Below, in pieces: positions 1-64,000 of a stretch of 64,000 nucleotides of DNA. Source of the DNA: a virus. The DNA lies in the IMG/VR virus record IMGVR_UViG_3300028376_000003, positions 32,001 to 96,000 of that record; one strand, written 5' to 3'. The notes beneath the pieces are model-generated. The model was not told where the DNA came from. It did not search any database and saw only the letters and a program-made list of their open reading frames with translations. How positions within the stretch are numbered: position 1 is the stretch's first letter; each line of letters opens with the position of its first letter. The position numbers were made by a program, and so were the translations under genes.

Positions 1-17
1 ATATACTAAAATATTAA

Positions 18-311
18 TTAGTTTATATATTTATCATATATAAACTCACAAATTAATTTAATTCTTTTATCTTGTCTATGCATATCCATAGCCTCTTGTA
101 CTAATTCTTTAGTAATCAATTTATCTACTTGTTCTATAACTTCATCAATTTCTTTAAAAGCTTTTTCTGAAATCTCTCCTTCTTCCATCATAATATGGGT
201 AATGCCAGATTTTAACATTTTGATAAAATCTTTTTCTGGACTCACTTTATTACCAAAGAAATCTGTATAACCCAACTCCTTACCTTCTAATACTTTTGTA
301 AATTTTTTCAT
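18..311 (-). CDS. hypothetical phage protein (97 aa)
   Basis: ORF with TAATATATA box immediately upstream (316-324 on minus); N-terminus MKKFTKVLE. Confidence 0.7.
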   Translation of the reverse strand: MKKFTKVLEGKELGYTDFFGNKVSPEKDFIKMLKSGITHIMMEEGEISEKAFKEIDEVIEQVDKLITKELVQEAMDMHRQDKRIKLICEFIYDKYIN

Positions 312-341
312 AGATTATATATTATATTGAACCATTTACCC

Positions 342-349
342 TATATTTG
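342..349 (+). promoter_or_regulatory. Bacteroidetes-type -7 promoter element TATATTTG (TAnnTTTG)
   Basis: Same octamer precedes genes at 1568, 6832, 36828, 38408, 50080, 54331, 55605, 57414, 57933, 59928, 63010. Confidence 0.7.
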
Positions 350-365
350 TACAAAAACTAAATAG

Positions 366-968
366 ATGAAACATTTTAAACAAAATATATTTTTTATAAG
401 TGATTTACATTTTTGTCACAAAAAAATATTAGATTTTGACAAGAGACCATTTCCAAACATTGATGATATGAATGAATGTTTAATAAATAACTGGAACTCA
501 GTGGTAAAAGATGGTGATATAGTATACTTTTTAGGTGATTTTAGCTTTAGTGGCACAGCTATAAGAAAAGAAATAGCAGATTCCTTAAATGGTACTATTT
601 ATTTTATACTAGGAAACCACGATAGTTATAAAAACATCTTAAAAACTAATAGATTTGAAGATATAATAAGTTATGGTACTGAGATTTATGTAAAGGATGA
701 AAGTATTGTAGATACTGAAAGAAATGGTGGCTTTCAAATGATTGTATTATCGCATTATCCTATTATAGTATGGAACAAATGCCATGTAGGGTCTTGGATG
801 CTACACGGACATACACATGGGTCTTTATATGCTACACAGAAAGATATTCTATATAGAAGAAAAATTGAAGATGTAGGCTGTAATGTTATTAACTATACAC
901 CAAAATCATATGTTGAAATAAGAGAAATAATGAATAATAGGATAATTACAGAAAATTATAAAAATTAA
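366..968 (+). CDS. calcineurin-like metallophosphoesterase
   Basis: Motifs SDLHF-H, LGD, GNHD, SHYP, HGHTH. Confidence 0.9.
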   Translation: MKHFKQNIFFISDLHFCHKKILDFDKRPFPNIDDMNECLINNWNSVVKDGDIVYFLGDFSFSGTAIRKEIADSLNGTIYFILGNHDSYKNILKTNRFEDIISYGTEIYVKDESIVDTERNGGFQMIVLSHYPIIVWNKCHVGSWMLHGHTHGSLYATQKDILYRRKIEDVGCNVINYTPKSYVEIREIMNNRIITENYKN

Positions 969-1013
969 TATATTTATCATATAAAAACTTTTATATATAA
1001 CTATAAAAAAGTT

Positions 1014-1472
1014 ATGAAGCATTTAAAAACATTTAATGAAAGCGTAGAAAGTGATATAGACACACTATGTGAAAAATTTGGCATAAAGAATTACACAGTA
1101 AATAGCAATGGTAGTATCGATGTAAAAGGCGATGTTAATTTAGCTAATAAAAATTTAGCCAAATTACCAATCACCTTTTCAATGGTCGGTGGGAGTTTCT
1201 ATTGTCAAGACAATAAATTAGAGTCATTAGTTGGGTCTCCTAAAGAGGTTGTAAAGGACTTTGACTGTAGTAAAAATAAATTGAAAAATTTGAAAGGATC
1301 CCCTTCACATGTTCGTGATTTTGATTGTTCATATAATAAATTAGAGACTTTGGTAGGATCTCCTTCACACGCTCGTAATTTCGATTGTAGAAATAATCAG
1401 TTAACTTCATTAAAAGGATTGAATCAAAAACAAATGAAAAAGGTACAATCTGATGGTAATAACATTAAATAA
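1014..1472 (+). CDS. LRR-like repeat protein (20-21 aa repeats L-x-x-L-x-G-S-P...F-D-C-x-x-N)
   Basis: Repeats visible; paralog of 7135-9588 cluster; N-terminus MKHLKTFNES. Confidence 0.8.
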   Translation: MKHLKTFNESVESDIDTLCEKFGIKNYTVNSNGSIDVKGDVNLANKNLAKLPITFSMVGGSFYCQDNKLESLVGSPKEVVKDFDCSKNKLKNLKGSPSHVRDFDCSYNKLETLVGSPSHARNFDCRNNQLTSLKGLNQKQMKKVQSDGNNIK

Positions 1473-1505
1473 AATTTAATTAATTAAGTTCTCTTATCAT
1501 AATAA

Positions 1506-1540
1506 TTTAACCCCATATCTATAAAGAAATATGGGGTTAA
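1506..1540. terminator. intergenic stem-loop, likely terminator
   Basis: TTTAACCCCATAT...ATATGGGGTTAAA inverted repeat after ORF 1014-1472. Confidence 0.6.
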
Positions 1541-1634
1541 ATTATTGCTAGTGTATTATAAATACACTATATTTGCTTATCAAAAAAATAAAACATAATA
1601 ACTAAATTTCAATTTAAAACTGATAAAAATTAAT

Positions 1635-1904
1635 ATGGTTAATATAGAAATGTATATAGAGAAGTGTAAAGATTCAAACAATCACATATTATTCAGTCAG
1701 AATATTATTAGATACAATACTAATAATTTAATGAATATGGATGATGCTAGATTGTTTATAATGTCTTATCTACCTAATAAATTAAAAGATATAGAATATA
1801 GCCTTGTTATTACATCAAATGGTGATGTAGTAAACATTAAGGTTATATTTAACTATAATAAAGGAATAACCAGAGAATGTAAAATAAAAGAGATAGTCGG
1901 ATGA
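1635..1904 (+). CDS. hypothetical protein with C-terminal R-x-x-K-I-x-x-I motif
   Basis: ORF downstream of TATATTTG at 1568; ends TRECKIKEIVG. Confidence 0.6.
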   Translation: MVNIEMYIEKCKDSNNHILFSQNIIRYNTNNLMNMDDARLFIMSYLPNKLKDIEYSLVITSNGDVVNIKVIFNYNKGITRECKIKEIVG

Positions 1905-1920
1905 ATTTAATAGATAGATT

Positions 1921-2268
1921 ATGTGTTATGTATATAAAGTTTCGGATGAGAAAAGACACCAATCTTGTTTATCAGATGAGGTGTATTACAATAATTTAGA
2001 TTGTGATGATGACGCATTTTATAGATTCTTTTATAATGATGATTACTATGATGAACTTACCTATTTAGAAGAATTTAATTATGTAGAGTATGGCAAGCAT
2101 GAAAAAGCTTTAATTAAGGAATATAACATTAATGCAATACAAATAGATTTAAATTCTTTTAAGTCTTTATCAATGGAACGTCAGCGAAAAATGGATATTA
2201 TATTCAAAGGTGAGGTTGGTGTAAAAAGACCAACATTTTCAGATTTACCAAAACAAAAAATTAAATAA
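1921..2268 (+). CDS. hypothetical acidic protein
   Basis: ORF in operon; stop overlaps next start (TAATG). Confidence 0.6.
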   Translation: MCYVYKVSDEKRHQSCLSDEVYYNNLDCDDDAFYRFFYNDDYYDELTYLEEFNYVEYGKHEKALIKEYNINAIQIDLNSFKSLSMERQRKMDIIFKGEVGVKRPTFSDLPKQKIK

Positions 2269-3209
2269 TGAAGATAAAAATATTTGAGGGGAATTGGCAG
2301 AGGAAGGATGTACTTGGTAGTCGTGATATTTTTGTATTTGGTGATAATAACGCTAGGGTTGGGAAAGGTGGACAAGCTGTGATAAGAGGTCTGGATAATA
2401 CCTTTGGAATCAGAACTAAAATAGGACCTAATAATAAGCCACTATCTTTCTATAATGATAAAGATTTAAAATCTAATACTCAAAAAATTGATGATGATGT
2501 ATTAAGATTAAAAAAACTTGCACTAGAGGGAAACACAATCGTATTTTCTAGTGGTGGCTATGGTACTGGGTTGTCAAAGTTACCAGAGGTAGCCCCACAG
2601 ACATTTAACCACCTATGTAATATCTTGTTAAGGCATTTCAAATTTGATAATAGAAAAGGTACTAAATACAATAGAGTTCCTGGTTATGACGAACTTATGG
2701 ATGGTAAGTATTTAAACTTAATAAATAGTAATAAAGAAATAATACAACCTGTAAATAATGGCTTATTTATACCAGAGCATCTGAACGCTAAAATATACAC
2801 AGTAGAAAAGTTAATCCAGACAGAAAGAAAGACTGCATTTACCTCAAAAGTAAAATATAAAGAGGGAGAGGTTTTAAAGATTAAAACGTTCGGAAGCAAT
2901 AAATATATAGTAGCTAGAGTTATTAGTAATTATAGAATGGTTGATATAAGCAGAGAATTGTGGTCATTTTTTGATGGTTATAGACACGAACTACTGAATG
3001 GTGTTAATCTAAATCAATACTATCAAGTTCATTTTGAATACATATCAACTTTATCACAGGATGGGACTATTAACTTTAAAGGGGATTTATTTAGTACTAA
3101 CGCTAGTGAACTAAAAAGCAAAGAATCTAATAAAAATATTAACATAGATTCTGATGATAAAATTAAGAAGTTATTAAAAGAGATAGAAGATTTAAAAAAA
3201 AATGAATGA
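2268..3209 (+). CDS. phage protein with N-terminal macro-like domain (FVFGDN..GKGGQA / GYGTGL)
   Basis: Motifs resemble the macro-fold phage family with IFVFG-N and G-GTG-A/L signatures; C-terminal half unknown. Confidence 0.55.
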   Translation: MKIKIFEGNWQRKDVLGSRDIFVFGDNNARVGKGGQAVIRGLDNTFGIRTKIGPNNKPLSFYNDKDLKSNTQKIDDDVLRLKKLALEGNTIVFSSGGYGTGLSKLPEVAPQTFNHLCNILLRHFKFDNRKGTKYNRVPGYDELMDGKYLNLINSNKEIIQPVNNGLFIPEHLNAKIYTVEKLIQTERKTAFTSKVKYKEGEVLKIKTFGSNKYIVARVISNYRMVDISRELWSFFDGYRHELLNGVNLNQYYQVHFEYISTLSQDGTINFKGDLFSTNASELKSKESNKNINIDSDDKIKKLLKEIEDLKKNE

Positions 3210-3290
3210 TGTTTGTGTAGTTCATTTAACAGAGTTGATATACTAATTAGTTTAGAAAATACCTAGATAACACATATTAAAAATAAAATT

Positions 3291-3869
3291 ATGAGTAATA
3301 TTAAAGAGTGCTTCAGGAATTATAAAATATCTATAATTAATGACAAAACTATTTTAAAGCCTTCCTTGGATAGATTTAATATTCTTAAGGATAAATATAA
3401 TTCTATCGATGAAGAAATAGAAGATTATATAATAACTGGATCAGCTTGCTTATATATTTACGGAGTTATAGACAGACTTCCAAATGATTATGATATAATC
3501 ATTAAAAAAAGTTGTTCGCATAAATATAAAACCTTTGTTCTAAGAGATTGCTATGACAATGATATAGAGGTAAATAGACTAGGATATATTGAAATACCAC
3601 ATAAGCAAAAGGTTGTTAGGGGATTTATATCTAAATTAATAGGTAGAATAAGGGACAAGGAAGAGATATTATTAATTGATATTTTTACGAGAGATGATAA
3701 GCAAATAGGTTGTGAAAATGGTGAGATATGTGGTTATATTCTAGACAACCCACTCAATATAATAAATGAAAAAATAAGGATGGGTGGTTTAAAAAACCAT
3801 CAAGATTTAGGGCATATTTTTGGTGTTGATTACATCCATTTGTTCAGAGATCCTCCTTTTGAGTGTTAA
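3291..3869 (+). CDS. nucleotidyltransferase-like protein
   Basis: ITGSACL...R-PNDYDI (GS + DxD pol-beta-type signature), later IDIF. Confidence 0.6.
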   Translation: MSNIKECFRNYKISIINDKTILKPSLDRFNILKDKYNSIDEEIEDYIITGSACLYIYGVIDRLPNDYDIIIKKSCSHKYKTFVLRDCYDNDIEVNRLGYIEIPHKQKVVRGFISKLIGRIRDKEEILLIDIFTRDDKQIGCENGEICGYILDNPLNIINEKIRMGGLKNHQDLGHIFGVDYIHLFRDPPFEC

Positions 3870-3884
3870 GCAATGTATTGTTTT

Positions 3885-3893
3885 TAATATATA
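3885..3893 (+). promoter_or_regulatory. putative phage late promoter TAATATATA
   Basis: Nonamer recurs just upstream of ~20 genes on both strands. Confidence 0.65.
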
Positions 3894-3913
3894 AGTAAAA
3901 TTAATATCTAATA

Positions 3914-4483
3914 ATGGACAAATTTTCTAGCTTAAAAAAGAAACCTAAAGAAAAGAAAGATAATATTCTCTTTGATAACGAATATATTAAAGTAATTGAT
4001 TACGAAGGTTGGTCTATAATTGAAGAAAAGGATTTAGTTGTCTGTATACCTTATTTCATAGAGTCTAATCAATTTTTAATACGCCATGAGTACATACCGA
4101 CATATAAGTATAGAGAAGGGCAGGAGTACCATATAACAGTCCTTAGTGGTGGTGTAGAAGAGGGGGAGTCTAAAGAAGAAGCAGTGTTAAGAGAATTAGA
4201 AGAAGAAGCTGGTATAATAATAAAAGATGGTTACTTATTTGATGAACTAAAACCACTCTTTATAAATAAAGGTCATACTAATAAATATTATGGCTATATA
4301 ATTCCTTTGAGTGAGAGAGATTATGATGAAGGATTAGCTAGTGGTGATGGTTCTAAGGCTGAGTCTATGAGTAAATCTGTCAAGGTTGATGCTAAATTCG
4401 TAGATTCACTAAATACATCTGATTTGATAACTGACTATATGATTTTAAAGCTTAAAGAGTATTTAAATGTATCTGATTATTAG
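3914..4483 (+). CDS. Nudix hydrolase
   Basis: Nudix box GGVEEGESKEEAVLRELEEEAG. Confidence 0.9.
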   Translation: MDKFSSLKKKPKEKKDNILFDNEYIKVIDYEGWSIIEEKDLVVCIPYFIESNQFLIRHEYIPTYKYREGQEYHITVLSGGVEEGESKEEAVLRELEEEAGIIIKDGYLFDELKPLFINKGHTNKYYGYIIPLSERDYDEGLASGDGSKAESMSKSVKVDAKFVDSLNTSDLITDYMILKLKEYLNVSDY

Positions 4484-5718
4484 CTAATACCTTTCAAGAA
4501 TTCATTAATACCTTGGTTTAGTTCATCATTATTAATTGATGAAGATTCTGGTGCTGATATTTTTAAATCATATGACCAAGAATTTGACATATATTCCTCA
4601 AAAATTTCATCGATATCACGCTGTGTCATATCATTAACATCAAAATCTGATCCCTCTACCCATTCTTGCTTATATGGTACTCTAAAAAATTTATCACTAG
4701 ATTCTTTATTTTCTTTGGTAATAACTTCACCACCTATTGATTCTAAAATCTTTTTTTCAAATGCATTTTCTACTATCTTGAAATAATCAAATTCTAATCT
4801 TCTTAATTCCAAATCTCTAATAGTGTAATTTAAAGATATTATGGTATCATAATTATCAAATACTTCATCTGATGTATTATGGAATCTTTCATTATATAAG
4901 AAGCTTTTAAATTTATCAATAGAATCTATACCTTCTTCTATATTTAGTTCTTTAAACTCATTTTCATAATATGATTCCCATCCATTTTGCTCTTTTAAAA
5001 ATATATCTATTAACAAATAAAAGTTTTCTTGATTTAATAAAGAAAGTAAATCATGTAAATTCATATCATAGTCTCCATAATCTTCATATTCTGTATATCC
5101 ATTATTTAAAATATTCTCATAATCCTCATCATTCACATATTTTATAAGTTCGGTATATGCTATATCCACAAATACATTACCATCTTTCTCATAATCATAT
5201 TTAAAGTCATAATGTTGGAAGAGCTGCTTAGCTGTTATACTCCCTATTAAGTGATCAACTATTGTGATAATACACTCTTTTCCTAAATTAGATCCTGTTC
5301 TTTTATGTATAAATTCATTATTTTCATTAATGAATATCTCATCTACATCAACTATACCATTGTCTATTTTTATATCTATTTCATAACCAGTCTCTGACTT
5401 TGTATAGTTAGCAATAAACTCTATTGCAGATATTAAAGAAACATTATCACTTGATGTGTTTGAATTAGCACTAAACTCCACATCATATACTAGGTAATAT
5501 TCTTCATCTAATCCTATCATTAAGTCTCTTATATGATATTCTTCTCTTAGAAGAGCTGTCTCTATAATATCTTTATTTATATACATATCCCATTCATTAT
5601 CAGTAAAATCTAAGAAAAATTCCTCTATATCTTGTCTTGTGAATTTTTTCGGTATGTCTAATTTGACATTCGCCTCATTTGCCTCTTTTATGAATTCTAT
5701 ATATTTCTTAATGAACAT
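4480..5718 (-). CDS. acidic hypothetical protein, possible internal head protein
   Basis: 412-aa ORF, N-terminus MFIKKYIEFIKE, TAATATATA upstream (5737-5745). Confidence 0.65.
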   Translation of the reverse strand: MFIKKYIEFIKEANEANVKLDIPKKFTRQDIEEFFLDFTDNEWDMYINKDIIETALLREEYHIRDLMIGLDEEYYLVYDVEFSANSNTSSDNVSLISAIEFIANYTKSETGYEIDIKIDNGIVDVDEIFINENNEFIHKRTGSNLGKECIITIVDHLIGSITAKQLFQHYDFKYDYEKDGNVFVDIAYTELIKYVNDEDYENILNNGYTEYEDYGDYDMNLHDLLSLLNQENFYLLIDIFLKEQNGWESYYENEFKELNIEEGIDSIDKFKSFLYNERFHNTSDEVFDNYDTIISLNYTIRDLELRRLEFDYFKIVENAFEKKILESIGGEVITKENKESSDKFFRVPYKQEWVEGSDFDVNDMTQRDIDEIFEEYMSNSWSYDLKISAPESSSINNDELNQGINEFLKGIS

Positions 5719-5744
5719 ATTTATGGTTATTTTTATTATATATT

Positions 5745-5776
5745 AAAAAACCACTATGTGTTCATAGTGGTTTTTA
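5745..5776. terminator. intrinsic terminator (bidirectional form)
   Basis: AAAAAACCACTATG-tgtt-CATAGTGGTTTTTT. Confidence 0.75.
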
Positions 5777-5796
5777 ATACCTGTTCGATTATTAAT

Positions 5797-6663
5797 TTAT
5801 ATTCTATTGAGGAGTTCTTTCTTTTTATTAGAAAATTCTTCTTCTGTTATAACATCACTTTCAAGTAAATTATGTAATTTGTTTATTAATTCTATAACAC
5901 CATCTGAATTTTTTGATTTACCTTTCTTTTTAATTATTTCAATAGGCTTTATACTCTCTGGTAATAGCATAATAGAAACAGAAGATATACAATAGCTTTC
6001 GAAATCCATTTCTACACTTTGAAAGTTTTGATTTGAAACATCACCCCTTTCAACTCTTCCAGTTTCAATACTACTACTTACATCTAATCCAAGAACATCA
6101 CTAGTTAACGTTGAACTATAAAAACTATTATTAGTTAATGTTGAATTAGATGAACTATTATTAGTTAATGTATAATTACCACTATTTAAATTAAAACTCG
6201 TTCCAGTATTAGTAGTGTATGTACACCAAGGATAGGGATGGGTGTAAGTAATTGGGTAGTTCTGATATCCACCATACCAATATTGGTTCAATGGTATGTT
6301 AAATTGCTTCACTTCTTCTTTATAGAAATATACATCAACCACACCATTATTAGAAATAGCTTCTTTGGCTTCTGGTGATTCCCCAATATTATATGTTTCA
6401 AATATAAACTTTTTTAAGTCGTCAATAAAGCAGTCTAAATATACTCTTTGTCCTGGTTTTACAATGAGTCCATTTTCTGAAATAGAAGTCTTATTTATCT
6501 TAATATCTGCTAAGATATTTTCACTTAGCGGATTAAATAATTCTATTTCAAAGTTTTCTTTATTTTTTAGATAAACTTTTCCATTTTTAATCGATTTTCT
6601 TCCTTTGTCTTTAGAAGATACGACCCAAGCATTAGGCTTAGGCTTTAAAATTTGTTTTTTCAT
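5797..6663 (-). CDS. conserved phage protein with C-terminal SHOCT domain
   Basis: C-terminus LHNLLESDVITEEEFSNKKKELLNRI; T/S/N-rich linker. Confidence 0.75.
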   Translation of the reverse strand: MKKQILKPKPNAWVVSSKDKGRKSIKNGKVYLKNKENFEIELFNPLSENILADIKINKTSISENGLIVKPGQRVYLDCFIDDLKKFIFETYNIGESPEAKEAISNNGVVDVYFYKEEVKQFNIPLNQYWYGGYQNYPITYTHPYPWCTYTTNTGTSFNLNSGNYTLTNNSSSNSTLTNNSFYSSTLTSDVLGLDVSSSIETGRVERGDVSNQNFQSVEMDFESYCISSVSIMLLPESIKPIEIIKKKGKSKNSDGVIELINKLHNLLESDVITEEEFSNKKKELLNRI

Positions 6664-6685
6664 AGTTATTCTTTTTATTTTTAAA

Positions 6686-6743
6686 CCTATATCTTTGATT
6701 CTTAATCAAATCTTTAAGACACCATAATGATATCCGACATAAG
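6686..6743 (-). ncRNA. candidate structured 5'-UTR RNA (three-way junction)
   Basis: Minus strand: CUUAUGUC/GAUAUAGG closing helix, GAUAUCA/UGGUGUC and UUUGAUU/AAUCAAA hairpins; G-U pairs form only on the coding strand. Confidence 0.5.
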
Positions 6744-6858
6744 CAGTGAACAGCTAACGTATATATTAATATAAACACCTCCCTTTATATAATTATTATC
6801 TATATTTATTAGGTTTTCATATTATATGTTGTATATTTGTAGTGTAAACTTTTATATT

Positions 6859-7131
6859 ATGGAAAATTTTAAGAGAATAATCGAAGGACATTCAGATGTA
6901 GAGTATGATTTTGAATGTTATGAAAACACTGATGTCATAGAAATTGGGGATGCTTATATATTTTTCTTTGCTGGTATTGCTGATGTCCAAAGATGTTCTA
7001 GTGATACTGAAAAGAATGAAATAAATAAAAATGATAGAATTAAATCAGATACTGTTATAGATTTTGTAACTGGGTTTTGGACAAATTGTTATAAAATAAA
7101 AACAACAAGTTTTGATTTAAGTGATATTTAA
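6859..7131 (+). CDS. hypothetical protein (start moved to MENFK)
   Basis: Track start 6826 overlaps the TATATTTG promoter at 6832; ATG at 6859 more plausible. Confidence 0.6.
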   Translation: MENFKRIIEGHSDVEYDFECYENTDVIEIGDAYIFFFAGIADVQRCSSDTEKNEINKNDRIKSDTVIDFVTGFWTNCYKIKTTSFDLSDI

Positions 7132-7134
7132 TCA

Positions 7135-7929
7135 TTATTCTATTATTTTATAGTGTTTTTTAATACCTTCTAAGTCAGGCATTTTTAAATCATTATCATT
7201 AATTAAAGTTCGAAGCCTATCTAACATAACAGTATCGCCATTTCTAACTATTTCATAATCTATGAAATCTTCTATGAGAAAACTATCTGCGTTTTTGATA
7301 AAGGTAAATATTAAAGAGTTTACTGGATTCCCATCTATGATTATAGGACCATTTACTTCTGGGAAGTATTCCATATCAGTTAATTTATTATTATCGCATC
7401 CAAAATAACCACCTACTGTTTGTGGACCATCCTCTAATGATATTAATTTATTATATGAACAATCAAAGCTACCATCTACTGTTTGTGGACAACCTTTTAA
7501 TAGTTTCAAATAATTATCAGAGCAATTAAAACTACCACTAATCGTTTGTGGACTACCTTCTAATGATACTAACTCATTAAAATAACATTTAAAATCCCCC
7601 TCTACTGTTTGTGGACAACTCTCCAATGACTTTAATCCATTAGAAGAACATTTAAAATCCCCCTCTACTGTTTGTGGACTACCTTCTAACGATTTTAATT
7701 TATTATGATGACAATAAAAATTACCACTCACATAATTAAATTTAAGTGGTAAATATTCTAAGTATCTTCTGTTTAAATATACACCACCATCAACATCAAT
7801 GCTCAAATCATCATTAATAGTATAATCTATTATTTTATACTTTTTACACACTTGTATAACTTCCTCTCTTGTAGTTGGAAATTTAGGACCATTGCTTTCG
7901 AATATCTTATAAGGTTTTATATGTTTCAT
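7135..7929 (-). CDS. LRR-like 21-aa repeat protein, paralog 1
   Basis: Repeats LxSLEGSPQTVxGxFxCxxN; conserved N- and C-caps. Confidence 0.85.
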   Translation of the reverse strand: MKHIKPYKIFESNGPKFPTTREEVIQVCKKYKIIDYTINDDLSIDVDGGVYLNRRYLEYLPLKFNYVSGNFYCHHNKLKSLEGSPQTVEGDFKCSSNGLKSLESCPQTVEGDFKCYFNELVSLEGSPQTISGSFNCSDNYLKLLKGCPQTVDGSFDCSYNKLISLEDGPQTVGGYFGCDNNKLTDMEYFPEVNGPIIIDGNPVNSLIFTFIKNADSFLIEDFIDYEIVRNGDTVMLDRLRTLINDNDLKMPDLEGIKKHYKIIE

Positions 7930-7931
7930 GT

Positions 7932-8663
7932 CTATTCTATTATTTTATATTTTTTTTTAATTTCTTCTAAGTCAGGCATTTCTAAATCGTTATCTCTAAT
8001 GAATGTTTGAAGCCTATCTAACATAACAGTATCTCTATTTCTAACTATTTCATAATCTATAAAATCTTCTATCATAAAGATATCAGCATTTTCAATAAAA
8101 GTATATACTAATAGATTTACTAGATTTGCCCCCATATCTATAGTTCCATTTACTTCTGGGAAATGTTCTAAGTCCTTTAATTCATTACTATAACAATCAA
8201 AATTACCATTTACTGTTTGTGAACCACCCTCTAGTGTTTCTAATTCATTATAGGAACAATCAAAATCACCATCTACTGTTTGTGGACTACCTTCTAATGA
8301 TACTAACTCATTAAAATAACAAATAAAACGCCCACCTACTGTTTGTGGACAACTCTCCAATGACTTTAATCCATTAGAAGAACATTTAAAATCCCCCTCT
8401 ACTGTTTGTGGACTACCTTCTAACGATTTTAATTTATTATCATAACAATAAAAATTACCACTCACATAATTAAATTTAAGTGGTAAGTATTCTAATTTTT
8501 CCTTCTCTAAATATACACTACCATCAACACCAATACTTAAATCATCGTTTATGGTATAATTTTCTATTTCATACTTTTCACACACTTGTATAACTTCCTC
8601 TCTTGTAGTTGGGAAGTTAGGACTTTTATTCTCGAATATTTTATAAGGTTTTATATGTTTCAT
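7932..8663 (-). CDS. LRR-like 21-aa repeat protein, paralog 2
   Basis: As paralog 1, fewer repeats. Confidence 0.85.
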   Translation of the reverse strand: MKHIKPYKIFENKSPNFPTTREEVIQVCEKYEIENYTINDDLSIGVDGSVYLEKEKLEYLPLKFNYVSGNFYCYDNKLKSLEGSPQTVEGDFKCSSNGLKSLESCPQTVGGRFICYFNELVSLEGSPQTVDGDFDCSYNELETLEGGSQTVNGNFDCYSNELKDLEHFPEVNGTIDMGANLVNLLVYTFIENADIFMIEDFIDYEIVRNRDTVMLDRLQTFIRDNDLEMPDLEEIKKKYKIIE

Positions 8664-8664
8664 T

Positions 8665-9588
8665 TTATTCTATTATTTTATATTTTTTTTTAATTTTATC
8701 CAAATTAGGCATCTCTAAATCGTTATCTCTAATGAATGTTTGAAGTCTATCTAACATAACAGTATCTCTGTTTCTAACTATTTCATAGTCTATAAAATCT
8801 TCTATCATAAAAGTATCCGCTTTATTAATAAAAGTGTTTAGTAATAGATGTACTGGATTCCTGTATATATATATTGTTCCATTTACTTCTGATATGTGTT
8901 CTAAATCTTTTAATTTATTAAAAGAACAATTAAAATTACCACCCACTGTCTGTGGGCCACTTTCTAATGTTTTTAAGTTATTTCCACTACAATTAAAATC
9001 CCCCTCTACTTTTTGTGGGCTACCATTCAATGATTTTAATTTTTTATTATAAGAGCAATCAAAATACTTACCTGCTGTTTGTGGACAACCTTCTAATGTT
9101 GTTAATTCATTGCTAGAACAACCAAAACCCCCAGTTACTGTTTGTGGACAACCTTCTAATGATTGTAGTTCATTATGGCTACAATTAAAATTCCCCTCTA
9201 TTGTTTGTGGACAACCTTCTAATGATTGTAGTTCATTATGGCTACAATTAAAATTCCCCTCTATTGTTTGTGGACAACCTTCTAATGATACTAGTTTATT
9301 ATATTCACAATCAAAAACACCACCTACTGTATGTGGACAACCTTCTAATGTCTTTAATTTATTATGAGAACAATCAAAATTACCACTCACATAATTAAAT
9401 TTAAGAGGTAGATATTTTAAGCCTTTTTTATCTAAATATACATAACTACCAACATCAATACTTAAATCATCATTAATGGTATATCTTGTTATATGATACT
9501 TTTCACACACTTGCATAACTTCTTCCCTAGTAGTTGGAAATTTAGGACTATTGCTCTCGAATATTTTATAAGTTTTTATATGTTTCAT
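8665..9588 (-). CDS. LRR-like 21-aa repeat protein, paralog 3
   Basis: As paralog 1, more repeats including an exact 63-bp tandem duplication. Confidence 0.85.
   Translation of the reverse strand: MKHIKTYKIFESNSPKFPTTREEVMQVCEKYHITRYTINDDLSIDVGSYVYLDKKGLKYLPLKFNYVSGNFDCSHNKLKTLEGCPHTVGGVFDCEYNKLVSLEGCPQTIEGNFNCSHNELQSLEGCPQTIEGNFNCSHNELQSLEGCPQTVTGGFGCSSNELTTLEGCPQTAGKYFDCSYNKKLKSLNGSPQKVEGDFNCSGNNLKTLESGPQTVGGNFNCSFNKLKDLEHISEVNGTIYIYRNPVHLLLNTFINKADTFMIEDFIDYEIVRNRDTVMLDRLQTFIRDNDLEMPNLDKIKKKYKIIE
9139..9289. repeat. exact 63-bp intragenic tandem repeat (2 copies plus partial third)
   Basis: 9139-9201 = 9202-9264; encodes CPQTIEGNFNCSHNELQSLEG twice. Confidence 0.9.
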
Positions 9589-9590
9589 GT

Positions 9591-9812
9591 TTATTTGGTT
9601 GTTTTATACAAATCTATTACTTGAGTTGATTTAACAACCTCATCAGGAGCATTCCTTATTTTTGATTCTTTTATATCATGTGAAATCCTAAGTTTTCTTT
9701 TAGTTATTTCCTCTAATATTTTAACTGGTGTTACCATATCATTGTACCAATATTCAATCAGTACAATGTCTCCAACTTTATAGAATGATTTGTATTCTAA
9801 GATATATTTCAT
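9591..9812 (-). CDS. small hypothetical protein (possible SH3-like fold)
   Basis: YKVGDIVLI motif; first gene of the LRR operon. Confidence 0.65.
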   Translation of the reverse strand: MKYILEYKSFYKVGDIVLIEYWYNDMVTPVKILEEITKRKLRISHDIKESKIRNAPDEVVKSTQVIDLYKTTK

Positions 9813-9826
9813 GTACTATATATAAA

Positions 9827-9851
9827 AATCCCAATACAATGATTGGGATTT
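9827..9851. terminator. stem-loop after phoH
   Basis: AAATCCCAAT...ATTGGGATTT inverted repeat. Confidence 0.5.
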
Positions 9852-9855
9852 CCTA

Positions 9856-11631
9856 CTAAATGTCTTTTTTAAATCTATACTTATCATAGCGATTAGTTAG
9901 TTCAATTAAGAATTTATTCCTAACAATATCTTCGTTTAAAAATTCGAATGGGAATAGGTTACTCATACCACTAATCATTTCCATAAAATCATTATATCCA
10001 GAATCTCTTTTCCTAACATCATACTGTGAAGTATCTCCCATCATAACTGCCTTAGAATCAGTTCCTAATCTAGTTACCCATAGCATAAGTTGTTTTATCG
10101 TAACATTCTGACACTCATCTAATAACATTATACAATTATCATATGTTGATCCTCTCATATATGCTAATGGTTCAAATATAATCTCATCATTTTCAAATAA
10201 TTCATCTGTTGTTTCTTTACCTATTATCTTGACGAATGTTGTATAATAAGATTGCTTATAAGGTTGTAGCTTCTCATCCTTATCACCAGGCAAAGCACCT
10301 AAGTTTTCACCACTCTCTTGTATGGGTTTAGTGATTATAATGGTCTCTATTTTCTTATCAGCTAGAAGTCCTAATGCTGCATAACAGGTGGTAAATGTAT
10401 TGTGTGTGACTATATAATCATTGGTTAGATATAGACTTGACTCGCTATCGACCTTTATACACTGTGCTTCTTTTTTGCCTATTAACTTAGCACCAACGAT
10501 GTGCCTACGTGGTATGTATTTAGTTTTAGGAACTACCAAATCCTTCTTTCTTTTAAGTTTAAAAGGATTTATATTTGGATTCATTTTTATTGAAATTGTA
10601 TAAGCCAATCTACCTGTTTTTAGTTCCCCATTGTATGTATATTTATTATAAACTGGTGTGTGGTAAGTCCCTGTACCACCTAGTGATTGAACTAATTCAA
10701 TAACATCAGCGGTTAACTTTTTAGATGTTGATGTAAATGATACATAAAATCCATCTTTACTCACTGTTCCATCAGTATCCATAAGACCTCTTAATAGTTC
10801 TATTCTATTGGTTATAGAGTTAAATTTATAGCAATTAGGTATAAATTTTTGATAACTTAATTTACCAAATAATCCTATCTTAATGAGATACTGCTTATAT
10901 CTATTCTTATATTCAGATATGTTTTTAGTAATACAATAATCAATATCATTTCTCTTAACTAAATTCATGCCATCATCAATAGAATTTTTTATAGTTTCTA
11001 TTATTTCTGAATCCACAGAAGTAAATCCTATACTTCCTCTTAGACAACCATCTCCAATTAAACATCCAATAACATATGGATCAATATCAATATCTATCTT
11101 GTTAAATTCTACTGGCTCAGTTATAGGTATAGTGTGGTTTATTCTATTTCTCTTTGTATATAATGTCTCCACAATTTCAGTTGTCGTTTTTACAGTACCA
11201 TCTAACGGTGATTTATACCTTTTCCTTATACCATTTGTTGTTTTTGTCCACTTCCTATAGCTTCTATCTTTTTCAGTTTGGGTTAACCATAAATGATCTC
11301 CACAACATTCAGTTTTAGTTCCATCAGAAAATGATATTTCCCATATTTCCTTTTTACCTTGTGGGAATATACCAATAACTCTAGTAGGTTTCCCATCCTT
11401 AGAAATAACATTATCATTTAATTTTAAATCTCCCATTCTAGACCACCCATTTGGTGTTAGTACAGGAGTTTCCATAGGTTGTGCTTTACTAGTACCTGCT
11501 GGACCGTGTACTGTAGTAAGTATATTATTTCTAATACCTTTGTATAATTTGTCTTGTTTAATACTTAACTCTACACCACTTTTAGTAAACTGTTGTTTGT
11601 TTAATGAATTCTTTTTTTTAGATTTTCCCAT
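9856..11631 (-). CDS. phoH: PhoH-like ATPase interrupted by an intein
   Basis: GPAGTSK|T P-loop, LGALPGD, LAYMRGST, LDECQN, TRLG, GDTSQ, DIVR motifs. Confidence 0.92.
   Translation of the reverse strand: MGKSKKKNSLNKQQFTKSGVELSIKQDKLYKGIRNNILTTVHGPAGTSKAQPMETPVLTPNGWSRMGDLKLNDNVISKDGKPTRVIGIFPQGKKEIWEISFSDGTKTECCGDHLWLTQTEKDRSYRKWTKTTNGIRKRYKSPLDGTVKTTTEIVETLYTKRNRINHTIPITEPVEFNKIDIDIDPYVIGCLIGDGCLRGSIGFTSVDSEIIETIKNSIDDGMNLVKRNDIDYCITKNISEYKNRYKQYLIKIGLFGKLSYQKFIPNCYKFNSITNRIELLRGLMDTDGTVSKDGFYVSFTSTSKKLTADVIELVQSLGGTGTYHTPVYNKYTYNGELKTGRLAYTISIKMNPNINPFKLKRKKDLVVPKTKYIPRRHIVGAKLIGKKEAQCIKVDSESSLYLTNDYIVTHNTFTTCYAALGLLADKKIETIIITKPIQESGENLGALPGDKDEKLQPYKQSYYTTFVKIIGKETTDELFENDEIIFEPLAYMRGSTYDNCIMLLDECQNVTIKQLMLWVTRLGTDSKAVMMGDTSQYDVRKRDSGYNDFMEMISGMSNLFPFEFLNEDIVRNKFLIELTNRYDKYRFKKDI
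10399..11484 (-). mobile_element. class-3 (Ala-start) intein with LAGLIDADG homing endonuclease, 362 aa
   Basis: Starts AQPMETPVLTPNGW; block B DHLW, block F AQCIKVD, ends VTHN/T; LIGDG and GLMDTDG motifs. Confidence 0.88.
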
Positions 11632-11731
11632 TCACCTTTTATTTTTATATATTAAAAATGTTACTCATCACTAACCTAGAACTAACTCTATTTAATATAT
11701 AATAACAATAAAAGTACTATAAATTCTATAA

Positions 11732-11956
11732 ATGGAAACAACAGAACAAATAGAAGATTTAATTTATGATTTGGTTTTCTCTAGAAATCAAGAATATAAA
11801 ATTGATGTGTCCGAATATATTTATGATATATACGAATATGATATTTTTATAAAAAGTATCAAAGAAATATTAAAAAAATCTAAAGTTTCTATTATAAATA
11901 GTAATATCAACCTTAATAGCAAAACAGTTATATGGGAATTAAAAGTTAAAAGATAA
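11732..11956 (+). CDS. hypothetical protein
   Basis: ORF after TAATATATA (11693-11701). Confidence 0.65.
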   Translation: METTEQIEDLIYDLVFSRNQEYKIDVSEYIYDIYEYDIFIKSIKEILKKSKVSIINSNINLNSKTVIWELKVKR

Positions 11957-11957
11957 T

Positions 11958-14900
11958 ATGTGGGAATATAACAAAATAGAAGATAAATGGTTTAGTAAGA
12001 AAGATACTTTAATTCATGACAATTATGAATTTTTAAAACAAGAACAAGAAAGTGTTAGGTTTTATTCAAATTGTCTAAGTGGTGCTACTTATATACCATT
12101 TAATGATGAAGATAATATATATGATATACTATCAAATAGAAGATATAAGACATGGTATATTGATCCAAGTGTTTCTGATTATGTTAGCACATTAGTACCA
12201 CCTAGGTATCCCATGCCTATAAATAGGGATACTGCATATGAATTTTATACAAAGAATTTATCAGAATATGGACTTACTCTAAAAAACCTTTTCACACCAG
12301 AGAAAATAATAGGAGAATCTTTTAATAGCTTCATATATGTTGACTTGGCAACAACAGATGATATACTAGACTTAAGTGCAAATCTTGGAGATACTAAAAT
12401 AGATGGTGTTAGAGTTTTAGAAGGACATAGAGTACTTGTAAAAGACCAAAAGAAAACTATTATATTACAAATAACAACAAATCCAGATGATTTCTTCGAA
12501 GGAAATTATACTGTAGTAGATACATTGGGTACTAATACTACTTATGAGTATTTTGATGAAAGGAATGGTATATATTTGGTAAAAAATGATAGGCTTGTTA
12601 AAGAAGATGATTTAGACGATTATCAGAAGTGTATTAGATATAGTGTAAGTGTTAAATTAGGTTTAGTGAATAAAGATAAACAGTTTCATCTGTCTAGGTT
12701 ATCTAATGGATATTATCCAACAACTAGATTTAATGAGCCTATTGAATTTGTTCAAAAAGAAAATAAACTACTTAGAAATCAATTAGATTATAATAACATA
12801 GCCGATTTAAATTATTACGACCTTTTAAAACACGGAACACAATCGTATGAGTTTAACGAAACCAATTACTCAATACCAGAGAGGATAATATCTGTTGGAG
12901 AATTTGGATCTATTATAAATAATCAAGACGGTAGAAGCAATATAATAAGAAATAAGTTTAAAGTAGATTTGAAAAGTATATCACAGACTACATTATATTA
13001 TTGGATAGTGGGTAATAAGGGTAATCTATTAAGAACTAGGAAACACGATTTTGAAGTAGATAAAATAGAGTTAATAAAATCTAATACACAAGTCGTGAGT
13101 AATTTAAATTCTATATCATTCTTTAATGATCTTAATGGTGTTTTGGTTGGTGATAATAATACAATATTTATAACATCTAATGGTGGCAAGGATTGGATAC
13201 CATTTGATGTTAAGGCTTTTCAATCATTTAATTTTAACAAAGTTATCTTTTATAATACAAATAAGATATTTATAGGTGGGGATAATGGCGTGTTTTTAGA
13301 GATTAAGAACGATGGTGATAAATGGACGGCATTCAAGAGGAGGATATCCAAATTTTTAGATGAAGATGATGAGTTTTTATTAGTTGATAATATAAATGAT
13401 ATAATCATAACAACCGTTGATAATTGGAATCCATTTTATACATCGTTCAATGCTTCTGAGTCTAATATAACTATAACTGATAGTCCGAAGGAACTAGTTA
13501 TAATAGTTACCAATGATAGTAATATAATATTTTATGATATAAATGAATCTATACCACTTGATACTGATTTTTTATTTATGGAGTTTAAGGACAAAAACTA
13601 CGGGGATATAGTAAATATTGAGAGAAAGGAAGGTACTAATACTTTTTATTTTGTTGGTTTTAATCAAGAAACAGATAGTAATGGTATATTTTCATTCAGT
13701 TTAGATGATTTCAATTCTATAGGAGTTGGAACACGCTTTGATAATAGGTCTATAACTGCAACTAATGCTAACTTTGTTTCTGAACTATATCCAAATAAGT
13801 TATTTGACTTTGGGGGTAACGAAATAGTTATATGTGGTAATAATTCTTTACTTAGTAGTTCTGATTATAATACCTTAGTATTTGAGGATATAGATGATAC
13901 ATTCTTGAACAAGTTAAAGTCAAAGATGTTATTCCTAGATTATGATATTGCTAGTAAATTAAACTTTTTCACAGACGATGGTGAATACAGACTACCAGAA
14001 TCTATAGAAATAAGCTATGATTCTATCAGTGGTAGTATAGAGTTTTCGTCCTTTGAAAATGAGACTAACTGGATAGATTATTGGAAAGATAGTACATCAA
14101 CATTCGAACACTATACTAACTCACCAATGACAGACACAACCAAAGTGGAATTTTCGTCTAAATTTACTAAAACAGAAGAAAATGTACAAAGGTTTATAAA
14201 AGGGATTTCTACATCAGATGATGATTTATTAAAATTATCACCAAGTCTATACAATGATAAATTTAGTAGATTTAGTTCAATTTCACAACCACAAGTGTCT
14301 AGACCACTTGATTCTGCTATAAACATATATCTTGGTAGTTATTTAATGGTTATAAAATATAGTAATTTAAGTGATATACCAAGTAAGGGCGATATCATAA
14401 ATGTAGAAACAAATTTTCTAAATGAAAACTTTATGGTTAATAAAACTGTTGTGTTTTTAGATAATACATTTGTATATCTATATACAGAGTTTAACCAATC
14501 TATTATTAATATGTTTAAAAATTCAGAGATTAAAATAACTAATTTAAACAGATTTAATTCTAGAGATTCACTTGTATCTAATTTTAAAAAACATCCATTA
14601 TATAAGGGATATGATATAATACTTAACAATAATGGTGTAATAAATTTTAGACCTAAATTCAATAACATAACATCATATTATAATATGACTACATCACTTA
14701 ATCTTAATGATGGTGAGGAAACATTTACAATGGAATATAAAAATTCATTTTTGAAATTTGGTTACACACCAACTTATAATTTATTAGACTATTTAGAGTC
14801 TATTAATGATATAAATACAGTAAATCCTAGATTCTTCCCAACAAAGGAATATTACTCTATGCCCGTTTATAGTAACATACCAGTCTCTGCAAATGATATA

Positions 14901-17060
14901 AATTCTATTTATATTGACTATAATATAAAGAAGAATAATAAATTAGTTTTTGGCTCTAATTTAGAATTTGAATGGAAGAGTATTTTTTTAAATACCTTTG
15001 TTAATATAAATTTATACCAAGACGAAGATTTATCTTCAAATGAACAGATGTTGGTTTTTGATAAATATTATGAACAAAGCACGGATACGTATATTATAGA
15101 GTTCCACAAAGAATTTATTTACCCAAATGAAAACCAAGTTAATCCACTAACCTCAATTGATATAGAGTCAAGAAGATCACTAGAGGTTATAAGTAGTGAT
15201 TTACAGTTATTGAATAATATACAAAGGTCATATTCTACTAAGAAGTATAAATCTGGGACTTTTGATTCTGGTCAGATTTGGGATGTAGAATATGAAAATC
15301 TAAATAAAAAATTAAATTTCAAAGTAAATACTGATTCCTATGCTAAAATATTATTATCAGACTTTACGACTAATAATTCTATAAGTGGTATAGTCTATAC
15401 TGATTTTAAAAATGAATTAGCACTCAATATAACTAGATTAGAGGAAAGAGTAACTGTTCCAATATTGAATACAAGTGAGTTTCAGAATAAATTATATGTT
15501 TCTTGTTCACAAAAGCACGAACTTTCAAATGGGGATGGTGTTATATTAGATTTTAATGGTGGTGATGGATCATCAGAAGAACTTAATCCTCAGTATTTTG
15601 GATATAGAGTTGTTAATGTAATAAACGAATTTGACTTAGTCACTGATATAAATTATGGAAATAGGCCTTTAATTGGAACAGATACTGGGACTGTTAGATA
15701 TATTAGGAAAGATCCCTTTTTAAATTATCAACCAACAGACCTTATAGATGTTGGTGTTGATAAACTAGGTAAGGTGTCTATAGAATTGAATCCACAGAAC
15801 ACCACACTAGTTGGTAGTTTATATTCTCTATCAAACGTAGATTATAATAGATTCAGATTTAGATTAGTTGATGGTCTTGATGTTGAGACTTTAGCAAGAA
15901 ACTATTCATGGATTTATGAGAGTGAGATAAGCGATGCTGTTATTGGTCTTGATAATAATGGTCTAGTATGGTATAAAGGAAGATGGGAATGTGGTAGATG
16001 GTTTGGTGGTACGTGGATAAGTGGTACTTGGTTATCTGGAGATTGGTTTGATGGTATATGGAAGTCAAAAAATATAAAGGATAATTTTATAAATGTAACC
16101 ATTGATGCAAACTCTGATAACAATATTAGTTCGGTATGGAATACTGGTAGATGGTTTGGTGGTACTTGGGAAAATGGTACTTGGAATACTGGTAGATGGT
16201 ATGATGGAAAGTGGATAAACGGACAATGGTTTGACGGTCTCTGGAATGGTGGTACTTGGGAAAATGGTATATTTACAAGTGGTATATGGATAGATGGTAC
16301 TTGGAATAATGGAAGGTTTAGCACAGATAACGGACCAGCTTATTGGTTAGGTGGTACTTGGAATGGTGGAGATTTTGATAATGGAATTTGGTTTAATGGT
16401 GTTTTTGATGAAAAAAACGGTGTTGAGTCAAGATTTGGTGTTAAATCATATAATAGTAGAGCCTCTATTTGGAAGTCTGGTAAATTTATCAATGGAACCT
16501 TTCATTCTAGATTAAATATTGACACTAATGGTAATTATGATGTATCAGAAGTACATAAATACTCTATATGGGAGACAGGAACTTGGTTTAGTGGGGGATT
16601 TTATGGTGGCGTTGCTTATAATATAGACTTTAGGTCTGGTGTGTGGTATGGTGGAATTGTAGAGGATATTAACATTGTTGGTATTAATATAGAAAATAAC
16701 TACATAACTATTGATAAGCCTTATAGTTATAATATAGGGGATCAAATAACTATTATTGCAGATAAAACATCATCTTTTAGTAGTATATCTAGAAAAATTG
16801 ATATATATAATCTAGGAACTAATGAAGAGCCTGGTATATATTCTGTTGTAAATACTATTCAAAATGAAAATACCAGTGATATATATCTTGATATAAATAT
16901 ACAAGACACTGTAAATGAACAAAACTTAGATTTTAGGTCGGTTAGTAGGTTTAGGAATGCAGATTGGAGAAGTGGTCTTTGGTTTAATGGATTATTTGAG
17001 AACGGTATATGGAAAGGTGGTGTGTGGTATGATGGTGTATTTAGTGCAGACTGGTCATAA
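11958..17060 (+). CDS. giant putative virion protein (YCF48-like propeller segment, G-x-W-x-x pentapeptide repeats)
   Basis: IDGVRVLEGHRVLVKDQ motif; VGDNNTIFITSNGGKDW propeller-type blades; long C-terminal GTWEN/GRWFG repeats. Confidence 0.7.
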   Translation: MWEYNKIEDKWFSKKDTLIHDNYEFLKQEQESVRFYSNCLSGATYIPFNDEDNIYDILSNRRYKTWYIDPSVSDYVSTLVPPRYPMPINRDTAYEFYTKNLSEYGLTLKNLFTPEKIIGESFNSFIYVDLATTDDILDLSANLGDTKIDGVRVLEGHRVLVKDQKKTIILQITTNPDDFFEGNYTVVDTLGTNTTYEYFDERNGIYLVKNDRLVKEDDLDDYQKCIRYSVSVKLGLVNKDKQFHLSRLSNGYYPTTRFNEPIEFVQKENKLLRNQLDYNNIADLNYYDLLKHGTQSYEFNETNYSIPERIISVGEFGSIINNQDGRSNIIRNKFKVDLKSISQTTLYYWIVGNKGNLLRTRKHDFEVDKIELIKSNTQVVSNLNSISFFNDLNGVLVGDNNTIFITSNGGKDWIPFDVKAFQSFNFNKVIFYNTNKIFIGGDNGVFLEIKNDGDKWTAFKRRISKFLDEDDEFLLVDNINDIIITTVDNWNPFYTSFNASESNITITDSPKELVIIVTNDSNIIFYDINESIPLDTDFLFMEFKDKNYGDIVNIERKEGTNTFYFVGFNQETDSNGIFSFSLDDFNSIGVGTRFDNRSITATNANFVSELYPNKLFDFGGNEIVICGNNSLLSSSDYNTLVFEDIDDTFLNKLKSKMLFLDYDIASKLNFFTDDGEYRLPESIEISYDSISGSIEFSSFENETNWIDYWKDSTSTFEHYTNSPMTDTTKVEFSSKFTKTEENVQRFIKGISTSDDDLLKLSPSLYNDKFSRFSSISQPQVSRPLDSAINIYLGSYLMVIKYSNLSDIPSKGDIINVETNFLNENFMVNKTVVFLDNTFVYLYTEFNQSIINMFKNSEIKITNLNRFNSRDSLVSNFKKHPLYKGYDIILNNNGVINFRPKFNNITSYYNMTTSLNLNDGEETFTMEYKNSFLKFGYTPTYNLLDYLESINDINTVNPRFFPTKEYYSMPVYSNIPVSANDINSIYIDYNIKKNNKLVFGSNLEFEWKSIFLNTFVNINLYQDEDLSSNEQMLVFDKYYEQSTDTYIIEFHKEFIYPNENQVNPLTSIDIESRRSLEVISSDLQLLNNIQRSYSTKKYKSGTFDSGQIWDVEYENLNKKLNFKVNTDSYAKILLSDFTTNNSISGIVYTDFKNELALNITRLEERVTVPILNTSEFQNKLYVSCSQKHELSNGDGVILDFNGGDGSSEELNPQYFGYRVVNVINEFDLVTDINYGNRPLIGTDTGTVRYIRKDPFLNYQPTDLIDVGVDKLGKVSIELNPQNTTLVGSLYSLSNVDYNRFRFRLVDGLDVETLARNYSWIYESEISDAVIGLDNNGLVWYKGRWECGRWFGGTWISGTWLSGDWFDGIWKSKNIKDNFINVTIDANSDNNISSVWNTGRWFGGTWENGTWNTGRWYDGKWINGQWFDGLWNGGTWENGIFTSGIWIDGTWNNGRFSTDNGPAYWLGGTWNGGDFDNGIWFNGVFDEKNGVESRFGVKSYNSRASIWKSGKFINGTFHSRLNIDTNGNYDVSEVHKYSIWETGTWFSGGFYGGVAYNIDFRSGVWYGGIVEDINIVGINIENNYITIDKPYSYNIGDQITIIADKTSSFSSISRKIDIYNLGTNEEPGIYSVVNTIQNENTSDIYLDINIQDTVNEQNLDFRSVSRFRNADWRSGLWFNGLFENGIWKGGVWYDGVFSADWS

Positions 17061-17088
17061 ACTAATTTTAAAAAATAATATATAGTAT

Positions 17089-17460
17089 ATGATAAAAAAA
17101 TGGACAGACTACATAAAGGAAGACATCAAACCAGACTTTGTTGCTGAAGATGATAAGTATTTAGAATTGATTGATAAAATAAAGGATATGATAGAGATAA
17201 CTGTTGAAAACAATGGTGGTGAGTATAGTACTTTTGTAGATTCGTACAATAAATCTCCCGAAGATTTTCAAATAGAAGGACTTATTAATGATTCTGATAT
17301 ATATGATTTTTATTTAATGTATAGAAATGATATAGATGAGGTTCTTAATGATATAAAATACTTTGATGAGATACCTACTGAAAATAACTCTTTCGGGTTG
17401 TATGAATATACATTAAATGGAACTAAAAGGACGATAACGGAAATAATTAAAATGTTGTAA
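17089..17460 (+). CDS. hypothetical protein, possible internal head protein
   Basis: MIKKWTDYIKE N-terminus; TAATATATA at 17076-17084. Confidence 0.65.
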   Translation: MIKKWTDYIKEDIKPDFVAEDDKYLELIDKIKDMIEITVENNGGEYSTFVDSYNKSPEDFQIEGLINDSDIYDFYLMYRNDIDEVLNDIKYFDEIPTENNSFGLYEYTLNGTKRTITEIIKML

Positions 17461-17559
17461 GTGAATATTTTTATGAGCAGTGTCGTAAGTATGTAAAGTT
17501 TTGTGAGTAAAGAGGTACTAAAGAAATATATATACATTATAAAAACACAATTTAACTAA

Positions 17560-20244
17560 ATGGCTAAAACACCTCTTTATAAATCATTAAAACAAAATGG
17601 TACAACATTTTATGCTTTTCCTGGAGCAGCAGAAGACATAAGTGCTGCATACCAAAACAGTAATTATAAAATGTACTTTTCTAAGTATACTTTGCTTAAT
17701 CTACCAAAACAAGATACTACATCCACATCTAGTCCTAATTATTTTGACTTTGATGTGTTTTCAAAATCCACTGGTGCTAACCCACCTGCCACATATGGTG
17801 AGTCAATTGTTGAATCTCTAAGAAATTATGTTGCTAATCAAGAGGTAACTATAAGAGAGTCAAGACTCAATAATACAGAATACTATTATAATAATGAATC
17901 ATTGGAGACTACCTCTGAAAAGATATTCTGGAAATGGTGTAAAAAATTGAATATACTACAATTAGAACCAGCCTTACCAAGTGATGAATATTTTAGTAAT
18001 TTAACAGAATTTGAATCTAGGGATATAAATAATGATGAATACTTTCCAGAGTATTTGTGGAAAGAAAGAGAAATAATAGATTGGGACACAGTCACATATA
18101 GACAAACAGAAGATACAGATTTTAACTTACCACCAAGGTTAGAAATACAATTTAATGGTACGACTAATTTAATAGAAGGTGATGTTATAAACATATACAA
18201 TGTGTCTAATTCTGAAATACTAAATGAAGTAAGCCTATCTGATGCTGACACAGAGCAAGGTGTTAATACAAAAATATTAAAAAGTTTTCCTAGCACTGGT
18301 ACTGTTGGACAAAGAATAATTGTTGATTTAGAGTCTACTTTAAGTGATACATTAGAAACTACTGGTCAAGCTAGATTAGTTTATAATAGGCTTGTTCAAT
18401 ATGTTGGAGAAATAAATGGAGTATCCAATGTACAAGAAGCTAATAGGTCTTATACAGAGGTTTATGCTCATATACCAGACCACACAGGAAAGACTCCCGA
18501 TGTTTTATTCAGAACTCTATCTGATGAGAATTATAAACCAAATGTAACTTTTCCAATAATACCTAATCAGTACCAACCAGAGATAAGAGGTGCCGAACTT
18601 TTCAACTCACCAATAGTAAGTTCTAACCAAAACTACCCAGGTGGATATTTTGGACAATTTGATACACTAGATTTTACATACAGAACATCAAATGGTGATT
18701 CTCTAAGAAGGAATGGAGATTACTATGGTGTTAAGGGTGATATAAATAATCCAGTTATTGATAATACTAAAATTGACGGTGTTACTTTGGACTTTGACAC
18801 TAGTCATTATGTCAAAATGAATATACCCAACAGAACTGTTAGTAATTTTGATCAGTTTAATGCACTTAATGTTAATAACGAACCACCTAGAGATTTTGAA
18901 TTTAATGCAATTTTATGGTACTATTCAGTAGAGGATAATAATGGTAATACAACTACCAACTTATACGGTATATCATTTTTAGATAATCCTAGCAATAGCT
19001 TGAGTGGTGATAAGGATATTAAGTTCCCTGCTATTAAAAAATTAGTAGCTAATGGGGAGCAAGATGGTACATCATATGCATTTAACTTAAGTCTTAATTT
19101 TAATATAATAAATGATAACCCAACCGAAACTTATAATCCAGAAGCTATAAATTCTATGTTTAGTATGAATTTATTCAATAAAGCTATGCAATCCTTATCA
19201 TCTACTAATGATAGCTTCTTAAAGACAATTGCAGAACAATCTTTTGTTAGAGATGAACTAAATTCATTGAAAGGTCTTTTATATACACAGACTGATTTGA
19301 ATACTATAAATACAAAAATAAGTAGTTTAGAAAAGTTATTAAGTTTATATACTACGAACCAAATCGAAAACAGTAGTAGTATTGAGGTTGTTGAGATGCC
19401 TGGTAATCCCCCAACGTTTCAATTAATAAATGTTGATAATAAATACGATAAAGTAGACAATATATTATCTAGTGAATTATACACACAAGATGGTATAGTT
19501 TCAACAAGTTTATTAGTTCCTAGAAATAGAGACTTTCTTATAAATATTAAAAATGATGACAAAATACAACTAAACCTAGATAATAATGATAAACTTACTA
19601 TTATCTTAGATAAAGATTTATCACTTATGCAAACTTTAGATATTAATATTACAGGGACTGTAGAATCTACACAAAATAAAAAGCTAGATATATTTATGGT
19701 ATCAAATGCTGGATCTAATAATAATGAACAAACTGAGACACTTTTAATTGGGGGTATTAATTTACCAGTATATTATAATTCTAATACAGAACTTCCGAAT
19801 TCTTCTTATCTATGGGATGGATTTGATTTTAATATAGATTTTAGTAAACCCATAACACTTATATCAGATAACCTTATTCAACTATCATTAGAAGAAAATC
19901 CTATATTAGTGAAAAATTCTTTAAATACTGGTGATTCATTACTTCTTAATAATTTATTTTTTGGAGAGGAATCTATTTTTGATTACTCTGGTCAGTATAT
20001 TTTAAATTCAATATCTGGTAATGAAATAGTTATTGATATTAGTTCTAATAATGATTTAGTAAGTACTTATATAGGTCAATCACCATTTGTAATACATAAT
20101 CCAACTCACGTTCCACCTTCTACTTTATTGAGTAATAAACCTTATTTTTCACTAAATAAAGGTTCTAGTATAAAAGTTACTAGAGTCAGTAACTCAGATG
20201 AATTAAATGAAAGGTATCAAATTAGCATCAATAGATTAAATTAA
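17560..20244 (+). CDS. large putative structural protein
   Basis: 894-aa ORF, beta-rich, short coiled coil, late-type box upstream. Confidence 0.6.
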   Translation: MAKTPLYKSLKQNGTTFYAFPGAAEDISAAYQNSNYKMYFSKYTLLNLPKQDTTSTSSPNYFDFDVFSKSTGANPPATYGESIVESLRNYVANQEVTIRESRLNNTEYYYNNESLETTSEKIFWKWCKKLNILQLEPALPSDEYFSNLTEFESRDINNDEYFPEYLWKEREIIDWDTVTYRQTEDTDFNLPPRLEIQFNGTTNLIEGDVINIYNVSNSEILNEVSLSDADTEQGVNTKILKSFPSTGTVGQRIIVDLESTLSDTLETTGQARLVYNRLVQYVGEINGVSNVQEANRSYTEVYAHIPDHTGKTPDVLFRTLSDENYKPNVTFPIIPNQYQPEIRGAELFNSPIVSSNQNYPGGYFGQFDTLDFTYRTSNGDSLRRNGDYYGVKGDINNPVIDNTKIDGVTLDFDTSHYVKMNIPNRTVSNFDQFNALNVNNEPPRDFEFNAILWYYSVEDNNGNTTTNLYGISFLDNPSNSLSGDKDIKFPAIKKLVANGEQDGTSYAFNLSLNFNIINDNPTETYNPEAINSMFSMNLFNKAMQSLSSTNDSFLKTIAEQSFVRDELNSLKGLLYTQTDLNTINTKISSLEKLLSLYTTNQIENSSSIEVVEMPGNPPTFQLINVDNKYDKVDNILSSELYTQDGIVSTSLLVPRNRDFLINIKNDDKIQLNLDNNDKLTIILDKDLSLMQTLDINITGTVESTQNKKLDIFMVSNAGSNNNEQTETLLIGGINLPVYYNSNTELPNSSYLWDGFDFNIDFSKPITLISDNLIQLSLEENPILVKNSLNTGDSLLLNNLFFGEESIFDYSGQYILNSISGNEIVIDISSNNDLVSTYIGQSPFVIHNPTHVPPSTLLSNKPYFSLNKGSSIKVTRVSNSDELNERYQISINRLN

Positions 20245-20283
20245 GTTTCTGATTTTAATATATAAATAAACAAAAGTGATATT

Positions 20284-21108
20284 ATGAGTGTATGTGGAAA
20301 TTCTTTATTTGATAATGGCTTTAATTATATAAAGCTTAATAAAAGCGACTTTGTTGCTGTTGAAGAATCTAATACTATGGAACGCCTTATGTTATCTGGG
20401 TTAAGAATACCATATACACAAATATTGAAAGGTAAAATAATACTGAAAAAAGGAGAACAGAATTATTTACTCAATCATTTAGGATTGGGTGATAATGTTA
20501 CATTTTTAGCTATGAAAGTTATCTATGACTTCAAATCTGTAATAAAAGAAGATAACTACTTAACATGGAGTCCTTACGATAATTTGGAATATGAAGGTGT
20601 TGTTTCAGAGATGATGGTACTTACTGGTAATACAACTAAACGTATACCACAATTATTTATATCAAATCCAAATGAAAAATATAGTGTTAGGTTAGAAGTT
20701 ATGTTAGCCATTATTGATGATGAATCTTCTTTCTTTGATTATAGACCAGTTGTGTATTTCACAAATATAGTAGATGTTATAAACATGGAATATATAGATG
20801 CTAATAGTCCAGATGTTGTAAAACCTTATAATACAGCTGTTGCTGATGAATTCCAATATATTGACTCTTTTATTAGTGATGTCACTAAAGGAACATTAGT
20901 TAGTAATATTGTGAATGATGTTAGAGATTCTAATAACAATTCCTTTATCTACACAGATGATAATTTTATTCTTAAAAATAACATTGGAGAAGAAATAGAT
21001 ACAATAGATTCTGCTGGTGAATATTACCTTACATTTAATATTACTGATAGTCTAGGAAATTCTTTAAAACCAGTAAAGAGTGTAAAAATAACTTTTACTG
21101 ATGATTAA
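20284..21108 (+). CDS. putative structural protein with C-terminal Ig-like domain
   Basis: C-terminal GEYYLTFNITDSLGN typical of Ig-like strands; TAATATATA at 20256. Confidence 0.55.
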   Translation: MSVCGNSLFDNGFNYIKLNKSDFVAVEESNTMERLMLSGLRIPYTQILKGKIILKKGEQNYLLNHLGLGDNVTFLAMKVIYDFKSVIKEDNYLTWSPYDNLEYEGVVSEMMVLTGNTTKRIPQLFISNPNEKYSVRLEVMLAIIDDESSFFDYRPVVYFTNIVDVINMEYIDANSPDVVKPYNTAVADEFQYIDSFISDVTKGTLVSNIVNDVRDSNNNSFIYTDDNFILKNNIGEEIDTIDSAGEYYLTFNITDSLGNSLKPVKSVKITFTDD

Positions 21109-21841
21109 AAAGTTTAACGAATATTATAAGTACAAAGGATTATCAGAATCTTTAGTACAGACAGAAATAAGTAAAGCTGGTAAAGGCGTTTTTAAGTCGT
21201 TTTTAAAGACTTTAACTGCTTTAGGTTACAAAGACATATCTCAAGACTATAAACACTCTAAGGATGGCTTTATAGCCTATTTTGAACAAGAAGAAGTAAG
21301 TTCTTTTGAGGCAAGGACTATATTTAAAAGATTTAAGTCATTAACACAGTATATCGGTTTAATTGATGGTTCTAAGGATAAATTAAAAATGTTCTTTGGT
21401 ATTAAAAATTCGGCTAAATTGGAATACGGCATATCTTATGAGGATAAACTATTACCAATAGGTAGTTTTAAATTGTCTAATTCCACTATAAAATGGGTGC
21501 TTGGTCTAGACTCCAAGTCTTCAAGTTCTTTTAAAAAACTAATTGTTAATATATCATATAATGATTTACTTACTTTTGGTAGAATAAAAGAAGATATGAG
21601 GGATTATAAGCCTGGATTCTATAGCAAAAGGTCTTATCCAACTATAAGTGATAATGTTATAACATTTGGATATAAAGGTTTTGGTGAATGGGTTAATGGT
21701 AATTTTAGTGATGAACAGTTGAAAGAATTAAAGTCTAATCTAAAAAAATGGATGTCTAATAAAAAATGGAAGAGCAAGGTAATGATTAAATTAGATACTA
21801 GTAATTTCTGGATTAACATTCATTTTAAGACAAAAAATTAA
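21101..21841 (+). CDS. basic hypothetical protein
   Basis: N-terminus MIKKFNEY; overlaps previous stop. Confidence 0.65.
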   Translation: MIKKFNEYYKYKGLSESLVQTEISKAGKGVFKSFLKTLTALGYKDISQDYKHSKDGFIAYFEQEEVSSFEARTIFKRFKSLTQYIGLIDGSKDKLKMFFGIKNSAKLEYGISYEDKLLPIGSFKLSNSTIKWVLGLDSKSSSSFKKLIVNISYNDLLTFGRIKEDMRDYKPGFYSKRSYPTISDNVITFGYKGFGEWVNGNFSDEQLKELKSNLKKWMSNKKWKSKVMIKLDTSNFWINIHFKTKN

Positions 21842-21853
21842 TTATATTATTAT

Positions 21854-21878
21854 TATATCATGATGTTGCATGTTTTTA
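21854..21878 (+). repeat. 25-bp dispersed intergenic direct repeat, copy 1
   Basis: TATATCATGATGTTGCATGTTTTTA identical to 59984-60008. Confidence 0.85.
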
Positions 21879-21932
21879 AACTATTTCTAACTAAAACATT
21901 AAAAGGAGATGTGTATAGAAAATATATAATAC

Positions 21933-22259
21933 ATGTACGTATATTTAATATCATCCGAAATAAATAATGAAAAATTATATAAAATAGGAATCACTCGTAG
22001 AGAAGTCAAAAAAAGGTTGAAAGAACTAAAAACTGGTAATCCAGCTAGTTTAAAAATAGTTGAAATATTTGAATCAGAGTATGGTACTAAGATAGAATCG
22101 CAAATACATAGATTATACTCATTTAAAAAAATAGGTGGGGAATGGTTTGAACTAGAAAATGAAGACATTGTTAATTTTATATCTATTTGTAAGAAAATTG
22201 AACATAATTTAAAACTTTTAAGTAATAATACATATATAGTAGACAGAGGATATATTTAA
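21933..22259 (+). CDS. GIY-YIG / T5orf172-like nuclease
   Basis: YVYLI...YKIGIT...RLKELKTGNP...E..IH...GEWF. Confidence 0.85.
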   Translation: MYVYLISSEINNEKLYKIGITRREVKKRLKELKTGNPASLKIVEIFESEYGTKIESQIHRLYSFKKIGGEWFELENEDIVNFISICKKIEHNLKLLSNNTYIVDRGYI

Positions 22260-22273
22260 AAACAAATGTAAAT

Positions 22274-22534
22274 ATGCAAACAATTAAAGAAAATGCAATA
22301 AGGAATTACGTATCCGACATAGATTTCAAGTCAGAAAACTGGTCTTTGAAATCTATAAAAGAAGATTTAAGAAAATTTCTAGGAGAAGAACCTGCTATAG
22401 ATGTAATATACGTAAAAGATGTAATGATTAACGAAGCTACAAACAAATCAGTTGAGTTCTTGAATGTAGATAAGGTAGAAATAATATTCTATGATACGGA
22501 TGAAAAGTTTAAAAAAATAACAATAAAACCTTAA
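22274..22534 (+). CDS. hypothetical protein
   Basis: ORF in operon. Confidence 0.65.
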   Translation: MQTIKENAIRNYVSDIDFKSENWSLKSIKEDLRKFLGEEPAIDVIYVKDVMINEATNKSVEFLNVDKVEIIFYDTDEKFKKITIKP

Positions 22535-22538
22535 ATAC

Positions 22539-22778
22539 ATGACATCATTCAATAACAACCATAGCGACTATTATCTAGATATTAAAAAAGTATTAAAAAT
22601 AAGAAATATTAAAAAGTTTGAAATGATAAACACTTATTATAGAGATGCTTTAATGTGTTATGACCAAGGCCTTAATAAACAGGCAGACTCCTTGTTTAAA
22701 ACTTTGATTATAGGGGGCTATCTAAGAAGTTATGATAAAGATGTTAGGGATGAAAAATTAAAAACATTAAAAGAGTGA
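22539..22778 (+). CDS. hypothetical protein with C-terminal RDEKLKTL motif
   Basis: ORF in operon. Confidence 0.6.
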   Translation: MTSFNNNHSDYYLDIKKVLKIRNIKKFEMINTYYRDALMCYDQGLNKQADSLFKTLIIGGYLRSYDKDVRDEKLKTLKE

Positions 22779-23110
22779 GTGATATAAAAAATAAAATATC
22801 AATAAATATAATAGATTATCTAGGAAAACATGAGGGTGGAGTAATAACTTTGCTATCTTTGGGTCTTGATGGAACATTCTATGAAGCTACCTTTTTCTAT
22901 ACAGAAGATTTATTAGTATTAACACCAGATAAAGAATTAGAGAAAGAGCTTGAATGTGATATAGAAGATTATGAAGGCTACACTGAACTTATGATTAGTA
23001 TTATTAAGAAAGTAGTACCGTATGATGAGATAATAAATATAGTTGATGATTTCGAACCTAACAAATACGACATCTATTTAGATAAAAACAACAAAGAAGA
23101 TAAAAAGTAA
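22775..23110 (+). CDS. hypothetical acidic protein
   Basis: GTG start overlapping previous stop. Confidence 0.65.
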   Translation: MSDIKNKISINIIDYLGKHEGGVITLLSLGLDGTFYEATFFYTEDLLVLTPDKELEKELECDIEDYEGYTELMISIIKKVVPYDEIINIVDDFEPNKYDIYLDKNNKEDKK

Positions 23111-23129
23111 TAATTTAAAATTTTAAAAA

Positions 23130-24827
23130 ATGCTTATAAGCGAAATTGGTATAAAGGGTTATAAATCTTTTGGTAATAATGAACAAGTTCTAAATCTATC
23201 AACTGATGAGGGAAAATTAATCCTATTGACAGGGAACAACGGACATGGTAAATCATCTCTTTTGGAGAGTTTTGAATATACATTATATGGAAAAGTTAAA
23301 TCAAACAAAGCTAAGAAATGGTACAAGTTAGGGACATTACCAAATAGAATAAATGGTGAGTTATTGAACAGAATAAAATTCAAATCAGAAGGAGTTGATG
23401 TTGAAGTCAAAAGAGGTATATCACCAAATAAATTAGAGTTGTGGGAAAATGGTGTCTTAAATGAGAGGGCTGGAAAGGGAAATATAAACGATAAAATAGA
23501 AGAATATGTTGGGGTTGATATAGAAACTTTTAAATCATTTATTTCAATGTCTATCAATGATTTTAAAAACTTCATATCTTTAACAAAGGAAGAAAAGCAA
23601 CTATTATTAGATAAACTATTTAACCTAGAAGTTATTAATATCCTAAATGGTATCCTAAAGGAACTAAATAAGGTTAATAAAAATAAAATAACGTCCTTAG
23701 ATTCTGAAATATCTACATTAGAACAGTCTATAGATTCCATAAAAAAGTCAATAAAAAAATCATTGGAACGAGAGAAAGAAAATTTACAATCAGATATTGA
23801 TAGCATCACAAATGAAGCAAACTCTAAGAAGGAAGAATATACTTTATTAAAATCTAAAGTATCTAAAATACAAGATAAAGATTCTATTTTGTCTAAAGAA
23901 TTAGATTCTGAAAATAGACAACTTATAAATACAAACAATGACATCAGAAACGTCCAGAAAGAAATAAACTTATATAACTCTGGAAAATGCCCAACATGTG
24001 CCACTGATTTTAACTCTGAGAAATTTCTAGATCTTAAATCATCTTTATTAGAGAAAAAGAAAGGATATGATGCCATTGCTATTGAAATAAAAGAAAATAT
24101 ACAATCTTTAAAAAATAAGAAAACTAAATTAGATGGCATATCCAATTCAACTAGTGAGTCTTTTAATGATTTGAAATACCTTCTTAAAAATTATAAAACA
24201 AAGATTGATGATTTTAAATCTAAACAAAAGGCAAACTTAAAAGAAGAAGACACATCTAACATATCTGAGTTTAAAGAAACCATTAAGGAACTTAGTAAGA
24301 AGAAAGAAAAGAGTTCAGAAGAAATAACTAGTAATAAAGAAAAAGAACTTTATTACAAAGAGTTAAATAGAATACTTAGCGAAGATGGTGTTAAGAAATC
24401 TATAATAACAAATATAATAAAACCTATAAATCATTTCATAGGAGAGAATATTAAAAAAATGAATCTAAACTTTGAAGTTAGATTAGATGAAACATTTACA
24501 GCAGAGATAAAATCATTGGGAGCAATTGTTGATCACGATTCTCTATCTACTGGGGAAACAAAGAAAATAAATATATGTATTTTAATTGCTTACTTAAAAC
24601 TTATAAGAACTAAAAAACATATTAACATTCTTTTCCTAGATGAGGTGTTCTCTTCATTAGACTTAGAGGGCATAGATTCTATACTACTATTGCTTAAATC
24701 GTTTGCAAATGACTATAACATTAATATATTCGTAGTCCACCATGCTATACTAAGCCAAGAAATGTTTGATAATATAATACAAATAAATAAAGACATTTTT
24801 TCTAGTATAGAAGAACTAGAATATTAA
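23130..24827 (+). CDS. sbcC: SbcC/Rad50/T4 gp46-like recombination ATPase
   Basis: Walker A GNNGHGKSS, coiled coils with CPTC zinc hook, LSTGE signature, LFLDE Walker B. Confidence 0.92.
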   Translation: MLISEIGIKGYKSFGNNEQVLNLSTDEGKLILLTGNNGHGKSSLLESFEYTLYGKVKSNKAKKWYKLGTLPNRINGELLNRIKFKSEGVDVEVKRGISPNKLELWENGVLNERAGKGNINDKIEEYVGVDIETFKSFISMSINDFKNFISLTKEEKQLLLDKLFNLEVINILNGILKELNKVNKNKITSLDSEISTLEQSIDSIKKSIKKSLEREKENLQSDIDSITNEANSKKEEYTLLKSKVSKIQDKDSILSKELDSENRQLINTNNDIRNVQKEINLYNSGKCPTCATDFNSEKFLDLKSSLLEKKKGYDAIAIEIKENIQSLKNKKTKLDGISNSTSESFNDLKYLLKNYKTKIDDFKSKQKANLKEEDTSNISEFKETIKELSKKKEKSSEEITSNKEKELYYKELNRILSEDGVKKSIITNIIKPINHFIGENIKKMNLNFEVRLDETFTAEIKSLGAIVDHDSLSTGETKKINICILIAYLKLIRTKKHINILFLDEVFSSLDLEGIDSILLLLKSFANDYNINIFVVHHAILSQEMFDNIIQINKDIFSSIEELEY

Positions 24828-24895
24828 ATAGATAAGTATTGAGTAACTATACATTGTTGTATGTCTAGTATGATTTAATAATAAAAAAACTTTGG

Positions 24896-25675
24896 ATGAA
24901 GACGAATAATAATATCTTCTTGAATGATGACAAAATGGTTGATGATGGGAAGACAAATAACCTATTATGGTTTGGTAACTGCTTGGAAGAAATGAAACGA
25001 ATACCAGACAAGAGTATTGATTTTATTTGTTGTGATTTACCTTATGGTATGACCGCACCTAAATGGGATGAGATAATACCCTCTGATAAACTTTGGGAGC
25101 AATACAATAGAATTATATCCAAAAACGGTACAATAGCCTTATTTGCTTCCCAGCCCTTTACAACGAAAATAATAAGTAGCAACGAAAAGGATTATAGATA
25201 TGTTTGGTATTGGGTAAAAAATCAAGCAACAAACTTTTTTCACGCAAAACGTATGCCTACAAGAAAAGTTGAAGAGATTGTTATTTTCAAAAAGGGAAAA
25301 TATTACCCACAAATAACAGAAGGACACGAACCGACAAATAGTGCGAAAGGATGCTCTAATGGAACAGCCTATCACGGGACTAATAAGAGAGATTATAAAG
25401 GTGGAAAAACAACAAGATATCCAACTAATTTACTTGAATTTAAGTGTGTTGATAATTATAGTAGAATACACTCTTCCCAAAAACCAATAGACTTGATAAA
25501 ATACTTAATTGAAACATATACTGATAAAAAAGATACTGTTTTAGACAATACTTGTGGAAGTGATACAACAGGAATTGCAAGCTTTGAACTTGGTAGGAAT
25601 AGTATAAGTATTGAGAATAATTTGTCTATTTATAACCTTGCTATAAAAAGAAGGAAAGAAAAGAATATTAAATAG
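24896..25675 (+). CDS. N6A/N4C DNA methyltransferase (beta class)
   Basis: DLPYG catalytic motif, HSSQKP, DTVLDNTCGSDTTG motif I. Confidence 0.88.
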   Translation: MKTNNNIFLNDDKMVDDGKTNNLLWFGNCLEEMKRIPDKSIDFICCDLPYGMTAPKWDEIIPSDKLWEQYNRIISKNGTIALFASQPFTTKIISSNEKDYRYVWYWVKNQATNFFHAKRMPTRKVEEIVIFKKGKYYPQITEGHEPTNSAKGCSNGTAYHGTNKRDYKGGKTTRYPTNLLEFKCVDNYSRIHSSQKPIDLIKYLIETYTDKKDTVLDNTCGSDTTGIASFELGRNSISIENNLSIYNLAIKRRKEKNIK

Positions 25676-25682
25676 ATAAGTA

Positions 25683-26093
25683 ATGAGTGACTACAAATAT
25701 ATAAATAAGATAATGATTACAGATAATCTATATAATCTAGATTATCTCAATACTTTACACACAGGAGAAGGTATATCTATGGACTTTTGGTCAAAATCGT
25801 TTTATAATAATTATAATAACAAATATAAACAATATAACTTATTAAGAGACAAGGTTATAAGAGAAACAAATGATTCATCTGATAAGACAATTATTATTCA
25901 GAACAAAAATACAAAAGGATTAAAATATATAAGCAATTTGTATATTAATCTTAAAAAAAATCCTAGATGGGTAGATAATATTGTTAGTATAGAGATGTTA
26001 TCGTTAAATGTTCCTAGTGAAGTATTAAGTGATTTTGTTGCTTTAACTAATTATACAATTAAGAAAATAGAAAACTATTTATATCAGGCATGA
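25683..26093 (+). CDS. hypothetical protein
   Basis: ORF in operon. Confidence 0.55.
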   Translation: MSDYKYINKIMITDNLYNLDYLNTLHTGEGISMDFWSKSFYNNYNNKYKQYNLLRDKVIRETNDSSDKTIIIQNKNTKGLKYISNLYINLKKNPRWVDNIVSIEMLSLNVPSEVLSDFVALTNYTIKKIENYLYQA

Positions 26094-26800
26094 ATAAACA
26101 CTTAAACTATTATTCTGTATTAGAAGTAAGTCATTTATCGAGTGATAAGGAAATAAAAAAAAGCTATCATAAACTTTCATTTAAATATCATCCTGATAGG
26201 AACAAGGATATTGATCCCACTCTTTTTAATGCAATAACAGATGCTTATAAAGTACTTTCTGATAATAACAAGAGAGTGGAATATGATAATCAATCAATAT
26301 ATGGCAAAGACTATAATGAGGAACTTGAAATGTTCGATGTTGATTATGACTTTGATTATGACAAGAGTAAGCAGAAATTAGAAGATTTTAAAAACAACCA
26401 AGTAAATAATATACAAATAGAGGTTGATGATAGTTTTAGTGGTAATCTAAAATATGAGAGATGGATTAGATGTAAGACTTGTGATGGTAATGGCAAAGAT
26501 TTGAATTCTAAGATAGAAATAAAAGATAATAAAGGAAAGGTCATTAGAACATTCGATCCTGATGATGGTTGTGATTTCTGTGAAGGTACTGGGAAAGAAT
26601 ATAATGGACAACCATGTTCTTTTTGTTTTGGTAAAGGTCAAGTTGGTCTAAATAGATGTGGAAAGTGTAAAGGTGAAGGAAGAATTTTTGGTCTACAAAA
26701 AGCCAATATTAAACTAAGTGGTGAAATAACTAAATTTAACTCTATGGGTCATTTTTCTAAATCTGGTAAAGTTGGATATTTATTAGTTATCAAAAAGTAA
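26090..26800 (+). CDS. dnaJ: DnaJ-like co-chaperone with zinc-finger repeats
   Basis: J domain with HPD; four CxxCxGxG repeats; truncated C-terminal domain. Confidence 0.88.
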   Translation: MNKHLNYYSVLEVSHLSSDKEIKKSYHKLSFKYHPDRNKDIDPTLFNAITDAYKVLSDNNKRVEYDNQSIYGKDYNEELEMFDVDYDFDYDKSKQKLEDFKNNQVNNIQIEVDDSFSGNLKYERWIRCKTCDGNGKDLNSKIEIKDNKGKVIRTFDPDDGCDFCEGTGKEYNGQPCSFCFGKGQVGLNRCGKCKGEGRIFGLQKANIKLSGEITKFNSMGHFSKSGKVGYLLVIKK

Positions 26801-26805
26801 TAAAA

Positions 26806-29800
26806 TTATCTTCCACAAGGTAATACACCACTAATTACAGTACCATTATCTACTTCTAATGATCCAAATCCATTAGACACAAATCCATTAGCACCTATAC
26901 TTCCAATAAAGTTAGCATATACTTTTGTAGAACGTTCAAATATATCATTATTTGTATAATAGGATAATGTAGACTGGCTTTGACATGCCAAAGCTGATGT
27001 ACTACCTGAACTTAAATTATGAAGAAATAATGTCTCTTCATCATTTCCACTAGATGTTTGTGTTACTTCTTGTGTAACACTTAAATTTCCATTATCCTCA
27101 CTAGCCGTTATAATACCTACTCTAGGACCAGATGTGGTGTTCTGTAAGCGTGAAACAACCACATCTTTAGTACCAAATGAACTGAGTGGTGATACACTTA
27201 ACCAAGAAGGAGCATTAGTATCAATAGACCAATTAGTATTACTAGCTACTTCAATAGTATAATTTCCCCCATTAGAACTAACTTCTCTGGTAGCACTAGA
27301 GACTTGACCTTCGTTAGAAATAACCAAATAAGGTTGATCACCAGGTTGTGTAAGTGTATAAGTTGCTTGGAGGTTACCACCAACTTGTGACACAGTAATA
27401 GTACCATCTCTCTCACCAACTCTAGAATTTCCTTGATAACTAAAGCTATAATTAGCATTGCCCTCTCCACTCTCTACTGTTAAATCATTAATCCAAGGTG
27501 CTGACTTACTAACTGTCCAAGTTCCATTAGAAACTATTATAAAACTACCATTACCACTATTATTATTAGGTAGTGTAAGACTTTCTGGTGTCACACTTAA
27601 CGAAGGTTCATTCGGCTCATTTGGTATATTTCCATAGACCTCTACTGATGCTGTAGTATCTGTATTTATATAAGAATATCTTTCTGTTATGCCATCAGTA
27701 GTAGTAAATCTTGTATTAGGTAAAAATAATATAATTGAATTATTTATAACACGATCAATTTCAAAAGAGTTTGGTCCTATTGTATAAGTATCAGAATATT
27801 CATCAACTGAATTACTAAAGACAGAATCTCTAAAGCTGATTAAACCATTCACAAATGAATCAGAATCTGCTATTCCCTGTGCATCTATTACACCAGTCCC
27901 ATTAAAGTTTATAGATAGTGTTTCTGAAAATGTTATATTTTCACCATTGACACCTAATTCAAAATTTATATTTAATCTAATAGGCATATACGCATTTTCT
28001 AAGAATTCTATTCCTGAAAAGTCTAGTCTTATACGATGATTATCACTTCCTAAAATTCTAGGAACAAACAAAACAGGTATTTCTATAATCAAATTAGGAT
28101 CATCTCCTGGTGATGGATCATCTGGCTCATCATCACTTGGTGGTTCGGGTACATCAATTATTCCTATATCTATCCCAGAGTTACCAAAATCTATATCACC
28201 CGTGTTCAAACTTATAGTTCCTAAATTTATATCGATATTATCAATAAAATCAAAGTCATTATCTGTATAATCTATATATGGTGAAACACCAGTAAATGGT
28301 ATCTGAATGCTTTTATTTATATTATCATCTCTAAAATACTTGAAGAAAGGTACCATGTTTATTTCAAGTAACTTCAAGTTATCTATTATAGTGGAAGTTT
28401 CTAACTCTCCTAATAATCCACTACCCCTTATATTCATAGATAAATGCCTTTTGTTGAAAAAGTATTCAACCTTTCTCTTTCTGGGTGTTATTATGTGGTT
28501 TATGTTCTTATAAATTGGTAAGTAGGTAGATGGTCTTAATTGTATAATTTCTTGCGTTTCACCACTTTGTAACTCAACATTTTCTAACCTAGATGTTTTG
28601 TTTATGTTATCAAAATGTATTGTAGGCTCAGGTGATAAACTAGAAGAGAAAGTATTTCCACCAAATTGAGAATCTATCGGAAACCTATATTCATTTTCCC
28701 CAGAGTTATATTCAACCAAATCGAATTCAACAAGAGTATATCTATTTCTAGCTATATCTGCCCTATCCCTTCCTAATACATCAACAAGTGGTTCGTCTAA
28801 GTCCAAAACACCACCTTGTCCACTAGACATCATTTTAAGTTCTTCGCCTTGTATAACTGTAAATCCACCTAAACTTTCTGTCCTATCAAATGTTAGACTA
28901 GGGGTAATAGAACTTGTTGAGTTCTGTGGTATAGAGAATGACCATCCTTTTTCTAAAAATAAGTCTAAATCATCACCTGATGGTCCAAAGAAATCCTTAA
29001 ATTCGGAAGATTCACCAATGTAATCACTAAATATCTTAAACTTTGTACCAAGACTATATAGTCTTTTGTTTAAAGAGAAAGAATCCCTAAAATTAGAACT
29101 ACTAGATAATACATCATTCGTTGGATAACCATATAAGTTATTCTCTGAAAAATACTTTCTAGACACCTTATTCAATACTGTTTGTGGTTTGCCGATATTA
29201 ACAGCAGTATCTTCATAGTAGGTAACATCCAACCAAGAGTTATAGTTAAAAACTGCTAGAGAGTTAAGCGTTTTATTGGAAGTTAGTCTAGATACATTAT
29301 TGCTTTTAAAATCCATATTTTGTATAAGACCAGTTGAATAACCAGTTTTGTAAGTCCCACTTTCATCAGTAACACTCTGCCCCCATTCTTGATCTAATAT
29401 AACTTCAAAAGAATTTTTTATCTTTATTACACGATGTTCTCCATTATATTCAGTGTTAACTGTTATATCATCGTCTAATATAATTTCTATTATATCATTT
29501 ACCGCTAGATTGTGTTTTAAATCTGTTTTAATAGATAGTAAACCATCTTCATAAGATGTAGATATAAAATTTCCTGTCAAATACTCAACGCCCTTAAAGT
29601 GTCCACCATCGTAAATACCATCAATCCAATGTGTGTCTAACATTTCAGTTATAAGTGGATATCCTTTAAATAGTCCATAATTCCATATACCTTTAAAATA
29701 CCCATTTAGAAAACCACCTGATAGCCACACATTTCTAGTTATCATAATTCTATGATTTTTGGAATCTCTTTCTATTCTTCTCAGTGGGAATGTTGTTTCT

Positions 29801-31284
29801 ATATCTATATCTATAAACTCATCACCAATTCTAATTATTGTATACAATCCCCTTAGTATCTTCCTATTGTCGTTTATGTCTACACCAACTATATTACTTA
29901 TTGATATCTTATCACCAATTTTTAAACTTTCTTTTGTTGATAGAGCCTCGCCAACTAAACCCAAACCTATACCAGATATACTTGATGCGTTTATTGATTC
30001 ACTCGGACCAGATATTCTAACTACCCACTTTATATCAGAAAATGTTTTTACAGAAAATAACACATCGTGCATCTCTCTCATATCATCATCATTCCTATAT
30101 CCACTATTCCATACACCATTCTCCCATATTCCTGACTTAAAATAGGAATTTCCTATTTTAGATGTTAATTCACTCGGTATTAAATTGCTACCAGGAAGGG
30201 TTTTTATGTTATCAGGATCTGTATTATTTCGTATTATTTTACCAGTTCCCACAATTGTTGAAAACAAACTATTTCCCAAGTCACTAACCACTATGTTTGG
30301 TAATGTTACATCAAATAATTTATTATTATTATCTGAATATCCACCTCTTATTTCTATGTTAGATATTGCAATTACTACGTCTTTGTTGAGAGCTGCCGTG
30401 TCGCCTACAAAAACCACATACTTATTACCAACTAAACCTATATAATCAGCACTGTAGCTACCTTCACCACTTAAATAAGCTATTAGTGTAGAACTATCTA
30501 AGTATCTATCAAACCCATCCACTAGTGGTCTTTGTGGTGGTTCTATATCAGATAAATAAACTCTAATACCAGCATTTTCATCAGTTGTTATACCATTATC
30601 AACTCCTTTAGTATATTGGAATGATAAATTAAAGTCTTGAAAGCCAATATATCTAGACAAGTGATTAACATAATTATATTCCCTTTTTTCCTCCTTGGGT
30701 ATTCCTCCAGCTGGTGAAAACGCTTTATTAACATTGGCTTCCCTCTGATGATACCATATAAATGCAGAACTGTTATTATCATACCTCCATCCGTTACAAT
30801 ATAAATTTTTATTACCTAATCCTCTGCTATTTAACAGACTAATATCTGGATTATCATTTATCCAAGATAAACCACACATAATCCACTCTAGTTCAAAGAG
30901 TTCCAAATCTTTTATCCCAAAATCACTACCAAAGCTATTATTTGCAACTATATTTATATAATTATTAGTTGTTGCATTATTTATTGGTGAAGAGTTGAAA
31001 TATATATATCCATCTTGGTTACCAAAGCTAGACTGTCCATTTGTCTCATCGAATTTTAATCTAAAGCTATCCTCCCATAGAACACTCATTATTACATTTT
31101 GTGAAATAGACATATCTGTTAAGTTAGAAATGTGTATCTTGTAGTAGTAAGATTTGTTTTGCTTAAGTTCGCTGGGTTTGTTTAAGTATATTAAAGGACT
31201 AGCACCAGATACCTTAAATATCTTATCAGTATTAAAATCCCAACCTGGTCCAAACCATATAACATCTTGTTGCTGTATTGTCAT
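26806..31284 (-). CDS. giant putative tail/fibre protein with pentapeptide repeats and two BACON-like domains
   Basis: GIWENGVWNSG repeats; P/D linker; SNGTWTV..APWI..GERDGTIT and SNTNWSI..PSWLSVSP..PRVGIIT. Confidence 0.7.
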   Translation of the reverse strand: MTIQQQDVIWFGPGWDFNTDKIFKVSGASPLIYLNKPSELKQNKSYYYKIHISNLTDMSISQNVIMSVLWEDSFRLKFDETNGQSSFGNQDGYIYFNSSPINNATTNNYINIVANNSFGSDFGIKDLELFELEWIMCGLSWINDNPDISLLNSRGLGNKNLYCNGWRYDNNSSAFIWYHQREANVNKAFSPAGGIPKEEKREYNYVNHLSRYIGFQDFNLSFQYTKGVDNGITTDENAGIRVYLSDIEPPQRPLVDGFDRYLDSSTLIAYLSGEGSYSADYIGLVGNKYVVFVGDTAALNKDVVIAISNIEIRGGYSDNNNKLFDVTLPNIVVSDLGNSLFSTIVGTGKIIRNNTDPDNIKTLPGSNLIPSELTSKIGNSYFKSGIWENGVWNSGYRNDDDMREMHDVLFSVKTFSDIKWVVRISGPSESINASSISGIGLGLVGEALSTKESLKIGDKISISNIVGVDINDNRKILRGLYTIIRIGDEFIDIDIETTFPLRRIERDSKNHRIMITRNVWLSGGFLNGYFKGIWNYGLFKGYPLITEMLDTHWIDGIYDGGHFKGVEYLTGNFISTSYEDGLLSIKTDLKHNLAVNDIIEIILDDDITVNTEYNGEHRVIKIKNSFEVILDQEWGQSVTDESGTYKTGYSTGLIQNMDFKSNNVSRLTSNKTLNSLAVFNYNSWLDVTYYEDTAVNIGKPQTVLNKVSRKYFSENNLYGYPTNDVLSSSSNFRDSFSLNKRLYSLGTKFKIFSDYIGESSEFKDFFGPSGDDLDLFLEKGWSFSIPQNSTSSITPSLTFDRTESLGGFTVIQGEELKMMSSGQGGVLDLDEPLVDVLGRDRADIARNRYTLVEFDLVEYNSGENEYRFPIDSQFGGNTFSSSLSPEPTIHFDNINKTSRLENVELQSGETQEIIQLRPSTYLPIYKNINHIITPRKRKVEYFFNKRHLSMNIRGSGLLGELETSTIIDNLKLLEINMVPFFKYFRDDNINKSIQIPFTGVSPYIDYTDNDFDFIDNIDINLGTISLNTGDIDFGNSGIDIGIIDVPEPPSDDEPDDPSPGDDPNLIIEIPVLFVPRILGSDNHRIRLDFSGIEFLENAYMPIRLNINFELGVNGENITFSETLSINFNGTGVIDAQGIADSDSFVNGLISFRDSVFSNSVDEYSDTYTIGPNSFEIDRVINNSIILFLPNTRFTTTDGITERYSYINTDTTASVEVYGNIPNEPNEPSLSVTPESLTLPNNNSGNGSFIIVSNGTWTVSKSAPWINDLTVESGEGNANYSFSYQGNSRVGERDGTITVSQVGGNLQATYTLTQPGDQPYLVISNEGQVSSATREVSSNGGNYTIEVASNTNWSIDTNAPSWLSVSPLSSFGTKDVVVSRLQNTTSGPRVGIITASEDNGNLSVTQEVTQTSSGNDEETLFLHNLSSGSTSALACQSQSTLSYYTNNDIFERSTKVYANFIGSIGANGFVSNGFGSLEVDNGTVISGVLPCGR

Positions 31285-31333
31285 GCTCTATATATTATTT
31301 ATCTACAGTTGGTTATCTATATTCTCAAATTAA

Positions 31334-34300
31334 TTATTGAGGGTTTGTTAAATCACATAGACCAGCTACACCATTGAATTGTCCGTCCACGACCCTTTTC
31401 CAATAAAATTCTTTAATGTAGATACCAGTTAGTGCAGGTGTGTTTCCAAATTCATCTGTAAATATTACATTACCAAATGTCCAAGTTTGATTATCTGTCC
31501 AAACATTAATAGTTGTTCCACCATTTCCAGCACAGGCGTTGTTAGATGTGTCATAACGACCCACTAAATGTGGGAACAGTTCTATATTATTACCACTCTC
31601 TTGTGTTAGTCTTTGTATTCTTTCTATATTTGTTCCAATTATATTAATATCAGTAAATCTTTCAGCACCACTATTAGACCCATACTCAACCAATATTGTA
31701 CCACTTCCATTACCATTAGTAGGTGATATATTTTCAACCCAACTACTACCAGCTGAAACATTCCAAGAAACATTACTTGTTAATACTAGATTATAACTAC
31801 CAGGGTTACTACCGACTGTCTTGTTACCTTCTATTAGTATGAAAGGTGGTTGTGTACCATTTTGATTCAAAGTAAATGTTCTTACAATACCAAAGCCACT
31901 TATCACTATCGTTGCTGTTCTAGGTGAACTTTGTGTGTTTCTTACAAATTCAATATTTACACTTTCATTCAATCTTCCAGATGATGGATTTGTACTAACC
32001 CAAGAAGATGACCCAGCAGATATGTTCCAAGATATGTTACTAGTTATGTTTAATATATAATTACCTGCCTCATTTTGTACAGTTTCCTCATCACTTCCAA
32101 TTTCTAGTTCTGGATCACCATCAATTGGTATAATCTCAACAATTGAGGGCAGTGGTAAGAAGTCATTCTCTCCAATATCAGCAGTATCAACAGGCTCTTT
32201 TGCATCTGCTATACCACCTTCACTTGCCATTATTTCTGGTTCTGCAAAGACATTCCATATATGACATTCGTTAGAAACAGTTATATCAATACCTCGTTTT
32301 ATCAACTCAGCATCAAAATTATCAGTTACGCTTCCATTATACTCTATGAATGAACCATACCAGTTACCATTTCTCCAAGTTCCATCTTCCCAAAATATAT
32401 TATAAGCATTCATATACAAGCACGTCCCATTTCTCCATACCATACCATATGCATTGCCTTTATCAAATATACCATTTTCCCATATTGATATATGAAAATC
32501 ACTACCTTTTAATTCACCATTTCTCCATATACAACTATCGTTTGTATTAAATGTTTTGTTTGGATCATCCTCAACATTTCTAAACTCTCTATCTACAAAT
32601 GGATTAAATGAACTATTTATAAATCTACCATTGCCAAACTCACCGTCTAACCAAACAGAATTTACCATATCAGCATTCCTATTATCAAATATTCCACCTT
32701 GCCATAATACACCATCTAATATAACTTTATTAACATTTGGTCTCTGATTACTTTTGGTTGCTTTTGTGAAGAATTTCTTATTATTAGTAACTGCACCATT
32801 TCTCCATAAACCATAAAAATCTCTATTGCTTCTTAAAAAAGAGTCAACAAATACACTTGCGTTTTCACTTTTATCCCCTTCATATATATCACTAGAAATT
32901 GTATCTAATGATTGCCCAGAACCTTTAAACATACCATTAGTAAAAATTCCATTATTCCAGACTTTTCCTTGAAATTCACCACCATTAAACTCCCCATCCC
33001 ACCATGACGGATTATTAACACTACTTGCGTTACCAAAAACACCACCATTAAATACACCACCTTGCCAAGCATAATCTAACCTATTATTAGAAGAATCTTC
33101 ACCAGCTGTTGATAAGAATACACCACCATTAAATTCACCACCTTTCCACTGCGTATTTCCATTTACTTCACCACCATTAAATCTACCATTATTCCATATT
33201 GTAATATTTTCAGACCCAAGAATACCACCATTAAATTCACCATTGTTCCAAGTTATTATAAATGTGTTATTTCTTGCACTAAAAAGATTTGGACTTTGTG
33301 ATATAAGAGCTGCATTATCAACAGTTGTATTTTTAATTGTACCAGAGTATATGCGAGTATCGCTAGTTCTTAGGGTTTTCTTCCCAAGGACACCACCATT
33401 TATAAAACCAGTATAGAACTTAGAATTATAGAAATTACCTCCTTGAAACTCACCTGACTGCCAATCACTTTTTCTAAATTCACCACTTCTAAAAATACCA
33501 TTTACCCATGCGTATATATTATTTTTTAACAAAGTAGTGCTTGTTCTAACGCCATCTGATGTAGTTATAAATGTCAAACCATTCCTGTAATAAGAAAGAA
33601 TTGAATTAGAATTATATTCAGGTGATTCAGGTGTTGCTATCCCATTGAAGCTTCTACTATCATAAAAGATACCATCATTGAAAATTCCATTTAACCAGGT
33701 AGATTGTTTAAAAACACCATTGTTAAAATCTCCACTTCCCCACACACTATTATATATTATCCCATTTTCAAAAACATCACTTCCTTCTGAAAAATTTGAA
33801 TTCATATATGTTGCTTTTGATAGTATATTATTTAAATTTTTAAATATACTATCCGATATAACTAGACTTTTTATAAGTGATAAGTTGCTGAAATCAATGT
33901 CTCTTACATCATAATCATTATTTTCTATTAATGAATCTTTTATATAAGACCTTCTAAAAATACCACCTTGTATTTTAGATTTAGATATTTTAAGCTTGTG
34001 TACATGTGTGTAATTATTATTTAAGTTCCCTTGTGTAAAAGCACCACCAGTATTAGTACTTATAGATGATAGTATGCTATTATTAGTAAAGACTTCCTTT
34101 AATAATAACTCACCAGTTGTATCAAAATCATTATTAACCACAGTATAAGTATCTGGTATTTCCAGTATGAGTGGTAATTTATTATATACAATCTGATTAA
34201 GATAAACCACATCACCCTCTTTGTAACTATCCTCAATAGATTCCAAGTTATTAGGTTCAGCAGTAGTTTTAATCAATAAAGTACTTTCTGATGGATTTAC

Positions 34301-36763
34301 AGTTATATCATAAAGATTAGACCCACTAACAGACAAATTAGATATGTTATTGTCGTTGTTAAGTTCTATATGATCACCACTAACCCAATCACTATTTTCT
34401 ATAAGACCACTATCGAAATCAGAATTGACAATAAATGCATTTTCTATATCTACATAATCTCTTATTTTATTAGTAAGGAATAAATTATCTATATTGTTAT
34501 TAAAAAATTGAGGTGTATTAGTATCGTTGTTAAAATCTAGACCATACCTAGGAACTTCACTAAATGGTATCTCTTGTGTAGATTCTATATCCCTTCTTGA
34601 CACATCTGATATAGATACTAATATATCTAATGAATATAGGTTTTTGTCATTCTGTGTAACTACTCCATTTTTATATATGTTTGCATCTCTATAAGCAGTG
34701 TGTAGGAACTCATTGTCCCCATTTGTTGATAAGAATGATGCCATTTCTATACCTCTTTTATAAAAATCCTTATCTCTCTCGTCAAAACTTTTGTTATAAA
34801 AATCTACATATTCTGTCCACGAAGATATTTTAAATCTCTTGTTAAAAAAGTTTAATGGATATTTTAGACTATCCTTTATCCTAAGTCCTTTTATATAAAA
34901 CTTATCTTTTGACTGTAATGTATTATACCCATCCTCATCTATGTAAAATTTATATAACTTATGACTTACTCTAGTATCTACTGAGTCAGTTAATACAAGT
35001 TCGTCATAGTCTAATATCTTTATTGAGTTATCACTCAAATAAACAGAATTTAACATCAGAGACCTATTAAATATTGAATTAATAGATGTTATATTATCAA
35101 ATTTAGTTTTATTAGAACGGCAATTATCAACCGATGAATTCAAGACCTTTCCTCCGTTAAATTGACAATTGTTATAATATCCACCATTCAATTCAAATAA
35201 AAATTCTCTATCATTTGATTTTAAATAGTCTTCTATAACAGAGTGATTTACATCACCACCAAATGAAGTGTCATATATGTTACCATTTTCTATAATTACA
35301 TCATTTAAATCAGATTTAAATAAGAAATTAAAACCAGATCCGTTATTATTTTCACCATTTATCTTTTCATATGGCTTATTTCCTTCACCAAACTGTGATA
35401 TAAAACTATCGGGTAGTGTAAATGTTGACTTAATAATACCTTTTAGCCACTTTACATTAAGCAAAGTACCCATATTCCACTCTCCATCCCCAGTCCATGG
35501 AATTTTTTTGTTCTTTGTACCATATAGACCACCATTAAACCTACCATTGAATAAACCCTTTCTAAAATTAGATTTGGTTATTATAGCATCATCAAAATCT
35601 TTATCAATAACCCATTCCCCATCTTCTACGCTCCACTGATATATACCATCCTCTGTAAACTCATATGCTTTATCTTCATACGATATTAATATATTTCCAT
35701 TATTAATCCTAACTCTATCATTAAAAGAAGATATAGAATTTGAAACTATATTTTCGTAGCTACTAGATATAAGTGTCTCTGTAACATCAACCCACTCACC
35801 CTCTATATTTCTTATATAAAATCCCTCTTTCTCTATACCACTATTAGAACCAAGTCCTTCAAACCCATCATAAGATTTATCAACATATAGTATATTATTC
35901 TTACCAGCAGAAAACTTATATTGAAACACGCCACTCCTTGTTGATATTTGTTTACTATATAGTCTAAAGTCTGATACATCTTTTGCCACATATATGTTAA
36001 GAAAATTATCCCTTTTATCTCTTTTGAAAGGAAGTTCTCCAGTGTAATTTATATCTAGAACAACTCTACACTTGTCTATGAATAGAATTTTATAACCATC
36101 TCTACCTTTCTTATATCTATTATTTATCTTAGTCAAATCTATATCATAAGGACCACCTATTATAAAAACCCTATCTCCTATCTTGTAATTTGTATTTACC
36201 TCTGTGTAAAACAATGTTTTAGGTATGTTATTTATATCATATGGTTCTACATAGCTCAAAAGTCTAGGTGATGAAACTCTTTCATTTTCTTGTTCCAAAT
36301 CTCCTATTCTTTGATTGCTTGTCTTACTTTCTGTCGAAATACTACTCCCAACTAGGTCTAAATTATTTTTATATTTAAATAAATCAACTGCACTTAGTAA
36401 AATAGGCTTTTTTGATATAACATCCTTTAATGTTGGTGTCTCTATAGGGACAAACTTTACATTTCCTATATTAACAGACATTTTTTTAATACTCGAAGTA
36501 TTGGTATTAACCACAGTCTTTAGATTTTTTAAGTCTAACCTTTGTTTATCATTCCTAGCTCTTTCTTCATTATAATTTTTAATATCATCAACTGTGATAT
36601 TAAAAACAGATGCTAACTTCCTCAAAAGTTCATCTGTTGGTCTTTTTATATTACTTTCTATATTCCTATAAGCCTTTTCGAAAACTTTTAACCTTTTGGA
36701 TATATCTTTAATACTAATGCTCTGGTTTTCTCGTATGTTTTTGATATTAGAACCTAATGACAT
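31334..36763 (-). CDS. giant protein: N-terminal XRE HTH + pentapeptide repeats + two BACON-like domains
   Basis: LGSNIKNIRE..SIKDIS..IESNIKRPT..LRKLASVF; long GxFNG/GxWxN runs; SNISWNI..SWVSTNP..PRTATI. Confidence 0.72.
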   Translation of the reverse strand: MSLGSNIKNIRENQSISIKDISKRLKVFEKAYRNIESNIKRPTDELLRKLASVFNITVDDIKNYNEERARNDKQRLDLKNLKTVVNTNTSSIKKMSVNIGNVKFVPIETPTLKDVISKKPILLSAVDLFKYKNNLDLVGSSISTESKTSNQRIGDLEQENERVSSPRLLSYVEPYDINNIPKTLFYTEVNTNYKIGDRVFIIGGPYDIDLTKINNRYKKGRDGYKILFIDKCRVVLDINYTGELPFKRDKRDNFLNIYVAKDVSDFRLYSKQISTRSGVFQYKFSAGKNNILYVDKSYDGFEGLGSNSGIEKEGFYIRNIEGEWVDVTETLISSSYENIVSNSISSFNDRVRINNGNILISYEDKAYEFTEDGIYQWSVEDGEWVIDKDFDDAIITKSNFRKGLFNGRFNGGLYGTKNKKIPWTGDGEWNMGTLLNVKWLKGIIKSTFTLPDSFISQFGEGNKPYEKINGENNNGSGFNFLFKSDLNDVIIENGNIYDTSFGGDVNHSVIEDYLKSNDREFLFELNGGYYNNCQFNGGKVLNSSVDNCRSNKTKFDNITSINSIFNRSLMLNSVYLSDNSIKILDYDELVLTDSVDTRVSHKLYKFYIDEDGYNTLQSKDKFYIKGLRIKDSLKYPLNFFNKRFKISSWTEYVDFYNKSFDERDKDFYKRGIEMASFLSTNGDNEFLHTAYRDANIYKNGVVTQNDKNLYSLDILVSISDVSRRDIESTQEIPFSEVPRYGLDFNNDTNTPQFFNNNIDNLFLTNKIRDYVDIENAFIVNSDFDSGLIENSDWVSGDHIELNNDNNISNLSVSGSNLYDITVNPSESTLLIKTTAEPNNLESIEDSYKEGDVVYLNQIVYNKLPLILEIPDTYTVVNNDFDTTGELLLKEVFTNNSILSSISTNTGGAFTQGNLNNNYTHVHKLKISKSKIQGGIFRRSYIKDSLIENNDYDVRDIDFSNLSLIKSLVISDSIFKNLNNILSKATYMNSNFSEGSDVFENGIIYNSVWGSGDFNNGVFKQSTWLNGIFNDGIFYDSRSFNGIATPESPEYNSNSILSYYRNGLTFITTSDGVRTSTTLLKNNIYAWVNGIFRSGEFRKSDWQSGEFQGGNFYNSKFYTGFINGGVLGKKTLRTSDTRIYSGTIKNTTVDNAALISQSPNLFSARNNTFIITWNNGEFNGGILGSENITIWNNGRFNGGEVNGNTQWKGGEFNGGVFLSTAGEDSSNNRLDYAWQGGVFNGGVFGNASSVNNPSWWDGEFNGGEFQGKVWNNGIFTNGMFKGSGQSLDTISSDIYEGDKSENASVFVDSFLRSNRDFYGLWRNGAVTNNKKFFTKATKSNQRPNVNKVILDGVLWQGGIFDNRNADMVNSVWLDGEFGNGRFINSSFNPFVDREFRNVEDDPNKTFNTNDSCIWRNGELKGSDFHISIWENGIFDKGNAYGMVWRNGTCLYMNAYNIFWEDGTWRNGNWYGSFIEYNGSVTDNFDAELIKRGIDITVSNECHIWNVFAEPEIMASEGGIADAKEPVDTADIGENDFLPLPSIVEIIPIDGDPELEIGSDEETVQNEAGNYILNITSNISWNISAGSSSWVSTNPSSGRLNESVNIEFVRNTQSSPRTATIVISGFGIVRTFTLNQNGTQPPFILIEGNKTVGSNPGSYNLVLTSNVSWNVSAGSSWVENISPTNGNGSGTILVEYGSNSGAERFTDINIIGTNIERIQRLTQESGNNIELFPHLVGRYDTSNNACAGNGGTTINVWTDNQTWTFGNVIFTDEFGNTPALTGIYIKEFYWKRVVDGQFNGVAGLCDLTNPQ

Positions 36764-36853
36764 TATGTGGGTAGTTATTTTTATTATATATTATTTGATA
36801 CATGGTTTCTATCTAGTTTTAAATTAGTATATTTGTAATTATATTCAAAACAA

Positions 36854-37036
36854 ATGAAAAACATAGACATATATAAACAAATCGTGAACAGTCATTATGG
36901 TTCTTTTGGTGGTAATCTTACTAGTAATGAATACAAAATAATTAAAAAGGTAATTACAGATACTATAGAGAAAGAAAATAGGGAAAAGGTTCAAAAGGAA
37001 AGAACAGAAAAATTAAAAAAAAATACTAGGATATAA
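36854..37036 (+). CDS. small hypothetical protein
   Basis: After TATATTTG (36828); ERTEKLKK near C-terminus. Confidence 0.55.
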   Translation: MKNIDIYKQIVNSHYGSFGGNLTSNEYKIIKKVITDTIEKENREKVQKERTEKLKKNTRI

Positions 37037-37057
37037 AAATAATTTAAATAACGAAAA

Positions 37058-37261
37058 ATGAGAGACGAAGGATATTACAAAAGCAATATATATAATAATC
37101 ATATTGAAAATTCAAAGTATTATAACAAATACGAAGAATACAAAGATTATGAACAATTAACTAAACTTTATGACCTTTATAATAAAATTAGCAAAACCAA
37201 AACACTAGAAGAAATGTTAAGAGAAGAACGTGCAGAAAAATTAAAAAAACTATTGAAATAA
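37058..37261 (+). CDS. small hypothetical protein
   Basis: Ends ERAEKLKKLLK. Confidence 0.55.
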   Translation: MRDEGYYKSNIYNNHIENSKYYNKYEEYKDYEQLTKLYDLYNKISKTKTLEEMLREERAEKLKKLLK

Positions 37262-38368
37262 TTATTCAAATTCTTTTCTATCATTTGATATGTAAAAATC
37301 ATCAAAGTTAAAGTATTCATTATAAACATCCTTAACCTTATCAATGGTTATATCATCTAATACATCATATATAGAATAACCCTCTGGTGATATCCATCTA
37401 CCTACATTACTATATCTTAATATTTCATCCTTTTTAGCTCTCACTACAAAATATTCTTTAATCAAATCAAATCTTTCTTGTGTTAAGAATTCTTCTGGCT
37501 TTCTCATTACATCCTCAATACTATCAACTAATGTGTTAAAATTCTTATTAGAAGTTTGTGTTGCAATATTAACAATAGCTTTATCATTTACTCTAGATAG
37601 ATAGCAATGTATATAATACACCAAACCTTTTTTCTCACGTATTTCTTGATACAGTGGAGATTTTAGCCCAAGGGATAACATAGCATTTATGAAGTGTACA
37701 TATCCAAAATCTTTATCTATAACAGGTGATAGGATAACCAAGGAAGTCTTGTCTTTATAATTGTTATTCAATTCATAAGTTACATCATGCTTACTATATG
37801 ATAGTTCGTGGTCTATTTTTCTTTCTTTAAAATTTATTAAATTACTTTTAAAGTCACTTTTTTTAGATACGTTTATTATCTTAGATGGGTTGGCATACTG
37901 TAATTCGAAATAATTCAAACAATCCATAAACTTTAAATTCTCTAAATCTTCCTTAACACCTATCGGTCCATAGTTATTAAATAGCTTTCTATACAAATTC
38001 ATTTGATGTGATGCTGTTTGGTCATTAAATGAGTCCATGTATTCCTCTAATACAATATTTCTTTCATTTTCAAACTCACTCTTTTCAACATCAAAACCAC
38101 CTAATAAGTCCACAAATTTATACTTCCACTTATTTACCTTCTCATCTAACCCAGTTATGAAAAATACTACTTCATTAGAAGATGTGTATGCATTCCAGTC
38201 AATGCCATCTTTGTCAAAGCTTTCTTGTAAGTGATCGAAGTTTTTGGTCATTAAGTGTTCCATTAAATGTGTTATTCCATATATTCCTTTTTTCTCCAAA
38301 TTAGTAGAACCTTCATATACTACATAAAATCCAGATAAATCGGTTTGTGACTTTAAGTTTATTATCAT
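37262..38368 (-). CDS. M16 family (insulinase-like) zinc peptidase
   Basis: GITHLMEH (HxxEH), NAYTS, ERNIVLEE, LYQEIREKKGLVY. Confidence 0.9.
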   Translation of the reverse strand: MIINLKSQTDLSGFYVVYEGSTNLEKKGIYGITHLMEHLMTKNFDHLQESFDKDGIDWNAYTSSNEVVFFITGLDEKVNKWKYKFVDLLGGFDVEKSEFENERNIVLEEYMDSFNDQTASHQMNLYRKLFNNYGPIGVKEDLENLKFMDCLNYFELQYANPSKIINVSKKSDFKSNLINFKERKIDHELSYSKHDVTYELNNNYKDKTSLVILSPVIDKDFGYVHFINAMLSLGLKSPLYQEIREKKGLVYYIHCYLSRVNDKAIVNIATQTSNKNFNTLVDSIEDVMRKPEEFLTQERFDLIKEYFVVRAKKDEILRYSNVGRWISPEGYSIYDVLDDITIDKVKDVYNEYFNFDDFYISNDRKEFE

Positions 38369-38443
38369 AATTTATTTATTTTTTATATCTTATATATTAA
38401 TTTGTTGTATATTTGTTTTTATAGAAAATATAAATTTAAAAAA

Positions 38444-38850
38444 ATGGAAGTAAAATTAATACTGAATGGTCATTTGTTAAATAAACTTATGTGTGTTAAG
38501 ATTATTAGGAACCATACTAAAAAGGGACTCATTGAATCTAAGAAATTAATGGAGGTATTAGTCTCTAGTGGTAAAGTTTTTTCCACCTTCACAAAGATAG
38601 TAATGTAATTAATTTTACGTCCGATGTGAGAGAAAATTTAGAGGATGTTGTTGTTGATATAAAAAGTTTCAATAGAAAAAAGAAGTTAATACAGTTAGGT
38701 ATTGGAAATGAAGACACATATAAAGACTTTATTCTAGGAACAATGGATTTCGGAGATTGTGAGACGGAAAGGATATTCGGTATAGCACTGGGACTTATGA
38801 CAATAGAACAACTTAAAAAAATGGTAGAAGCATATGAAAGTAATATCTAA
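38444..38850 (+). pseudogene. ribosomal L7/L12 CTD-like gene split by a frameshift in a T6 run (38577-38582)
   Basis: NKLMCVKIIRNHTKKGLIESKKLME resembles the L7/L12 CTD; the -1 frame from the T run is open into ORF 38626-38850. Confidence 0.55.
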
Positions 38851-39490
38851 AATAGACACAAGAATTTTGGTCAAAGGAGGGGAATATGAGGTTAGCACGA
38901 TGTTCAATAGTGGTAACCAATGGTCTGAAAAAATATATCTAAAAGGTGTTAGTAATTACTATAAACCTAGTGATTTTACTTGCTTAAACAAAAAATCCTT
39001 ACCAAAAATATATTACCAAGCAGAAAAAGAAAAAATTAATGAAATTAGAAAAGGGTCTTTACTTGAGTGTATTGGTGTTTTTAAATCTCTATTTAAAAAT
39101 AGAATTTATGTAGTAGAGTCTGTTTTTTATTCGACTACTATCAATACAGATGTGTCTATTAAATTTAAGGGAATTGATAGAGTGTTCAAGTTTTCTAAAA
39201 ACAATTTCAGAGTATTATCAAAATCAGAATCAAGGACAACTAATATTAATATAATCAATGATAACGATAATAGAGTGATAACTAGTAATGGTGTTAATTA
39301 TTCTAAAATTGCCGACACAAGCGAAGTATTAACGAGTATATTTCAATCAGTATGTGACAAGAATAGAAATAATCTATCGATTGAAAAATGGGCAGTTTCT
39401 AAAATAAATAACAGATTAAATATCGAAGATTTGGAAAAATATAAAAATATGACATTGGACGAAATATTAAAAATATTAAATGAAAAATAG
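38834..39490 (+). CDS. hypothetical protein
   Basis: 218-aa ORF overlapping neighbours. Confidence 0.65.
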   Translation: MKVISKIDTRILVKGGEYEVSTMFNSGNQWSEKIYLKGVSNYYKPSDFTCLNKKSLPKIYYQAEKEKINEIRKGSLLECIGVFKSLFKNRIYVVESVFYSTTINTDVSIKFKGIDRVFKFSKNNFRVLSKSESRTTNINIINDNDNRVITSNGVNYSKIADTSEVLTSIFQSVCDKNRNNLSIEKWAVSKINNRLNIEDLEKYKNMTLDEILKILNEK

Positions 39491-39788
39491 AAACATTATA
39501 TACGATAAGCTTCAACCACTTTTTGAAAGATTTGTATTTATAGAAAGTGTGAGTTGGGAGCAATATACACCATATGATTTAGAGTCTAATTTTTATTTAA
39601 ATAAAGAAAGTATAAAAATAAATAACAACAACATAACTCCACTATTTAATTTAACTCTTAGAAAAATGATAGAGAGTACGTTTGATAAAAATACGGAGTT
39701 TAAATCTAAAAAAGTATTTGGAGACCATGTAAGTGTAATAATTAAGAGAGATAAAAGTATAACAGTAAAAGATTTACATCATGTGTGA
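39480..39788 (+). CDS. hypothetical protein
   Basis: ORF in operon; ESVSWEQYTPY motif. Confidence 0.6.
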   Translation: MKNRNIIYDKLQPLFERFVFIESVSWEQYTPYDLESNFYLNKESIKINNNNITPLFNLTLRKMIESTFDKNTEFKSKKVFGDHVSVIIKRDKSITVKDLHHV

Positions 39789-40530
39789 TATATATAATGA
39801 AATTTATAACCTTTGTAAAGTAAGGAATAAAGGAAATGTTTATAGAAACACCAAAGAATTGACACCTAGATTAAAATTCATAACAGAGTTACTATCGAGA
39901 GAAGGAATCAAATATGAGGTAGATAGTAATAAATCTTCTGATACTTATGTACATAACTTAATTCTAAGAGGTAGTTCTGATAAAATGGTAGTGGCACACC
40001 ACGATGTACAAAATTATTCAACAGACAATGCTAATGACAACTCTGCATCTGTTATTAATGCAATAGCACTCAAAAAGATAATACCAAGTGTTAATGTTGT
40101 TTTATTAGATGGTGAGGAAGTTGGTGGATTAGGATCTAAGCAGTTAGCACAACAGATTAATAACAATTACTTTGGGGATATAAAATGGGTTCTTAATTTA
40201 GAACTTACTGGACTAGGTGGTAAAAACTTTTTCATAGGAAATTACAAAGGAGAATTATACAATCATATTAAAGGATTGTTCGATTGTCCCGTATACAATA
40301 CAATATTCAATGACTCTGTCATATTTAGACAATATGGGATAGATTCAACTGTCATAAATCCGCTTCCTAGCCTACCAAGTGGATTAATTTCCAACATAAT
40401 ACATAATGGTGTATATCTAGATGATAGTATTCTTTTTGACTGTCATACTAAAAGAGATACTATTGATAAAATTAGCACATCCGATATGAAAGTATTCGTT
40501 GAAGATATATTGGTACAAATATTAAAATAA
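39781..40530 (+). CDS. M28 family metallopeptidase
   Basis: VVAHHD, ANDNSAS, DGEEVG, LNLE, CHT..DT motifs. Confidence 0.85.
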   Translation: MCDIYNEIYNLCKVRNKGNVYRNTKELTPRLKFITELLSREGIKYEVDSNKSSDTYVHNLILRGSSDKMVVAHHDVQNYSTDNANDNSASVINAIALKKIIPSVNVVLLDGEEVGGLGSKQLAQQINNNYFGDIKWVLNLELTGLGGKNFFIGNYKGELYNHIKGLFDCPVYNTIFNDSVIFRQYGIDSTVINPLPSLPSGLISNIIHNGVYLDDSILFDCHTKRDTIDKISTSDMKVFVEDILVQILK

Positions 40531-40566
40531 TCAAAAGGCTTCTAAATTTTAGAAGCCTTTTGATTA
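40529..40566. terminator. bidirectional terminator between convergent genes
   Basis: AATCAAAAGGCTTCTAAA-TT-TTAGAAGCCTTTTGATT. Confidence 0.8.
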
Positions 40567-40583
40567 TTCATAATTACTAATTC

Positions 40584-41675
40584 TTAATTTGGTGATATTA
40601 AGAATATTTTTCTAGATGACCTATCAACATGCAACACTTTAACATCTAAATCTTTTCCTTCTTTAAATTCTTGCGTAAATTTAGCCATTTCGCTAGAGTG
40701 TACTAGTCCTACTGTTTCTGAATCTAAGCTTATTAATGCACCAAACTCTTTAATAGCTTTAACACTACCTGTTAAGACTTGGCCAGGTTCTATGGTACTC
40801 CAGATATCTTCTGTAACCATTTGTGTCAAGATTATTTTAAATCTTTTCCCCTTTTCTTTGATTACCTCTTTTATATAGAAATCAACTTCAAACCCAGGTT
40901 TTATATCACTTATTCTATTCTGCCAGTCCTCATTTAAATTATCCTTGTGAATCATACCAGTAAGACATTTATTAAATTCAACAAAAACTCCAAAAGGTGC
41001 AGTTCCTGTCACATGTCCAGTATAAACCTCATCATAGTCTAATGTTTCAACTACCTCTGGGATTAACGTCTGTAAGTACTTTTTTCTACTTACTATATAA
41101 GTTCCTTCATGTTCTGAATATGATTCTACTGTTACTTCAAATTCATCACCTATGATAGACTTTGGATTTACTAATTTATTTATACCTGCTAGTGTATTGG
41201 GCATAAACGCATCCAAAACAACACCACCTTCTAAAATCTGAACACTATATCCTGCTGGGTTGATGTCCTTTATATAAGCGGTTACTGACTGATTTTTTTC
41301 TAAATTCTTGATATTAAGGTGTGCTCTACCCTCAAACAATTGTGCTATACTTCCCTTTATAAAAAAGTTCATAGTATCAACATCGATAATTATAAAATCT
41401 ATATTATCCTCTATTTCCAAATTATCAATGTGTTTATTCTCACCACTCTTATTTTCTATCCTAACATCATCTTTATAACCCCCAACGCTAAATACGTGTT
41501 GATCCGAGGATATACCTTTATAAGTACCATTTACAACATCTCCTTTTTTCGGTGATATCATTTCATAGGAATTATAAAGCTCTTCGAGTTCTTTGTATTC
41601 TTTAGGACTCATTTTTAAATCTGCTGGATCTTCAAATAGCAAATCTAATTTTTCTTGTGTTACTGTTTCTATCAT
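40584..41675 (-). CDS. rpsA: ribosomal protein S1-like protein (about four S1 domains)
   Basis: KGDVVNG, DAFMP, VSRKKYL, GHVTGTAPFGVFVEF..GMIH, GSVKAIKEFGALI..GLVHSSE..RKIFL. Confidence 0.85.
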   Translation of the reverse strand: MIETVTQEKLDLLFEDPADLKMSPKEYKELEELYNSYEMISPKKGDVVNGTYKGISSDQHVFSVGGYKDDVRIENKSGENKHIDNLEIEDNIDFIIIDVDTMNFFIKGSIAQLFEGRAHLNIKNLEKNQSVTAYIKDINPAGYSVQILEGGVVLDAFMPNTLAGINKLVNPKSIIGDEFEVTVESYSEHEGTYIVSRKKYLQTLIPEVVETLDYDEVYTGHVTGTAPFGVFVEFNKCLTGMIHKDNLNEDWQNRISDIKPGFEVDFYIKEVIKEKGKRFKIILTQMVTEDIWSTIEPGQVLTGSVKAIKEFGALISLDSETVGLVHSSEMAKFTQEFKEGKDLDVKVLHVDRSSRKIFLISPN

Positions 41676-41721
41676 ATTATTTTTGTTTTATAGGTATTAT
41701 ACTAATTAATACCACAAAAGT

Positions 41722-42099
41722 TTAAAATATATCAAATTTTTTAATATTATTATTCTTCATATAATCTCTTATCTTAGCAGCTTCTTCATATTTTTCATTA
41801 AGAATAGCAATATTTAGTTTATTATTTAACTCATTTGACAACTGACTCTTGCTTTTACCACTAGTCTCTATTAACGAATTGTAATAATCTTGTATTTCAG
41901 AAATAGTACCAAACTTAATATCTTCCACTTTTTCTTGACTTTCAAATACTTCATCTATTTTCTTATTCTGTAATACTTTTTCAATAAATTTATCATCAAA
42001 TGCAGAATTTTCTAGCAAATACCTAGTCAATAGATGTGGTCTATTGTTGAACATTTTTATTAGTAACAGTATTTTATCGTATCTACCTGAGTTATCCAT
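41722..42099 (-). CDS. protein with C-terminal UvrB/UvrC (UVR) motif
   Basis: LNIAILNEKYEEAAKIRD. Confidence 0.75.
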   Translation of the reverse strand: MDNSGRYDKILLLIKMFNNRPHLLTRYLLENSAFDDKFIEKVLQNKKIDEVFESQEKVEDIKFGTISEIQDYYNSLIETSGKSKSQLSNELNNKLNIAILNEKYEEAAKIRDYMKNNNIKKFDIF

Positions 42100-42101
42100 A
42101 T

Positions 42102-42767
42102 CTATATTTTTTTAAATCTAATATTAAAATAATATTCAAAACTATATTTATCACTGTCCAATTGATTGAATGTTATCTTTAGTTCATTGCCAATCCCATT
42201 AAGGTTACTCTCAAATTTATTATACACATCTTTTACATTTGGGTTCCATGTGTTGTTTAATTTTAAACTAATACTATTATCTATCCTTCTGTGTCTTAAA
42301 AACAAATCTATTCTATCAAACTTATATCTATCTAGTACATTTGAGATAATATATGCATTAATACTATCATCAACACTGTCAAAGATAGTTCTGTTATTCT
42401 TAATACCTTCAAATGTTCTATACTTTTTTAAATTAGCGTATAAAAAATTCATAAGTATTTTCTCAATTTTTATATCTATAAACCATTTTGAATCACTTCT
42501 AGATTTGGATTTGTCCATATAAATACTATGGTTAAGTAATTTATCATCAGATGGTGAAAAAAACAAGGCTTGTGTTGATGACTCTATCGATAAGTTTAAT
42601 TGCTCTCCAATACTATTTTCGTACCAGATTATGTCATCTTCCCCAACCAATATATTGTCTTCTATCTCTAGCATTTTAGAACCGAAAAATGTACTATCTT
42701 CGTCCATATTATAAGATCCATTTATATGATTATTGTGAAATTCTGGTGTTATGTAACTTCTTCTCAT
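42102..42767 (-). CDS. putative structural protein
   Basis: In operon with giant ORFs. Confidence 0.6.
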   Translation of the reverse strand: MRRSYITPEFHNNHINGSYNMDEDSTFFGSKMLEIEDNILVGEDDIIWYENSIGEQLNLSIESSTQALFFSPSDDKLLNHSIYMDKSKSRSDSKWFIDIKIEKILMNFLYANLKKYRTFEGIKNNRTIFDSVDDSINAYIISNVLDRYKFDRIDLFLRHRRIDNSISLKLNNTWNPNVKDVYNKFESNLNGIGNELKITFNQLDSDKYSFEYYFNIRFKKI

Positions 42768-45700
42768 TATAATCTATATTTTTTTTCATTTTCTATCTTA
42801 ACACCCAAAGGTTGTCCTATATTTTGAACAGATATATCTTTTCTTCTATCTATCTTAAGCCTATCCACGTTACTAACACTTTCTATATGAAACTCTTTGT
42901 CCCATGTTGATTTAAAAATATTAAAATCTTTAAATGCATAACCATATTCATCAATCATAGGATAAATAGACTCATTATCCTTAGAGTCTCTTAATTTCAA
43001 AACAGATCCACCTCTGTTTACTTTTCTAAACTTTCTTTCTCTCATATATCCAAAATTTGTTAATGTAGTATCAAATTTGTAATTACCACCATTAAATCTT
43101 ATATTAGACTTATCGAATAAGTCTATGTCGTAAAATATAGGCATATAATAACCACTGTACCTATATATAGTATTATTCTGTATATTACTCAATCCGTTGT
43201 AATTTTTATAAACTTTTGATTCTGTTTCATTATTGGTTATGCTATATGCAAGAGGTGTCCCATTGTACCAATTTATCATGTCTACACTTCTTATACTACC
43301 ACCTTCAAGTGCTAGTCTTACTTTTATATTTGGATAGCTAAGTGGTTTATTTATTAATGAATCCGTTTTTATTTGTAACTCATCTGGTAGTTCACAAGTT
43401 AATAAATATGGTAGTCTAGTAATATTGTTATCAAAATCATAATCTCTAACAGTTCCTTGTTCATCTATAACAGTATACCTTAAATAATTAATAAATCCAT
43501 TTTTATCTGATATATTATTTATAGAATTTGATAAATTATTAGCAGTCAATACATTATATAAGTCTTTATAAATATCGTCTCTGTTAACATTGTTTATGTC
43601 TGTCAAAGTTGCATCATTTATATAAATATTTACTAATATATTTTTCCATTTTTTGTTTATGTAAACATTTATACCATTTGATAATAAGTCACTTGAATTC
43701 ACACCATTATCAGACTTAATTTTATAATAGTTATCATTTAATAAGAAAATATCATAGTTATCATCCATGTTGTTAGAAGAATCAAACGTATATAACTCTA
43801 ACCATAATATAGAAACACCAGGCTCATCACCTATGTCTGTTGTTTCGTCTTCTGATGAAATATACAACTTGTTATTATGTACAACTATGCTATTTATATC
43901 ATAAGGAAGGCTTGTGTTCCATAGTTCTGCTTGCTTCCATTTTACTGCACTATCAGAAGATAAATTAATCACCTCCCAATACTTTTTATTATCTGGTCTA
44001 TATTTATTTTCTTTTATTTTGGATCTATAGTATTTGCCTTTGAAAATAACTATGGTAGACAAATCATAACCATTCCCAGTACCTTGTGCACCAAATACAA
44101 CTCCTGGTTTCCCTAGGGGATTCCAAAAATCAACCAATGTTGAGTTAACATTAAATGTATAATAGAACCTATCTGAATTATAAACAATGTTAAGATTATT
44201 TCTTGTAACAAGTAATGGTTCAGAAATAATACTACCAAGAAATGGGGATCCATTTATAGCACCAATAGAAGACGAAGAACCACCAGGAGTATCAAATATT
44301 GGAGTATTAAGTGGTGTAAACCCACCAAATCCATATACTGGATTCCAAAATATCGTATTATCTTCAAGTGCTTCCCAGTCTGATAAATTATTATAAGGTG
44401 CAGACCTTGTACCATTCTCTAGTAAAGGATTTATTATTATGTTGTCTCTTAGTGCCTTATAAACGATATCATCGAATAAGACTATATTTCCTTCTTTATA
44501 CTCTTTATCCATTTCCCAATTTGTTATGATATCCCATACTTGACTACTATTGCCATTTGATAATAGTATAGAAAACTTATAATCTTCAAAAGAGTTTGAG
44601 TTTGTGGTATTTATAGTTTTTATTTGCTCTTGTCCATTTCTAATAACACTATCAACATCATACATTCTAAATTCCAAACCTCTGAATACTGTGGAGTTAG
44701 GTATAACATCATCACCTGCATTCATGTGGGAGTATTTTCTGACATTCCTAACTATATTTTTATTATCAAAAAACTGTTTTCTTTCAAATATATCACTGAA
44801 GTAATCTATGTCTGGATTTAAATATGTTGAACTTATAAATCGAAATTCTTTCTCAATATTATTGTTAGAGTTGAATCCTTCCACATGCAAGCTATGGTGT
44901 GTGTACATATTACTGTTAGAGTTTATTGTGTAAAAATAATCTAAGTTTCTATTTTCTCTACTTTGATTCTTCATAAATGGATTAGCCGTCCTATTATGGT
45001 CTTCAAATAGTAGAGAGTTATTTAATAAATAAGGTCTATCGTTTGCACCTATTGAATTTTGATATCCCCATCTACAATACACAGGATTAATTCTCCATAT
45101 ATCAGAAAGTTCATTATTAGTAACTTTGAAAGTTTCATAATTGGCTGTGTATTCAGAAGAAACTGGTATACTTTCTACATTATTCTTATATATAAACTCT
45201 TCATTATTTTTGGGATTATTAAGACTCAATGGATCTTCGAAATACATCTTACTTTCTTCTGTTCTAGTTATCTCATCTCTAAGTTCATATTCGTACTTGG
45301 AATAGTCAGTATCTACAATATTAGTATCGAAGTCTTTAATATCAGTAAAGTTAAGTTTGAATATACCAAAACTAAGTGGTGGTTTGTCAAATGTAACATC
45401 GGTATTCAGTCTCTTTGTCTCACCACGTACTTTATAATCAAAGAAATTATCATTTATCTCAAATGAATAGTCTGTATTTATCTTGAGAACAGAACTTGTT
45501 TTTATAATGTTATGATATACTTCCCCAATCTTTATAACCCAAACATCTGAACTATCAAAGTTATCAATAACAAATTCTTCATTATTATATGATAATATTT
45601 TATTATCTTTATCTATTATCCCATAGTTTTTATTTATACTATCTTCTTTACCACTTAAGTCAATGTCAGATACTATTTTATAATTATAAATTATTTTATC

Positions 45701-46786
45701 TTGATAAAGTTCATCCACGAATCCAACAGCTTGCACTTGTCTTATTTCATCATCTTGTTGTATTGTATACTTAGATATCAAATAATAATCACCACCATAC
45801 TCAACATAGAAAGGTGTTTCTTCAGACCAATTTTCTATAAATGGATTTTCTGGATTAGAAGCAGAAAATAATATATTCCCCTCTTTTATTATAACATCCT
45901 CCCTAATAATAGGCGTTGAGTAAGGTGATAAGCTAGAGGCTCTATCCATAGAGTCTAAATAAAATCCATAATAAGTGTTTAATGACCATTTTCTTTTAAT
46001 CGTAGAAGTTGATGGTGTGTCATCAAACAAAAAAGACATGTTTAATATATTTGGAAAAACCACACCATTGTCTTTGTAGCTATCATAAATATATTTTTCT
46101 AACTCATATATCTCCTTTTCTTCCTCAAAATAATCCCCCATAAATTTAGATTTAGAAACATATCCACCTCTTTTATAATCTATACCATTCCATTTGCTAA
46201 ACTCAGTATTTCTAAAGTCTATTTCTAATGGTGATTTTGGAAAATATTCGTTCTCAACAAAATTTTTATTCATCCATTTGCCCAATGGTGTTTCTGAGGA
46301 GAAATCATACACCTTAACTGCTTTTAATTTGTTTATGATTTCTCCTTTAAAGTTATCTTTTGCTAATATTTTCACACCAGGATTATCACATCTGAATATT
46401 ATAAAGTTAGATGGTAAACTTCTTGGATTTATATAAAGTGGTGCAAAGTATTCATACTCTTCTGAATAATTTTTATTATTTATTATATTTCTAGCACCAT
46501 AATTATAAATACTATCATATTGTGTATTTAACTCACTTGACATAGCATCAGAGTCATCTCTGTACTTAACATCAAAGGCTATTTCACTTGGTGTGTCCTT
46601 GAAGTATAATGGTAAAACTTCATCATATAAAGAATCTTCTTTTAGTTTAAAATATTTGTACCTCCCTGATGATAAAGTATCATTACTATCAATACTATCA
46701 ATACTGATACCATATTCGTTATTCACCATTATTTTAGAATTGGTAGTTAATCCAACATTTGTTCTTAGTATTGAAAAGCTTTTCAT
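42767..46786 (-). CDS. large putative structural protein with CBM5/12-like repeats
   Basis: WEMDKEYKEGNIVLFDDIVYKA, YDLSTIVIFKGKYYRS, WNTSLPYDINSIVVHNNKLY repeats. Confidence 0.65.
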   Translation of the reverse strand: MKSFSILRTNVGLTTNSKIMVNNEYGISIDSIDSNDTLSSGRYKYFKLKEDSLYDEVLPLYFKDTPSEIAFDVKYRDDSDAMSSELNTQYDSIYNYGARNIINNKNYSEEYEYFAPLYINPRSLPSNFIIFRCDNPGVKILAKDNFKGEIINKLKAVKVYDFSSETPLGKWMNKNFVENEYFPKSPLEIDFRNTEFSKWNGIDYKRGGYVSKSKFMGDYFEEEKEIYELEKYIYDSYKDNGVVFPNILNMSFLFDDTPSTSTIKRKWSLNTYYGFYLDSMDRASSLSPYSTPIIREDVIIKEGNILFSASNPENPFIENWSEETPFYVEYGGDYYLISKYTIQQDDEIRQVQAVGFVDELYQDKIIYNYKIVSDIDLSGKEDSINKNYGIIDKDNKILSYNNEEFVIDNFDSSDVWVIKIGEVYHNIIKTSSVLKINTDYSFEINDNFFDYKVRGETKRLNTDVTFDKPPLSFGIFKLNFTDIKDFDTNIVDTDYSKYEYELRDEITRTEESKMYFEDPLSLNNPKNNEEFIYKNNVESIPVSSEYTANYETFKVTNNELSDIWRINPVYCRWGYQNSIGANDRPYLLNNSLLFEDHNRTANPFMKNQSRENRNLDYFYTINSNSNMYTHHSLHVEGFNSNNNIEKEFRFISSTYLNPDIDYFSDIFERKQFFDNKNIVRNVRKYSHMNAGDDVIPNSTVFRGLEFRMYDVDSVIRNGQEQIKTINTTNSNSFEDYKFSILLSNGNSSQVWDIITNWEMDKEYKEGNIVLFDDIVYKALRDNIIINPLLENGTRSAPYNNLSDWEALEDNTIFWNPVYGFGGFTPLNTPIFDTPGGSSSSIGAINGSPFLGSIISEPLLVTRNNLNIVYNSDRFYYTFNVNSTLVDFWNPLGKPGVVFGAQGTGNGYDLSTIVIFKGKYYRSKIKENKYRPDNKKYWEVINLSSDSAVKWKQAELWNTSLPYDINSIVVHNNKLYISSEDETTDIGDEPGVSILWLELYTFDSSNNMDDNYDIFLLNDNYYKIKSDNGVNSSDLLSNGINVYINKKWKNILVNIYINDATLTDINNVNRDDIYKDLYNVLTANNLSNSINNISDKNGFINYLRYTVIDEQGTVRDYDFDNNITRLPYLLTCELPDELQIKTDSLINKPLSYPNIKVRLALEGGSIRSVDMINWYNGTPLAYSITNNETESKVYKNYNGLSNIQNNTIYRYSGYYMPIFYDIDLFDKSNIRFNGGNYKFDTTLTNFGYMRERKFRKVNRGGSVLKLRDSKDNESIYPMIDEYGYAFKDFNIFKSTWDKEFHIESVSNVDRLKIDRRKDISVQNIGQPLGVKIENEKKYRL

Positions 46787-46791
46787 TTAAA

Positions 46792-49700
46792 TTATGTTAT
46801 ATTTGAATTTATTGGTCTTGATGATTTCTTAAATATAAGTTTGTTTCTGTTCATATTAAATTTAAGAGTAAATGCAAAAGGTCTATTTTCTGATTCGTTT
46901 TCAAATAAAAATTTTACCTTTTTAATATGGCTTACTGTATTCTTTGATTTAGTTAAATCAATATATTCAAAGTTCACACCTGATTGGTTGCTATCTAAAG
47001 CATTCATCTTGAAATAAATGTTTAATGGTATAATAATATCATTTTCACCACCTGGTTTTATATTTTTAATCTTCTCAGAATTGTTTTCTTGTATAGATTC
47101 TAAATCTTTTATAACAGGATGTATAGATGTTAATAGCTTATTAGTCGAGTCTACTGATGTTGTTGTATCAATCCACTTATTTTGCTCCATCAAGGAGTTG
47201 TTATTACCATTGAATGATAATATGCTATTACCAGAATAACCTAAATTATATTCAGGTGATGATAATACATTAGTCAAAGAATTTGAATTTGATATCCTAA
47301 AATCATTACCAACATTTTCTGATAATTTAGAATTTGTATTATCTGTTATAGAATCATAATTAACACACCATATAAACTGATTATTTAATTGGCTTCTGCT
47401 CACACCAGTATTATCATTTTTTAACAATTCATCTTGCTCATTTACGAAAAATACTTGAGGTGAGTTATTCCTATAAACATTGGAATTGCTAATATAACTT
47501 TTATCTGACAATAAGCCTAGTGGGGAATCAACAGCCTTGTTTCTTATTCTGACTACGAAATCTTTTATAACATATATGTTATTTTCGTAAACTCTACCAC
47601 TAGATATATTTGTACCACTAAAAGGTTCTAGATAATCTTCACAGTCTATATTGAATGATGTTTCGCTACCATTTGAAACTACAAATTCTTGATTATTTCT
47701 TAGTATAACAGCTTCCAACACACCCCTTGACCTAGATATTCTCTCTTCTAAGCCTTTAATCTTATCTTCTAACGCTTTCAAATATTGAAATAAATCTAAC
47801 GCAACTCCATTATCATCTTTAAATCCCGACAATATCTTATTTGAATCATGGTGATATGTGTTAGAATTAAGAGATACTTGTGTTGATAAGTGATCATCTA
47901 AGCCTCTTGACTCTAGAGTGCTGTCCATTTCTTGTAAAACATCTTCCTTTAAAGCATCTTTAGATATGTTTTCTCTCTCATTTAACTCATTATTTACTTC
48001 ACTAGGAAATTCAAATGAAATAATCTCAGACCATTCAGATTCTATTGGAGATTCTGGGTATCCAACTTCTGATATTGATTTTATTCTAAACTCAACTCTT
48101 TCATTGTTTTGTATAGGTATATCTAGACTATTTATATTTGGTACATCAGGATTAGACAAATCTTCATCTTTCCATAAATATTGACCAGTTTGTGTATCAA
48201 AAATTCTTTCCCTTATATCCGTTTTTGTAGTTTTCCAATTTGAAAAACTAGCTTTTGTACCTTCTATTTTATACTGTTCTATTGGGGTCTCCTCTCCATC
48301 AACACTAACATACCTATACTGTATTCTAAACTGTATAACTTCCTGTGGGAGTGTTCCACGCTTAGATATAGCAGTTGGGAATTCCCAGAATCCTCTTAGT
48401 CTATATTTGGGTTCTGATTTGGTATCCACACTTCTAGAAATATCAATTATCTCTTTTGTGACTGTGTTTAATAACCTACTTCTAGTTTCTTTCTTAGATG
48501 TGAGGTCTTTTAATTCTAAACTAGCTTGTTTCTTTTCTGATTCAGATTTGAATCTAGTTATTTTTATCTTTTTGTTTCTATCAGAAATAGCTTTCTCTAT
48601 TTGTCTGACTTCTGATTTAAGGCTAGATTGATAGTTACTCTTTTGTTTCAATTCAGAGTTATTAGACGTATTTGTCAAGTGCTTATTCACCTGAGCAACT
48701 TTAAAATTGTTTATATCTAATATAGGAGCAACTGGTGTAGCACCTAATTTATTTGGTATTTTCTTAGAAACTAAATCCTGTAAAACCACACCATAGTCAT
48801 TAACATATTCTGTATAAAATTGCTCCATTGTCAAACCATCAGTATCATCATCTGATGACATTCTTAAATCATTAGTAAAAAACCCAGTCCCTTTGCTCCA
48901 TTTTTTAGCAACTAGATTATTATCAGTATTTATTGGTTTTAGAAAAATAACATTCCTTTCATTATATCCTATGCTTACTCTTACAGATTTGTTATATACA
49001 ACTGGTGAATATATTTTAAGTGTTCCTTTGCCAATTGCAATAGGTTCTATACCCTCAACTCTTTCGAATCTAACACGTGGATTAGAATCACTCTTTGATA
49101 TTTCTAAAACTCGATATCTAGTGGATGATTTAGTAGTATTTATAATGACATCATCATCTATAGATAGTTCAAGAACTTCATCATTATTACTCATATCTAT
49201 GTAGTTTAGTGTGTTAAGTACATACCAAAGCTTTCTATTAAGCCTATCTTCATCAGTTTTAAGTACAGTAAACTCACCATCAAAGCGTATAGTATTAGGC
49301 TCTAGTTCAAATTTTTCTTCATCAAATCTAACATTTCTTGGATTAGATACACCTGGTGTGGTTTCTGTCCATTTATTAAACTCAATAATGGTTATATCAG
49401 TCTGTCCCCTAAATGTTTGATTAAAGCTATTTAAAGCAGACTGTCCTTTTGGTGTTAGGACATCGTCATTAGTTCTTTCAAACTCTATAATATACCTTCT
49501 GACTAAGCATTTACTAACATTGTTATCTATTTTAGAAGATAGATCAAATTCCACTTGTAACATAGGATCTATCATTGAATCAAAGAACCAATTAGCCTTT
49601 GTCTTGAAATCAATAACCACACCCAAATCAGATACTGGTATTGGATCTCTGTTTAAATCAACTGTTATTATTTTTTTAAATTTGTTGCTACCACTTTGTT

Positions 49701-49956
49701 GAATCATAGATCCATTAGCATCTATGCTGTATAGTGAATTTATGTTATTATTCAACCTGTCTATCTCACCCTTTAGGGATACAAAAGAAGGCAATGTATA
49801 ATTTCTCAGGACACCCTCTTCGTCAAATATCTGGATATCAACAGATGATGATGTTGTTGTTGTCAACGTGTTTATCTTTGATAAAGTATCTACCAAATTT
49901 TTGTTGAAACTTATAACTTGATCTGCTACTTTTGGAAAGCTACTATTTATAGACAT
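46792..49956 (-). CDS. large putative structural protein with coiled coils
   Basis: 1054-aa ORF; TAATATATA upstream (49976-49984). Confidence 0.6.
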   Translation of the reverse strand: MSINSSFPKVADQVISFNKNLVDTLSKINTLTTTTSSSVDIQIFDEEGVLRNYTLPSFVSLKGEIDRLNNNINSLYSIDANGSMIQQSGSNKFKKIITVDLNRDPIPVSDLGVVIDFKTKANWFFDSMIDPMLQVEFDLSSKIDNNVSKCLVRRYIIEFERTNDDVLTPKGQSALNSFNQTFRGQTDITIIEFNKWTETTPGVSNPRNVRFDEEKFELEPNTIRFDGEFTVLKTDEDRLNRKLWYVLNTLNYIDMSNNDEVLELSIDDDVIINTTKSSTRYRVLEISKSDSNPRVRFERVEGIEPIAIGKGTLKIYSPVVYNKSVRVSIGYNERNVIFLKPINTDNNLVAKKWSKGTGFFTNDLRMSSDDDTDGLTMEQFYTEYVNDYGVVLQDLVSKKIPNKLGATPVAPILDINNFKVAQVNKHLTNTSNNSELKQKSNYQSSLKSEVRQIEKAISDRNKKIKITRFKSESEKKQASLELKDLTSKKETRSRLLNTVTKEIIDISRSVDTKSEPKYRLRGFWEFPTAISKRGTLPQEVIQFRIQYRYVSVDGEETPIEQYKIEGTKASFSNWKTTKTDIRERIFDTQTGQYLWKDEDLSNPDVPNINSLDIPIQNNERVEFRIKSISEVGYPESPIESEWSEIISFEFPSEVNNELNERENISKDALKEDVLQEMDSTLESRGLDDHLSTQVSLNSNTYHHDSNKILSGFKDDNGVALDLFQYLKALEDKIKGLEERISRSRGVLEAVILRNNQEFVVSNGSETSFNIDCEDYLEPFSGTNISSGRVYENNIYVIKDFVVRIRNKAVDSPLGLLSDKSYISNSNVYRNNSPQVFFVNEQDELLKNDNTGVSRSQLNNQFIWCVNYDSITDNTNSKLSENVGNDFRISNSNSLTNVLSSPEYNLGYSGNSILSFNGNNNSLMEQNKWIDTTTSVDSTNKLLTSIHPVIKDLESIQENNSEKIKNIKPGGENDIIIPLNIYFKMNALDSNQSGVNFEYIDLTKSKNTVSHIKKVKFLFENESENRPFAFTLKFNMNRNKLIFKKSSRPINSNIT

Positions 49957-50104
49957 ATTATAATTATATTTTATTTATATATTAAAACTATTCCATTTCA
50001 TATAATTAATGCAATGACAAAAACCTTATTAATATTTAAATATTTATATAATTCTTGTTATTGTATTAATTATTTTGCTTATATTTGTTCAAAATAAAAA
50101 AAAT

Positions 50105-51943
50105 ATGATTAGTAATCTTAAAAAAAGAATTGTAGAAGCCAATGATGCTTATCGATTAGGTGTTCCTATTATGTCGGATAAAGTATATGATGGTTTAGTT
50201 GATGAATTAAGTAAACTATCACCAAGTGATGAATTACTTACAAAGATAGGACACGCAACAGAAGATGAAAGTCGAAAGCAAAAACTTCCTATTGTAATGG
50301 CATCTATGAATAAGATAAAAACAATAGAAGATATTGACGATTGGTCTAGACTTAGGGATGTCCCCAAATCTACATTGGTTATACTAACCCCTAAATATGA
50401 TGGTCTAGCACTTTGTGTTGACGAGAGTAATGGGGATGCATACACAAGAGGGGATGGTATTGTTGGTCAAAAGTCAAACGAACACTATGACCTCATAGGA
50501 AATAAGCTTATATCTAATGAAAGTTTATTTCAATATACTTATGGTGAGGTGATGATAGCCAAAAGAGTATTCACTGATAAGTACTCGACACAGTTTGCAA
50601 ATCCACGAAATCTAGTTGCTGGATTATTAAATTCTAAAACACCTACTGATAAATTAAAAGATTGTAAATATATAAAGTATGGGATATCTAATGAATTTAG
50701 ACCACACTTTCAAAGTAAAAAGCAAGTTATAGAATTCTTAAATAAAAACCAAGAATCAAAAGTTAAATATAAAATATGTAGGATATCCGACATAACAGAG
50801 GATTTAATGATTGAGTTATTCAAAGAATGGTCTGAAGAATTTGAAATTGATGGTATTATAATAGAGGTAAATGATTTGAACCACCAAAGAGTTTTGGGTA
50901 GAGAGACTTCTTCTAAAAATCCAGTCTTTGCTAGAGCATTTAAGCATAATAGTTTTGAACAGACTGCCACAACACAAGTATTAGACATGACTTGGAATGT
51001 TTCAAAACATGGCTTAGTAAAACCTATTGTAAATATAAACCCTGTTCAACTTGATGGTGTTAAAGTATCTAATGTAACTGGTAATAATGCAAGATTTGTA
51101 AAGGAAATGGGTATAGGCATAGGTGCAGTTATAACCATTAAAAGAAGTGGTATGGTTATACCTCTTATAGTTGATGTATTAGAAAGAGTTGATTTTGAAA
51201 TACCTCTAATAGAAGGCAGCGAACTTGAATGGGATGAAAACGGGATAGAACTTATTACGAAGACTGAAACTGATGAGCAAAAAATTAAAAAAATTATAGC
51301 ATTTTTTGAAATACTAGGTACTGATAATGTATCTGATGGTACTATTAGACAACTATGGGATGCTAATTATAGAAGTATTAAAGATGTTCTAAGCCTATCA
51401 ATAGATGATTTATTACAAATTGATAGATTTGGCAAGAAAAAAGCTGAAAAAGTATATAATTCTTTTAAAAAATCAGTTACTGATGTTAGGCTTAGCAAAT
51501 TGCAACATGCCACTGGTATATTCAAAGGCTTAGGGTCTAAGAAGCTAGCACTTCTAGAACATTTTAAACATAGACCAAGTGTTGAAGAAGTTAAAGCATT
51601 AGAAGGCTTTGCAGACACTAGTGCTAATGTATATGTAGATTCGTTTGATGTGTTTTTTGAATTTATTAAAGACCTACCAGTAACTATAAGTTATGAAGAT
51701 AAGAATATTGAATCTGAAAATCTTAAAGGAAAGTCATTTGTTTTTACTGGTGTAAGAAGAAAAGATTTAAATGAAATAATCGAATCTAATGGTGGTAAGG
51801 TAAGCACATCTGTCTCTAAGAACACTACATACTTAGTAGTGAAGGAATTAGGAAGCGGTTCTTCAAAGGAGGTGAAGGCTACTAGTTTAGGAATAGAGAT
51901 TTTGAGTGTAGAGGGATTGGAAAAAATCTTAAACGAAATATAA
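50105..51943 (+). CDS. ligA: NAD-dependent DNA ligase (start moved to MISNL)
   Basis: MSD..YD, TPKYDG, TRGDG..G, NPRN, IDGII, OB, HhH, BRCT (FVFTG..GG..SVSKNT); track start 50075 lies in the promoter. Confidence 0.93.
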   Translation: MISNLKKRIVEANDAYRLGVPIMSDKVYDGLVDELSKLSPSDELLTKIGHATEDESRKQKLPIVMASMNKIKTIEDIDDWSRLRDVPKSTLVILTPKYDGLALCVDESNGDAYTRGDGIVGQKSNEHYDLIGNKLISNESLFQYTYGEVMIAKRVFTDKYSTQFANPRNLVAGLLNSKTPTDKLKDCKYIKYGISNEFRPHFQSKKQVIEFLNKNQESKVKYKICRISDITEDLMIELFKEWSEEFEIDGIIIEVNDLNHQRVLGRETSSKNPVFARAFKHNSFEQTATTQVLDMTWNVSKHGLVKPIVNINPVQLDGVKVSNVTGNNARFVKEMGIGIGAVITIKRSGMVIPLIVDVLERVDFEIPLIEGSELEWDENGIELITKTETDEQKIKKIIAFFEILGTDNVSDGTIRQLWDANYRSIKDVLSLSIDDLLQIDRFGKKKAEKVYNSFKKSVTDVRLSKLQHATGIFKGLGSKKLALLEHFKHRPSVEEVKALEGFADTSANVYVDSFDVFFEFIKDLPVTISYEDKNIESENLKGKSFVFTGVRRKDLNEIIESNGGKVSTSVSKNTTYLVVKELGSGSSKEVKATSLGIEILSVEGLEKILNEI

Positions 51944-51944
51944 T

Positions 51945-52358
51945 ATGGACATGATATCATTATTAATTGGGATAGGGATAGGGATGGGGATAATTTTTTT
52001 ATATAATTATGTTATGTCTTTTTTAAAAAAAAAGAAACTAGATCCTTATATTAACTCAAGACGTGGCATATATCAAAAAGAATTTACAATGGTTTATAGT
52101 CCTAATGATGAATATCATTTTGGTGTTGTTTTTGAAATAACAGAACTTAAGGTTGTTAAAAATAATTCAGGTACTATGATTTCTAAAATAAGAGTTGATG
52201 ATATTAATATTAACAATAGTAGAGCATCATCAAAGGAAAATATTTCTAAAATAATGGAAATGATAGATGGTTCTTGGGTAGAATCGGATGCTATAATATT
52301 TTTGGATGATGATATAAGGTTTCAACGAAGTGAAAAGCTAAAAACTGTATTAAAATAA
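51945..52358 (+). CDS. membrane-anchored hypothetical protein
   Basis: N-terminal hydrophobic helix LLIGIGIGMGIIFL; ends QRSEKLKTVLK. Confidence 0.65.
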   Translation: MDMISLLIGIGIGMGIIFLYNYVMSFLKKKKLDPYINSRRGIYQKEFTMVYSPNDEYHFGVVFEITELKVVKNNSGTMISKIRVDDININNSRASSKENISKIMEMIDGSWVESDAIIFLDDDIRFQRSEKLKTVLK

Positions 52359-52436
52359 TACTTAATATATACACAACTTATTACAAATATAATATATAAC
52401 TATTAGTGTTTAATAACTAAAAATAAAAGGCAATAA

Positions 52437-53042
52437 ATGGAAATAAAACAAGAAAGCTATTTCTCGGAAAAAGAGAAATTATTTAAAGAAAGAACTGGTA
52501 AAGATTTTACATTTCTATATAAAAAGTATTATCCTAAACTAATATACTTCACATCTAAGATATGTAATGATAGAAAAAAGGCAGAGGATATATCTACTGA
52601 CTCTTTCATAGTAGCATTTAATAAAATAGAACTTTATGATAAATCAAAGGCACAATTTTCTACATGGTTATTTACAATAGCTAAAAATTTATCTTATCAA
52701 GATGTGAAAAAAAGCAAAAAGTCTATATCACTCGATGTTGAATATGACAATGATGGTACAACAATGAAAAGCTTCATATCAAATGATGAAGATGAAGATG
52801 AGTCTAAGTATATTGTTATTAATAAAAAGGCTAAGTTAATGAAAGATTCGATATATAAGTTAAAAGAGCCTTATAGAACAGTTATTGAAATGAGAGAGAT
52901 TAGAAAGATGTCTTATAAAGACATCTCTAGTGATCTTGGTAAAAACTTGTCCACTATAAAATCACAGATTAGAAATGGTCGTATGCTTTTAATTGACATA
53001 TGTGAAAACAATTTCGATAAAATAGATAAAATGTATTCTTAA
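52437..53042 (+). CDS. ECF-type RNA polymerase sigma factor
   Basis: LYKKY, AEDI..D.F, FSTWLFTIAKN, region 4 MSYKDIS..LSTIKSQIRNGR. Confidence 0.9.
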   Translation: MEIKQESYFSEKEKLFKERTGKDFTFLYKKYYPKLIYFTSKICNDRKKAEDISTDSFIVAFNKIELYDKSKAQFSTWLFTIAKNLSYQDVKKSKKSISLDVEYDNDGTTMKSFISNDEDEDESKYIVINKKAKLMKDSIYKLKEPYRTVIEMREIRKMSYKDISSDLGKNLSTIKSQIRNGRMLLIDICENNFDKIDKMYS

Positions 53043-53055
53043 AAATAAATGAATT

Positions 53056-53376
53056 ATGGTAGCTTATATTACAGATTTAAAAGATAATACTTTTGATAAT
53101 TTTGTCAAGAAAGGGATAGTATTAATAGATTTATATGCTGATTGGTGTGCACCTTGCAAATCTTTATCACCAATAATAGATGAAATTTCTAGCGAATACC
53201 TCAACAAAATTAGAGTTGGTAAGCTAAATGTTGATAATAATAGCAAGATACCAGCACTATTAGGTATAAGGAGTATTCCTACTATACTAGTATACAAAGA
53301 TGGTGAAATAGTATCAAGAACATCAGCCGTGTTGTCTAAGAAAGATATAATCACCGAACTAGATAAGCACATATAA
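53056..53376 (+). CDS. trxA: thioredoxin
   Basis: YADWCAPCK, LNVD, IRSIPT. Confidence 0.92.
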   Translation: MVAYITDLKDNTFDNFVKKGIVLIDLYADWCAPCKSLSPIIDEISSEYLNKIRVGKLNVDNNSKIPALLGIRSIPTILVYKDGEIVSRTSAVLSKKDIITELDKHI

Positions 53377-53384
53377 ATTAAGAT

Positions 53385-53873
53385 ATGAGAGATTCAATAT
53401 CAATAGAGGAAACTACTCGTTTTATGCGTATGTCGAAAATATCCTTTATAGAGTATGATACTCATAGCATAGATGTGTTCAAATATTTAACCACAAAAGA
53501 AACACACATCAAATACATTAATGAGTTCACTAAATATGGTATTAAATCATCAATCCGCAATCTTAGAATAAAAGAGTTATTAGGTAGTGAGAACATAAAT
53601 AATAGTAAAATACCCAGAGAGAAAGATGTAGACACCTTTGTAATTCATATAAATGAAATTCATGGATATTCATATTCTTCATTTGTTAAGAGAGGCAAGG
53701 ATTTGTTAGATATATTAAGGTATGTTAGAACAAGCAAATACAACTTAATATTCACAGTTCCTTTAAATAATAATAATATCACAAGTATAGATAGAAAAAT
53801 CTTATATAGTTCTAGTTTTGGATGTAATATAGAAAATAATATAATAACTAGTGTAAAAAATAGATACGTCTAA
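53385..53873 (+). CDS. hypothetical protein
   Basis: ORF in operon; internal IRNLRIKELLG. Confidence 0.55.
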   Translation: MRDSISIEETTRFMRMSKISFIEYDTHSIDVFKYLTTKETHIKYINEFTKYGIKSSIRNLRIKELLGSENINNSKIPREKDVDTFVIHINEIHGYSYSSFVKRGKDLLDILRYVRTSKYNLIFTVPLNNNNITSIDRKILYSSSFGCNIENNIITSVKNRYV

Positions 53874-53874
53874 A

Positions 53875-54309
53875 ATGAAAACTATAAAAAATAAAAGAGC
53901 ATATTTTGATTTTAATATATTAGAGGAATTTGACTGTGGTATAATGTTAGAAGGTGGTGAGGTTAAAAGCATTAGGGATGGTAATGTGTCTATGAATGAT
54001 TCTTTTATATTCATATCTAACTCTGAGGTCTATATTAAAAGCTTTAGAGTAAGCAAATATAGCCATGCACACCCATCTGTTGTACATATAGAAGATAGGG
54101 ATAAAAAGCTACTTTTGACAAAAAAACAAATAGAGAAGATACAGAAATTTCTAAAAGATAAAGGAAATACGTGTGTGCCTTTAAAAGTGTTTATTAAATC
54201 TAATAAGATAAAAGTAAAGATAGGACTTGGCAAGGGTAAAAAACTGTATGATAAAAGAAAAGATTTAAAAGAAAAAGATTTAAAAAGAGAAATATCTAGA
54301 AATACATAA
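53875..54309 (+). CDS. smpB: SsrA(tmRNA)-binding protein SmpB
   Basis: NKRAYFDF, GIMLEGGEVKSIR, RDKKLLL, GKGKKLYDKR. Confidence 0.93.
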   Translation: MKTIKNKRAYFDFNILEEFDCGIMLEGGEVKSIRDGNVSMNDSFIFISNSEVYIKSFRVSKYSHAHPSVVHIEDRDKKLLLTKKQIEKIQKFLKDKGNTCVPLKVFIKSNKIKVKIGLGKGKKLYDKRKDLKEKDLKREISRNT

Positions 54310-54354
54310 CTTTGTATTGTATTAAATAAGTATATTTGCCAAAATATTTTAAAT

Positions 54355-54633
54355 ATGATTATGAACGAATTTTTACAAACAAAAAAAGCTAATTCAGTAT
54401 ATGATGTATTAGTAGAATTAGCAGGTGCGAATGAGTCTGACAGACAAGACTTTGTTTATAACCATTGTAGTGGTGAAAACGGTTGTTCTGAATGGAGATT
54501 TTGTGGACACTTTGGTTTTGGTGGAAAATATAGATCCCAAAGAAATATAATAAGCTATTATATTGAAGATACAACGGATTCTAGAGAAGCATTAAAAAAA
54601 GATATAAACAATAGATTGAGTGAAATATATTAA
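54355..54633 (+). CDS. hypothetical phage protein
   Basis: After TATATTTG (54331); EWRFCGHFGFGGK motif. Confidence 0.65.
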   Translation: MIMNEFLQTKKANSVYDVLVELAGANESDRQDFVYNHCSGENGCSEWRFCGHFGFGGKYRSQRNIISYYIEDTTDSREALKKDINNRLSEIY

Positions 54634-54653
54634 AAATAATCAAAAAAAAACAC

Positions 54654-55334
54654 ATGATACATTTAGAACCTTGTGAAGAAACAATGCCTAGGTTTGAAGA
54701 TGGTAGTTTTGACACTATTATAACATCACCACCTTACAATATTGGTAAAATGCATAGTAATAATTTACAGTTTGGCACTTATGCGAATAATGATATGAGC
54801 GAAGGTGCTTATCAAGAATGGCAAATAGAAATACTGAATGAATGTTATAGAATACTTGAGGATGGTGGGAGCATGTTCTACAATCATAAGGTTAGAATAA
54901 AAAATGGAGTTGCAACACATCCCCTATCTTGGATATTAAAAAGCAATTTTTTATTAAAACAAGAAATTGTCTGGGATATGGGTAAAAGTGCCAATTGTGA
55001 TAAGATTAGATTTTTTCCATTTTCAGAAAGAATCTATTGGTTGGTTAAAAATCCCAAAACAAAATTATACAATGAAAATAAATTGAGTGATGTTTGGCGA
55101 TGTGTCCCTACTCATAAAAGAAAAAAAGAAGGCCATATTGCTGTTATGCCAGATGAAATAGTTTCAAACATTTTAGAGAGCTTACCTAATGTAAGAAAGG
55201 TCTATGATCCATTTGGGGGAAGTGGTACTACTCTAAAAGTATGTAACGAAAAAAACATATATTGTGAAATATCAGAAATAGACATTAGTTTAGAAGAGAC
55301 AATTAACAAAAAAGTAATAAATAAAGTACGATGA
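54654..55334 (+). CDS. N4C/N6A DNA methyltransferase (beta class)
   Basis: ITSPPYN, HIAVMP, VYDPFGGSGTT. Confidence 0.9.
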   Translation: MIHLEPCEETMPRFEDGSFDTIITSPPYNIGKMHSNNLQFGTYANNDMSEGAYQEWQIEILNECYRILEDGGSMFYNHKVRIKNGVATHPLSWILKSNFLLKQEIVWDMGKSANCDKIRFFPFSERIYWLVKNPKTKLYNENKLSDVWRCVPTHKRKKEGHIAVMPDEIVSNILESLPNVRKVYDPFGGSGTTLKVCNEKNIYCEISEIDISLEETINKKVINKVR

Positions 55335-55546
55335 GGCTAATTAAAAAAGAAATTAATAAAAAAAATAACATAGTATTAACTTGTCAGGACTCTGTTCTTC
55401 TTGGATTGTTTAAACAACAGGTAAAATTCATAGCAACAGAGGAATACTCTTGTGGTTATTGGAATTGGAGAAAACTACCAGACAAGACATTAATTGATGA
55501 TGAACTTAGTTCTAAATTGGATATCTTGTGCAGAAATTCTAAATAA
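55331..55546 (+). CDS. small hypothetical protein
   Basis: ATGA overlap with methyltransferase stop. Confidence 0.55.
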   Translation: MRLIKKEINKKNNIVLTCQDSVLLGLFKQQVKFIATEEYSCGYWNWRKLPDKTLIDDELSSKLDILCRNSK

Positions 55547-55873
55547 TATCAAATTGTTTATTTTAAATGTGATAAATTATGAGTAGATGTTTAATAAAAT
55601 GTTGTATATTTGTTTTCTGAATACTAAACTAATAAAATTATACACATAGATAATAACTTAAATCAAAGAGAAAAAGCTTTGAAAGAAATAGAAGATACTT
55701 TTAAACAAAGAGAAAAAGTTTTGGATTTAATGGATGAAAATCTTGAAACTAGAGAAATTTATAACCAATAAACACAACTATATCTATTTAAGCATAATAA
55801 GATATATTCCACAAGGAAACGGTGTGTTCGTAAGTCTTTAGATTTTTATGTTATAGCCACTTCTTTTTATTTT

Positions 55874-56308
55874 TTAAAAATTTTGATCGATTTCGTATCT
55901 AACCCAATTGTCTGTTGATATACATTCGTAAATAAATAAGTCGTCTGAAGCTCTTTGTCCTTGAACACCCGAAGATGTACTGTTTGTTGGTATAGAAACA
56001 TATTCTAGTGGAGTAGCATCATCAACTGTTAAATATCTTGACCAAGTACTACTACTAGTGCCATTACTAGCGTTACTGTATAGTACACCTTCTTCATCAA
56101 ATGCTAATGCAAAGTACTCTGGTGTTGATGAAAATACTGATGATGATGTACCACTAAATCCTAAATAGTTATTTTCTGAATCATATATTAGATTAGAATA
56201 ACTTAGACCACTAGATTCCATTTTTATATCATCACTTCCTTGTGTTGATAATATACTACCACCATTCATATTTATTTTACCACCTCCTAAAATAATTATC
56301 TCGGTCAT
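55874..56308 (-). CDS. putative virion fibre/decoration protein
   Basis: C-terminal PTNSTSSGVQGQRASDDLFIYECISTDNWVR resembles the G-x-x-G-Q...Y-x-C...W fibre-tip motif. Confidence 0.55.
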   Translation of the reverse strand: MTEIIILGGGKINMNGGSILSTQGSDDIKMESSGLSYSNLIYDSENNYLGFSGTSSSVFSSTPEYFALAFDEEGVLYSNASNGTSSSTWSRYLTVDDATPLEYVSIPTNSTSSGVQGQRASDDLFIYECISTDNWVRYEIDQNF

Positions 56309-56485
56309 ATGCTATTACATAACCACCTAGCTCAGGAGCAATTGCTTAGTCTATTGTTATTTTTTTTTGAAAGTATACTAATACCATACGTTATAATATT
56401 TTTTATTATACTATATATATTTAATTTCACAATTGCTTTTAAACTTAATGTAGTAATTTTAATATATAAGTAAATATGCTTTCAT

Positions 56486-57007
56486 ATGACACGGAATTTT
56501 AAATCAGTTAAAGAAGTACGAGATTTCAAGAAAAAAACTCTTGATATTTATGAGAAAATAGATAATGGAAGAAAATTCACAAACCACTATAAAGAATATG
56601 ATATCTTCAATATGTCTAAGCACTTGGAGATTGGACAACATTTTTTATACGAGAAATATTTATACAAAAGAAGTAAAGGAAATAGTAGTCTTATATGTTA
56701 TCCAGAAATGGGTGTGTTTTTAAATACAATACCAATAGATCAGACCTTTGAGTTGGAATGGTATGATTATAGAAGAACATGGGAATATAATATAAGTGTA
56801 ACAAATGATGATAGTGAGATGTTAATGTATGATTTTCCTAGTGAGATTAGTACTCTTATATTATGGCAAGATAGTTTATTTGTTTATGACGTTTGGGACA
56901 AAAAACCTGACTGGAAACAAATGAGAAAAGCATATGATAAAACTTGGTGGTTCCATAAAACTAAAGAAAAGATAAGACATTTAAAGATAAATTCCATATT
57001 AAGATAA
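56486..57007 (+). CDS. hypothetical protein with C-terminal RHLKINSIL motif
   Basis: TAATATATA at 56460-56468. Confidence 0.65.
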   Translation: MTRNFKSVKEVRDFKKKTLDIYEKIDNGRKFTNHYKEYDIFNMSKHLEIGQHFLYEKYLYKRSKGNSSLICYPEMGVFLNTIPIDQTFELEWYDYRRTWEYNISVTNDDSEMLMYDFPSEISTLILWQDSLFVYDVWDKKPDWKQMRKAYDKTWWFHKTKEKIRHLKINSILR

Positions 57008-57010
57008 TTG

Positions 57011-57343
57011 TTATTTAGGTAATTTCATATCACTTGTTACTTCAATCTTAAATCCAAGTCCTGTGCTTTCATCAGAACCATACTTAGTCTCAGAGTGATA
57101 TCCATTATCAGAATGAAATGTTATTGGTTTAGCACCATGCATCTTTTGCTTATCCTTTTCCTCTTTTTCTTTAAGCATTTCCTCAAATGTTAGATTATCT
57201 GATTTATTTACACTATTATCTCTTATAGTATCTTGTCTATCAGAGTAACCGTACTTTCTTAGTAGTTCCTCTGCCTCTTGTCCAGTTACTTCCCTTTCAC
57301 TTTCAACTCTTTGTCCTTCTATTTGTCTTGTAGTAGCTCTCAT
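57011..57343 (-). CDS. hypothetical protein
   Basis: TAATATATA upstream (57348-57356). Confidence 0.6.
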   Translation of the reverse strand: MRATTRQIEGQRVESEREVTGQEAEELLRKYGYSDRQDTIRDNSVNKSDNLTFEEMLKEKEEKDKQKMHGAKPITFHSDNGYHSETKYGSDESTGLGFKIEVTSDMKLPK

Positions 57344-57453
57344 ATCATATATATTAAAATAATATCTTTGTTAATTATATCTTAAAAATAGTGTGTTAAA
57401 TTAATACATTTCATATATTTGTATAATAAATATCAAAAGAGACAAAACTTTTT

Positions 57454-57462
57454 TAATATATA
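57454..57462 (+). promoter_or_regulatory. TAATATATA promoter box for tRNA operon 1
   Basis: Preceded by AAAACTTTTT; TATATTTG also at 57414. Confidence 0.6.
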
Positions 57463-57478
57463 GTATATAAACATAAAT

Positions 57479-57551
57479 CGCGGGGTAGAGCAGTAGGTAG
57501 CTCGCTAGGCTCATAACCTAGAGGTCGTTGGTTCGAGTCCAACTCCCGCTA
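57479..57551 (+). tRNA. tRNA-Met(CAT), initiator-like
   Basis: CGCGGGG/TCCCGCT acceptor with C1 mismatch, CTAGG-CTCATAA-CCTAG anticodon arm, TTCGAGT T-loop. Confidence 0.92.
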
Positions 57552-57571
57552 CAAATAAATAAATAAATAAA

Positions 57572-57655
57572 ATGAATACTTTTACTAACATAGAATATTA
57601 TTATGAAGAATCTGAACGAAAACGCTCGGCTAGTCTTTTGATGTCTATAATGTAA
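57572..57655 (+). CDS. attenuator leader peptide MNTFTNIEYYYEESERKRSASLLMSIM (Tyr/Glu control codons)
   Basis: 27-codon ORF after A-rich leader; codons 8-15 GAA TAT TAT TAT GAA GAA TCT GAA; followed by terminator and tRNA-Tyr, tRNA-Glu. Confidence 0.8.
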   Translation: MNTFTNIEYYYEESERKRSASLLMSIM

Positions 57656-57672
57656 ATTAAATTATAGTATAA

Positions 57673-57708
57673 AAAAAACCCAGTCTAGTAATATAGACTG
57701 GGTTTTTT
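57673..57708 (+). terminator. attenuator terminator upstream of tRNA-Tyr/Glu
   Basis: AAAAAACCCAGTCTA-gtaata-TAGACTGGG-TTTTTT. Confidence 0.88.
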
Positions 57709-57721
57709 GTTTTAAAAATAT

Positions 57722-57804
57722 GGGGGTAATATGGCACAGGTAGTCATGTCGGTCTGTAAAACCGATTCCGAAAGGTATTGTGGGTTCGAGTCCCACTACG
57801 CCCA
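57722..57804 (+). tRNA. tRNA-Tyr(GTA)
   Basis: TCGGT-CTGTAAA-ACCGA anticodon arm, long variable arm, GTGGG-TTCGAGT-CCCAC; one G:G mismatch in acceptor stem. Confidence 0.88.
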
Positions 57805-57814
57805 CTTAGTACAT

Positions 57815-57887
57815 GCTCCGTTCGTCTAGTGGACTAGGACCCCAGGCTTTCAACTTGGTAACGGGAGTTCAATTCTCCCACGGAGTA
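57815..57887 (+). tRNA. tRNA-Glu(TTC)
   Basis: GCTCCGT/ACGGAGT acceptor, CCAGG-CTTTCAA-CTTGG, GGGAG-TTCAATT-CTCCC. Confidence 0.92.
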
Positions 57888-57969
57888 CTAGTTTTAATAT
57901 TGTTTAAAATAGGATTATAATAATATAATGCTTATATTTGCCTATTATTTAATTTTAAAAAGCTTTTAA

Positions 57970-58134
57970 ATGGAAAAAAACACAATACAAGATTTTAAGT
58001 GTGTATATGTTTATAGAACTGGTAAAAAAATACATGAATGTGTATTTAAAGCCTACAATGTTGAGCAAGCTAAGACACATTTTTCGTTTTTTTATCCGAA
58101 AAGGATATTGAAAGAAATTGAATTACAAAAATAA
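57970..58134 (+). CDS. small hypothetical protein (54 aa, below track cutoff)
   Basis: MEKNTIQDFKCVYVY...; TATATTTG at 57933. Confidence 0.55.
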   Translation: MEKNTIQDFKCVYVYRTGKKIHECVFKAYNVEQAKTHFSFFYPKRILKEIELQK

Positions 58135-58140
58135 ATTATT

Positions 58141-58359
58141 ATGGTTTTAAAAATAGAGATAGAAGGAATTGGCGAATTCGACATAAAACATGATTTGTTA
58201 CATCGAGGTAATCGACCAAGACTGAAAACTTACCATAAAGGGATATTTAGAGAAGTATCTTTTAATAGTTTTGAAGACTATCTAAATCCTACCTATCAGA
58301 GAGGATTTGATTATGAAGGAACAGAAATACAGATTAAAATTTTAGAAAATACAGATTAA
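58141..58359 (+). CDS. small hypothetical protein
   Basis: ORF in operon with preceding small ORF. Confidence 0.6.
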   Translation: MVLKIEIEGIGEFDIKHDLLHRGNRPRLKTYHKGIFREVSFNSFEDYLNPTYQRGFDYEGTEIQIKILENTD

Positions 58360-58381
58360 TTTAAGAGGGAGAGTAAACTTT

Positions 58382-58390
58382 TAATATATA
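58382..58390 (+). promoter_or_regulatory. TAATATATA promoter box for tRNA operon 2
   Basis: AAACTTT-TAATATATA-G, same context as 57454. Confidence 0.6.
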
Positions 58391-58406
58391 GTGTAATATA
58401 ACAATT

Positions 58407-58481
58407 ATGAGAACAATTAATAACATAGCAATAATAGCGATAGGCAAAGGGAAAACTCATTGGCTGGGAATTGTTATGTAA
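58407..58481 (+). CDS. attenuator leader peptide MRTINNIAIIAIGKGKTHWLGIVM (Ile-AUA/Ala/Gly control codons)
   Basis: Codons 7-15 ATA GCA ATA ATA GCG ATA GGC AAA GGG; followed by terminator and tRNA-Ile(TAT), Gly, Gly, Ala. Confidence 0.82.
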   Translation: MRTINNIAIIAIGKGKTHWLGIVM

Positions 58482-58504
58482 TTAATTTAATTATAAATTA
58501 TCAT

Positions 58505-58533
58505 AAACCCAGTCAGAAATGACTGGGTTTTTT
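58505..58533 (+). terminator. attenuator terminator upstream of tRNA-Ile/Gly/Gly/Ala
   Basis: AAACCCAGTCA-GAAA-TGACTGGGTTT-TTT; 5' arm can alternatively pair with TGGCTGGG at 58461-58468. Confidence 0.9.
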
Positions 58534-58547
58534 ATTTTATTATAAAT

Positions 58548-58621
58548 TGGTATGTAGCTTAGATGGTAAAAGCACATGGCTTATATCCATGAGATAGTGG
58601 GTTCGATACCCATCATACCAA
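58548..58621 (+). tRNA. tRNA-Ile(TAT)
   Basis: TGGTATG/CATACCA acceptor, CATGG-CTTATAT-CCATG anticodon arm, GTGGG-TTCGATA-CCCAT. Confidence 0.88.
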
Positions 58622-58629
58622 CAAAATAA

Positions 58630-58703
58630 GCAGGTAACGCATAAGTGATGGTGCACTAGCCTTCCAAGCTAGAATAGAATCGGTTTGATCCCGATTACCT
58701 GCT
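58630..58703 (+). tRNA. tRNA-Gly(TCC), divergent copy
   Basis: GCAGGTA/TACCTGC, CTAGC-CTTCCAA-GCTAG, U73; T-loop TTTGATC is non-canonical. Confidence 0.8.
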
Positions 58704-58714
58704 CGATATAAAAT

Positions 58715-58788
58715 GCAAATGTAGCTCAATTGGCTAGAGTGTCTGATTTCCATTCAGAAAGTTGTAGGTTCGAATCCTATCATTTGCT
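58715..58788 (+). tRNA. tRNA-Gly(TCC)
   Basis: GCAAATG/CATTTGC, TCTGA-TTTCCAT-TCAGA, TTCGAAT, U73. Confidence 0.88.
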
Positions 58789-58795
58789 CATTAAT

Positions 58796-58873
58796 GGGGG
58801 ATTAGCTCAGTCTGGTCGTAAGCGATAGCTTTGCAAGCTGTGTCATACATCGGTTCAAATCCGATATCCTCCA
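58796..58873 (+). tRNA. tRNA-Ala(TGC)
   Basis: GGGGGAT/ATCCTCC with G3:U70, ATAGC-TTTGCAA-GCTGT. Confidence 0.9.
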
Positions 58874-59165
58874 CAGCTTAATTAAAAAAAACAATAATTA
58901 TAGAAGATTTGAGTGCGAGATAGATAGAGAGAGGAGTAATTACTAAATTTGCATCAGATGAATTGGAGAAGTTGTCTAAAAATCATCAGGCTAGAAAATA
59001 TCAAAGCTTCACTATAGATAGGTGAGTTGTTGATATTGTGGACATGTCACCGATTTCTAAGCTAACAAATTCAGTAGATGTGATAGTTTATGGTGGTGAT
59101 TCATTAATGGAGATTTCTTAGAAACATATTAATAATATATATATAGAGAAAATGTACATATTATT

Positions 59166-59921
59166 ATGATTATAAGATTTAGAAGTAGAGGAGAAAAAGT
59201 TAAGGATTTACAAAACTTGTTAGGACTAAAACCTGATGGTATATTTGGTCCTAACACTTTGAAAGCTTTGAAGAATTTTCAAAGAGATAATGGATTAAGC
59301 GTAGATGGTATAGTTGGTCCTAATACTTGGTCTGTTTTAGTAAAAAACGATAAGAATAGAATAAGACCAATTTACGATGTTGATCTAAACGAAGAAGATT
59401 CTGTATCTGATCCAGAGTGTATGTTCTGTGTAGAAGATATTGAGGAAACACAACCTTTGTCCCCTAGTACAAGGGAACTTATAAACCTAATAGAATCTAG
59501 TGATATTACTAGGAATATAAAAAGGCTTGTTTTCCATTGTACTGCAACATCTCAAAAAGCTACTGTATCTGCCATTGTGAATTATTGGAAGAATACACTT
59601 GGGTGGCGTTCACCAGGTTATCATATAATTGTTAGGCCAGATGGAACTTGGAATCAACTACTAGACTTTAACAGAGTCTCTAATGGTGTTCGTGGTATCA
59701 ATTCTACTACTATAAATATATCATATATTGGTGGTGTTGACCGAAATGGTAGAGCATTGGATAATAGAACTAAAAAGCAAAAGGATGTCTATGAAACCAT
59801 TTATAGAGCTTTTAAGCATAAATTACCTAGAATAACATTTCATGGACATAATGAATTTTCATCAAAAGCATGTCCATCTTTTAATGTTAAAAATTGGATA
59901 AAGTCTTTAAGAGTAATTTAA
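59166..59921 (+). CDS. endolysin: PG-binding domain + N-acetylmuramoyl-L-alanine amidase (T7 lysozyme-like)
   Basis: DGIFGPNT..FQ..GLSVDGIVGPNTW; FHCTA, PGYH, HGHNE, KACPSF. Confidence 0.9.
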   Translation: MIIRFRSRGEKVKDLQNLLGLKPDGIFGPNTLKALKNFQRDNGLSVDGIVGPNTWSVLVKNDKNRIRPIYDVDLNEEDSVSDPECMFCVEDIEETQPLSPSTRELINLIESSDITRNIKRLVFHCTATSQKATVSAIVNYWKNTLGWRSPGYHIIVRPDGTWNQLLDFNRVSNGVRGINSTTINISYIGGVDRNGRALDNRTKKQKDVYETIYRAFKHKLPRITFHGHNEFSSKACPSFNVKNWIKSLRVI

Positions 59922-59983
59922 TTAGTATATATTTGCATAGTAAGAATTCTAAAAGAAAGAAAAATTATAATATTATTTTACTA

Positions 59984-60008
59984 TATATCATGATGTTGCA
60001 TGTTTTTA
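59984..60008 (+). repeat. 25-bp dispersed intergenic direct repeat, copy 2
   Basis: Identical to 21854-21878. Confidence 0.85.
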
Positions 60009-60049
60009 GATGAATTAACAACACTAATCACTTAATAATACAAATCTAT

Positions 60050-60478
60050 ATGACCACAATTCAAACAAATAATATAATTAACTTTTATTTCAATATTAGC
60101 ACTGAATGTGGTATTGATATATTACATCTATCACCAAGCTATCTTAGAGAAAAGTGGATACTCCATATAGGAACTGATATTGAAAATAATAATATAACCA
60201 AAAGTGTTAAGTTGGATACTTGGACTAAAATATGGGGTGTTACTGATAAAAATACAACATCAATATATTATATAATTCTAGAATTAAATTCAGTTCCACT
60301 AAGGGAAGCTAATATAACGTCTGTAGTTAATAAAATTATTCCTTATATTGATGAAAATAAGATAAACAAAGAAGAATATAATGGTTTACACCCATCAATA
60401 AATAGTTGTAAGGATCAATGGATGATGAAGAAAGAAAACAAAAGATACTTAAATATTCAAATGTTATTGAATGACTGA
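60050..60478 (+). CDS. hypothetical protein
   Basis: 142-aa ORF; ends KRYLNIQMLLND. Confidence 0.6.
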   Translation: MTTIQTNNIINFYFNISTECGIDILHLSPSYLREKWILHIGTDIENNNITKSVKLDTWTKIWGVTDKNTTSIYYIILELNSVPLREANITSVVNKIIPYIDENKINKEEYNGLHPSINSCKDQWMMKKENKRYLNIQMLLND

Positions 60479-60501
60479 TATTTATATATAAGAGAAAAAC
60501 A

Positions 60502-60957
60502 ATGAAATTAAGAAAGACTATAGCAACCACAATGAGAGGATATCTTAATGAGAATAATAGTAATGAAAGTCATTTTTTATCTGAAAGTGAAAAATATGGC
60601 TCTTATGAAGGTATTATTCATTCTGATATAGAAAAAGTCAAGAATTAGTTCTCAAAACGAGGTATTGACTACAATTCATATCTTAATCAAATTGAACTAC
60701 CTGTAGCATTTTTAAACAATATAAATGTAGAATTAAAATATAGAGGAAAGGGATATGGTGATGAACTATATTTTGATTTTGAACAGAATTGTTATTATTA
60801 TAACACTAAATGCATAATATTAGAAAGTGATAGTGGCGAATCACAGAAGAAAGGTTTTAATTTGGACAATTGGTATGAAATCTTAGACTATGAGATAATT
60901 GGGGAAGAAAGTGGTAATTCAATTATGAAAAAAAAATTAATTAGTTCACAACGATGA
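60502..60957 (+). pseudogene. GNAT acetyltransferase with in-frame TAG at 60646-60648
   Basis: 151-codon frame otherwise open; LNNINVELKYRGKGYG acetyl-CoA motif A and NWYE.L.Y motif B. Confidence 0.75.
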
Positions 60958-61018
60958 TGGTGATAATAGTGCTTTACTTAATTCTGATTATGAAATGATA
61001 ATTATTTAAAAATAAATT

Positions 61019-61240
61019 ATGGGACTATACGATACAGTAAAAGTACCTTGCCCTTCATGTGGTGAGAAGAAAGATTTTCAAAGTAAGAGTGGTGATGGTT
61101 TTTTAGAAGTAGTTGATTTAGAAAACTGCCCATATGATATACTAGTAGGCGTAAACAGACATTCACCCCATACTTGTAAGTGTGGAGAAATATTTAAAGT
61201 GGATTTAAATACTAGAAAAAGTGTAAAAACAGAAAAATAG
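61019..61240 (+). CDS. small zinc-ribbon protein
   Basis: MGLYDTV..CPSCG..FQSKSG..CKCG. Confidence 0.7.
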   Translation: MGLYDTVKVPCPSCGEKKDFQSKSGDGFLEVVDLENCPYDILVGVNRHSPHTCKCGEIFKVDLNTRKSVKTEK

Positions 61241-61497
61241 ACTATGATAATGTCCCAAATATCTATTAAATAAGGGACTTTAAAAATTAGGTAATTTTAT
61301 ACATTGTTGTGCAGAGTAGGTTATTAATTTAATTATGAGATGAGTAGTATTAATTATATAAAAAATACAACTTATTATCTGTTTGTAAGTATAAGTGTGT
61401 AAGTGCTACTTATGATAAACTTCTAATATCACAAACAATCAATTTTAATAAAAGCATATACTAGAAAATAGAAAATAAAAAATAATAAATTAAATAT

Positions 61498-62733
61498 ATG
61501 AATAACACATCAATTATAGATTCATTTACTGAGCTTAAGTCAGACAAAATGATTAATAAAATAGAGATAATGGAAATCCTAGACTCTGTTTTTAGATTTG
61601 AGTTTAGAAAAAAATATGATACAGATGAAAACTTTGATATAATTCTAAACCCAGATAACGGAGATTTAGAAATATGGCAAAACAAAATCGTTGTACAAGA
61701 TGGCGAGGTTGAAAACCACAATACTGAAATAGAAATTTCAGAAGTTCTTAAGGTGGAGTCAGATTTTGAAATAGGGGAAGAATATCCACAAGAATTCAAA
61801 ATATCAGAATTAGGAAGAAGATCTATATTAAGTTTAAGACAGAATCTAAAGGCTAGAATAAAAGACTACGAAAATAAATCAACAATAGAGAAGTTTGAAG
61901 ATATGATTGGATATATTTTCAATGCCGAAGTCCATCACATAAAAAGAAATATGGTTATATTACTAGATGATGAGGGTATTGAAATTTGTTTACCAAAAGA
62001 TAATCAGATACCTGGTGAGTTTTACAGAAAAGGTGATACAATATCATTTGTGGTAGAAGAAGCTGAAATTAGAAACAATAAGCCATACATTATTGCATCA
62101 AGAACATCAAGTAAGTTTCTAGAAAGAATAATGGAACAAGAAATACCTGAAATATTCGATGGTCTAATAAATATAAAGAACATAGTTAGAGTACCTGGTA
62201 TTAAAGCTAAGGTAGCAGTGGAAACATATGATGATAGAATTGATCCTGTTGGAACTTGTGTTGGTAGTAGAGGAAGTCGAATAATGGCAGTTACTAGAGA
62301 GCTAAATGGTGAGAGTATAGATATCATAAGCTACACAAATAATATGGATTTATATATAACTAGGTCGTTAAAACCAGCCGTTGTTAAATTTATAAAGGTA
62401 GAAGATGGTAAAGCTGACGTTCATTTAAATGGTGAAGATATTGGTAAGGCTATTGGTAAGAAAGGTTCTAATATAAGATTAACTAGCTTACTTACTGGTC
62501 TAGAAATAAATCTTATAAATGATGAGCAAGCTACAGAGGAAGATATAGATCTTATGGAATTTTCTGATGAAGTTGATTTATGGGTAATAAATGAATTTAA
62601 AAAAGCTGGTATAGATACTGCTAAATCATTACTATCTTATGGTTTTAGTGAACTTGTAAATATGACAGATTTAGAGGATGTGACTATTGAGAAGATAATA
62701 AAAATAATCAAACAAGAATTTGTTGATAGTTAA
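61498..62733 (+). CDS. nusA: transcription termination/antitermination factor NusA
   Basis: NTD, S1, ASRT..FL..QEIPEI, R.PG..AKVAV..IDPVGTCVG.RGSRI KH1, AIGKKGSNIRL KH2, C-terminal HhH. Confidence 0.93.
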   Translation: MNNTSIIDSFTELKSDKMINKIEIMEILDSVFRFEFRKKYDTDENFDIILNPDNGDLEIWQNKIVVQDGEVENHNTEIEISEVLKVESDFEIGEEYPQEFKISELGRRSILSLRQNLKARIKDYENKSTIEKFEDMIGYIFNAEVHHIKRNMVILLDDEGIEICLPKDNQIPGEFYRKGDTISFVVEEAEIRNNKPYIIASRTSSKFLERIMEQEIPEIFDGLINIKNIVRVPGIKAKVAVETYDDRIDPVGTCVGSRGSRIMAVTRELNGESIDIISYTNNMDLYITRSLKPAVVKFIKVEDGKADVHLNGEDIGKAIGKKGSNIRLTSLLTGLEINLINDEQATEEDIDLMEFSDEVDLWVINEFKKAGIDTAKSLLSYGFSELVNMTDLEDVTIEKIIKIIKQEFVDS

Positions 62734-62742
62734 AACAAAATA

Positions 62743-62970
62743 ATGTCAAATAGAAACTATAAAATAGATAAGGAAATCGAGGTAACACTTAAAGTTAAAG
62801 TAAAGATTAATTCTTGCAATGACTATAATAGGTTGAACGAATTACAAATAGAAAATAATGTATCTGATTTTAAAAATGATATTAAAGAACATCTGCTAGA
62901 TAAGCTAAGAAATAGCTATCAAGAAGAAGTTACAATAGGTATTGATTTTTGGGATTATGAAGTAGATTAA
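62743..62970 (+). CDS. hypothetical protein
   Basis: ORF after nusA. Confidence 0.55.
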   Translation: MSNRNYKIDKEIEVTLKVKVKINSCNDYNRLNELQIENNVSDFKNDIKEHLLDKLRNSYQEEVTIGIDFWDYEVD

Positions 62971-63029
62971 TTAAATACCATAAAATACTTGTATAATATT
63001 TTTTATTTGTATATTTGTAAAAAAATAAT

Positions 63030-63299
63030 ATGAAAACTTTTAAGAAATCATTTATTATAATAGGACTTGGCGTACTTAACATACTACATGCTAGCCTTCA
63101 TATATTTCAATTTGTTCAATCTTTTATGCTTGTAAAGGCATCTATAGAACTACAAGACACATCAACAAATCACAGTGGTTTATTTTCAGATTTACTACAC
63201 AGTCCATATTTTACAATAGTTTGGGCATTAGTAGGCATCTTGACCTTATACATCGGTATCAAGGATTTTATTCATCATAAAAAATGTAAAAATGGGTAG
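63030..63299 (+). CDS. small two-TM membrane protein
   Basis: Two hydrophobic helices; TATATTTG at 63010. Confidence 0.65.
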   Translation: MKTFKKSFIIIGLGVLNILHASLHIFQFVQSFMLVKASIELQDTSTNHSGLFSDLLHSPYFTIVWALVGILTLYIGIKDFIHHKKCKNG

Positions 63300-64000
63300 T
63301 TTTAATATAATATGTTCAATATCTAATACAGTCATAAGTGACGGCGATAGAGCAAGTATTCAGATATTAGTCCCTGGTGGAAGTGAAAATTTCAATTCAC
63401 ATAAGAACATAATTGTATCAGAAAGTGGTACACAAGAGTTCTTCTCACCATTTGGGTTTCCAATAAATGGTCGATATGATAGCTATGGAAGATTAAGACA
63501 TATAGAAAATGACATAAATGTAGAAATGTTAGAAAAATTCTTTAACATAAATATATATGAATTACTTAATCTAATACATTCTAGTAGTAGAACTTATGAT
63601 GAAGAGGTTAAAAACACAGACATAATTGACAATTTGTTCATATCTTTTTTTAGAACAGAAGTCATTGACTACATAGACAATGGAAGCCTAGATATAAATA
63701 TTGACAACCCCGAAGAATATACTAGAGGTGCTTACATAAAAAGTATTTTAGATGGTATTGATGATTATAACATAACAAACATATCAGAAAGAATATCATA
63801 TATTGAAAGTATGGCAGAAGCTGATATTACAGAAGAAATTTCGAAAGAGTTTTTTGATTTAATAAGAAAACAAACTACAAGAAAAAAGACATATATTCAA
63901 TCATTATGGCAATATAATATGTTTGAATTGCTACCAATTGATTTAATATTTAAAGACTATATAATTAAACAATATAATCTTATTTCAACGATGACAAATG
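63292..64000 (+). CDS. hypothetical phage protein, runs off window end
   Basis: MGSFNIICSISN..GDR..FPINGRYDSYG; frame open to the end. Confidence 0.65.
   Translation, partial: MGSFNIICSISNTVISDGDRASIQILVPGGSENFNSHKNIIVSESGTQEFFSPFGFPINGRYDSYGRLRHIENDINVEMLEKFFNINIYELLNLIHSSSRTYDEEVKNTDIIDNLFISFFRTEVIDYIDNGSLDINIDNPEEYTRGAYIKSILDGIDDYNITNISERISYIESMAEADITEEISKEFFDLIRKQTTRKKTYIQSLWQYNMFELLPIDLIFKDYIIKQYNLISTMTN

Follow-up and report, generated by a model that had tools for sequence, protein, structure and literature searches.

Codon-matched leader ORFs and terminators ahead of tRNA gene blocks in a giant phage: candidate ribosome-mediated attenuators with tRNAs as output

What lies ahead of the tRNA genes in this stretch of phage DNA? 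The window analysed here, 64,000 nucleotides in length, is part of a 141.5-kb record (G000) of a giant, uncultured phage, a fragment that is 20% complete, and it holds two units in which a short leader ORF stands upstream of a strong U-tailed hairpin ending about 10 nt from a block of tRNA genes (Table 1). Both leaders are found among the ORFs as the original prediction had described them, with 24-27 codons, a common start M-x-T-x-x-N-I and a common end ATG-TAA, as read from the sequence. The tRNA-Met gene upstream of leader 1 has a non-Watson-Crick 1:72 pair (C1/U72, likewise read from the sequence) and appears to be initiator-like. The first of the two glycine tRNAs attributed to block 2 is low-scoring, but it is detected by Rfam (44 bits) and is called Gly(TCC) by ARAGORN once the threshold is lowered, so that the earlier count of two holds. 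A Pfam search of the ORFs neighbouring the units returned an endolysin as its sole match.

Table 1. Features of the two tRNA units, in window coordinates
Feature	Position	Strand	Description
TAnnTTTG-type box	57414-57423	+	Ahead of tRNA-Met and unit 1; TATATTTG[CT]A match; window 57414 corresponds to G000 89414
TTAATATATA motif	57453-57462	+	16 nt ahead of tRNA-Met
tRNA-Met(CAT)	57479-57552	+	ARAGORN; Rfam 62.7 bits; upstream of leader 1, hence outside the putative attenuator
Leader ORF 1	57572-57655	+	27 codons; control run at codons 8-15 (57593-57616): 3 Tyr (TAT), 4 Glu (GAA)
Intrinsic terminator 1	57673-57712	+	15-pair stem (57673-57687 with 57694-57708) and T-run; end 10 nt from tRNA-Tyr
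Regulated block 1 (putative)	57722-57888	+	tRNA-Tyr(GTA) 57722-57805, tRNA-Glu(TTC) 57815-57888; ARAGORN, Rfam
Second TAnnTTTG-type box	57933-57940	+	Ahead of the two small ORFs; read from the sequence; promoter function presumed
Two small ORFs ahead of unit 2	57970-58134, 58141-58359		No Pfam match
TTAATATATA motif	58381-58390	+	16 nt ahead of the leader 2 start codon; G000 90381
Leader ORF 2	58407-58481	+	24 codons; control run at codons 7-15 (58425-58451): Ile(ATA) x4, Ala x2, Gly x2
Antiterminator strand (segment 2), putative	58460-58469	+	Within leader 2; TGGCTGGG complementary to CCCAGTCA in the terminator 5' arm; 8 bp, one of them G-U
Intrinsic terminator 2	58505-58536	+	11-pair stem (58505-58530), 4-nt loop, T-run; end 12 nt from tRNA-Ile
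Regulated block 2 (putative)	58548-58874	+	tRNA-Ile(TAT) 58548-58622, tRNA-Gly(TCC) 58630-58703 and 58715-58789, tRNA-Ala(TGC) 58796-58874; ARAGORN, Rfam

The hairpin of terminator 1 has an energy of -20.8 kcal/mol and is formed in every fold. Both terminators contain the core AACCCAGTC...GACTGGGTT, which occurs nowhere else in the 141.5-kb record, in agreement with the earlier claim of terminators with a shared core directly ahead of the tRNAs. With a promoter-like motif on its upstream side and the tRNAs on its downstream side, the terminator is not the end of the preceding unit. A scan of positions 57000-59200 against Rfam, at E-values up to 1, yielded only the tRNAs and sub-threshold chance matches, with no cis-regulatory family, including the T-box (RF00230), at threshold; among the leader families (Thr_leader, His_leader, Leu_leader, Trp_leader) the sole match was to Thr_leader, at 23.6 bits (threshold 55) and on the minus strand.

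Two kinds of promoter-like motif accompany the units. The box ahead of tRNA-Met is one that, by the Bacteroidetes consensus TAnnTTTG, we take to be a -7 promoter box of the Bacteroidota type, and it may well serve as a promoter; the TATATTTG[CT]A box also occurs about 90 nt ahead of leaders 3 and 4 of G000 (see below) and ahead of the leaders of LR745206.1. The original prediction had moreover assigned a TAATATATA promoter to each unit. Such a motif does precede leader 2, but the copy in unit 1 (57453) precedes tRNA-Met, and leader 1 has none of its own. The motif is general to the genes of this phage rather than unit-specific, and T[TA]AATATATA is present in 47 copies in the record, mostly 5-35 nt ahead of ATG starts. 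Since one copy precedes a tRNA gene, it can be argued that the TTAATATATA motif is a transcription rather than a translation signal.

The control codons of the two leaders match the downstream tRNAs, as had been proposed: leader 1 has 7 Tyr/Glu codons among 26, where 3.0 are expected (P ~0.03), and leader 2 has 11 Ile/Ala/Gly codons among 23 (4.0 expected; P ~0.0007), with ATA in five of its six Ile codons, fitting the downstream tRNA-Ile(UAU). Taken singly, these enrichments are just modestly significant; the weight lies in the presence of the leader and terminator layout at all four tRNA clusters of G000 and in its recurrence in relatives. Two of the four clusters are beyond the window (at about 101913-102095 and 106622-106790 of G000), one with a leader rich in Leu/Asn/Thr/Val/Cys/Met followed by an array of 11 tRNAs, the other with a Pro/Gln/Asp run in the leader followed by Asp-Gln-Asp-Gln-Pro tRNAs. 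Leaders 3 and 4 of G000 are paralogous, sharing their first seven residues and then becoming wholly different, in step with their own clusters. The N-termini of the leaders are alike, of an M-K/R/N-T/N-x-N-N-I type.

The layout recurs, with other amino-acid sets, in about four to five further genomes, including Mahaphage genomes of 634, 636 and 642 kb, the nearest complete relatives found (Al-Shayeb et al., 2020; PMC7162821). The sets in relatives are His/Phe/Trp/Lys, Ser/Arg, Lys, Glu/Ala/Ile/Val/Gly, Tyr/Gln and Glu/Asn/Asp/Tyr, and there is also a leader of 16-17 codons with 7 Gln, followed by three to four tRNA-Gln genes. LR745206.1 and LR756502.1 carry ORFs with the start of leader 1 and a Tyr/Glu-rich centre ahead of Tyr/Glu tRNAs, and homologues of leader 2 with a Trp-Leu codon pair (TGGCTG) are found in the same two records and in three IMG/VR contigs. 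Where homologous units differ in their tRNAs, the leaders differ as well: an extra Gly tRNA in the block of Tyr/Glu units goes with Gly codons in the leader, and an extra Asn tRNA in the block of His/Phe/Trp units with Asn codons. An exception is one leader of the relative G001, whose Tyr and Arg codons have no counterpart among the tRNAs called downstream. The hairpins behind some internal mini-leaders lack a T-run, and singleton tRNAs in relatives are generally without leaders. A first scan of viral contigs, with the promoter motif and the start of leaders 3 and 4, had returned mostly unrelated genes and one relevant contig.

For a statistical assessment of the match, units were chosen by an objective rule and given a binomial score, and leaders were permuted among clusters within each genome. 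The observed scores sum to 75.3, compared with 19.7 +/- 6.3 after permutation, a value that none of 20,000 permutations reached; by genome, 1/24, 1/5040, 1/720 and 2/720 permutations were at least as good. Homologous units of related phages are not independent, a dependence that only within-genome permutations escape. With a loose unit rule that admitted stems of 7-8 pairs, spurious short ORFs ahead of single tRNA-Met and tRNA-Cys genes were also caught, and these were retained as noise when the match was first tested by permutation. Each of the 20 amino acids is commoner, by a factor of 1.5-12.4, in leaders that precede the cognate tRNA. The match extends to the choice of codon, with CGN ahead of tRNA-Arg(ACG) and AGA ahead of tRNA-Arg(UCU) in 10/10 cases (5.0 expected) and an overall codon-level match of 61/94 (50.1 expected; p about 0.015). 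The co-variation of leader codons and anticodons, for which the original prediction had proposed a test, is present both within each of five genomes and between homologous units with unlike tRNA content.

A second line of evidence comes from the pairing between leader and terminator. The antiterminator duplex of leader 2 has an energy of -13.6 kcal/mol, compared with -6.2 +/- 2.3 kcal/mol for 48 non-tRNA terminator-like hairpins of G000, whereas in leader 1 the best 2:3 pairing comprises 5 bp at -3.8 kcal/mol, inside the range of these controls. Of the GGCT(G/A)G tract noted earlier near the end of both leaders, only the copy in leader 2 thus forms part of a good antiterminator. Alternative registers for leader 1, including a 7-bp pairing of its 3' end with the 3' arm of the terminator, were dismissed as kinetically implausible. 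In antiterminator pairing, three of the four G000 units beat 47 or all of the 48 control hairpins. Over a set of 24 units, leaders and their own terminators have a summed duplex energy of -248.6, a value that none of 20,000 permutations of the pairs attained (-170.4 +/- 9.5). The 2:3 pairing is exclusive of the 3:4 terminator in leaders 2, 3 and 4 of G000 and in the 24-unit set, and not convincingly so in leader 1. Within the Leu/Asn family, G000 shows joint changes of segments 2, 3 and 4, and the compensatory pairs number two for the antiterminator and three for the terminator; indels within the ORF of this family are all of 3 nt, those past the stop are not. Leader ORFs have stayed open even where the relatives are divergent.

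The geometry of these elements is in part conserved. Cognate codons have a density of 45% ahead of segment 2 but of 16% from its start on (Fisher 8e-14), a gap of 0-11 nt separates the last of them from segment 2, and the stop codon lies 17-36 nt ahead of the terminator stem in all units. The spacing between segment 2 and the stop codon, however, varies among the units from -8 to 32 nt (leader 1, 23 nt; leader 2, 10 nt). Several units, leaders 1 and 3 of G000 among them, have 23-32 nt between the end of segment 2 and the stop codon, so that a ribosome at the stop would leave the segment unmasked; for these cases the classical picture requires a 1:2 hairpin or timing. A 1:2 hairpin is present in the minimum-energy folds of leaders 2-4. 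The alternative conformers proposed for the switch were recovered in part. The antiterminator is the minimum-energy structure for two leaders only, for leader 2 with a ribosome footprint masked at codon 11 and for leader 3 as nascent RNA, whereas minimum-energy folds of the full-length RNA always retain the terminator, so that the switch must be kinetic.

In our view, these sequence features make it likely that the units are ribosome-mediated (leader-peptide) transcription attenuators controlling phage tRNA genes. The original prediction of trp/his/ilv-type attenuation with the cognate tRNA as output finds support in the co-variation, in the terminators, in antiterminator strands that track the terminator sequence and in control codons placed just 5' of the antiterminator strand. 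Transcription would start at the host-type box or at the phage TTAATATATA motif, and RNA polymerase would pass a short ORF whose middle is dense in codons of the tRNAs encoded downstream. With ample charged cognate tRNA, the translating ribosome would cover segment 2 and reach the stop codon, the terminator would form, and the polymerase would halt ahead of the tRNAs. With any cognate tRNA scarce, the ribosome would stall in the control run, leaving segment 2 free to pair with the 5' arm of the terminator, upon which the polymerase would read through and the tRNA block would be made. Since the tRNA products would relieve the stall, negative feedback would act on each block. A leader with codons for several amino acids could act as an OR gate for a block of several tRNAs, and the seemingly initiator-like tRNA-Met, beyond the reach of elongation-stall sensing, lies outside the putative switch. 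The scheme presumes that the leader ORFs are translated and that tRNA depletion has a natural cause, and a link to anti-defence, with the anticodon nucleases or PARIS-type systems of the original prediction as the trigger, may be envisaged.

Could the leaders instead be chance ORFs in AT-rich spacers, with ordinary terminators or processing signals as hairpins and a coincidental codon match? Short ORFs are many in AT-rich DNA, the window leaders are each just modestly enriched, and leader 1 is without a convincing antiterminator. Yet a chance origin appears extremely unlikely in view of a unit at every G000 cluster with repeats in further genomes, the failure of all 20,000 within-genome permutations to match the observed score, the enrichment across all 20 amino acids, the in-frame indels of the ORF, and the position of the terminator between promoter-like motif and tRNAs rather than at the end of a preceding unit. 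That the leader peptides are functional micro-proteins, with neighbouring tRNAs just favouring their translation, would agree with the alike N-termini; however, the peptide sequences are free to diverge while their composition tracks the tRNA set, as in leaders 3 and 4 past their common first residues, peptides this short and of such low complexity match no protein family, and the proposal would not account for the conserved RNA pairing, which makes it very unlikely, too.

More thought is due to the possibility that the leaders are translated and codon-sensing, but with the coupling reversed or by another route: a stall could uncouple the ribosome from the polymerase, exposing the RNA to Rho or nucleases so that tRNA output falls, or leader translation could mainly control the processing or stability of the tRNA precursor. 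Readthrough upon stalling, as the direction of the switch, is suggested by the geometry only, segment 2 is left uncovered by a ribosome at the stop codon in several units, and leader 1 has little antiterminator potential. We still judge such a coupling improbable, as it explains neither the terminator-specific complementarity of segment 2 (0/20,000) and its compensatory changes, nor why control codons consistently fall just 5' of segment 2, nor why stops are always 17-36 nt from the stem, from where a terminating ribosome leaves the hairpin free; moreover, positive feedback on tRNA shortage would have no obvious purpose. A variant of the attenuator model, rather than a contradiction of it, is that the natural cue is amino-acid starvation or infection stage, the latter as a timer that is on early and off as phage tRNAs accumulate, in place of tRNA loss to defence nucleases. 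Regardless of its cause, a stall is a readout of charged-tRNA supply, and ATA makes up 64% of the phage's Ile codons, which together with the tRNA-Ile(UAU) carried by the phage suggests a standing mismatch with the host tRNA supply, not an attack. A weak further point concerns tRNA repair: a search of the G000 fragment for genes of RtcB and T4-type RNA ligase (Rnl1) found none, a result that is uninformative given the 20% completeness of the fragment and an Rnl1 control that matched nothing anywhere. The data are compatible with either kind of trigger, and we find this variant quite possible without favouring it.

What would attenuators of this kind mean for the phage? Phage tRNA genes are usually regarded as constitutive supplements to codon usage, and to our knowledge the regulation of the dozens of tRNA genes in phages is essentially unknown; our search of the published literature found no account of leader-peptide attenuation controlling tRNA genes. 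If each block has its codon-matched attenuator, the phage would gauge decoding capacity in real time and tune its tRNA supply per amino acid, and the closed feedback loop would be a textbook mechanism turned on a new gene class. On balance, we are inclined to think that huge Bacteroidota phages possess a distributed tRNA homeostat, with one attenuator per block tuned to the block's amino acids and partly to exact codons, through which host ribosomes would report shortages and just those tRNAs would be transcribed; this would be the first ribosome-mediated attenuation with the sensed tRNA as output, and it would possibly let the phage replace a mismatched, degraded or attacked host tRNA pool. 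The units offer testable handles on whether phage tRNAs answer host tRNA depletion, on whether transcription and translation are coupled in Bacteroidota, and on whether such elements can serve synthetic biology as compact, programmable "codon sensors". They would also point to those low-scoring tRNA-like sequences that are likely to be genuine genes and indicate their decoding.

How do the units relate to known systems? We know of no described translational sensor ahead of the tRNA clusters of large phages. With those clusters, as in T4, KVP40 and the huge phages whose tRNAs were counted by Al-Shayeb et al. (2020; PMC7162821, in the main text of which the string 'attenuat' is absent), the blocks have in common that clustered tRNA genes supplement host decoding. 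The units resemble T-box riboswitches (RF00230) in sensing tRNA status, in opposing terminator and antiterminator, and in lying upstream of translation-related genes; however, the T-box makes direct contact with uncharged tRNA by way of its specifier codon and its T-box sequence, with no translation involved, whereas the phage elements comprise an ORF with many cognate codons. Another comparison is with the pheST operon of E. coli, encoding phenylalanyl-tRNA synthetase, a chromosomal operon in which a leader-peptide attenuator senses one amino acid. Here, too, attenuation is aimed at a component of the translation apparatus serving the sensed codon, but the output is a synthetase rather than a tRNA, and the operon is bacterial.

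The leader-peptide attenuators of enterobacteria (trpL, hisL, pheL, leuL, thrL, ilvL/ivbL) include multivalent ones, such as that of thr (Thr, Ile) and that of ilvGMEDA (Ile, Leu, Val), and the outputs of all described ribosome-mediated attenuators are, as far as we know, amino-acid biosynthesis or aminoacyl-tRNA synthetase genes; directly behind the phage terminators are tRNAs. In common with the general logic of the biosynthesis-operon attenuators (PMC1183508), the phage units place a short ORF with a run of regulatory codons between the promoter and the genes under control and have an intrinsic terminator immediately ahead of the first of these genes; they share as well an upstream strand able to pair with the terminator's 5' arm, control codons just 5' of this strand, and multivalent leaders. 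They differ in that they are without sequence similarity to the Rfam leader families, in that the predicted host phylum of the phage, Bacteroidota, is not reliant on Shine-Dalgarno initiation, and in that they are phage-borne, with several units per genome, even within clusters in relatives, and with up to about eight amino acids spanned by one leader. They would regulate tRNAs instead of enzymes, making their product the very molecule whose shortage is sensed.

What connects the short leader ORFs of this phage to the tRNA genes behind them? Between positions 57400 and 58900 of the window, the plus strand carries seven tRNA genes, six called by ARAGORN at default settings and the seventh found via Rfam. 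The two short ORFs and strong T-run hairpins which the original prediction placed before the tRNA clusters are present, with both hairpins ending 10-12 nt upstream of the next tRNA and sharing a core that occurs at only these two sites in the whole 141.5-kb record. Likewise, the leader codons do match the tRNAs behind them: in leader 1, seven of 26 codons are for Tyr (three) or Glu (four), six of the seven fall inside codons 8-15, and tRNA-Tyr and tRNA-Glu come next; leader 2 has 11 Ile, Ala or Gly codons among 23, with ATA in five of the six Ile codons, and is followed by tRNA-Ile(UAU), two tRNA-Gly(UCC) and tRNA-Ala(UGC).

Features of the two tRNA units and their surroundings (window positions)
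Feature	Position	Strand	Details
tRNA-Met	57479	+	ARAGORN
Leader ORF 1	57572-57655	+	27 codons
Terminator hairpin 1 and T-run	57673-57708	+	15-pair stem
tRNA-Tyr	57722	+	ARAGORN
tRNA-Glu	57815	+	ARAGORN
Small ORF	57970-58134	+	54 aa
Small ORF	58141-58359	+	72 aa
Leader ORF 2	58407-58481	+	24 codons
Terminator hairpin 2 and T-run	58505-58530	+	11 pairs
tRNA-Ile(TAT)	58548	+	ARAGORN
tRNA-Gly(TCC), low-scoring copy	58630-58703	+	Rfam, 44 bits; ARAGORN at lower threshold
tRNA-Gly(TCC)	58715	+	ARAGORN
tRNA-Ala(TGC)	58796	+	ARAGORN
Endolysin-type protein	59166-59921	+	251 aa; PG_binding_1 + Amidase_2; directly 3' of tRNA block 2

The window covers bases 32001-96000 of an IMG/VR virus record. Two further tRNA clusters past the window end have an identical layout, so that units are found in all four clusters of the record (G000; 28.7% G+C, estimated completeness 20%). 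Leader 3 (39 codons) consists in codons 3-23 almost entirely of Asn, Leu, Thr, Arg, Val, Ile, Met and Cys, and behind it stand tRNA genes for Leu, Asn, Leu, Leu, Val, Cys, Thr, Leu and Met, together with tRNA-like genes of low score that we interpret as Arg(UCU) and perhaps Ile. Leader 4 (34 codons) contains a Pro-Gln-Pro-Gln...Asp-x-Asp-Gln-Asp-x-Asp run ahead of tRNA genes for Asp, Gln, Asp, Gln and Pro. These two units (about 101818-101935 and 106527-106645 of G000) have paralogous promoter and 5' regions and identical first seven leader residues, past which the codons are cluster-specific and the terminator stems unrelated; to judge from the sequence, they look like one cassette that was duplicated and then retuned. 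Low-scoring tRNA-like genes missed by ARAGORN at default settings lie amid good tRNAs in the window (58630-58703) and at G000 102264-102359, 102567-102647 and 106960-107033, with Rfam scores of 30-44 bits except for 102264-102359, which is an ARAGORN low-threshold call only. As read here, their anticodons (Gly UCC, Ile GAU with doubt, Arg UCU, and Pro UGG with doubt) correspond to codons of the leader in the same cluster, so that leaders may aid the annotation of such genes.

Distant BLAST matches pointed to three 'uncultured phage' records of 634-642 kb, all without annotation, as relatives, in which 45-61 tRNAs were located with Rfam; for the largest Mahaphage genomes, Bacteroidetes are the predicted hosts (Al-Shayeb et al., 2020; PMC7162821). 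Retrieving the tRNA clusters of relatives and inspecting the regions upstream yielded leader/terminator units for Tyr/Glu, Ile/Gly(/Ala), His/Phe/Trp/Lys, Ser/Arg and Pro/Asp sets, and, in the most divergent relative, for Glu/Ala/Ile/Val/Gly, Tyr/Gln, Arg/Ile/Met and Lys. More contigs came from pattern scans of IMG/VR, among them one with a Glu/Asn/Asp/Tyr unit and one with a Tyr/Glu unit in which a tRNA-Gly has been gained and Gly codons have been gained in the leader too. Relatives also have a leader of 16-17 codons, seven of them Gln, ahead of three or four tRNA-Gln genes; their lone tRNA-Met and tRNA-Cys genes are mostly without leaders. Mini-leaders within clusters (L029:1837-1866, L035 in reverse complement 8177-8206, L031:1939-1989 and L042:1338-1391, all loci from relatives) imply that gating is finer-grained than the whole cluster. 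Intra-cluster Gln-run leaders before tRNA-Gln have complete terminators; the Lys-rich mini-leaders ahead of tRNA-Lys genes are ORFs of nine codons, 3-4 of them Lys, and the hairpin behind them lacks a clear T-run. An exception is L036:1013-1105 (IMGVR_UViG_3300037606_000137), where a leader with two Tyr and three Arg codons is followed by a Glu-Pro-Gln-Asp-Asp block with no Tyr or Arg tRNA among the tRNAs called; an 82-nt gap 3' of its tRNA-Glu may mark a decayed tRNA.

To guard against picking by eye, units were defined by rule (an ATG ORF of 7-60 codons ending at most 90 nt from a T-run hairpin, itself at most 150 nt from a tRNA), and binomial tails based on the phage's own amino-acid frequencies served to score every leader against every tRNA block. 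For 38 units, spurious ones kept, the true assignments sum to 75.3, versus 19.7 +/- 6.3 when permuted within genomes. None of 20,000 permutations reached the observed value, a positive outcome for the shuffled-control comparison of leader codons and anticodons that the original prediction had called for, and the 26 units with stems of at least 9 pairs gave the same result. In individual genomes, the true assignment is best or almost best (1/24, 1/5040, 1/720, 2/720), and across 29 leaders all 20 amino acids are commoner, by 1.5 to 12.4x, where a cognate tRNA lies downstream. Chance is excluded, for practical purposes, as the source of the match. The signal at the level of codons is weaker than that of amino acids, with 61 of 94 informative codons readable by downstream anticodons versus 50 expected (p about 0.015); clearest is Arg, with CGN, only 9% of Arg codons in the phage overall, ahead of tRNA-Arg(ACG) and AGA ahead of tRNA-Arg(UCU).

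The leaders also match their terminators. When the best duplex between leader region and 5' arm of the unit's own terminator was computed for 24 units, the summed energy was -248.6 kcal/mol, versus -170.4 +/- 9.5 with terminators permuted among units (0/20,000), and the pairing strand, segment 2, lay in the 3' part of the ORF in all 24 (codons 17-30). In G000, this antiterminator duplex reaches -13.6, -17.3 and -11.2 kcal/mol for leaders 2, 3 and 4, compared with -6.2 +/- 2.3 for 48 terminator-like hairpins elsewhere in the record. The GGCT(G/A)G tract near the leader end is convincing as an antiterminator strand in leader 2 but not in leader 1, where the duplex reaches only -3.8 kcal/mol; homologues of the latter in the two closest Mahaphages pair better (-10.9 and -7.8), and leader 1 may switch less strongly or have degenerated. 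Folding supports the switch for two leaders: the antiterminator is the minimum-energy fold for leader 2 with a ribosome on codon 11 and for nascent leader 3 RNA. Folds of leaders 2-4 also contain 1:2-type hairpins. In an alignment of six leader 3 homologues, the antiterminator pairing holds in 95% of cells, and in G000 two adjacent positions are altered together on three strands such that antiterminator and terminator are both preserved. Three indels within the ORF are each of 3 nt, those after the stop are not, which argues for selection on the reading frame.

Cognate codons make up 45% of positions upstream of segment 2 versus 16% from there onward (Fisher 8e-14), the last lying 0-11 nt before it. 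This arrangement resembles that of classical attenuators, in which stalling of the ribosome within the control run frees segment 2 to capture the 5' arm of the terminator, and the same would be expected here. Since the stop codon lies 17-36 nt upstream of the stem in all units, the hairpin stays accessible when the ribosome terminates. Two observations fit poorly: in some units, leaders 1 and 3 of G000 among them, segment 2 is so distant from the stop that a ribosome pausing at it would not cover the segment, and leader 1 has next to no antiterminator. Reversed or Rho-based coupling could take the place of stall-induced readthrough, but would leave the terminator-specific complementarity unexplained. 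The units are likely to act by ribosome-mediated attenuation of tRNA transcription, with negative feedback.

Boxes of the Bacteroidota type TAnnTTTG lie upstream of tRNA-Met (57414) and of the two small ORFs (57933), and leaders 3 and 4 each have one some 90 nt upstream. The TTAATATATA motif (as T[TA]AATATATA) is distinct from them and, with 47 copies in 141.5 kb (e.g. window 57453, 58381, 3884, 11692 and 20255), not specific to the units. The original prediction is corrected on one point: in unit 1 the motif precedes tRNA-Met and not the leader. As most copies stand 5-35 nt before an ATG and one 16 nt before tRNA-Met, it probably serves as a promoter element proper to the phage, perhaps of a middle or late class; the frequent spacing of just 5-7 nt suggests near-leaderless mRNAs. 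The tRNA-Met, with its mismatched 1:72 pair, looks like an initiator, and a position 5' of leader 1, beyond the reach of the switch, would make sense for it, since ribosomes stalled in elongation say nothing about the supply of initiator. The small ORFs between the two units, behind their own box, have no Pfam match; transcripts begun at the predicted 57933 box would also extend into leader 2. The genes adjoining the units give no further clue to function.

Natural causes of tRNA depletion could be a standing codon-usage mismatch, infection stage, starvation or defence nucleases; the sequence neither supports nor contradicts the anti-defence role of the original prediction. Among G000 ORFs of 150 aa or more, ATA accounts for 64% of Ile codons and AGA for 70% of Arg codons, and the phage carries tRNA-Ile(UAU). 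ATA use this heavy is unusual; it fits a standing mismatch, and the phage would depend on its own tRNA-Ile. The units of the window are not T-boxes, as an Rfam scan of 57000-59200 gave no T-box match. A full-text literature search, which covered few subscription journals and is hence no proof, turned up no paper, on phages or otherwise, in which a leader peptide controls tRNA genes; to our knowledge, all described leader-peptide attenuators have enzymes as their output. The phage units resemble these attenuators in structure and differ in what they would release, tRNAs here and enzymes there.

Follow-up and report, generated by a model that had tools for sequence, protein, structure and literature searches.

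The locus considered here raises the question of whether a short open reading frame (ORF), crowded with tyrosine and glutamate codons, controls the tRNA-Tyr and tRNA-Glu genes that lie directly behind it. The stretch of DNA that was analysed, called the window in the following, has a length of 64,000 nucleotides and covers bases 32001-96000 of an IMG/VR virus record of 141,527 bp (the contig), with a G+C content of 28.7% and a CheckV completeness of ca 20%. Coordinates refer to the window unless the contig is named. The reading that we favour, at a probability of roughly 0.75, is that of a ribosome-mediated, trp-type leader-peptide transcription attenuator placed before phage tRNA genes, for which there is no experimental or transcript evidence. 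It is probably correct at the level of the system, and the antiterminator of this particular locus is its least convincing part.

All features of the locus, called unit 1, are on the plus strand. The leader ORF (57572-57655) has 27 codons, with the ATG at 57572 and the TAA at 57653-57655. Seven of the eight codons 8-15 (57593-57616) are TAT or GAA; the order is GAA, three TAT, two GAA, TCT and GAA, which encodes EYYYEESE, all three Tyr codons of the run being TAT and all four Glu codons GAA. No Shine-Dalgarno sequence is present upstream of the ATG. Bacteroidota, to which the host is here only predicted to belong, are known not to rely on such sequences. The ORF is followed by an intrinsic terminator (57679-57708), composed of a 9-bp G+C-rich stem (57679-57687 with 57694-57702), a 6-nt loop and a T6 run (57703-57708). 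Its energy is -21.9 kcal/mol including an A/U extension (z = -7.24), and none of 200 shuffled sequences was as stable. The first regulated gene, tRNA-Tyr(GUA) (57722-57805), starts 13 nt past the T-run, and the second, tRNA-Glu(UUC) (57815-57888), follows 9 nt later. These two tRNAs are the only genes downstream of the leader, with no gene for amino-acid synthesis or transport among them.

Upstream of the leader there is a further tRNA gene, tRNA-Met(CAU) (57479-57552), which is found by both ARAGORN and Rfam (62.7 bits) and ends 19 nt short of the leader ATG. Two of its features, a C1.U72 mismatch and an A11:U24 pair, are hallmarks of bacterial initiators, and in each of the four phages compared a tRNA-Met stands ahead of the Tyr/Glu leader. 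The ORF, its codons, the terminator and the tRNAs had all been described in a previous sequence-only reading, and every one of them held at the positions given here. This is true also for its placement of an initiator tRNA-Met ahead of the switch; because of this location the tRNA would be made regardless of the state of the switch, which is an inference.

Unit 1 is not alone. In each of the four tRNA clusters of the contig, the first tRNA is directly preceded by a short ORF and then a strong T-tailed hairpin. Unit 2, likewise on the plus strand, has a leader ORF of 24 codons (58407-58481) with four ATA, two GCA/GCG and three GGN codons, in which codons 7-15 are rich in these three kinds. Its terminator (58505-58533) has a hairpin core nearly the same as that of unit 1, and the tRNAs that follow are Ile(UAU), Gly(UCC), Gly(UCC) and Ala(UGC) (58548-58874). 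The other two units lie beyond the end of the window (loci L003 and L004, contig 101912-103120 and 106621-107280). The unit 3 leader (39 codons, contig 101912-102031) precedes tRNAs for Leu, Asn, Arg(UCU), Val, Cys, Thr and Met, and its codons 1-24 are exclusively for Lys, Asn, Leu, Thr, Arg, Val, Ile, Met and Cys. The unit 4 leader (34 codons, contig 106621-106725) has a Pro/Gln/Asp run and precedes Asp, Gln and Pro tRNAs. The distance from the stop codon to the first tRNA is 66 nt in all four units. An exact spacing of 66 nt as a rule of the family was dropped, as the relatives described below span about 59 to 81 nt.

The match between each leader and its own tRNAs was evaluated by a binomial test, with the amino-acid usage of the long ORFs of the phage as baseline. 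For units 1-4, the residues matching the own cluster number 7/26, 11/23 (Ile, Gly or Ala), 27/38 and 9/33, with p values of 0.026, 7e-4, 3e-6 and 0.017 and a combined Fisher value of 4e-9. When the four leaders of the contig were compared with the clusters of the other units, none of the 12 combinations was significant. A stricter, empirical null consists of the 468 ATG-started ORFs of 20-45 codons in the whole 141-kb contig, scored in a 12-codon window. Here, each of the four leaders ranks first of the 468 for the set of amino acids served by its cluster; in unit 1, Tyr and Glu make up 7 of the 12 residues in the best window, the single highest value. It is important to point out that the enrichment over the whole unit 1 ORF is modest (p = 0.026), since Tyr and Glu are most often encoded by TAT and GAA in this genome of 28.7% G+C. 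The strength of the match in this unit lies in the density of the run, which exceeds chance, and in the four-fold repetition across the contig. A codon-matched leader is also found in nine units of relatives.

A blastn comparison of the region with GenBank phages gave a match to LR745206.1 across the promoter motif and tRNA-Met. This 635-kb genome is among the phages of more than 634 kb placed in the Mahaphage clade by Al-Shayeb et al. 2020 (PMC7162821), for which Bacteroidetes hosts have been predicted (Al-Shayeb et al. 2020, PMC7162821). In LR745206.1 the tRNAs are partitioned into the same blocks, and five blocks have a matched leader: there are homologues of all four units and, in addition, a His/Phe/Trp/Lys/Ser leader before exactly those tRNAs. 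The own-cluster p values of the five are 4e-3, 3e-2, 2e-2, 8e-6 and 9e-3, and the off-diagonal comparisons are not significant. Homologues of units 1 and 2 are present in each of LR756502.1 and IMGVR_UViG_3300033066_000737, and in all three relatives the Tyr/Glu unit follows tRNA-Met. The homologues of the unit 1 leader are at L009:24030-24116, L011:5336-5428 and L014:8839-8925. The four Tyr/Glu leaders have the first seven residues and the richness in Tyr and Glu in common, and differ in codon order and C-terminal residues. The N-terminal pattern of the Tyr/Glu leader was not found in LR756504.1 or LR756501.1, and the tRNA region inspected in the latter has no clear unit. A search for relatives through the amidase gene (59166-59921) gave one distant contig without tRNAs, and one through the NusA homologue gave none. 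Finally, three metagenome contigs are near-identical strains of the present phage, and such strains retain the whole of unit 1.

Concerning the host, two giant proteins encoded at 26806-31284 (-) and 31334-36763 (-), of 1492 and 1809 aa, contain BACON domains, the 1809-aa protein having also an N-terminal HTH_3 domain. The BACON domains are consistent with a phage of Bacteroidota, a host assignment that remains only a prediction.

We now consider where transcription might begin. The motif TTAATATATA occurs 33 times in 141 kb, and ca 28 of the copies are followed, after 4-36 nt, by the ATG of a long ORF. It is found directly before the leaders of units 2, 3 and 4 (in unit 2 at 58381-58390, 16 nt before the ATG), and in unit 1 it stands before tRNA-Met (57453-57462, 17 nt upstream of the gene). 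Judging from these positions, we infer that it is the general gene-start or promoter signal of the phage. Its short distance to the ATGs would then mean that 5' leaders are very short or absent and that the promoter is phage-specific; its presence before a tRNA argues for a role in transcription rather than translation; and its presence before the leaders of units 2-4 implies that these are signalled like genes. A purine-rich element was noticed ahead of TTAATATATA in the tRNA units. There is also a Bacteroidota-type -7 promoter box of the form TAnnTTTG at 57414-57421 (+), whose function is inferred. In units 3 and 4 the same box precedes the leader by ca 100 nt, and it does so in the units of LR745206.1 as well.

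The gaps between terminator and first tRNA contain, in all units, neither TTAATATATA nor a sigma-70-like site, and a promoter of unknown type cannot be excluded. The sequence-only reading would have been refuted by an independent promoter downstream of 57708; nothing promoter-like is present in the 13-nt gap before tRNA-Tyr.

For an attenuator, the leader must also be able to interfere with the terminator, and the best evidence for this comes from the sister units. In unit 3, the leader ORF contains a 10-nt exact copy of the terminator 3' arm, giving a duplex with the 5' arm of -16.7 to -19.2 kcal/mol that is equalled by no shuffled sequence (p < 0.003). In the LR745206.1 homologue of this unit, the terminator stem and the leader copy have both changed and still match each other, with the encoded residues being altered. 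The change is thus compensatory between the two phages. In unit 2, an 8-bp duplex of -14.4 kcal/mol can be formed between 58461-58468 and 58508-58515 (p = 0.003-0.004 against shuffles), and its leader strand is conserved in three homologues. Considering all 13 units, the best duplex between leader and arm always lies between the regulatory codons and the stop codon, with p values ranging from below 0.003 to 0.34. The combined Fisher value for these duplexes against shuffles is 9e-9, which is inflated since the units are homologous. Taken as observations, the ORFs, the agreement between codons and tRNAs, the terminators, the complementarities and the conservation of all these are demonstrated.

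At this point it is appropriate to discuss the possibility that the arrangement is a coincidence. In this scenario, the ORFs have arisen by chance in spacers rich in A+T, the hairpins are ordinary terminators or insulators of upstream transcripts, and the tRNAs are expressed by leaky read-through or from unrecognised promoters overlapping the hairpins. It can be said in its favour that short ORFs are common at this base composition, as the 468 of 20-45 codons illustrate, that the promoters of the phage are uncharacterised, and that transcript data are absent. Against it stand the first rank of all four leaders for their own clusters, the replication of the match in the five units of LR745206.1, the co-variation between phages of the leader copy with the terminator arm, and the location of three leaders directly behind the gene-start motif of the genome. 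We therefore regard coincidence as strongly disfavoured and very improbable.

The trp-type attenuator thus remains the preferred reading, and the case of unit 1 itself has to be examined separately. Folding was performed with a ribosome footprint placed either on the regulatory codons or on the stop codon, using the RNA that is made before the terminator 3' arm, a check that the sequence-only reading had proposed. In all four units of the contig, the minimum-energy fold has the 5' arm of the terminator paired when the ribosome occupies the regulatory codons and unpaired when it occupies the stop codon.

The identity of the pairing partner in unit 1 is less clear. An RNAalifold consensus of the four Tyr/Glu homologues gives a 7-bp helix in which 27 of 28 cells are paired, compared to 14-31% in controls where the helix is slid along the alignment. 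In the present phage this helix is formed between 57629-57635 (GCUAGUC) and 57683-57689 (GUCUAGU), the latter consisting of the last five nt of the terminator 5' arm and two loop nt. The leader element is GUCAGAC in the other three phages, and two of the pairs are compensatory. Both compensatory changes are, however, on the single branch leading to the present phage, where one U.U mismatch is also found at a position that pairs in the three homologues, and 42 of 500 shuffles show as much covariation. With only four sequences, this covariation is no more than suggestive. The minimum-energy fold of the nascent RNA has, in addition, an AU-rich inner hairpin that spans the stop codon (57645-57667). 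A strain variant with A>G at 57649 retains the pair concerned as G.U, and the Tyr/Glu homologues also have a hairpin at this position, with another sequence.

The energies are not in favour of a strong antiterminator in unit 1. The duplex of the leader with the arm is only -7.3 kcal/mol (p = 0.34), which is the poorest of the 13, the others having p values of 0.00-0.22. The pairing probability of the 5' arm is 0.53, compared to 0.42 +/- 0.18 for shuffled leaders (p ~0.3). The composite antiterminator amounts to about -10.3 kcal/mol against -21.9 for the terminator, and it could therefore act only kinetically. The trp attenuator is likewise kinetic, and its classical 2:3 helix is much weaker than the 3:4 helix. 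A protector (1:2) helix between codons 7-13 and leader nt 63-77 is also predicted in the minimum-energy fold of the unoccupied RNA of unit 1, and it is modest, with an energy of -14.4 kcal/mol and a z value of only -1.37.

These results allow the structural claims of the sequence-only reading to be judged. Its inner hairpin, 57645-57651 with 57661-57667, held, being part of the nascent-RNA fold just described. Its outer helix, 57628-57633 with 57680-57685, can be drawn, but both folding and comparison favour 57629-57635 with 57683-57689. Taken alone, the alternative pairing that it proposed is not above chance by either of the two measures given above (pairing probability and duplex). The idea that a ribosome at the stop codon covers the antiterminator strands failed for the 5' strand, which is at leader nt 58-64 (57629-57635); a more likely route to termination is that this strand pairs again with the codon run in the 1:2 helix. 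An antiterminator unable to compete with the terminator had been named as a refutation, and in thermodynamic terms this applies to unit 1, such that the unit must act kinetically, as trp does. The attenuator reading as such is supported, mainly by the sister units and the relatives, which were not part of that evidence.

One can envisage from the above that the system is real in the family and that unit 1 is a weakened or differently wired copy of it. It could, for example, be a leaky constitutive dampener, or it could lack an effective antiterminator and depend only on ribosome occupancy and the 1:2 helix. The poor duplex and the U.U mismatch speak for this alternative, as does the alignment, which suggests that the conserved leader element lacks ca 3-4 nt in the present phage. 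Several points speak against it: no other codon run in the genome is as dense in Tyr and Glu as that of unit 1, the two changes in the arm have their counterparts in two changes in the leader, the near-identical strains keep the unit whole, and the classical trp attenuator tolerates the same imbalance between its helices. We consider a defective or rewired unit 1 to be unlikely.

Returning to the attenuator, the following sequence of events can be proposed. Transcription would start at the motif at 57453-57462, cross the initiator-like tRNA-Met and enter the 27-codon ORF, and a ribosome would translate the leader as it emerges. A shortage of Tyr-tRNA(GUA) or Glu-tRNA(UUC) would make this ribosome linger on codons 8-15 and thereby keep the codon run from pairing with leader nt 63-77. 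The freed segment 57629-57635, together with the AU hairpin at 57645-57667, would then pair with 57683-57689, and this antiterminator would take up half of the 5' arm of the terminator while the 3' arm has yet to be transcribed, allowing RNA polymerase to read through into tRNA-Tyr and tRNA-Glu. If the codons are instead read fast, the ribosome would reach the stop codon and leave, the leader would refold on itself, the terminator would form, and transcription would halt 13 nt before tRNA-Tyr. Since the regulated tRNAs decode the sensor codons, the result would be a negative feedback on the supply of each set of tRNAs, and the same design would gate the other three tRNA clusters of the contig. 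It is important to note that translation of the leader, the coupling of transcription to translation, and the direction and size of the response are all inferred, and that neither the identity of the polymerase nor its obedience to intrinsic terminators is known.

A third alternative is that the leaders encode functional micropeptides, or that the tRNAs are sensed directly in the manner of a T-box, the likeness to an attenuator being secondary. The conservation of the seven N-terminal residues within each leader type is in line with a functional peptide, and so is the fact that units 3 and 4 have these first seven residues in common. However, the middle and C-terminal parts of the leaders drift freely, and the feature that is kept is a codon composition matching the tRNAs. 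One conserved RNA element falls in different reading frames in two homologues. Furthermore, in one strain (L032, Ga0307945_1010314) a single nucleotide is deleted just downstream of the unit 2 regulatory codons, at a position equivalent to 58446-58454 of the window, by which the frame is shifted and the stop displaced by one codon, with the regulatory codons kept. The persistence of this frameshifted strain argues against a functional peptide, unless the deletion is a homopolymer assembly error. As to direct sensing, no T-box match was obtained with Rfam at E values up to 1 (window 56000-60000) or up to 0.1 (L003 and L004). The only leader family hit over unit 1 is an opposite-strand Thr_leader at 23.6 bits (gathering threshold 55, E = 0.28), and no known leader family is above threshold. 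Neither version of this third alternative appears at all probable.

The translation-dependent attenuator can be compared with the known systems. Like trpL, hisL, pheL, leuL, thrL and ilvL, the units have a short ORF with a run of regulatory codons and a terminator before the regulated genes, and, as in the enterobacterial attenuators, there is a leader strand for which two alternative partners are predicted, the codon run and the 5' arm of the terminator, although in unit 1 both pairings are only weakly supported. The thr and ilv leaders, which respond to several amino acids, resemble units 3 and 4. Unlike in the enterobacterial cases, the regulated genes are phage tRNAs and not biosynthetic enzymes, and the product itself decodes the sensor codons; there is also no sequence relationship and no Shine-Dalgarno sequence, and the predicted host is a member of the Bacteroidota. 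As only tRNA genes are found downstream, the units would work like the attenuator family with a new class of target.

The nearest system in purpose is the pheM leader, which attenuates pheST of E. coli, encoding phenylalanyl-tRNA synthetase. There, too, a translation component that serves the codons of the leader is under leader-peptide attenuation, but the gene is bacterial and codes for a protein, one amino acid is sensed, and no tRNA genes are gated. T-box riboswitches are similar to the phage units in that the tRNA pool is sensed and a terminator/antiterminator switch is placed before translation-related genes. They differ in binding uncharged tRNA by a specifier codon and a conserved T-box sequence, without translation, whereas the phage units have an ORF with many regulatory codons.

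The literature searched contains no paper on control of phage genes or of tRNA genes by leader peptides or attenuation; leader-peptide attenuation is established for amino-acid operons, and for tRNA genes we have not found it published. In the current general view, the expression of tRNA genes depends on promoter strength and on growth-rate control and does not involve codon-specific sensing. To our knowledge, no tRNA gene is known to have its supply autoregulated by the speed of translation, and essentially nothing is known of phages controlling their own tRNA genes. If the reading is correct, it would be the first case in which the speed of codon decoding feeds back directly on the synthesis of the cognate tRNAs, and leader-peptide attenuation would operate in phages predicted to infect Bacteroidota.

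A bolder reading, which we consider more likely than not, is that Mahaphage-like giant phages group their tRNA genes in blocks according to amino acid and that every block is led by a codon-matched leader-peptide sensor of its own. Such a modular regulon would gauge how well the phage messages are decoded for each codon set and top up only the limiting tRNAs, for example upon depletion of host tRNAs or their cleavage by anticodon-nuclease defences. A leader-peptide switch before tRNA genes would in any case offer a direct, testable handle on why large phages carry tRNAs, be it codon supply, loss of host tRNAs or evasion of defence, and would supply compact, portable sensor parts for individual tRNA pools.

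A number of additional observations were made in the surroundings of the units. The phage encodes a NusA homologue at 61498-62733 (+), 2.6 kb past the tRNA units, with 411 aa and Pfam matches to NusA_N (5e-23) and KH_5 (4e-24). NusA enhances hairpin pausing and intrinsic termination, and the homologue may for this reason tune the tRNA switches. Between tRNA-Glu and unit 2 there are two ORFs, 57970-58134 and 58141-58359 (+), of 54 and 72 aa and without Pfam match. A Bacteroidota-type -7 box at ca 57933-57940 lies ahead of them, so unit 2 could possibly also be reached by read-through from this promoter.

Within the tRNA block of unit 2, the two Gly(UCC) genes are different from each other. The first one (58630-58703, +) scores 44 bits with Rfam and is called by ARAGORN only at a lowered threshold. 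The intron mode and low thresholds of ARAGORN give mostly spurious calls, and they were relied on solely to confirm this additional tRNA-Gly gene.

The leaders of units 3 and 4 both begin with the seven residues MKNLNLN, and ca 100 nt of upstream sequence are also common to the two units. Their regulatory codons and terminator stems are divergent, and the two have the look of a duplicated and re-tuned cassette. A pattern derived from their common start gave matches only inside unrelated coding regions. In metagenomes, 16 of 19 pattern matches were unrelated ORFs.

The tRNAs of unit 3 include some unusual members. The tRNA-Arg with anticodon UCU (L003:1568-1648, contig 102567-102647) is missed by ARAGORN at default settings and scores 39 bits with Rfam; its D-arm is cut to ca 3 nt and it has a long variable arm. 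Between tRNA-Asn and tRNA-Leu, a segment of ca 100 nt (L003:1270-1372, contig 102270-102372) contains a T-arm-like sequence and no Rfam tRNA, and ARAGORN needs a lowered threshold to call a 96-nt Ile(GAU) in it. The segment might represent a tRNA that is degenerate or atypical. At the end of the array, a tRNA (L003:1994-2079, contig 102993-103079) is called as Met(CAU) and has 86-87 nt and a long extra arm; as such an arm is atypical for tRNA-Met, the tRNA could be specific for either Met or, through a modified CAU, Ile. The array is closed by a strong terminator at contig ~103080-103120.

Follow-up and report, generated by a model that had tools for sequence, protein, structure and literature searches.

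The closest likeness to the elements described in this study is found in the multivalent leaders of enterobacteria, i.e. those of ilvGMEDA (Ile/Leu/Val) and thr (Thr/Ile), and also in trpL, hisL, leuL and pheL. In the trp, his and leu attenuators, the stalled ribosome is established as a sensor of aminoacyl-tRNA. The phage units share with the ilv/thr leaders a short ORF (translated in the latter, presumably also in the phage) whose regulatory codons form a run, in some cases for more than one amino acid, as well as a terminator, a mutually exclusive antiterminator and an anti-antiterminator, between which the position of the ribosome would decide. A leader-peptide attenuator may also act on a component of the translation machinery, as in Escherichia coli, where the pheM leader attenuates pheST (phenylalanyl-tRNA synthetase) upon decoding of the cognate codon. 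However, pheM precedes a synthetase protein gene on a bacterial chromosome and responds to one amino acid, whereas the phage carries a set of units jointly spanning its tRNA repertoire. T-boxes, in turn, also sense tRNA status and place a terminator/antiterminator switch upstream of translation-related genes. They bind uncharged tRNA directly, by means of a conserved T-box sequence and with no need for translation; unlike in T-boxes, it is an ORF that is conserved in the phage units.

Control by phages of their own tRNA genes is, to our knowledge, essentially undescribed, and a full-text literature search (of incomplete coverage) returned no paper or preprint on leader-peptide attenuation of tRNA genes. 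Cultured large phages, such as a Yersinia jumbo phage and a Serratia T4-like phage, have likewise clustered tRNA genes, but the stretches of 14 and 17 tRNAs from these two enterobacterial viruses contained no terminator-to-tRNA junction, and no tRNA in them lies behind a terminator or a codon-matched leader.

The locus analyzed here is a phage tRNA operon, the transcription of which is very probably controlled by a trp-type, ribosome-mediated attenuator. Its parts, their geometry, the match between codons and tRNAs and the covariation in relatives were all computed from the DNA. The anatomy is that of known leader-peptide attenuation; the differences are that tRNA genes would be under its control and that a phage carries the element. 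In contrast to the ilv/thr leaders, the phage element would regulate tRNA genes and not biosynthetic enzymes, and its output would replenish the molecule that is sensed. There is no similarity between these bacterial leaders and the phage units at the level of sequence or Rfam models. In Rfam searches of all four phage units (described below) only tRNA matches reached the threshold, with no match to a leader or T-box family. The only leader-type hits, both sub-threshold, were Thr_leader in the search of units 1 and 2, at chance level (23.6 bits against a gathering value of 55, on the minus strand over the tRNA-Tyr gene), and L20_leader in the search of units 3 and 4 (26.4 bits versus 58.7, also on the minus strand).

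Genomic context of the tRNA units

The source record is a single-contig virus of 141,527 bp (28.7% G+C), DNA of which is present in lake-water and salt-lake metagenomes, and its host is probably a member of the Bacteroidota. The record contains four paralogous units, each composed of a leader, a terminator and tRNA genes, which together take in all of the phage tRNAs except an initiator-like tRNA-Met. Units 1 and 2 lie within the window (the whole 64,000-nucleotide stretch analyzed, to which the coordinates below refer unless stated otherwise), 830 bp apart with unit 1 upstream, while units 3 and 4 are located outside it in the same genome. All features of units 1 and 2 given below are on the plus strand.

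Several other elements were noted around these units. Two small ORFs (57970–58134 and 58141–58359), neither with a Pfam match, are situated between the two tRNA units, and a TATATTTG motif, a Bacteroidota-type -7 box, precedes them at 57933–57940. An endolysin-like gene with PG_binding_1 and Amidase_2 domains (59166–59921) is placed just 3' of the tRNA-Ala gene of unit 2.

Architecture of unit 2

Leader ORF 2 (58407–58481) begins with ATG, comprises 24 codons and has homologous ORFs in contigs L001, L013, L057, L060, L074 and L086. Its regulatory run occupies codons 7–15 (58425–58451; I A I I A I G K G), with ATA codons at 58425, 58431, 58434 and 58440, GCA and GCG between them, then GGC, AAA and GGG, and a GGA codon further on. 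Seven of eight, or eight of nine, codons of the run specify amino acids of the downstream tRNAs. Following the run is the antiterminator strand (region 2), TGGCTGGG (58461–58468), complementary to CCCAGTCA (58508–58515) with one G.U pair and kept in homologues as G(G/A)CTG(A/G/T)G. The intrinsic terminator is a GC-rich hairpin of 11 bp (58505–58530; -16.6 kcal/mol), consisting of a 5' arm (region 3, 58505–58515), a GAAA loop (58516–58519) and a 3' arm (region 4, 58520–58530), and is followed by a T-run (58531–58540). The hairpin ends 17 nt before the first tRNA gene.

Four tRNA genes follow: tRNA-Ile(UAU) (58548–58622; ARAGORN, Rfam 67 bits), tRNA-Gly-like(UCC) (58630–58703; Rfam 44 bits and relaxed ARAGORN, with no call by default ARAGORN), tRNA-Gly(UCC) (58715–58789; ARAGORN, Rfam 70.5 bits) and tRNA-Ala(UGC) (58796–58874; ARAGORN, Rfam 50 bits). 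The first-pass annotation, made from the sequence alone, had read this stretch as a leader-matched, ribosome-mediated attenuator, a reading strongly supported by the three paralogous units, by homologous units elsewhere and by covariation. Its coordinates were all correct, the interleaving of four ATA codons with GCA/GCG ahead of GGC/GGG and a later GGA was seen as it stated, and the order Ile(UAU)-Gly-Gly-Ala was borne out, the first Gly only by Rfam and relaxed ARAGORN. It also held with regard to GGC, which under strict wobble is the sole codon of the run not assigned to the downstream tRNAs.

Predicted switching of the leader RNA

Leaders were folded up to the terminator loop, with 28 nt masked as the ribosome and pairing allowed only downstream of the mask. 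With this ribosome mask, the models behave as a trp-type switch. When no ribosome is placed on unit 2, region 1 (58415–58432) pairs with 58470–58487 to form an anti-antiterminator hairpin (-19.0 kcal/mol), and the 5' arm of the terminator stays unpaired. With the A site on codons 2–15, an 8-bp helix between 58461–58468 and 58508–58515 is the minimum-free-energy pairing (fold of about -15 kcal/mol), and with the ribosome from codon 16 on, or at the stop codon, this pairing is gone. The folding thus recovered the 8-bp antiterminator, exclusive of the GAAA-loop terminator, that the earlier annotation had proposed; the second helix that it had placed between 58474–58478 and 58502–58506 is possible, but is absent from the predicted folds, which use other inner pairs. 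The unit 2 helix is better than expected from dinucleotide shuffles of the leader (-13.6 versus -7.4 ± 1.7 kcal/mol; 17 of 2000 shuffles were as good). Its terminator is thermodynamically slightly stronger than the antiterminator fold (-16.6 versus about -15 kcal/mol), which counts against the model, and the switch would therefore depend on kinetics.

A similar pattern is predicted for all four units. With the A site on a regulatory codon, the 5' arm of the terminator is sequestered over 7–14 nt (6–11 nt in unit 3), and it is freed one to three codons past the last regulatory codon as well as at the stop codon. A hairpin between regions 1 and 2 forms without a ribosome in units 1, 2 and 4, but in unit 3 the antiterminator forms even without a ribosome, which counts against the model. 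A simple duplex between leader and arm beats all 2000 shuffles in unit 3 and is marginal in unit 4 (p = 0.06); in unit 1 it has no advantage over shuffles, so the antiterminator of this unit rests on a weak branched fold. Every computationally testable property of a leader-peptide attenuator (ORF, codons, terminator, antiterminator and, in constrained folding, dependence on ribosome position) was found in unit 2.

For the operation of this switch we infer a promoter, translation of the leader, coupling of transcription and translation, and a physiological signal. Transcription would start a few bases 3' of a promoter-like box at 58375–58390, and a ribosome would translate the 24-codon leader as RNA polymerase advances. 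Slow decoding within codons 7–15, be it at Ile(AUA), Ala(GCR) or Gly, would hold the ribosome on 58425–58451 and cover region 1, leaving 58461–58468 free to pair with 58508–58515; the terminator would then be blocked and the polymerase would enter the genes for tRNA-Ile(UAU), the two tRNA-Gly and tRNA-Ala. Fast decoding would bring the ribosome to codons 16–24 or to the stop codon, where it would cover region 2 and allow the terminator to form. If the leader were not translated, region 1 would pair with 58470–58487 and the terminator would form as well. Because a leader and a switchable terminator stand ahead of the tRNA genes, these tRNAs are probably made only when ribosomes read the respective codons slowly. 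The outcome would be negative feedback, in which the tRNA set is made when the matching decoding capacity is short.

Sister units and the initiator-like tRNA-Met

Leader ORF 1 (57572–57655; 27 codons) contains the run E-Y-Y-Y-E-E-S-E and is followed by a terminator hairpin (57673–57708; -20.8 kcal/mol), the CCCAGTC/GACTGGG core of which is shared with unit 2. Behind it are tRNA-Tyr(GUA) (57722–57805) and tRNA-Glu(UUC) (57815–57888), both found by ARAGORN and Rfam. In unit 3, codons 3–24 of the leader form a 22-codon run exclusively of N, L, T, R, V, I, M and C, and the tRNAs are Leu, Asn, Ile(GAU)-like, Arg(UCU), Val, Cys, Thr and Met. Leader 4 has the run P-Q-P-Q-V-D-I-D-Q-D-S-D, behind which are two Asp-Gln-Pro triplets of tRNAs.

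Some tRNAs of the phage are odd in structure. A tRNA-Arg(UCU) (L002:1168–1248, i.e. 102567–102647 of the phage genome; Rfam 39 bits) and an Ile(GAU)-like tRNA (L002:865–960, genome 102264–102359; relaxed ARAGORN only, but its anticodon arm is perfect) both have a D-arm that is reduced or missing and 21–26 nt in the variable region; the codons that they would read (AGA and ATT) are present in leader 3. A further tRNA of 87 nt with a CAU anticodon (L002:1594–1679, genome 102993–103079; Rfam 39.6 bits) has a long variable arm, which is unusual for Met, and Met, Ile2 or another identity are candidates.

The initiator-like tRNA-Met(CAU) (57479–57552; ARAGORN), with a 1:72 mismatch flagged in the Rfam alignment, is the only tRNA of the phage without a leader. 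It is located 5' of leader 1 and therefore lies outside attenuator control. Initiator tRNA-Met is not used by the elongating ribosome. Homologues of this tRNA-Met gene are also placed directly behind the promoter-like box, without a leader, in six to seven related phages. In relatives, two terminator-like hairpins (L042:877–941, minus strand, and L149:13163–13193) immediately precede tRNA-Met(CAU) genes, and no leader ORF separates them from these genes.

Related units and the nature of the signal

Related units were collected from viral contigs scanned for the terminator motif and from the tRNA regions of five large records (135–508 kb, with 23–68 tRNAs each). A unit was defined by a T-run and a stem of 10 bp or more, at most 45 nt from a tRNA; of the ATG-started ORFs with 15 or more codons, the one with the nearest upstream stop codon was assigned as the leader. 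Applied throughout, this rule gave 35 non-identical units in this phage and in related contigs, most of them from records of 130–640 kb. In the phage collection, among the matches listed, extended DNA matches came only from uncultured records of 635–642 kb; the other matches listed (including cultured phages) lay over tRNA genes and covered no more than 11% of the query.

The content of the leaders follows the tRNAs. In relatives, Q-runs precede Gln tRNAs, leaders with S and R(CGN) precede Ser and Arg(ACG) tRNAs, a leader H-K-H-F-S-K-S-S-K-W-F stands ahead of His, Lys, Phe and Trp tRNAs, and a leader Y-Y-K-Q-Y-Y-Y-K ahead of Lys and Tyr tRNAs. Fused Tyr/Glu/Ile/Gly/Ala operons carry fused leaders mixing all five amino acids.

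It was proposed in the first-pass annotation that the use of ATA, and not ATT or ATC, in leader 2 points to sensing of an isoacceptor (lysidine tRNA-Ile2). This argument is weak and does not follow from leader 2. Since ATA is the majority Ile codon of the genome (2115 of 3327, 64%), four ATA out of four has p = 0.16. Moreover, the downstream tRNA has the anticodon UAU, not lysidine-CAU, so no lysidine is needed and TilS would be relevant only to the host's own AUA decoder. Across the units, ATA prevails 20:10 in the leaders of Ile(UAU) operons and ATT/ATC 8:2 in those of Ile(GAU) operons (Fisher p = 0.02, for units that are not independent), and Arg codons are split by anticodon, with CGN accompanying Arg(ACG/GCG) and AGA accompanying Arg(UCU) (p of about 0.02). 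The codon-level p values, about 0.02 for whole leaders and 0.095 for the best windows only, are too weak to claim isoacceptor specificity. The partition of ATA with UAU and ATT with GAU is suggestive only, and codon-level sensing is plausible but not established.

The same partition bears on the question of what the attenuator evolved to sense. It may be argued that the switch works as described but that its signal is amino-acid supply, i.e. charging, with induction of the tRNAs reporting starvation and not a shortage of tRNA. A ribosome stalled for want of aminoacyl-tRNA cannot distinguish low tRNA abundance from poor charging, and the trp, his and leu attenuators share the geometry of the phage units. 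Nevertheless, we consider this improbable, as extra tRNA gives no relief of amino-acid starvation, and hence no feedback, and the pairing of CGN with ACG/GCG, AGA with UCU, ATA with UAU and ATT with GAU fits sensing at the level of tRNA, not of the amino acid.

Covariation of leader and terminator

Attenuation by a translating ribosome, the preferred reading, implies competition between the terminator and a strand in the leader, and this strand was compared across the 35 units. Duplexes of leaders with their own 5' arms had on average -11.2 kcal/mol against -7.6 kcal/mol with arms of other cores, a difference equalled in 0 of 20000 permutations, although the tests overstate independence because the units come from related phages. 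Homologous leaders of the unit 3 type are combined with four or more distinct terminator stems, and for each stem codons 25–30 of the leader hold a copy that matches it. A natural variant of leader 2, present in contigs of two metagenome runs, has a deletion of 1 nt at 58452, which rewrites the last 8 residues, leaves the regulatory run intact and shifts the stop codon by only 4 nt. Such a pattern is expected if the RNA and the position of the stop codon matter and the peptide does not.

These data also speak to the idea that the leader is translated but termination is unregulated, the hairpin mainly helping to process or stabilize the tRNA precursor, or the product being the peptide itself. 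The hairpins of the four units stand 7–17 nt before the first tRNA, in the zone of processing enzymes; however, they are canonical terminators with T-runs, and the leader copy of the terminator 3' arm, which covaries with the stem, is needed only by the competition model. As for the peptide, N-terminal residues (M-K/R/N-N/T-...-N) are conserved between leader types, but the natural frameshift swaps the C-terminal third and the composition varies with the tRNA set. Both versions of this idea are therefore quite unlikely.

Reading frames and spacing

An ATG-started open frame of 17–43 codons was present in 35 of 35 units, despite the AT-rich and stop-rich DNA. The antiterminator strand begins a median of 14 nt past the last regulatory codon (within 8–19 nt in 25 of 35 units, a band picked after the data were seen), and the distance from the stop codon to the start of the terminator is 19–34 nt. 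A mechanism in the manner of a T-box, by which the RNA would sense tRNA directly through codon-anticodon pairing and with no translation, might account for cognate codons beside a terminator/antiterminator pair. We give it very little credence in view of the open frames, of cognate codons that are in frame (as many as 22, covering 8 amino acids) and of switch boundaries that fit the footprint of a ribosome. In addition, no T-box (RF00230) was found at E up to 1 in the region 56500–60000 or at E up to 0.1 in L002 and L003.

Match between leader codons and tRNA sets

The attenuator reading also rests on codon content, which was evaluated with a scan statistic, using amino-acid frequencies from the long ORFs of the phage and a reference set of 469 small ATG-started ORFs (20–45 aa, six frames). 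Each of the four leaders ranked as the single best of the 469 for its own tRNA set, with a lead of 100-fold or more, and random peptides equalled leaders 1, 2, 3 and 4 in 4, 1, 0 and 2 cases per 20000, respectively. The scan p of leader 2 against the set {I, A, G} was 4e-6. The leader-by-operon matrix had values of 5.7, 5.3, 8.1 and 6.0 on the diagonal and of at most 3.3 off it. Over the 35 units, the mean score was 5.14 for the own set versus 1.27 for other sets, which was reached in 0 of 20000 label permutations (again with units of shared descent), and units whose own set was not ranked top were mostly beaten by a near-identical set. Although small ORFs are common anywhere and ATA, GCA and GGN are not rare in this genome, a chance ORF beside an ordinary terminator ending the upstream genes (57970–58359) is already contradicted by the comparative data, i.e. 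these rankings and permutations and the conservation of homologues in other phages.

The match is imperfect at the codon level, as GGC in leader 2, and GGC/GGT and CCT/CCC in relatives, lie outside what the downstream anticodons read under strict wobble. Repeated Ser codons were observed in the His/Lys/Phe/Trp leaders (L057, L074 and L146), yet no Ser tRNA in the operon stretch examined, and repeated Ala codons in some Ile/Gly leaders (L013, L057, L060 and L086), yet no Ala tRNA in the stretch examined. Either these tRNAs escaped detection or are located beyond the stretch, or sensing by the leaders is broader than the supply from the operon.

Possible role of the units

As a tentative proposal, which we regard as possible but doubtful, the units may together be a regulon, encoded by the phage, in which decoding capacity is sensed at codon resolution and each operon is switched on only if its own codons are read slowly. 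Host tRNAs would thereby be replaced exactly upon their failure, e.g. when the host degrades or cleaves tRNA as an anti-phage defence, or when the codon demand of the phage exceeds the supply of the host. Unit 2 would be the AUA/GCR/GGR sensor, feeding back on tRNA-Ile(UAU), tRNA-Gly(UCC) and tRNA-Ala(UGC).

If the attenuation model is true, leader-peptide attenuation, the textbook control of amino-acid biosynthesis, has been re-used for non-coding RNA genes in a self-correcting circuit, in which the speed of the ribosome on a codon sets the transcription of the tRNA reading that codon. It would explain how large phages manage 20–70 tRNA genes in amino-acid blocks, would imply tight coupling of transcription and translation in the host and would provide a testable link to tRNA-targeting anti-phage defences. 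The units would also constitute a natural set of codon-specific sensors, with one or more for most amino acids.

Promoter-like boxes

The box AAACTTTTAATATATA (58375–58390), 16 nt 5' of the ATG of leader 2, is a putative promoter. The same box occurs in unit 1 (57445–57462), 16 nt 5' of the initiator-like tRNA-Met, and in relatives it stands directly before initiator-like tRNA-Met genes and before leaders. The box, written AAACTTTT..AATATATA, ends 16 nt before the leader 2 ATG (58375–58406) and before the 5' end of tRNA-Met (57445–57478), while the distance from box to ATG is only 6–8 nt in units 3 and 4 and in many relatives. Should the box be a -10-like element, the mRNAs of these leaders may be leaderless or almost so. 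In addition, many relatives have a Bacteroidota-type TAnnTTTG box about 55 nt upstream, which suggests two promoters.
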